DNA of 64,000 nucleotides, taken from NCBI RefSeq assembly GCF_028641065.1, contig NC_073414.1:1302001-1366000 (forward strand), read 5' to 3'. This document shows positions 1-64,000 of the stretch, piece after piece. Under the pieces are notes generated by a model. It searched no databases, was not told the origin of the DNA, and was given only the letters and a program-made list of their open reading frames with translations. Within the stretch, counting starts at the first letter, position 1; each line of letters begins with the position of its first letter. Position numbers and translations under genes: made by a program. The stretch is from Leucoraja erinacea (lineage: Eukaryota).

Positions 1-27875: not shown

Positions 27876-29844
27876 TAGAAACATAGAAATTAGGTGCAGG
27901 AGTAGAGGCCATTCGGCCCTTCGAGCCTGCACCATTCGCCATTCAATATGATCATGGCTGATCATCCAACTCAGTATCCCGTACCTGCCTTCTCTCCATA
28001 CCCCCTGATCCCCTTAGCCACAAGGGCCACATCTAACTCCCTCTTAAATATAGCCAATGAACTGTGGCCTCAACTACCCTCTGTGGCAGAGAATTCCACA
28101 GATTCACCACTCTCTGTGTGAAAAAAGTCCTTCTCATCTCGGTTTTAAAGGATTTCCCCCTTATCCTTAATAGATGGGACATTGTTGGCCAGTGTGGGCG
28201 AGTTGGGCTGAAGGGCCTGTTTCCACACTGGATCACACTACGACCCCTCTCGGAGGGAGTGACCTCTGTTGGTTTGGCAAAACGGATAATCCAGACTCTG
28301 GAAGCAAAGATACTGCAAGATCGGTGGTGGGCCTGCTGTATGTTTACATATTCTGTTGTGCTGCTGCAAGGAAAGATTTCATTGCTCCGTCTCGGGACAT
28401 ATGACAATAAAACAGTCTTCACTCTTGTCGAGATACTGACAGAGGCGGAGAGGAATAACACACCTGCTTTACCATTAGGAGCTGCCCTGGGCCTGCGAGG
28501 TTTAGTTTTAGGAACATCACCCATTCCTTCTCTCCAGAGATGCTGCCTGTCCTGCTGAGTTACTCCAGTGTTCTGTGTCTACCTGAGGTTTAGTTTTACT
28601 TTCGTTCAGACGGAAACAGGCCCTTCGGCCCACCGAGTCCGCGCCGACCAGCGATCCCCGCACACTGTGACACTATCCTACACACACACGCAATCTTCAC
28701 ATTTACACCAAGCCGATTAACCTAGAAACCTGCACGTCTTTGGAGTGTGGGATGAAACCGGAGCGCCCGGAGAAAACCCACGCGGTCAAGGAGAGAACGT
28801 ACAAACTCTGTACAGACAGCACCTGTAGTCAGGATCGAACCCGGGTCTCTGGCGCTTTGAGGCAGCAACTCTACCCGCTGTGTCACATAGAAACATAGAA
28901 ATTAGGTGCAGGAGTAGGCCATTCGGCCCTTCGAGCCTGCACCGCCATTCAATATGATCATGGCTGATCATCCAACTCAGTATCCCGTACCTGCCTTCTC
29001 TCCATACCCCCTGATCCCCTTAGCCACAAGGGCCACATCTAACTCCCTCTTAAATATAGCCAATGAAGTGGCCTCAACTACCCTCTGTGGCAGAGAGTTC
29101 CAGAGATTCACCACTCTCTGCGTGAAAAAAGTTCTTCTCATCTCGGTTTTAAAGGATTTCCCCCTTATCCTTAAGCTGTGAACCATGTCTCCCAGAAACT
29201 CAAGGGGAGGTAATGTCATTGCAATGTTTTTAAAGCATGCCATCCTCTTCCACCACCTCCCTCCCTCCCTCCCCCCTCCGCTGTTGGTCCTGATGTTGTC
29301 ATCACCCTTTATTGATCCATGATTATTCCTGGAGTGTAAGGGGCCATCTTACAATGACAGGCCGGCCGCACAACACAGTAATGCCTCAGCTAGATAGAGC
29401 CTGCCACAGACACCAGCGGCTGTCTCTGTGTTTCCCTGTCACCCTAGTGAAACCACATCCAACCCCCCCTCCCCAAACACCAGCTAATCCCAGCCTGTTC
29501 CACCCCCTCTCCCCCAGTGAGAAATGTATCTTCAGTTGAGTTAAACCTGAACAGGGAGGAACTGCAGATGCTGGTTTCAACACAAGACAAGATACAAAAT
29601 GCTGGAGTAACTCAGCGAGACACAGAATGGGTGGAGGCCCTTCTGCAGACAAGTCTGTACAAGTGTCACCCATTCCTTCTCTCCAGAAATGCCGCCTGAG
29701 TTACTCCAGCATTCTGTGTCTTATCTCGGGTTACAAACCAGCATCTGCAGTTCCTTCCCGCAGAGCTAATATATCATCTGCTCGCAGCTGAGCGGGGACT
29801 GAGCTGGTTAAAGTCGACATTAGTGCCCCCAACCCCAGTCTCAC

Positions 29845-30140
29845 CTTCATCACAAAGGAACAGTCAGCAGAGTGTGGCGGCTTCTCAGTCCGGGGCTGCT
29901 GCTAAGTCTAGTCCTCTGCTCTGCCATGCGATTGCAGGCCCGGGAGGTGGGACAGTCCTGGAGTCGGGCACACACACACACACTCACTCTCACACGCTCA
30001 GATCAACACAGGGAGGGGTCTGTCTCTCGCTCGCTGCCTCCCTCTGCGGCGCTGTGTTTCACCACCTCCTCAGCAGAGGTGCATGTGTCTCCAGGGCAGG
30101 CTCAGGCGCTTTTTGCAAAATCCTCCGGCCTTAACAACAT
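29845..30140 (-). other. Candidate non-coding 5'UTR exon of FBXO46
   Basis: Unique GC-rich block bounded by CTTTGCAG and AAG|GTGAGA on the - strand. No transcript evidence. Confidence 0.3.
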
Positions 30141-33100
30141 CTGCAAAGCTAAACGAGGAAGGCCATTTGTTGACAGACACTTGCGAGGCTGCGAGAGCGT
30201 ATCATGACACAGTATTCACGGCATGCCTATATATGGATGGAGGGATTACTCTGGCCTGGTGAGACAGAGTGGACTGCAGCTCTCCACTCTGCACTGTAGA
30301 GTCAGCTCTGCTCCAAACAGCCAGCCAGCCAGCGTTAATTAACTCATTGCACACTTCACTCACCTGTTCCTCAGAAGCAAAGACACTACTAGATCCTCTG
30401 CTCCAAAAGACAAACACAAAAAACTGGAGTAACTCAGCGGGAGAGACAGCATCTCTGGAGAGAAGGAATGGGAGACTCGAGACTCTTTCAGTTCTAACCA
30501 GTCAGCAGAAAGACAACACCTATTTCCTTCGCTCCATAGATGCTGCTGCACCCGCTGAGTTTCTGCAGCATTTTTGTGTACCAGCAGAAAGACAATACAT
30601 GATTACAATCAATCAGGCTGAAGAAGGGTTTCGGCCTGAAACGTTGCCTATTTCCCGAGGGTCTCAACCCGAAACGTTGCCTATTTCCTTCGCTCCATAG
30701 ATGCTGCTGCACCCACTGAGTTTCTCCAGCATTTTTGTCTACCTACGATTTTCCAGAATCTGCAGTTCCTTCTGATACAATCAATCAGGTATTCTTCAGG
30801 TCTTTCAGTCTGAAGAAGGGTCTCGACCAGAAACGTCACCCATTCCTTCTCTCCAGAGATGCTGCCTGTCCAGCTGAGTTACTCCAGCATTTTGTGTCTA
30901 TCTTCGGTTTAAACCTGCATCTGCAGTTCCTTCTTCCCACACACCTGTTACCCCTCCTATTCAATAACAACATAAATAACCTGCTGACCCAAGCAATATG
31001 TGTCTGAAGGAACTGCAGATACAAGAGTCTCGACCCGAAACGTCACCCATTCCTTCTCTCCAGAGATGCTGCCTGACCCGCTGAGTTACTCCAGTATTTT
31101 GTGTCTATCTATGGTTATATATCCTATTCAATAAAACCAAAAATACACTACAAGTTACCAGGAATAGATCGGTTAAAGGCACAGTCTTTTATATAAACCA
31201 GCATCTGCAGTCTACACAGATGCTGCCTGACCCGCTGAGTTACTCTAGCACTCTGTGTCTATCTGCAGTTGTAGATTCATAGTCACATATTACCATTGCA
31301 GACGCTCAGGCGTCTCTGGTTTCAGAACATAGAACATACAACAGTACAGCACAGGAACTGGCCCTTCGGCCCACAATGTCCGTGCTGTAAATGACACTGA
31401 GTTAAACTAATCTCTGCCTGCACGTGATCCATATCCCTCCATCCCCTGCACATCCCAGCTCTTCCCAGCTGTTATCAGGCAACTGAATCATCCTATCAAG
31501 AACTAGAGTGTGGTCCTGAACTACTATCTAACTCATTGGCGATCCTCGGACTATCTTTGATCGGCCTTTACTGGACTTTATCTTGCACTAAATGTTATTA
31601 GTAGGGGAATTGAGAACCAGGGGGCTTAGGTTTAAAATGAAGGGGGAACGATTTTATAGGAACGTGAAGGACTGATTGTGGATGATCAGCCATGATCATA
31701 TTGAATGGTTGTGTTGGCTCGAAGGGCCGAATGGCCTACTCCTGCACCTATTTTCTATGTAAGTTTATTCACACAAAGAGTGGTGGGTGTCTGGAACAAG
31801 CTGCCGGAGGAGGTAGTTGAGGCTGGTACAATCGCAACGTTTAAGAAACATTTAGGCAGTACATGGATAGGATAGGTTTGAAGGGATCAGGGCAGGTAGG
31901 TTGGGCTAGTGTAGATGGGGCAGGTTGGTCGGTGTGGGCAAGTTGGGCCTGTTTCCACACTGTATCACTCTATGATGCTATGATTCTAATCGTTTGCGAT
32001 CCCTGGTCATGTCAGTGTTTACTATGTGTGGCTGGGTGTGAGGAAGTATTTACAATGAGCGTCTGGGAGTTTGCCAGTATATACAGGAGGGCTGTCCCTC
32101 TGGGATGTGGGCCAGTGAGATTGTTTCCCTCAGAGAGTGTACTAACCAGCATCTACAGTTCCTTCCTCTAGACAGTCTCCAATTATTCCACAGTCCAAGA
32201 ACACCAAAATAAACCTTCCAGAAACAAGGAACTGCAGATGCTGGTTTACAACAAAACAACAACAAAAAAGACACAAAGTGCTGGAGTAACTGGACTCCAG
32301 AATCAAGAACCAGAGGACATGGGTTTAAGGTGAGGGGGGAAAGATTTAATATGAATCTGAGGGGCAAATTCTTAATACAAAAAGTGGTAGGTATATGGAA
32401 CGAGCTGTCAGAGGAGGTAGTTGAGGCAGGTACCATCATAACATCCAAAACACATTTGAACAGAAGAAGGGTTGGTGTGGGACCCGAAACATCACCCATT
32501 CCTTCTCTCAAGTGATGCTGTCTGTCCCACTGAGTTACTCCAGCTTTTTGTGTCTATGGACAGGTACATAGAGAGGATAGGATAGGTTTGGGGTCTCGAC
32601 CCAAAACGCCACCATTCCTTCTCTCTGGAAATGCTGCCTGACCCGCTGAGTTACTCCAGCATTTTGTGTCTTTCTTCAGTGTAACCCAGCATCTGCAGAT
32701 CCTTCCTACACAATAGAGTAGGTGTAGTGATATGTGGGCCAAACTGGCAGGAGGGATCATGGCAAATGGGCTATTTCAGTCAACATAGGCAAGTTGGCCC
32801 GAAGGATCTGTTTCCAATTCAGCGGGTCAGGTGTCATCTCCAAGGAACCATGAATCTGACGAAGAGTCTCCTGAAACATTCTTAAGGGGTTGGACAGGCT
32901 AGATGTAGGAAGATTGCTCCCGATGTTGGGGAAGTCCAGGACAAGGGGTCACAGCTTAAGGATAAGGGGGAAATCCTTTAAAAACGAGATGAGAAGAACT
33001 TTTTTCACACAGAGAGTGGTGAATCTCTGGAACTCTCTGCCGCAGAGGGTAGTCGAGGCCACAGTTCATTGGCTATATTTAAGAGGGAGTTAGATGTGGC

Positions 33101-34144
33101 CCTTGTGGCTAAGGGGATCAGAGGGTATGGAGAGAAGGCAGGTACGGGATACTGAGTTGGATGATCAGCCATGATCATATTGAATGGCGGTGCAGGCTCG
33201 AAGGGCCGAATGGCCTACTCCTGCACCTAATTTCTATGTTTCTATGTTTCTATCTACACTAGTCCCACTTGCCTGCGCTTGGTCCATATCCCTCCAAACC
33301 TGTCCTATCCATGTACCTGTCTAACTGTTTCTTAAACGGTGGGATAGTCCTCTGACAGCCCGTTCCATACACCCACCACCATGATCATATTGAATGGCGG
33401 TGCAGGCTCGAAGGGCCGAATGGCCTCTACTCCTGCACCTATTGTTTATGTTTCTATCACCTAAACATGTTCTTTACGTTTCCACTGTTGGGAGAGTCTA
33501 GGACCAGCGGACACAGCCTCAGAATTAAAGGGCACTCTTTTAGAAAGGAGGTGAGGAGGAACTTCCTTAGACAGAGAGTAGTTAATCTGTGGAACTCATT
33601 GCCACAGAGGGCTGTGGAGGCCAAGTCAGTGGGTATTTTTAAGGCAGAGATAGAAAAATTATTGATTAGAACAGGTGTCAAGGTTTGTGGGGAGGAGGCA
33701 GGAAAATGGGATTAGGTGGCAGAGAACAGTCATGGTTGAATGGTGGTGTGGTCTCGATGGGCCGAATGGCCTAATTCTACTATAATTTGTGAACTTGGAA
33801 CCTGGCTCATTCTAGACCTCCAGCACTGTGTGTCTTTTTTTTTTGGCAAACCAGCATCTGCAGTTCCTTGTTTCCCCATGATACTTCAGCGGCTACTGAC
33901 TGCTGCAAGAAGCTCAGTCTCAGGTTACAGTTGGCTCAGACATCCTGGGGAGATTTTCATCTCAAAGAACCAACCAAACAGGTAATAAAATTAATCCATG
34001 CAAAAACATCTTAAAATGCAAAGTCACACAAGTTGCAATATTATTTTCATAGCACACAACTCCAGATATCCATGTAAGTGACTTTAATGTTGGTGTCCTG
34101 GCCTTGCCTGCAGTCCTAGTGTGGTGTGACCCATTGCCCAGATG

Positions 34145-34347
34145 TACAGGTGAGGTGCACAGGTGAGGTGTTACAGGTGAGGTGCAGAGGTGAGGTGTAG
34201 AGGTGAGGTGTTACAGGTGAGATGCGCAGATGAGATGCACAGGTGAGGTGTACAGGTGAGATGCACAGGTGAGATGCACAGGTGAGATGCACAAGTGAGG
34301 TGCGCAGGTGAGGTGTTACAGGTGAGGTGTTACAGGTGAGGTGTTAC
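34145..34347. repeat. 12-13-bp tandem repeat (ACAGGTGAGGTG-type)
   Basis: About 15 units, most containing CAGGTG. Confidence 0.9.
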
Positions 34348-34500
34348 CTGTTCTCTTGTCCTGCCTCTCGCCTCCATTCAGGCCATTTAATCCCACTTCC
34401 GGGAGATGTACATCAGGACTTAAGAAGTTAGGCGGGCCCAAACACAATGCCCTCTGGGGATCGTAGCTCAATATCGCAGTGACTTCTGGGGATTGTAGTA
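34348..34500 (-). promoter_or_regulatory. Putative FBXO46 promoter and non-coding first exon
   Basis: Two ZNF143/SBS-like motifs (rc ACTACAATCCCCAGAAG at 34483-34499; 34448-34467), ETS CCGGAAGTG (34394-34402), YY1-like AAATGGC, and CAG|GTAAC donor at 34348/34347. Confidence 0.6.
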
Positions 34501-34528
34501 CGAAGGGGCTGCAGATGTTGGTTTAAAC

Positions 34529-34542
34529 CAAAGATACTATTG
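34529..34542. mobile_element. Short P-element-like footprint inside a Penelope-like repeat
   Basis: GTTTAAAC-CAAAGATACTATTG-GTTTAAAC. Other copies of the host repeat have a single GTTTAAAC. Confidence 0.65.
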
Positions 34543-34559
34543 GTTTAAACTGAAGATGG

Positions 34560-34826
34560 ACACAAAACGCTGGAGTATCTCAGCGGGTCGGGCAGCACCT
34601 GTGGAGAACATGGATAGGTGACGTTTCACAGAGTGCTGGAGTAACTCAGCGGGTGCAGCAGCATCTGTGGAGAACATGGATAGGTGACGTTTCACAGAGT
34701 GCTGGAGTAACTCAGCGGGTCAGGCAGCATCTGTGGAGAACATGGATAGGTGACGTTTCACAGAGTGCTGGAGTAACTCAGTGGGTCAGGCAGCAGCATC
34801 TGTGGAGAACATGGATAGGTGACGTT
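34560..34826 (-). repeat. 66-bp Penelope-derived tandem array
   Basis: About 4 copies of the same unit as 26097-26565. Confidence 0.85.
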
Positions 34827-37371
34827 CCTGAAGAAAACGATGGAAGAAATCCCTCCTCATCTCCTCATATAGCAGTCTGAAGAAGAGTCTCAAACCAAAA
34901 CATCACCCATTCCTTCTCTCCAGAGATGCTGCCTGACCCGCTGAGTTACTCCAGCGTTTTGTGTCTTCGGTATAAAACAGCATCTGCAGTTCCTTCCTAC
35001 ACACATATATACATATACATATATATGTATATATCACACTAAACTTTTTTTCTCGGTTATTATCTTGTTTTCACACAGAGAGTGGTGAATCTCTGGAATT
35101 CTCTGCCACAGAAGGTAGTTGAGGCCACACAGTTCATTGGCTATATTTAAGTGGGAATTAGATGTGGCCCTTGTGGCTAAAGAGATCAGGGGGTATGGAG
35201 AGAAGGCAGGGATGGGATACTGAGTTGGATGATCAGCCATAATCATATTGAATGGCGGTGCAGGCTCGAAGGGCCGAATGGCCTCTACTCCTGCACCTCT
35301 TGTCTATGTTTCTACGTTTACAGTGTACTATGTTTACATATTGTGTTGTGCTGCAGCCAGTAAGAATGTCATTGTTCTATCTGGGACACATGACAATAAA
35401 ACACTCCGGACTCTTGAAAACATCTCGCCTTCTGACCTCGTGATAGAAGCAAGGTCCTTATTGAAGTAACTAAATATAGTAGACACACATACACTGCCTT
35501 GTACAACTGCATTCACGAGCCGACTTGTTGAAATAACACCTACCAACGAAGTAAGGTACTTATATTTTGGTAAAATAATTAACCTTTGTAAGTTAAATTA
35601 TCTTAAAGCATGTCAATCTTTGCAAACATAATTTCCAAGGCAGAGCAGACTGGTGCAATTTAAGTAATTACTTAATAACATTAACAGTATTTAAAGTGTA
35701 AATATATAGATTGCATATGGTTGGGGTGATAGATTTAATTGTTTTTAATGACAAATTCCTGTGATCTCAATCTAATGGTAAATGCTATGTGGTTTGAAAT
35801 TATTTTAATGGTTCTCGTTTTATCATTAAAATCTCCTCCGAACGTGTGAGATGATGGAAAGGTTGTTAGTGCAAAAGCAACGCAGATATCAAAGAATTAG
35901 CGCAGACAATGTAAAGAAACAATGTATATGGACTTCCCCAGGGACTGGTGGGCTGGAGCCAGTCTGTCTGCAAAGTCCAACTGATCTTTCTCAATCTAAG
36001 TCCAGAGTCCCAGTCTCCGCCAATAAATACAGCCTAACCTTTCTGTGTGTGGGTGGGAGTGTTTGCTCTGCAATTTTAGTCTGCAGCCTTAAAGTGACCC
36101 CCACCTACCGATCTGAAGGGCCAAGAGCGTTTCATTGTCAACTGGGTAAGAAGGAACTGCAGATGCTGGTTTACACAGAAGATAGACAGAGTGCTGGAGT
36201 AACTCAGCGGGTCAGGCAGCAGCATCTCTGGTGAGAAAGAATTAGTGGTGTTTCAGGTCGAGGCCCTTCTTCACAGGGGTCACAGCTTAAGGATAAGGGG
36301 GAAATCCTTTAAAACCGAGATGAGAAGAACTTTTTTTACACAGAGAGTGGTGAATCTGTGGAACTCTCTGCCACAGAGGGTAGTTGAGGCCAGTTCATTG
36401 GCTATATTTAAGAGGGAGTTAGATGTGGCCCTTGTGGCTAAGGGGATCAGGGGGTATGGAGAGAAGGCAGGTACGGGATACTGAGTTGGATGATCAGTCA
36501 TGATCATATTGAATGGCGAATGGTGCAGGCTCGAAGGGCCGAATGGCCTACTCCTGCACCTAATTTCTATGTTTCAGTTACTCCAGCTTTTTATGTCTAT
36601 TTTCGGTTTAAATCAGCATCTGCAGTTCCTTCCCACACCAGGAAATTCCTACTGTGTAGGAAGGAACTGCAGATGCTGGTTTACACCGAAGATAGACACA
36701 ACATGCTGGAGTAACTCAGCGGGTTAGGCAGCATCTCTGGAGAAAAAGGAATAGGTGAAATTTCGGGTCGAGATCCTCCTTCAGACTGAGTCAGGGGAGA
36801 GGGAAACAAGAGATCAAGTCAGGGACCAATAAATTCCTATTTACAGCAGCATTTAACACAGGCATGTATTTATATGCAACACACATACACACACACACAT
36901 GGTGGCACAGTGCTGCAGATGGTAACCTCACTTTGCAAGATTCTATACAAGATTCCAGCATCTGCAGTTCCTTTGTGTCTCCCTTTAAACCTTTCCCATC
37001 CATGTACCAGTCCAAAGTCCTTTCAATGTTACCAGCCAATGTCCCAGCCTCAACTACCTCCATACACCCATCACCCTCTGTGTGAAAAACGCCTCTCAAG
37101 TACCTATTGAATATTTTGTCAATTCACAAATTTTTTTGCTTAGTTTATTTGAGAGATACAGACCCTTCGGCCCGTCGAGTCCGTGCTGGCCGGTAATCCC
37201 TGCACACTAACACTATCCTATAAAGTATCTGTTATTGTCATTCAGACATTTCAGTCTGAACAAAATTGCAGACATAACATAGAATAAAATAACAAAACAC
37301 ATAATGAACACAGTTTAACATCCACCACAGGGAGTTCTACACACACAAGGGACAATTTACCTACAAACCTG

Positions 37372-37882
37372 TCTGAAGACGGGTCCCGACATGAAACGTC
37401 ACCTATCCATGTTCTACACAGATGCTGCCTGACCCGCTGAGTTACTCCAGCACTCTGAAATGTCACCTATCCATGTTCTCCACAGATGCTGCCTGACCCG
37501 CTGAGTTATGGTGCAGCAGCATCTATGGAGCTAAGGAAATAGGCAACGTTTAAGGCCAAAACACTTCTGGCAATAGGCAACGTTTCGGGCCGAAACCCAG
37601 AAGGGTTTTGGCCCGAAACGTTGCCTATTTCCTTAGCTCCATAGATGCTGCCTGACCCGCTGAGTTACTCCAGCACTCTGTGAAACGTCACCTATCCATG
37701 TTCTCCACAGATGCTGCCTGACCCGCTGAGTTACTCCAGCACTCTGTGAAACGTCACCTATCCATGTTCTCCACAGATGCTGCCTGACCCGCTGAGTTAC
37801 TCCAGCACTCTGTGAAACGTCACCTATCCATGTTCTCCACAGATGCTGCTGACCCACTGAGTTACTCCAGCACTCTGTGTCT
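37372..37882 (+). repeat. 66-bp Penelope-derived tandem array, headed by a degenerate hammerhead core and with a central palindromic insert
   Basis: CTGAAGACGGGTCCCGACATGAAACGTC, then TGAAACGTCACCTATCCATGTTCTCCACAGATGCTGCC... units. Confidence 0.85.
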
Positions 37883-38174
37883 TTTGTTAACAAACGGGAT
37901 TACATTGTTTTGAACACTAGTCTCCACAACTCTCCACCTAACACACACATACATATATAGAAACATGGAAAACAGGTGCACGAGTTGGGCCATTCGGCCC
38001 TTCGAGCCAGCACCGCCATTCAATATGATCATGGCTGATCATCCAAACCCCATTCCTGCTTTTTTCCCCAATATACCTTGATTCCATTAGTCCACAGAGC
38101 TAAATCTAACTCTCTCTTGAAAACATCCAGTGAATTGGCCTCCACTGACTTCTGTGGAAGAGAATTCCACAGAT

Positions 38175-38425
38175 TCACACACACACACATACATATACAT
38201 ACCTATATACACACGTATATATATACTCAGACATGCATAATATATACACACACACATCTATATACATAAACATATATACACTCGCAGACACACAAACATA
38301 TATACACAAGCACATATATATATATATATACACACACACATGTATAATACATATATATATAAAATATACAGGTGTATATATATATATATATATATACATA
38401 CACAGATACATGCATGTACACACAC
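38175..38425. repeat. (CA/TA)n microsatellite region upstream of nanos2
   Basis: Alternating purine-pyrimidine tract. Confidence 0.9.
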
Positions 38426-38774
38426 TGACACCTGCAAGGGGGGGAGAATGCACTTCATTGCAAAGTCGATCTTGCAGCCAGCATTCACTCAAAGAAACAA
38501 GAAAGAGAGCAAAATAAACAAGGCGACTGTGTGGAGCTGTTAATGACCTGGTTGGATGCAGTGAGTGATGGGGAAGGGGGGGGGGAGGAGTGTAAAGTGG
38601 CTGCAACCTGTGTGACTGCCTGCAAGAGCAGATGACAAGTGGTCTTTAAATTTAAAATGCTCTTGTTATTTCAGTGCCCCTCCCCTCTCTCCCCCCCCTC
38701 CTCCTCTCCCTTTAATGGGTTGTGGCCAGGAGATGAGGTACACTGTGGTTCTGGGCGTTGAAGTGGATGGTACC

Positions 38775-39248
38775 ATGGAGAGGATTGTTCCCAGGTTTGC
38801 TTTGGGAACCCAGGAGTTTGACATCTGGAAGGACTACCTGCAGCTGTCACTGAAGGTGGAGGAGTTGTGTCGGCCTGGGCTGGACGGTAGCGAGCCAGCG
38901 GATGTGCCCGCCGCTCCCGCTCCCCTCTCCGCTGGCACCGTACGCCCGCGGCTGGTGTCGTCGTCCAGCGAGTCGCCGCCCGACTGTGACGGTCCCGGCA
39001 AGAACGCGGGCAGCATCTGCACCTTCTGCAAGCACAACGGCGAGTCACGCAAGGTGTACACCTCGCACATGCTGAAGACCGATGGCGGGAGGGTGGTGTG
39101 CCCGATACTTCGCAACTACGTTTGCCCGCTGTGCCAAGCCACGGGCGACTCTGCGCACACCCTGAAGTATTGCTGCTTCAACCCCGACAAACAATCTCTC
39201 TACCGCAACCACGGGCGTAACTCAGTGGGCAAGAAGTCACGTCGCTGA
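38775..39248 (+). CDS. NANOS2: Nanos homolog 2 (upstream in-frame ATGs at 38715 and 38733 are possible)
   Basis: NOT1-interacting motif FDIWKDYLQL. Two CCHC fingers CTFCKHNGESRKVYTSH...CPILRNYVCPLCQATGDSAHTLKYC. NANOS2-type tail QSLYRNHGRNSVGKK. ACCATGG Kozak context at 38775. Confidence 0.93.
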   Translation: MERIVPRFALGTQEFDIWKDYLQLSLKVEELCRPGLDGSEPADVPAAPAPLSAGTVRPRLVSSSSESPPDCDGPGKNAGSICTFCKHNGESRKVYTSHMLKTDGGRVVCPILRNYVCPLCQATGDSAHTLKYCCFNPDKQSLYRNHGRNSVGKKSRR

Positions 39249-39269
39249 CTGGCCAGCCAAAATCTACCA

Positions 39270-40230
39270 AACGAGACCTCCTTCTAAAACTTGAAACACA
39301 GGCAGACAAACCTTGTAGATGGCCAAAGTTAACGGGACAAGCCACCTTCTTCTAAAACTTGAAACACAGGCAGAGAAACCTTGTAGATGGCCAAAGTCAA
39401 TGGGACAAAACACCTTCTTCTAAAACTTGAAACACAGGCAGACAAACCTTGTAGATGGCCAAAGTTAACGGGACAAGCCACCTTCTTCTAAAACTTGAAA
39501 CACAGGCAGACAAACCTTGTAGGCAGCCTAGGTCAATGGGACAAGACACCTTCTTCTAAAACTTGAAACACAGGCAGACAAACCTTGTAGATGGCCAAAG
39601 TCAACGGGACAAGATACCTTCTTCTAAAACTTGAAACACAGGCAGACAAACCTTGTTGGCAGCCTAGGTCAACTGGATAAGAGACTTTCTTCTAAAACTT
39701 GTAACAGACAAACCTTGTAGATGGCCAAAGTCAACGGGACAACACACCTTCTTCTAAAACTTGAAACACAGGTGGAAAAAAGTTGTACATGGCCAAAGCC
39801 AACCAAACCAGATTATGAAGAAGGGTCTCCACCCAAAACGTCACCCATTCCACCTCTCCAGAGATGCCGCCTGTCCCGCTGAGCTACTCCAGCATTTTGT
39901 TTCTATCTTCAAACAAGATAATTTATTTTAAAACTTGTAACGCAGGCAGAGAAGCCTTGTCGATGGCTGAAGTCAACCAGAAAGGGAGACCTTCTTCTAA
40001 AGCTTGCAACATAAGCAAGGAAGCTTTGTAGAAGGCTGGTCAACCAATCGAGAGACTTTCTTTTAAATCTTGTAAAATAAGTAAAGAGGTTTTATAGACA
40101 AAAACAGAGACTTTTCTTTTAAAACTTCTAACATAAGCATAGATGTTTTGTAGACGGCTAAAGTCAACCAAAAGGGAGACTTATCTTTTAAAACTTGTAG
40201 CATAAGCAGAGAAGTTTTGTACATAGCATT
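39270..40230 (+). repeat. 68-bp tandem array in the nanos2 3'UTR (8 well-conserved plus ~5 diverged units)
   Basis: CTAAAAC anchor at 39284, 39352, 39420, 39488, 39556, 39624, 39692 and 39754. Penelope-like insert at ~39815-39910. Candidate polyA signal ATTAAA at 40389. Confidence 0.95.
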
Positions 40231-40465
40231 GCCGGTACATTAATGCTTAAGATGAATGGATCAGAATTGGTTTGATGTTCATTTATATTTATGATGCTGG
40301 ACTGCCGACATTTTTGTTTTATTTGCCGCTTTACGGAAGTTGTACAATGTCTTGAAAAGAGTTTTATTTTTCTTGAGGAACGTTGTATATTAAAGTACGT
40401 TTTTATCTTTGTGAATTCTGCTTACTTTTTACTCTGATAGGGTCAGTGTGGCAGATGTGTAATTA

Positions 40466-40876
40466 GAAACAGAAACATAGAAATTAGGTGCAGGAGTAGA
40501 GGCCATTCGGCCCTTCGAGCCTGCACCGCCATTCAATATGATCATGGCTGATCATCCAACTCAGTATCCCGTACCTGCCTTCTCTCCATACCCCCTGATC
40601 CCCTTAGCCACAAGGGCCACATCTAACTCCCTCTTAAATATAGCCAATGAACTGGCCTCAACTACCCCCTGTGGCAGAGAATTCCACAGATTCACCACTC
40701 TCTGTGTGAAAAAAGTTCTTCTCATCTCGGTTTTAAAGGATTTCCCCCTTATCCTTAAGCTGTGACCCCTTGTCCTGGACTTCCCCAACATCGGGAACAA
40801 TTTTCCTGCATCTAGCCTGTCCAACCCCTTAAGAATTTTGTAAGTTTCTATAAGATCCCCTCTCAATCTTCTAAAT
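40466..40876 (-). mobile_element. CR1/HER1-like LINE 3' fragment
   Basis: RGDLIETYKILKGLDRLDAG...WNSLP plus 3'UTR. Confidence 0.9.
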
Positions 40877-41127
40877 TGTGATGATGTTACCCAAAATGCA
40901 GTAAACCCTCGTTTTAATGGACCTCTTTATAATGGATTTTGGTTACATTAAACCATGCCCCACACATCTCCTTTAAATTTTGACCATCTCACCTTAAAGC
41001 ACTTTGACATTTCCACTCTGCAAAAGATATGATTTCAGCTTCCTTGTCGAGAGTTTAGAGATACAGTGCGGAAACAGGCCCTTCGGCCCATCGAGTCCCC
41101 GCCGACCACACTAACACTATTCTCACT

Positions 41128-41615
41128 ATGGTCCTCACCTACAAAACCCTCCACCACCTGCCCCCCCCCCCCATATCTCACTGACCTCCTCTCCCCCTAC
41201 CAACCCTCACGGTCCCTCAGATCCACATCAGCCGGTCTCCTCTCCATCCACAAGTCCAACCTCTGCAGTTTTGGGGACAGAGTCTTCTCCAGGACAGCTC
41301 CCAGGCTCTGGAACTCCCTCCCCCAACTGATCCGCAATTCCGTGTCCCTCACCATCTTCCAGTCCCGCCTCAAGACCCATCTCTTCACCTCTCCCTATCC
41401 TTAGCCCCACGTCCCCCTCCCTTTTCATCTGTGCATTAATTGCCTCATACTGTGTTTTGTATTGAATTCTGTCTTTACTTTGTGTACTAGTCACGTCTCT
41501 ACTATTTATTTCATTCCCCTTACATGTTTTTCCTCTACCTGCTAAATTTTTGTAAGGTGTCCTTGAGACTCTTGAAAGGCGCCCATAAATAAAATATTAT
41601 TATTATTATTATTAT
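41128..41615 (+). mobile_element. L2-like LINE 3' fragment inserted in a minus-strand HE1-like SINE (41052-41830)
   Basis: YLTDLLSPYQPSRSLRS...GDRVFSRTAPRLWNSLP...FQSRLKTHLF, followed by a (TTA)n tail. Confidence 0.8.
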
Positions 41616-42944
41616 TCTACACCTACTTGGGACAATTTTACATTTACCAAAAAAAACCCTACAAATTAACCTACAAACTTGTACGTCTTTGGAGTGTGGG
41701 AGGAAACTAAAGATCTCGGAGAAAACCCACGCTGGTCACGGGGAGAACGTGCAAACTCCGTACAGACAGCTCCCGCAATCGGGATCGAACCCGGGTCTCC
41801 TTCGCTGTAAGGCAGCAACTCTCCCGTGCCCGCCCTTTAAAAGTTCCTTTAAAAGTCTGAAAAAGTCTCTCGTCGTAGAGTCATGATACAGTGTGGAAAC
41901 AGGTACTTCGACCCTGATGATCAGCCATGATCATATTGAATGGCGGTGCTGGCTTGAAGGGCCGAATGGCCTACTCCTGCACCTAATTTCTATGACCCAA
42001 CTGGTCCTCGATTCATCTACTCTGGGCAAGAGACTCTGTGCATCTACCCAATCTATTCCTCTCATGATTTTACACACCTCAATAAGACCGGAAACATCAC
42101 CCATTCCTTCTCACCAGAGATGCTGCCTGTCCTGCTGAGTTGCTCCAACATGTTGTGTCTATCTTCCCCTTAAAAGTGAGATAGGATTGATGGGCTGAAT
42201 AGCCTTTTGCAGTTCTGCTCATTAATTTCTTGTGTCACAGGTTGGAACCCAGTGCATGAGTGATTTATGCAGCAACAACAACAAACTATGTTTCTTGGTC
42301 ATGTCAGCCGTACAAAAACACAAATTAGTAACAAGTTTAGCAAATCCCAGATATCTGGGCAACATATACCGTGCAACAATTCCTAGCAGTGGTCATCTCC
42401 AACACCACACAACATAAGGATAAGGGGAAAATCTTTTAGGACCGAGATGAGAAAAACATTTTTCACACAGAGAGTGGTGAATCTGTGGAATTCTCTGCCA
42501 CAGAAGGTAGTTGAGGCCACTGGCTATATTTAAGAGGGTGTTAGATGTGGCCCTTGTGGCTAAAGGGATCAGGGGGTATGGAGAGAAGGCAGGGAGGTGC
42601 AGGCTCGAAGGGCCGAATGGCCTACTCTTGCACCTAATTTGCATGTTTCTATCTAGAGATACAGGGAACTGCAGATGCAGGAAGTGCTGTAGTATATCAG
42701 CGGGCAGACAGCATCTAATTTAGAGATAGATTCAACATGCTGGAGTGATGGAATGGGCGACGTTTCGGGTCGAGACCTTTCTTCAGACTCGACCCGAAAT
42801 GTCGCCCATTCCTTCTCTCCAGAGATGCTGCCTGACCCGCTGAGTAACTCCAGCATTTTGTGTCTACCTTCGATTTAAACCTGCATCTGCAGTTCTTTCT
42901 TACACACGGCAGGTGCTGATTTAGATCAAAGATCTTTGGTTTTA

Positions 42945-43795
42945 CACAGAGTGGTGAATCTGTGGAATTCTCTGCCGCAGAAGGTAGTTGAGGCCACACA
43001 GTTCATTGGCTATATTTAAGAGGGAGTTAGATGTGGCCCTTGTGGCTAAAGGGATCAGGGGGTATGGAGAGAAGGCAGGTACGGGATACTGAGTTGGATG
43101 ATCAGCCATGATCATATTGAATGGCGGTGCAGGCTCGAAGGGCCGAATGGCCTACTCCTGCACCTAATTTCTATGTTTCTATGAAGACACAAAATGCTGG
43201 AGTAACTCAGCGGGACAGGCAGCATCTCTGGAGAGAAGGAATGGGTGACGTTTTGGGTCGAGACCCTTCTTCAGACAGTGTGAAAAGGGACTGGATATTT
43301 TAAAAGCGAAGATAGATAAGATTCTTGATTACGTCTGAAGAAGGGTCTCGACCCGAAATGTCACCCATTCCTTCTCTCCAGAGATGCTGCCCGTCCCGCT
43401 GAGTTACTCCAGCTTTTTGTGGCTGTCCCCAGTGTGGAGCTGTCCTTGTGTCCCCGGTGTGGAGCTGTCTTGAGCCCTTACTGGAGCTGACCAGTGGGTC
43501 TTGGTGTGGAGCTGATCTAGAGCCCCAGCATGGAGCTGACCAGTGAGCCCCAGCGTGGAGCTGACCAGTGGGCCCCAGTGTGGAGCTAACCTTGAGCCCC
43601 AGCATGGAGCTGACCTTAACCCCAGTGCGGAGCTGACCAGTGGGCCCCAGTGTGGAGCTAACCTTGAGCCCCAGCATGGAGCTGACCTTAACCCCAGTGC
43701 GGAGCTGACCAGTGAGCCCCAGCGTGGAGCTGACCTTAGCTACCTTAGACTCTTGATTAGTACGGGTGTCAGAGGTTTTGGGGAGAAGGCTGGAC
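42945..43795 (+). repeat. Inverted segmental duplication, copy A
   Basis: Mosaic of CR1 end, Penelope-like palindrome and GGAGCTGACC minisatellite. It is the reverse complement of ~55788-56650; ORFs 43300-43677(-) and 55905-56291(+) are nearly identical. Confidence 0.9.
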
Positions 43796-43853
43796 CTACT
43801 CCTGCACCTATTGTCTATGTTTCTATGTTTAGATTGGGGGTGAATGGGGGAGA

Positions 43854-44042
43854 ACTACAATTCCCAGAAGGCATGGGGGGGGGGGGGGTGGATGGGAAGA
43901 ACTACAATTCCCAGAAGGCATGGGGGGGTGAATGGGGGAGAACTACAATTCCCAGAAGGCATTGGGGGCGAGGAGCGGAAGTGCCAGTTGTAGCAACTTG
44001 CTGTAGCAATTTTTTTGCAGAAGCTGCGAGTTTCAACCACAG
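43854..44042 (+). promoter_or_regulatory. Putative promoter and non-coding first exon of the ZBTB1-like gene
   Basis: Three exact ACTACAATTCCCAGAAGGCA ZNF143/THAP11 motifs (43854, 43901, 43942), ETS GCGGAAGTG (43975), and CAG|GTGAGT donor at 44042/44043. Confidence 0.75.
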
Positions 44043-46402
44043 GTGAGTTTCTTTTTTGCTGTCGGATAAAACCCATTTACTCTGCAAAAATGTTTAATTA
44101 TAAAGCCTAATCTGGAGGATGCAAAGAAGAAAACGCCCCTGCGGGCAAACGTGTTTGCATTTGGTGGTGGGGGGGTGTGTGTAGATGTAGGGGAGACAAT
44201 GCCGGGTGCCTTGAGAGAGGTGCATGGGGTTGGGGAAGGAGATGGCACCGTGTGTTACTCGCTGCAGTGCATAGCCGGCTGTCCTCTCACATATATATCG
44301 GCCCCACATCAGGACTTAGCCGGCGGCGTGGGCCTCGGCTCTTGAGTCGCAGCAGAGGGACACAGACTGTGTCATAGAGTTGTCACACACACACAGGCCC
44401 AGCCTGCCCACACCGACCTACATGTCCCCAGCAACACTAGTCCCACCTGCCCACGTTTGGCCCACATCCCTCCAAACCTGTCTCCAGGCCAAATATATAT
44501 TAAATGTCACCGTCCCAGTCTGAAGAAGGGTTTCCGCCTGAAACGTTGCCTATTCCCTTCGCTCCATAGATGCTGCCTCACCCGCTGAGTTTCTCCAGCA
44601 CATTTGTCTAGCATAGTCCCAGTCTCAACTACCTCCCCCTCCTCTGAAGAAGAAGGGTCTCGACCCGAAACGTTACCAATTCCTTCTCTCCATAAATGCT
44701 GCCTCACCCGCTGAGTTTCTCCAGCATTTTTTGTCTACTTTCAATTCTTCCAGCAGCTGCAGTTCTTTCTTAAACGCACCTCCTCCGGCAGCTTGTTCCA
44801 TACACCCATCACCTTTTGTGTAAAACAAATTCCCCTCAGCTTCCTATTTCTTTAGCCAGAGGCTGGTGAATCTGTGGAATTCTTTGCCACAGAAGGTTGT
44901 GGAGGCCAAGTCAGTGGATATATTTTAAGACAGAGATAGATAGATTCTTGATTAGTGTGGGTGTCAGAGGTTTTGAGGAGAAGGCAGGAGAATGGGGTTA
45001 GGAGGGAGAGAGTGGTCAGCCATGATTGAATGGCGGAGTAGACTTGATGGGCCGAATGCCTAATTCTACTCCTATTCCTTATGACATATTAAATCTTTAC
45101 CCCCTCACCAAAAACTTATGTCATTCTGGTTCTTGGTTCACCTATTCCGGGCGAAACGTTTACCACAAGAGGCAAGAGTGTTTTGTGGTCATATGTCCTG
45201 AAAACGGAACAATGAAATTCTTACTTGCAGCAGCAGAAACTATAAGATATATAAATTCAGTAAACACCCAAATAAACATACATGCTTCAAAGTAAGTTCT
45301 CAACTGTTATATTTGATTCTTTGCTGTTGTGCTGCTTGAAAATGTCACCACAGAAAGACACCAGTTATATCTATACCCCTCATGATCTTGTACACCTCTA
45401 TAAGATCTCCCCTCATCCTTCTGCGCTCCAAGGAATAAAGTCCGACCTCCCTCTGAGTGAAAAGGTTGCCCCTTGGGTTCCTTTTAAATAGTTCTACTCT
45501 CACCTTGAACTTAGAGTGCAGCACTGTGGCATGGCGGTAGATCATGCCGGAGCTCCGTGCTGAAACCACGGGTGGGGGGGAGGGGGAAGAGCTCCGTGCT
45601 GAGACCACAGGGGGAGCTCCGTGTTGAGACCACGGGGGGAAGCTGAATTGAATTGAATTTATTTGTCATTCAGACCTTTCGGTCTGAACGAAATTTCATT
45701 TCCCTGCAGTCATACATATAATAAAAAATGACAAAAACACACAGTCAACACAAATTTAACATCCACCACAGTGAGTTCACCAAACACCTCTTCACTGTGA
45801 TGGAAGGCAAAATCCCAAAGTCTCTGTCTCTTCCCTCTTCGGTCTCAGCTCTGTGCTGAGACCACTGGAGGGGGAGAGAGGGGGGAGAGCTCCGTGCTGA
45901 GACCACGGAGGAGGGGGGGGGGGGGGGAGAGGGAGGAGAGCTCCGTGATGAGACCGCGGGGGGGGGGGAGCTCCGTGATGAGACCACGGGGGTGGCTACA
46001 GTGAGAACAGCTGACTGGTTTGCGGAAATGAGACTATCGAAATGCACAACTGGGAAATGAAACGGGGCTTAAAGGCCTGCTTCCTCAAATGCGAGTTTGC
46101 GTAAGACGGGAAGTACTTGTAATAAATTAAACTAATTAAGGACCAGTTTCACCCTGGCCAGTCCCTGTTCTCCCCTCTCCCATCGGGCAAAAGGTACAGA
46201 AGTGAAAAAACGCACACCTCTAGATTCAGGGACAGTTTCTTCCCAGCTGTTATCAGGCAACTGAACCATCCTACCAACAACCAGAGAGTTCCCTGACCTC
46301 CCATCCATCACTTTGAAGACTCTCGGACTATCTTTAATCAGACTTTACAGGACTTTATCTTGCACTAAACGTTATTCAATTTATTCCCTTTATCATGTAC
46401 AC

Positions 46403-46422
46403 CAAAGATACTAGAGGAGCTG
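46403..46422. mobile_element. Short P-element-like footprint
   Basis: ATGTACAC-CAAAGATACTAGAGGAGCTG-ATGTACAC. Confidence 0.65.
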
Positions 46423-46562
46423 ATGTACACTGTGTACAGCGTATCCTGTATTGTCTAATCATGTATTGTCTTTTCGCTGACTGGTTAGCAACAAAGCTTT
46501 TCACTGTACCTCAGTCCGCGTGACAATAATAAACTAATCTACCTCTGTGTGTTGCAGGGGCG

Positions 46563-48296
46563 ATGACGAGCCACAGCGAGCATGTCTTGCAACAGCTGTG
46601 CTCACAGCTGGAATACGGTTTCCTGTGCGACTGCTCCATTGCAGTGGGAGATGTGCGTTTCCGGGCCCACCGCGTGGTGCTGGCGGCCTGCAGCTCCTAC
46701 TTCCACAAGCTCTTTGTCAACCAGCCAGCGGACTCGTGCCTGGTGTCCCTCAGCTCCCAGGCTGTCAGCCCTGATCACTTTGACCTGATCCTGCAGCTGA
46801 TGTACACGGGCCACCTGGACTCGTCACCCGCAGACCTGGAGCGTTTCCGGGCCTCGCTGCGCTTCCTCAAGCTCTACAACGCCAGCCGATTCCAACCCAC
46901 GGTGGGGGAGAGGGAGTGCGAGGGAGACGGGCCTACCCACCAGGCCTCGGGCAAACCACTGGTGTTCGGGGTGCAGCTGTACCAGGACAAGGCGGTGGGA
47001 CAGTCTCAGGCCCCGGCGACAATCGACAGGCCCGTCTCAGTGAAGGCCGAGCTGCCCGACGAGGCAGCGGACCCTCAGGCCTACCTGTGCCACCACTGCG
47101 GCCTGGCCTTTGAGGAGCAGGCCGGCCTGAGGGAGCACCTGGGGCTCCACGCCGAGAGGCCTCTGCACTGCCCCCTGTGTGGCCTGGCCTTCGAGCAGGC
47201 CCCGGACCTGCAGGAGCACATGTGCGAGTGTGTGAGACAGGGACGGCTGGTCAAGCGAGAGGAGGAGGAGAGGCCTAGCAGAGTGCTAGGCCCAAAGCCC
47301 AAGGTTGAGGAAGGCCCAGCGGCGGGGGGGAGCGCCGAAGATCTGAGAGGCCTCAGGCCTTGGGGTCTGGAGGCAGGAGAGCCGGAGGCCGAGGGCTCAG
47401 TTGGCCGCAGGGCCTGGGGAGAGGCTGAGGACTATGTCCTGGAGGAGGGCGAGGTGCGTTTCCCTGGAGACGACGACCTGGTGCTGGAGAACGCCACGGA
47501 CGACTCGATCAGCAGCTCGGAGAGCAGCGCGGAGGGCGAGGGCGAGGGCGAGGTCTCGGAGGGGAGCGACGAGGAGGCGAGAGCCGCAGCAGAATCCTCC
47601 ACTGTCGATGCCCCCCCGGATCCTCTCCTCTCCGTGCCCCCCCTCTCTTCCCCCTCCTCCGCCCCGGTGCCAGAGCCCCCTGTCCTGACGCCAGCCGAGG
47701 GCCGGCAGGCCTGCCAGGCTGCTCGCCGCAAGGGCAAGGCCTGGCGCTGCCGCACGTGCGAGGGGTGCTGCGAGGAGCGGGGCTGGGACCGCAGGAAGCG
47801 GAGACGCAGGAGGAGAGAGGAGGAGGAGGGAACGGCGGCCTCATCTTCCCAGACCGCCCTGTCCTCCCGCACTACCCACCGCCAGGGGCCCCTCCCCAAG
47901 CACGCACGTGGCCCCGCGGAGGGCGGCCTGAGCACTCGGCTGGCCGGCCCGGCCTATGCCAAGGCCTTCCCACGAGAGCTGCGCTTACAGCTGGCAGGCC
48001 GGAGCGGGGACGCCCGCTTTAAATGCTCGGTGTGCGGGCACCGCAGCAGCAGGAAGTACGGGCACCTGGTCCACATGGACACACACCTCTCGGCTGGCCA
48101 GGCCGTCTGCCAGGTGTGTTACGAGATCCTGCCGGGCAAGGCCGAACTGCAGAGGCACCTGGAGAGCCACATGTACCCGTGCGGGGTGTGTGGGGAGAAG
48201 TTCAGGCTGAAGAAGGACATGGTTGCCCACGCCATCACCTGCTGGTCCAGGAAGCTGCACGGCACTGAGCCAGGCCGGGCCGGGGCCAAGAACTGA
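46563..48296 (+). CDS. ZBTB1-like BTB/POZ zinc-finger protein, 577 aa, single coding exon
   Basis: BTB domain SHSEHVLQQL..QLEYGFLCDC.IAV...AHRVVLAACSSYF...FDLILQLMY. ZBTB1-type VFGVQLYQD. C-terminal fingers HMDTHLSAGQAVCQVC...HMYPCGVCGEKFRLKKDM. Acceptor TTGCAG ends at 46557. Confidence 0.88.
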   Translation: MTSHSEHVLQQLCSQLEYGFLCDCSIAVGDVRFRAHRVVLAACSSYFHKLFVNQPADSCLVSLSSQAVSPDHFDLILQLMYTGHLDSSPADLERFRASLRFLKLYNASRFQPTVGERECEGDGPTHQASGKPLVFGVQLYQDKAVGQSQAPATIDRPVSVKAELPDEAADPQAYLCHHCGLAFEEQAGLREHLGLHAERPLHCPLCGLAFEQAPDLQEHMCECVRQGRLVKREEEERPSRVLGPKPKVEEGPAAGGSAEDLRGLRPWGLEAGEPEAEGSVGRRAWGEAEDYVLEEGEVRFPGDDDLVLENATDDSISSSESSAEGEGEGEVSEGSDEEARAAAESSTVDAPPDPLLSVPPLSSPSSAPVPEPPVLTPAEGRQACQAARRKGKAWRCRTCEGCCEERGWDRRKRRRRRREEEEGTAASSSQTALSSRTTHRQGPLPKHARGPAEGGLSTRLAGPAYAKAFPRELRLQLAGRSGDARFKCSVCGHRSSRKYGHLVHMDTHLSAGQAVCQVCYEILPGKAELQRHLESHMYPCGVCGEKFRLKKDMVAHAITCWSRKLHGTEPGRAGAKN

Positions 48297-48716
48297 CCCA
48301 ACCCAACTCCTGGGCCAGGGGAGGCTGCAGGCCGTGGATGGGTGGCCCTTCTTCAAACTGAGTGTAGGTGGGGAAGAGAGAAGATACCTGGACGAGTGCA
48401 GAGGCCGAACAAAGTGTGGCGGTGATAGGTGAGGGGGGGGTGATGATAGGAAGATAGTTAGATCAAAGGACAAAGATTAAAACAAAGGGTGAGAGACCGA
48501 AGAATTGACGAGCCGAGCCCCCCCCCCCCCCCATCTACAATGTCTAAAGAAGGGTCCCGACCCAAAACGTCACCTATCCTAGTGTCAGGCAGCATCTTTG
48601 GAGGGAATGGCATGGGTGACATTTCTTTATACATTCACAAGGTATTTGTAATGTATATTACATATACATCACAGTATTCAAGGTGTGTCTGCATTAAATT
48701 GCATACAAAAAAAGGA

Positions 48717-49002
48717 CACAGAGTGCTGGAGTAACTCAGTGGGTCAGGCAGCATCTGTGAAGAACATGGATAGGTGGCGTTTCACAGAATGCTGGAGTAA
48801 CTCAGCGGGTTAGGCAGCATCTGTGAAGAACATGGATAGGTGACGTTTCACAGAGTGCTGGAGTAACTCAGTGGGTCAGGCAGCATCTGTGGAGAACATG
48901 GATAGGTGACGTTTCACAGAGTGCTGGAGTAACTCAGCGGGTCAGGCAGCATCTGTGAAGAACATGGATAGGTGACGTTTCGGGTAGGGACCCTTCCTCA
49001 GA
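48717..49002 (-). repeat. 66-bp Penelope-derived tandem array in the ZBTB1-like 3' region
   Basis: Four units, ending in the rc hammerhead-like core CTGAGGAAGGGTCCCTACCCGAAACGTC. Confidence 0.85.
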
Positions 49003-52000
49003 CCTCATCTCTGGTCAGGACTCTTCTTCAGATTGTCAATGTAAATTGTTCATGTCTAGTTGCCCTTAAGGTGGGAAGATGCCTTCTTGAACCAAAGACA
49101 AAGTGCTGGAGGAACTCAGCATCTGTGCAGGGAAATGGACAGGTGATGTTTCAGGTTGGGGCCCTTCATTGGGTTGAAAGTCGAGTATGCATTCCCTCCA
49201 CAGATGCTGCCTGACCAGCTGTGTTCCTCCAGCTCTTTGTGTTTTACTCAAGATTCCAGCGTTTGCAGTTTTAAAAGAAACTGCAGAGATGCTGCTTGAC
49301 CCGCTGAGTTCCTCCAGTGCTCATATTTATTGTGTTAATTGGACTACAGCTACCAGTCGGGAATTGAAACCTGACTGTTAGTAAATGATGTGGTATCTGG
49401 CTCGCTGTTAGTCAGGGGTTCGAGTGTGCCTCAGATGGAGCAGGGCTTACAGATGCAGTCGGATTTGGAAATGCAAAGTGGGCTGGAAAGTGGATTGGTT
49501 TGTCGCCAAGAGTCTTGGCTTATTGTGACAAGTTGAAATAATTCAAGATTAAACTCAGCGGGAACCTGTAAACCCACTGGATTCACTGGAAAATATATTG
49601 TACTACTGTGTAACGTAAAACAAAATGTGAAAAGTGTGCTGGGATATTAAAGATAGACGCAAAGTGCTGGAGTTACAGCGGATCGGGCAAAGATCGGTTA
49701 CCGCAACATTTTGCGTCCCATCTTTGATATAAACCAGCATCTGCAGTTCCTTTTAATAATATGAGTTGGAGTATTAATGGAAGTAACATTCAGTAAACCT
49801 GGACAATCTTCAAGTCCGGTGCCAATAAAGTCCTGAGATTGCCAGATTATCAGAGTTTTTCTGTTTTGGGGAATGCCAGACACAAGTGCCATGTTTCCGC
49901 AAAAAATGTTAATCTGCCTTGAGCAACAAAGCAATGTGCTGGAACAACTCAGTAGGTCAGACAGGCAACATCTGTGGAGAGTAATGGCGGCAGTGATTTT
50001 ACATCATAAGGTCATAAGCGATAGTGGTAGAATTAGGCCATTCGGCCCATCATTCAAGCATGGCTGATCTATCCCTCCCTCCTCTCCCCATGCTCCTGCC
50101 TTCTCCCCATAACGTCGCAATCAAATGTACTAACCAGGAATCTCCCTGTGATGGCGTGGGTTTTCTCCAGGTGCTTCCCACACCCCAAAAATATACGGGT
50201 TTGTAGACTAATTGGCTTGGTAAAATTGTAAATTGTCACTAGTGTGCTGGGATAACATAGAACTAGTGTGATTGTTGAGGGTGGGCGAAAAGGCCTATTT
50301 CAATAGACAATAGGTGCAGGAGTAGGCCATTCGGCCCTTCGAGCCTGATCATCCCCAATCAGTACCACGTTCCTGCCTTCCCCCCATATCCCCATGACCG
50401 CTATTTTTAAGAGCCCTATCTAGCTCTCTCTTGAATGCTCTCTCACTCTCCCATGCTGTATCTCCAAACTAATCTTATCAAGAGTTGGTGGGCATTGGAG
50501 AATGTGTGGAATGGATTGCAGAGGTATAGGAGAACGAGAGGGGGGGAATAAGACTGCATCCCTGGGATCAAACGTTGACCCAGTGGGCCAAATGGTCATC
50601 CATTTCTAACATCTGTCCATTTCCTTCCACAGATGTTATCTAACTAATTGAGTTACTCCAGCAGTTTGTTTTTCCTCAAGGTTCCATCATCTGCAGCCTC
50701 ATGTATTATCAGGGTATCTCCCTGTGCAGTCACTGGTGTCTGTCATGCAATCTTGCAGTAGATGGGTGTCTGATGATTCTTAACCAAGAGCAGGTTTATG
50801 TTGCACTGATTTGAAAAGGTTGTATTTTAAAAATGATATTTGTTTATTGACCAGAGTTTTGTAAATAAATTGTTAATTGGAGACTTGAGGTTAATGTTTA
50901 TGTGATTAAAATATATTATATATTAGGCAGTGGGCCTTTTATACTTAAAAAAACAAACAAACACGTGTATCACCAGAGACCCGGGTTCGATCCTGACCAC
51001 GGGTGCTGTTTGTACGGAGTTTGTACGTTCTCCCTGTGACCTGTGTGGGTTTTCTCCATGTACTCTGGTTTCCTTCCACTCTCCAAAGATGTACAGGTTT
51101 GTAGGTTAATTGGCTTGGTAAAATTGACACATGTGTAGGACAGTGTTAATGTGCGGAGATTGCTGGTCAGCACCGAATCAGTGGGCCGAAGGGCCACGCT
51201 GTATCTAAACTAAGCGGTGGTTTGGCTATTGAGGGAGCTGTTCATCGTAACGCTCGGCTCTTTCCCGAGTTGTACGTTTGAGCACCGGTTTCACAAGGAA
51301 TGCACTGGTTACCTTGAGCGATGGCTGCAATACATTTTGGACACCAACAACTTCATAGATGACATCTGGTTTTTAATAAAATCATTTGCAAAACAAAACA
51401 CAAATTGGAAGCCTGGGCAGAAATGGCCACAAAAGTATTCGACACAGTAATGTTCCCTCTACACTGACCCATCAAACACTCCTGGAGCAGGGATAGATAT
51501 CAGTATCGTTACTGAATAAATCCCCCCCCCCCCCCCCCCACAGGTCTGAAGAAGGGTCACGACCCAAAACGTCACCCATTCCTTCTCTCCAGAGATGCTG
51601 CCTGCCCCGCTGAGTTACTCCAGCACTTTGTGTCTATCTTACCAACAATGGGAAGATAATAAACCCCTTCAAACTATCCTGTAACTTGGGCAACAGCTAA
51701 ATCTGCATCAAGTCCTGTGCTTGGGCTTCAACCTGACAGAGAGTGGGGGAGGTCCCAATTCTTGGCACGGGTTGCCCCCACCAAGATAGCTTGCAATAAT
51801 TCCCCGCTGATCTCGGTGTCCCAGTCAGATGTTAACAACACGCAAATCAGAGCTCCAATGCTAAACGAGAGGGAGTTTCCTTCAACGTACCCAAGAAGAT
51901 AACGCAGAGGTGAACTGTCACAAAAAGGTAATTCGTCACCCAATTCAGGAGAGGAGTGACATACGCTGGAATCCTGCAGTTCTAGGATTTATACAACATA

Positions 52001-52110
52001 CAGAGGTTGGATGGAGAGCCCCCCAAACTTGGCATCACCAAAACTCATTAGTCACAAGATGGCAAGAGGAAGTAGGACCCAGATGCATCATTTGGAGCTC
52101 CAGTTGCCAT

Positions 52111-52705
52111 TTAAACTTTATCCTTTTTCTTCTTCTTCTTGTGCCTGGTGTCTGATTCAGAGGGCATATTTTCGTAGCTTTCATCTTTGCCCCTCTTCTC
52201 CCGCTTCCTGTGTTTGTGTCCCACTTCTGGCACCGGCACATCCAGCAGCTCTTTGCTCTTCTTCTTTTTCTTTTTCCTAGACTCGCCCGGAGTTTCCGAA
52301 TCGACTTCTTGGCCTCCAGGTTCGAGTTCCTCGACCGCCACTTTCTCTTTCGCCCTCTTCTTCTTGCCTCTCCGCGTCGGCTGTCGTTCCCGTGTGGACC
52401 ACCCGGGCGGGCCTACTCCGAAAGGCTGGAAGCGTTGCTTCAAGTCGGTCGGGATGTTGGGAGCGGGGCTGGTGGGGATGCAGCGTGGCTCTGCGCTGCT
52501 GCATGCAGCCTCCCAGTTCTCATCGATGGTGATGCAGCCAGCAAAATCCGAGCAGCTCTCTGTCCGGCCCTCTGCGTCTGTGGGGAGGATCAGGCAGATG
52601 CCCTCTGCTCCACCCGGTGTGGAAAACACATTGTACACTTTATCCTCACAAGTCTTAGACTGCAGTGTCTGAAAACCAACCAAGGGGATCTTCTTTCCAG
52701 AAAAA
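52111..52705 (-). CDS. POLR1G: RNA polymerase I subunit RPA34/PAF49, exon 2
   Basis: FSGKKIPLVGFQTL...IPTSPAPNIPTDLKQRFQPFG, then a Lys/Glu-rich tail. TTTCAG acceptor, phase 2; TAA stop at 52113-52111. Confidence 0.88.
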
Positions 52706-53149
52706 CTGAAACAGAACAACCACACATTAGACCCACGCAAACAGAACAGTCTCTTGAAGTGAGACACAAAATGCTGGCATTCAAAGGATGCTGGGTGAAC
52801 CAGTATTTAATTTCTTACTGGTTGTCCTTAGGGCGTGATGCCCTACAACTGAACACAAAGTGCTGGAGGAACTCAGCATGACAGGCAGCATCTTTGGAGG
52901 GAATGGCATGGCAGCATCAACGGAAAAAAAGGAATAGGTAACGTTTCGGAGCGAAACCCTTCATCAGATTCAGGTTTCGACCCGAAATGTCACATATTCC
53001 TTTTCATCAGAGATGCTGCCTGACCCACTGAGTTACTCCAGCATTTTGTGGCTACCTTCAGTATAACCCAGCATCTGCAGTTCCTTCTTTCAGCCCCTTG
53101 AAGATGCGGTCAGTGGAGTCACAGGTGGACAGCACAGAAACAGACCCTT

Positions 53150-63762: not shown

Positions 63763-64000
63763 ATTTTGTCTTAGTGTCATTTTTCTTGAATACATTTGTT
63801 TATTGGCTGTGAAAACATTGCCGATTAGGAAACACATTTGCTTCACTTAGTGATCAAGAGAAATAAACTGAATTTGGTGATAATGGATTTGAGAAGGTTC
63901 CTTCTGCCTTTATTGTTGAATAGTTTGGAATTTAGAGCATTTGGCCAACCACACCCATTCCATCCTAAATGGACATTTATTTGAATCCCTTTTTTACAAC

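Follow-up and report, generated by a model that had tools for sequence, protein, structure and literature searches.

A polar 68-nt minisatellite and its Pumilio-like motifs in the 3'UTR of a skate nanos2-like gene

Within the window (the whole stretch of DNA that was analysed, 64,000 nt), the 3'UTR of a skate nanos2-like gene is largely made of a tandem array of 13 units of ~68 nt (39276–40240), homogeneous next to the coding sequence and decayed towards its 3' end. We consider it probable, with moderate confidence, that the array is a locus-specific minisatellite grown from a segment that held the Pumilio element of this UTR, and that the Pumilio-like motifs repeated in its units are passengers.

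The gene, the array and the inserted repeat

The ORF encodes two CCHC zinc fingers (zf-nanos) and has its nearest similarity to Nanos2 proteins, the best named among its 34 homologues being chondrichthyan 'nanos homolog 2(-like)', and it falls in a 90% cluster with nanos2 of Amblyraja radiata, to which it is 96% identical. Domain, nearest homologues and cluster identify the gene, by sequence, as skate nanos2(-like), in agreement with the first-pass annotation. Its conserved start is probably a second ATG at 38775, where the Kozak context is strong and where most Nanos2 proteins of sharks and rays begin; the corresponding M21 is nearly invariant among the homologues, and, apart from unaligned counterparts in two rays, the 20 codons upstream are confined to the skate proteins. 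Of five neighbouring ORFs scanned, four had a domain match, the domains being Peptidase_M28, F-box, BTB-zinc finger and RNA_polI_A34; the Peptidase_M28, F-box and RNA_polI_A34 neighbours may be QPCTL, FBXO46 and POLR1G, presumably near NANOS2 in human as well. Sharks have four nanos paralogues, and expression of nanos2 in germline stem cells is cited for both fish and mouse (PMC5932020); the single UTR passage in the available part of that shark paper is general.

Table 1. Features of the nanos2-like locus, in coordinates of the window
Feature	Position	Strand	Remarks
nanos2-like single ORF	38715..39248	+	177 aa from first ATG; zf-nanos PF05741, E 1e-24
Young block, units 1–8	39276..39815	+	68 nt each; unit 7 with 6-nt deletion
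UAAAACUUG, best-conserved block of unit	39285–39293 and same register in all units	+	3 changes vs 10.8 expected
UGUAGAUG, amplified weak site	39314..39321	+	also 39382, 39450, 39586, 39716; ACCU upstream
5' copy of 12-nt target-site duplication	39804..39815	+	10/12 identical to 39910–39921
Dispersed-repeat insertion, 5'-truncated copy	39816..39909	+	between units 8 and 9; ~95 nt
Old block, units 9–13	39911..40240	+	23–41% pairwise divergence; unit 13 partial
UGUAAAAUA, unit 11 first-register site	40071..40079	+	predicted 5-fold weaker than 40218
NBS + relaxed PRE, GUUU-UGUA	40145..40152	+	unit 12; DDWW definition
Perfect NBS + PRE, GUUU-UGUACAUA	40214..40225	+	unit 13; only one in UTR
UGUA	40341..40344	+	48 nt upstream of hexamer; candidate CFIm25 site by position
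UGUAUAUU, second PRE (UGUANAUW)	40384..40391	+	outside array, overlaps poly(A) hexamer
ATTAAA, putative poly(A) hexamer	40389..40394	+	first canonical after stop; U-rich context

A 68-nt tandem array after the nanos2 stop codon had been proposed, and it was recovered both by TRF (39276–39803, period 68, 7.9 copies, score 776, with further diverged rows up to 40155) and by a unit profile search of the window, which found 13 units at E ≤ 1.2e-8 and its next best match at E 0.22. Unit 1 begins 27 nt 3' of the stop, close to the ~25 nt given before. The array had also been said to fill most of the UTR up to ATTAAA: about 75% of 39249–40410 is indeed covered, but the units end near 40240 and the final ~150 nt are non-repeat. 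Likewise, the seven units quoted were correct, but six weaker ones had been omitted and the 95-nt dispersed-repeat insertion missed. BLAST and profile searches found no further copy of the unit in the window, within which it is, as had been supposed, not a dispersed TE; its tandem units of 10–100 nt at a single locus in these 64 kb make it a minisatellite. Neither the distal-unit profile nor local alignment found older relic units in the UTR tail or the CDS. With 81 TRF rows in the window, minisatellites are common here.

Divergence between adjacent units rises from 5' to 3' (7, 5, 12, 10, 12, 17, 19, 29, 26, 33, 29 and 31%) and distance from unit 1 follows unit position (Spearman 0.945), so that the homogeneous-to-decayed gradient and the polar expansion beside the CDS read from it both hold. 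The unit tree is ladder-like, with units 1–8 split from units 9–13 at a support of 86/94, below the starred level and with an unsettled bootstrap. Units 1, 3, 5 and 7 are only 2–8% apart, with an exact repeat of 94 nt common to units 1 and 3, and units 4 and 6 group together (support 97/97); this odd/even likeness suggests that the latest duplication unit was a 136-nt dimer. No consensus fold of the unit was conserved (RNAalifold −0.2 kcal/mol, 3 pairs) and the predicted fold of the unit is less stable than that of shuffled sequences (z +1.0 to +1.4), and conserved stem-loops of the NORAD type were rejected on these two comparisons.

The array is interrupted by a copy of a dispersed repeat with >90 other BLAST matches in the window (for example at 14719, 18532, 26097–26555, 34569–34826, 37637–37879 and 48717–48981), which was met in two other organisms, on tens of thousands of contigs, and is matched by thousands of RNA reads. 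A CUGANGA – hairpin – GAAAC arrangement, matched 14 times in the window over both strands, occurs in some copies; in it we presume a resemblance to the Penelope-type minimal hammerhead motif. The likeness to the minimal hammerheads of Penelope-like elements (PMC4209133) lies in this arrangement and concerns the insertion only; the inserted repeat has no match in Rfam, the nanos2 UTR copy, which lies in sense orientation, has an altered core, and the available part of that paper names no shark. The ~95-nt repeat also forms 66-nt tandem arrays in the window.

Inclusion of the array in the nanos2 mRNA is likely from the layout of the poly(A) signals. The ATTAAA quoted at 40389 is in place and, in a scan of 16 hexamer variants, is the first canonical one after the stop: no AAUAAA or AUUAAA was found between the stop and 40389, earlier candidates being only weak variants (at 40080 and in distal units). 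Moreover, 38715–39420 contains no GT[AG]AG splice donor, and the hexamer has no listed difference in organisms B or C, two related organisms with contigs of this region (see below). Directly 3' of the putative poly(A) site lies a ~400-nt repeat (40471–40877, and about 40 other places, with up to 97% identity), the ORF-like text of which resembles, we presume, the 3' end of a CR1/L2 LINE.

Pumilio-like and Nanos-binding motifs

All TGTA coordinates given in the first-pass annotation were correct, and the UGUACAUA reported at 40218 is there, as the sole UGUANAUA in the UTR. The functional human Pumilio element (PRE) is UGUANAUW, enriched as UGUAHAUW (PMC5758885), and in the UTR UGUANAUW fits only 40218 and 40384. 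The six units omitted earlier read UGUAGGCA, UGUUGGCA, UGUCGAUG, UGUAGAAG, UAUAGACA and UGUAGACG in the same register. In this main register UGUA is kept in 10 of the 13 units, UGUANAU in 7 and UGUANAUA in 1 (that at 40218), and the consensus PRE 8-mer was accordingly discarded as a property of the repeated unit; the young block has on average one UGUA per unit. Because duplication copies a motif, its phasing counts as one draw, not many, a caution that extends to phased RBP motifs within any tandem array, which are one observation.

Sites were scored with the bound and flip terms in Supplementary Table 2 of PMC9352680 (labelled PUF3, PUF3 being predicted with the PUM2 model), with the yeast −2C term dropped and no coupling terms, and the values are human-protein estimates applied to a skate. 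The predicted ddG of UGUAGAUG is 2.24 kcal/mol above consensus, which corresponds to PUM2 binding ~37-fold weaker than at 40218; a first estimate of 60-fold with PUF4 terms was replaced by this one with PUM2-type terms. All five UGUAGAUG sites together would sum to about one eighth of the 40218 site, and the predicted PUM2 load of the UTR falls to units 1–8 for 13%, units 9–12 for 12%, unit 13 for 61% and the tail for 14%. Background stretches of equal length reached the predicted load of units 1–8 in 55 of 431 cases, and among random 68-mers from the window 2.1% hold UGUANAU and 7.7% match or exceed the predicted load of unit 5. Of the better sites, UGUAAAAUA at 40071 is predicted to be usable by PUM2 with one flipped base and, like UGUAUAUU at 40384, has no listed difference in organisms B or C; the site at 40214–40225 is identical in organism B and reads UGUAGAUA at 40218 in organism C, where position 5 is changed from C to G (predicted ~2.8-fold weaker). 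In cells, PUM2 occupancy tracks affinity continuously and is not reduced by predicted structure (10.1101/403006), and given these data a predicted low accessibility of the sites was set aside as an argument.

The same annotation had stated that Nanos–Pumilio complexes tolerate relaxed 3' positions. This stands where a Nanos-binding site (NBS) lies upstream, as DDWWUGUA, and only there (PMC5785226), but it does not extend to the amplified units: DDWW precedes 2 of the 16 UGUAs in the UTR (40149 and 40218), 3 of the 11 covered in organism C and none of the eight in units 1–8, for which the relaxed element was rejected. Seven of these eight have C at −2, and in Drosophila C at −1 or −2 blocks the ternary Nanos–Pumilio complex and repression with Pumilio binding intact, U at −1 being the base that enters the Nanos pocket (PMC4995099). 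U stands at −1 in 16 of 16 UGUAs of the UTR, with about four independent origins. Mouse NANOS2 binds AUKAAWU without PUM and, in the available part of that study, was not found with PUM1/2 (PMC8271163); AUKAAWU, AUGAAUU (a germline motif in PMC12485838) and GCACUU are all absent from this UTR. With no DDWW in the eight amplified sites, C at −2 in seven and no AUKAAWU, and with sites ~37-fold weaker and no excess conservation of UGUA, the autoregulatory Nanos–Pumilio module that had been envisaged for the amplified units is unsupported. Near the distal end, 40214–40225 matches DDWWUGUANAUA like the NBS + PRE of Drosophila hunchback (PMC4995099, PMC5785226) and 40145–40152 matches DDWWUGUA like the NBS + relaxed PRE of Cyclin B (PMC4995099, PMC5785226); in contrast to these Drosophila Nanos response elements, the amplified skate units have ACCU upstream and fail DDWW.

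Direction of change, conservation and related organisms

The consensus of units 9–13 holds two Pumilio-like sites, UGUAACAUA in the first register and GUUU-UGUAGAC. That of units 1–8 differs from it at 13 of 59 columns, 5 of which degrade the two sites (two break the first and three alter bases upstream of the second), and one proximal change, C>T at column 52, improves position 7 of the second site. Three of the five distal units, and unit 7, have the second UUGUA; the distal consensus contains it and the proximal one does not. Should the root lie among the divergent distal units, as a rough clock with no outgroup would place it, the young copies look to have lost sites, and the second UUGUA, described earlier as a gain of the diverged 3' units, was probably lost in the young copies. 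From the distal to the proximal consensus eight changes run from A/T to G/C against two in the opposite direction, an excess that GC-biased conversion, acting where the array is active, might explain.

Whether UGUA is more conserved than the rest of the unit had been suggested as a check, and no significant excess emerged. Among the units it shows 3 parsimony changes against 4.3 expected for matched bases (P 0.40), and the 8-nt PRE register shows 13 against 9.5 (P 0.91); in distal units 9–13, 4 of 10 UGUA cores are broken, with 4.5 expected at the mean divergence of the block (P 0.33–0.51). Across three organisms 23 of 668 covered positions vary, with none of the 44 in UGUA cores (1.5 expected, Fisher P 0.20) and 3 of the 44 at site positions 5–8, two of the latter three changes, the nearest to good sites, falling on the degenerate position 5 (40222 and 40345). 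Power is low in these tests, since about 50 variable sites would be needed (P near 0.03 if the cores were invariant), and at such power UGUA may be under weak constraint. Out of 56 windows of four columns, UUGU is one of the three with the fewest changes, at P 0.03 unmatched and 0.18 when base-matched. The block UAAAACUUG is conserved beyond the base-matched expectation at P 0.003, a post hoc value for the best of about 50 windows, and one that anchored the unit boundaries. In seven young units UAAAACUUG runs into ACUUGAA, a possible miR-26 7mer-A1 site for which about one match per 68 nt is expected by chance.

We compared 39684–40468, a stretch 3' of units 1–6, with 4 of 24 listed sequencing runs at 90% likeness. 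Contigs of organisms B and C span units 9–13, the tail and the junction into the insertion; organism C covers units 7–8 without gaps and shares the 6-nt deletion of unit 7, and organism B covers them in part (39776–39799 uncovered). Since these contigs carry units 7–13 and the insertion, both are, by sequence orthology, older than the splits of the three sampled organisms. Organism C has 13 extra bases in unit 11, and the array differs across organisms at 18 of 462 positions compared with 5 of 206 in the tail (P 0.49). Upstream of unit 7, organism B gave short pieces and organism C one 854-nt record extending 694 nt; units 1–7 of the window would split a 31-mer graph into pieces of 31–108 nt. 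The record of organism C hints at a different proximal block there, assembler collapse being possible and depth no measure of copy number. In metagenome contigs, neither a degenerate pattern of the unit nor a protein search gave a match.

Competing explanations, known systems and the wider window

On the reading that we favour, a ~68-nt AU-rich segment ending in the Pumilio element that is now at 40214–40225 would have been duplicated in tandem in the skate nanos2 3'UTR, and slippage or unequal exchange would have added new copies next to the CDS, most recently in the form of a 136-nt dimer. The dispersed repeat would have entered between units 8 and 9 in an ancestor common to the three sampled organisms. 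Copies would decay neutrally, the young ones having inherited a version without the first Pumilio-like site and without the U-rich bases upstream of the second, and Pumilio control would be exerted mainly via one to three distal sites (40218, 40384 and 40071), as in an ordinary UTR, the phased motifs being passengers. Tolerance of the 95-nt insertion and of the 13-nt indel in the array argues for such passengers; we count against them the 0 of 44 core changes, the U at −1 in all 16 sites, the place of UUGU among the least-changed windows, the C>T at column 52, the conservation of UAAAACUUG and the restriction of changes near good sites to position 5.

Several of these points would instead fit a selected multivalent module, with weak, regularly spaced, Nanos-independent PUM sites acting through avidity or condensates as in NORAD and with copy number tuning nanos2 dose, which we judge rather unlikely. 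UGUA in register in 10 of 13 units, core bases invariant across organisms, an ancestral-type unit with two Pumilio-like sites, the less stable folding of the unit, the continuous dependence of PUM2 occupancy on affinity in cells (10.1101/403006) and the unhindered binding of Pumilio alone next to C at −2 (PMC4995099) are all consistent with it; however, the five amplified sites are predicted to total about one eighth of the single good site, sites appear lost rather than gained in young copies, conservation is not significant, and the units of NORAD carry consensus PREs conserved over 100 My (PMC4947167). Any part for Nanos feedback in such a module fails the NBS test, and mouse NANOS2 was not found with PUM in the available part of PMC8271163. 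A weak multivalent role for the array is possible. We think quite unlikely the bolder proposal of an mRNA counterpart of NORAD, in which a two-site Pumilio/Nanos module was amplified, its newest copies went from GUUU-UGUA to a Nanos-excluding, weak ACCU-UGUA, and the array became a dial by which copy number sets a multivalent, Nanos-independent occupancy by Pumilio, differing from one skate species to another.

The array might also act other than via Pumilio, by binding of another factor to UAAAACUUG, through UGUA as CFIm25 sites, or as a ~870-nt spacer that affects 3'-end choice or mRNA stability. The 3 changes against 10.8 expected in UAAAACUUG, the persistence of the array in three organisms and the 16 UGUAs upstream of a non-canonical AUUAAA, given that CFIm25 binds UGUA lying 5' of poly(A) signals (PMC7852185), point that way, but UAAAACUUG was chosen after the fact, being the best among about 50 windows, and had served to anchor where the units begin and end, the UTR lacks AUKAAWU, AUGAAUU and GCACUU and a consensus structure (RNAalifold −0.2 kcal/mol, 3 pairs), most UGUAs lie hundreds of bases from the hexamer, and persistence over a few percent of divergence is expected without selection; we regard such a function as unlikely. 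Still less probable, and in our view very unlikely, is that the array lies wholly or partly outside the mature mRNA, through earlier polyadenylation or splicing, or that the copy number of the young block is an assembly error. Six N gaps occur in the window, the 94-nt exact repeat is common to units 1 and 3, and weak hexamer variants occur at 40080 and in distal units. In addition, two RNA runs of organism A, sampled at about 5 and about 1 in 100 of their reads, gave matches confined to 5 of 30 bins, all on the dispersed insertion, and no read on unique UTR, an uninformative result with tissue unknown and no CDS control. Against this, no AAUAAA, AUUAAA or GT[AG]AG donor was found in the stretches scanned above, an array that begins 27 nt past the stop leaves hardly any space for an earlier end, organisms B and C both retain an intact hexamer and U-rich tail, and independent contigs confirm units 7–13.

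Minisatellites are known for polar turnover. The array resembles a 3'UTR minisatellite or VNTR in the head-to-tail order of its 68-nt units, their confinement to one locus, the polar homogeneity, the higher-order dimer and the interruption by a mobile element, and differs in the source of its unit, an AU-rich stretch of UTR that contains a PRE. Like the lncRNA NORAD, it is an RNA built by tandem duplication of a unit with one or two Pumilio elements (PMC4947167). NORAD has 12 tandem units of ~300 nt with 17 consensus-type PREs, conserved for >100 My across mammals and supported by structure and CLIP (PMC4947167), whereas the skate array has a consensus PRE in 1 of 13 units, no conserved fold and no detected constraint, and lies in an mRNA tail; it resembles NORAD in origin only. 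The fish nanos3 3'UTR, under miR-430 and Dnd control (PMC5412271), is likewise a nanos-family UTR of a germ-line gene, but it belongs to another paralogue, the skate UTR has no GCACUU, and tandem arrays are undescribed in the available part of that paper. Among the literature matches listed, in which subscription journals are little covered, no title or opening of an abstract dealt with a repeat in a chondrichthyan nanos2 UTR.

If the passenger explanation is true, this locus would be a clean, small example of a 3'UTR rebuilt by minisatellite growth with its functional site staying single. The graded series of 13 units and their orthologues offer a ready natural test for selection on weak Pumilio sites. 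If the NORAD-like reading were true, the array would give a germline stem-cell mRNA a Pumilio module that is built from repeats and tunable by its length, for which the precedent found is the NORAD lncRNA.

Elsewhere in the window, two minisatellites of 24–25/72 nt (43423–43737 and 55844–56155) lie about 12 kb apart and are apparent reverse-complement relatives, and a GC-rich 32-nt minisatellite of 15 copies (54563–55060) has several open frames running through it. Apart from a chance match at E 9.7 in the UTR, Rfam matched the window only at 56896–56965, a tRNA (47 bits) that was not called by ARAGORN and is possibly a tRNA-derived SINE head or a pseudogene.
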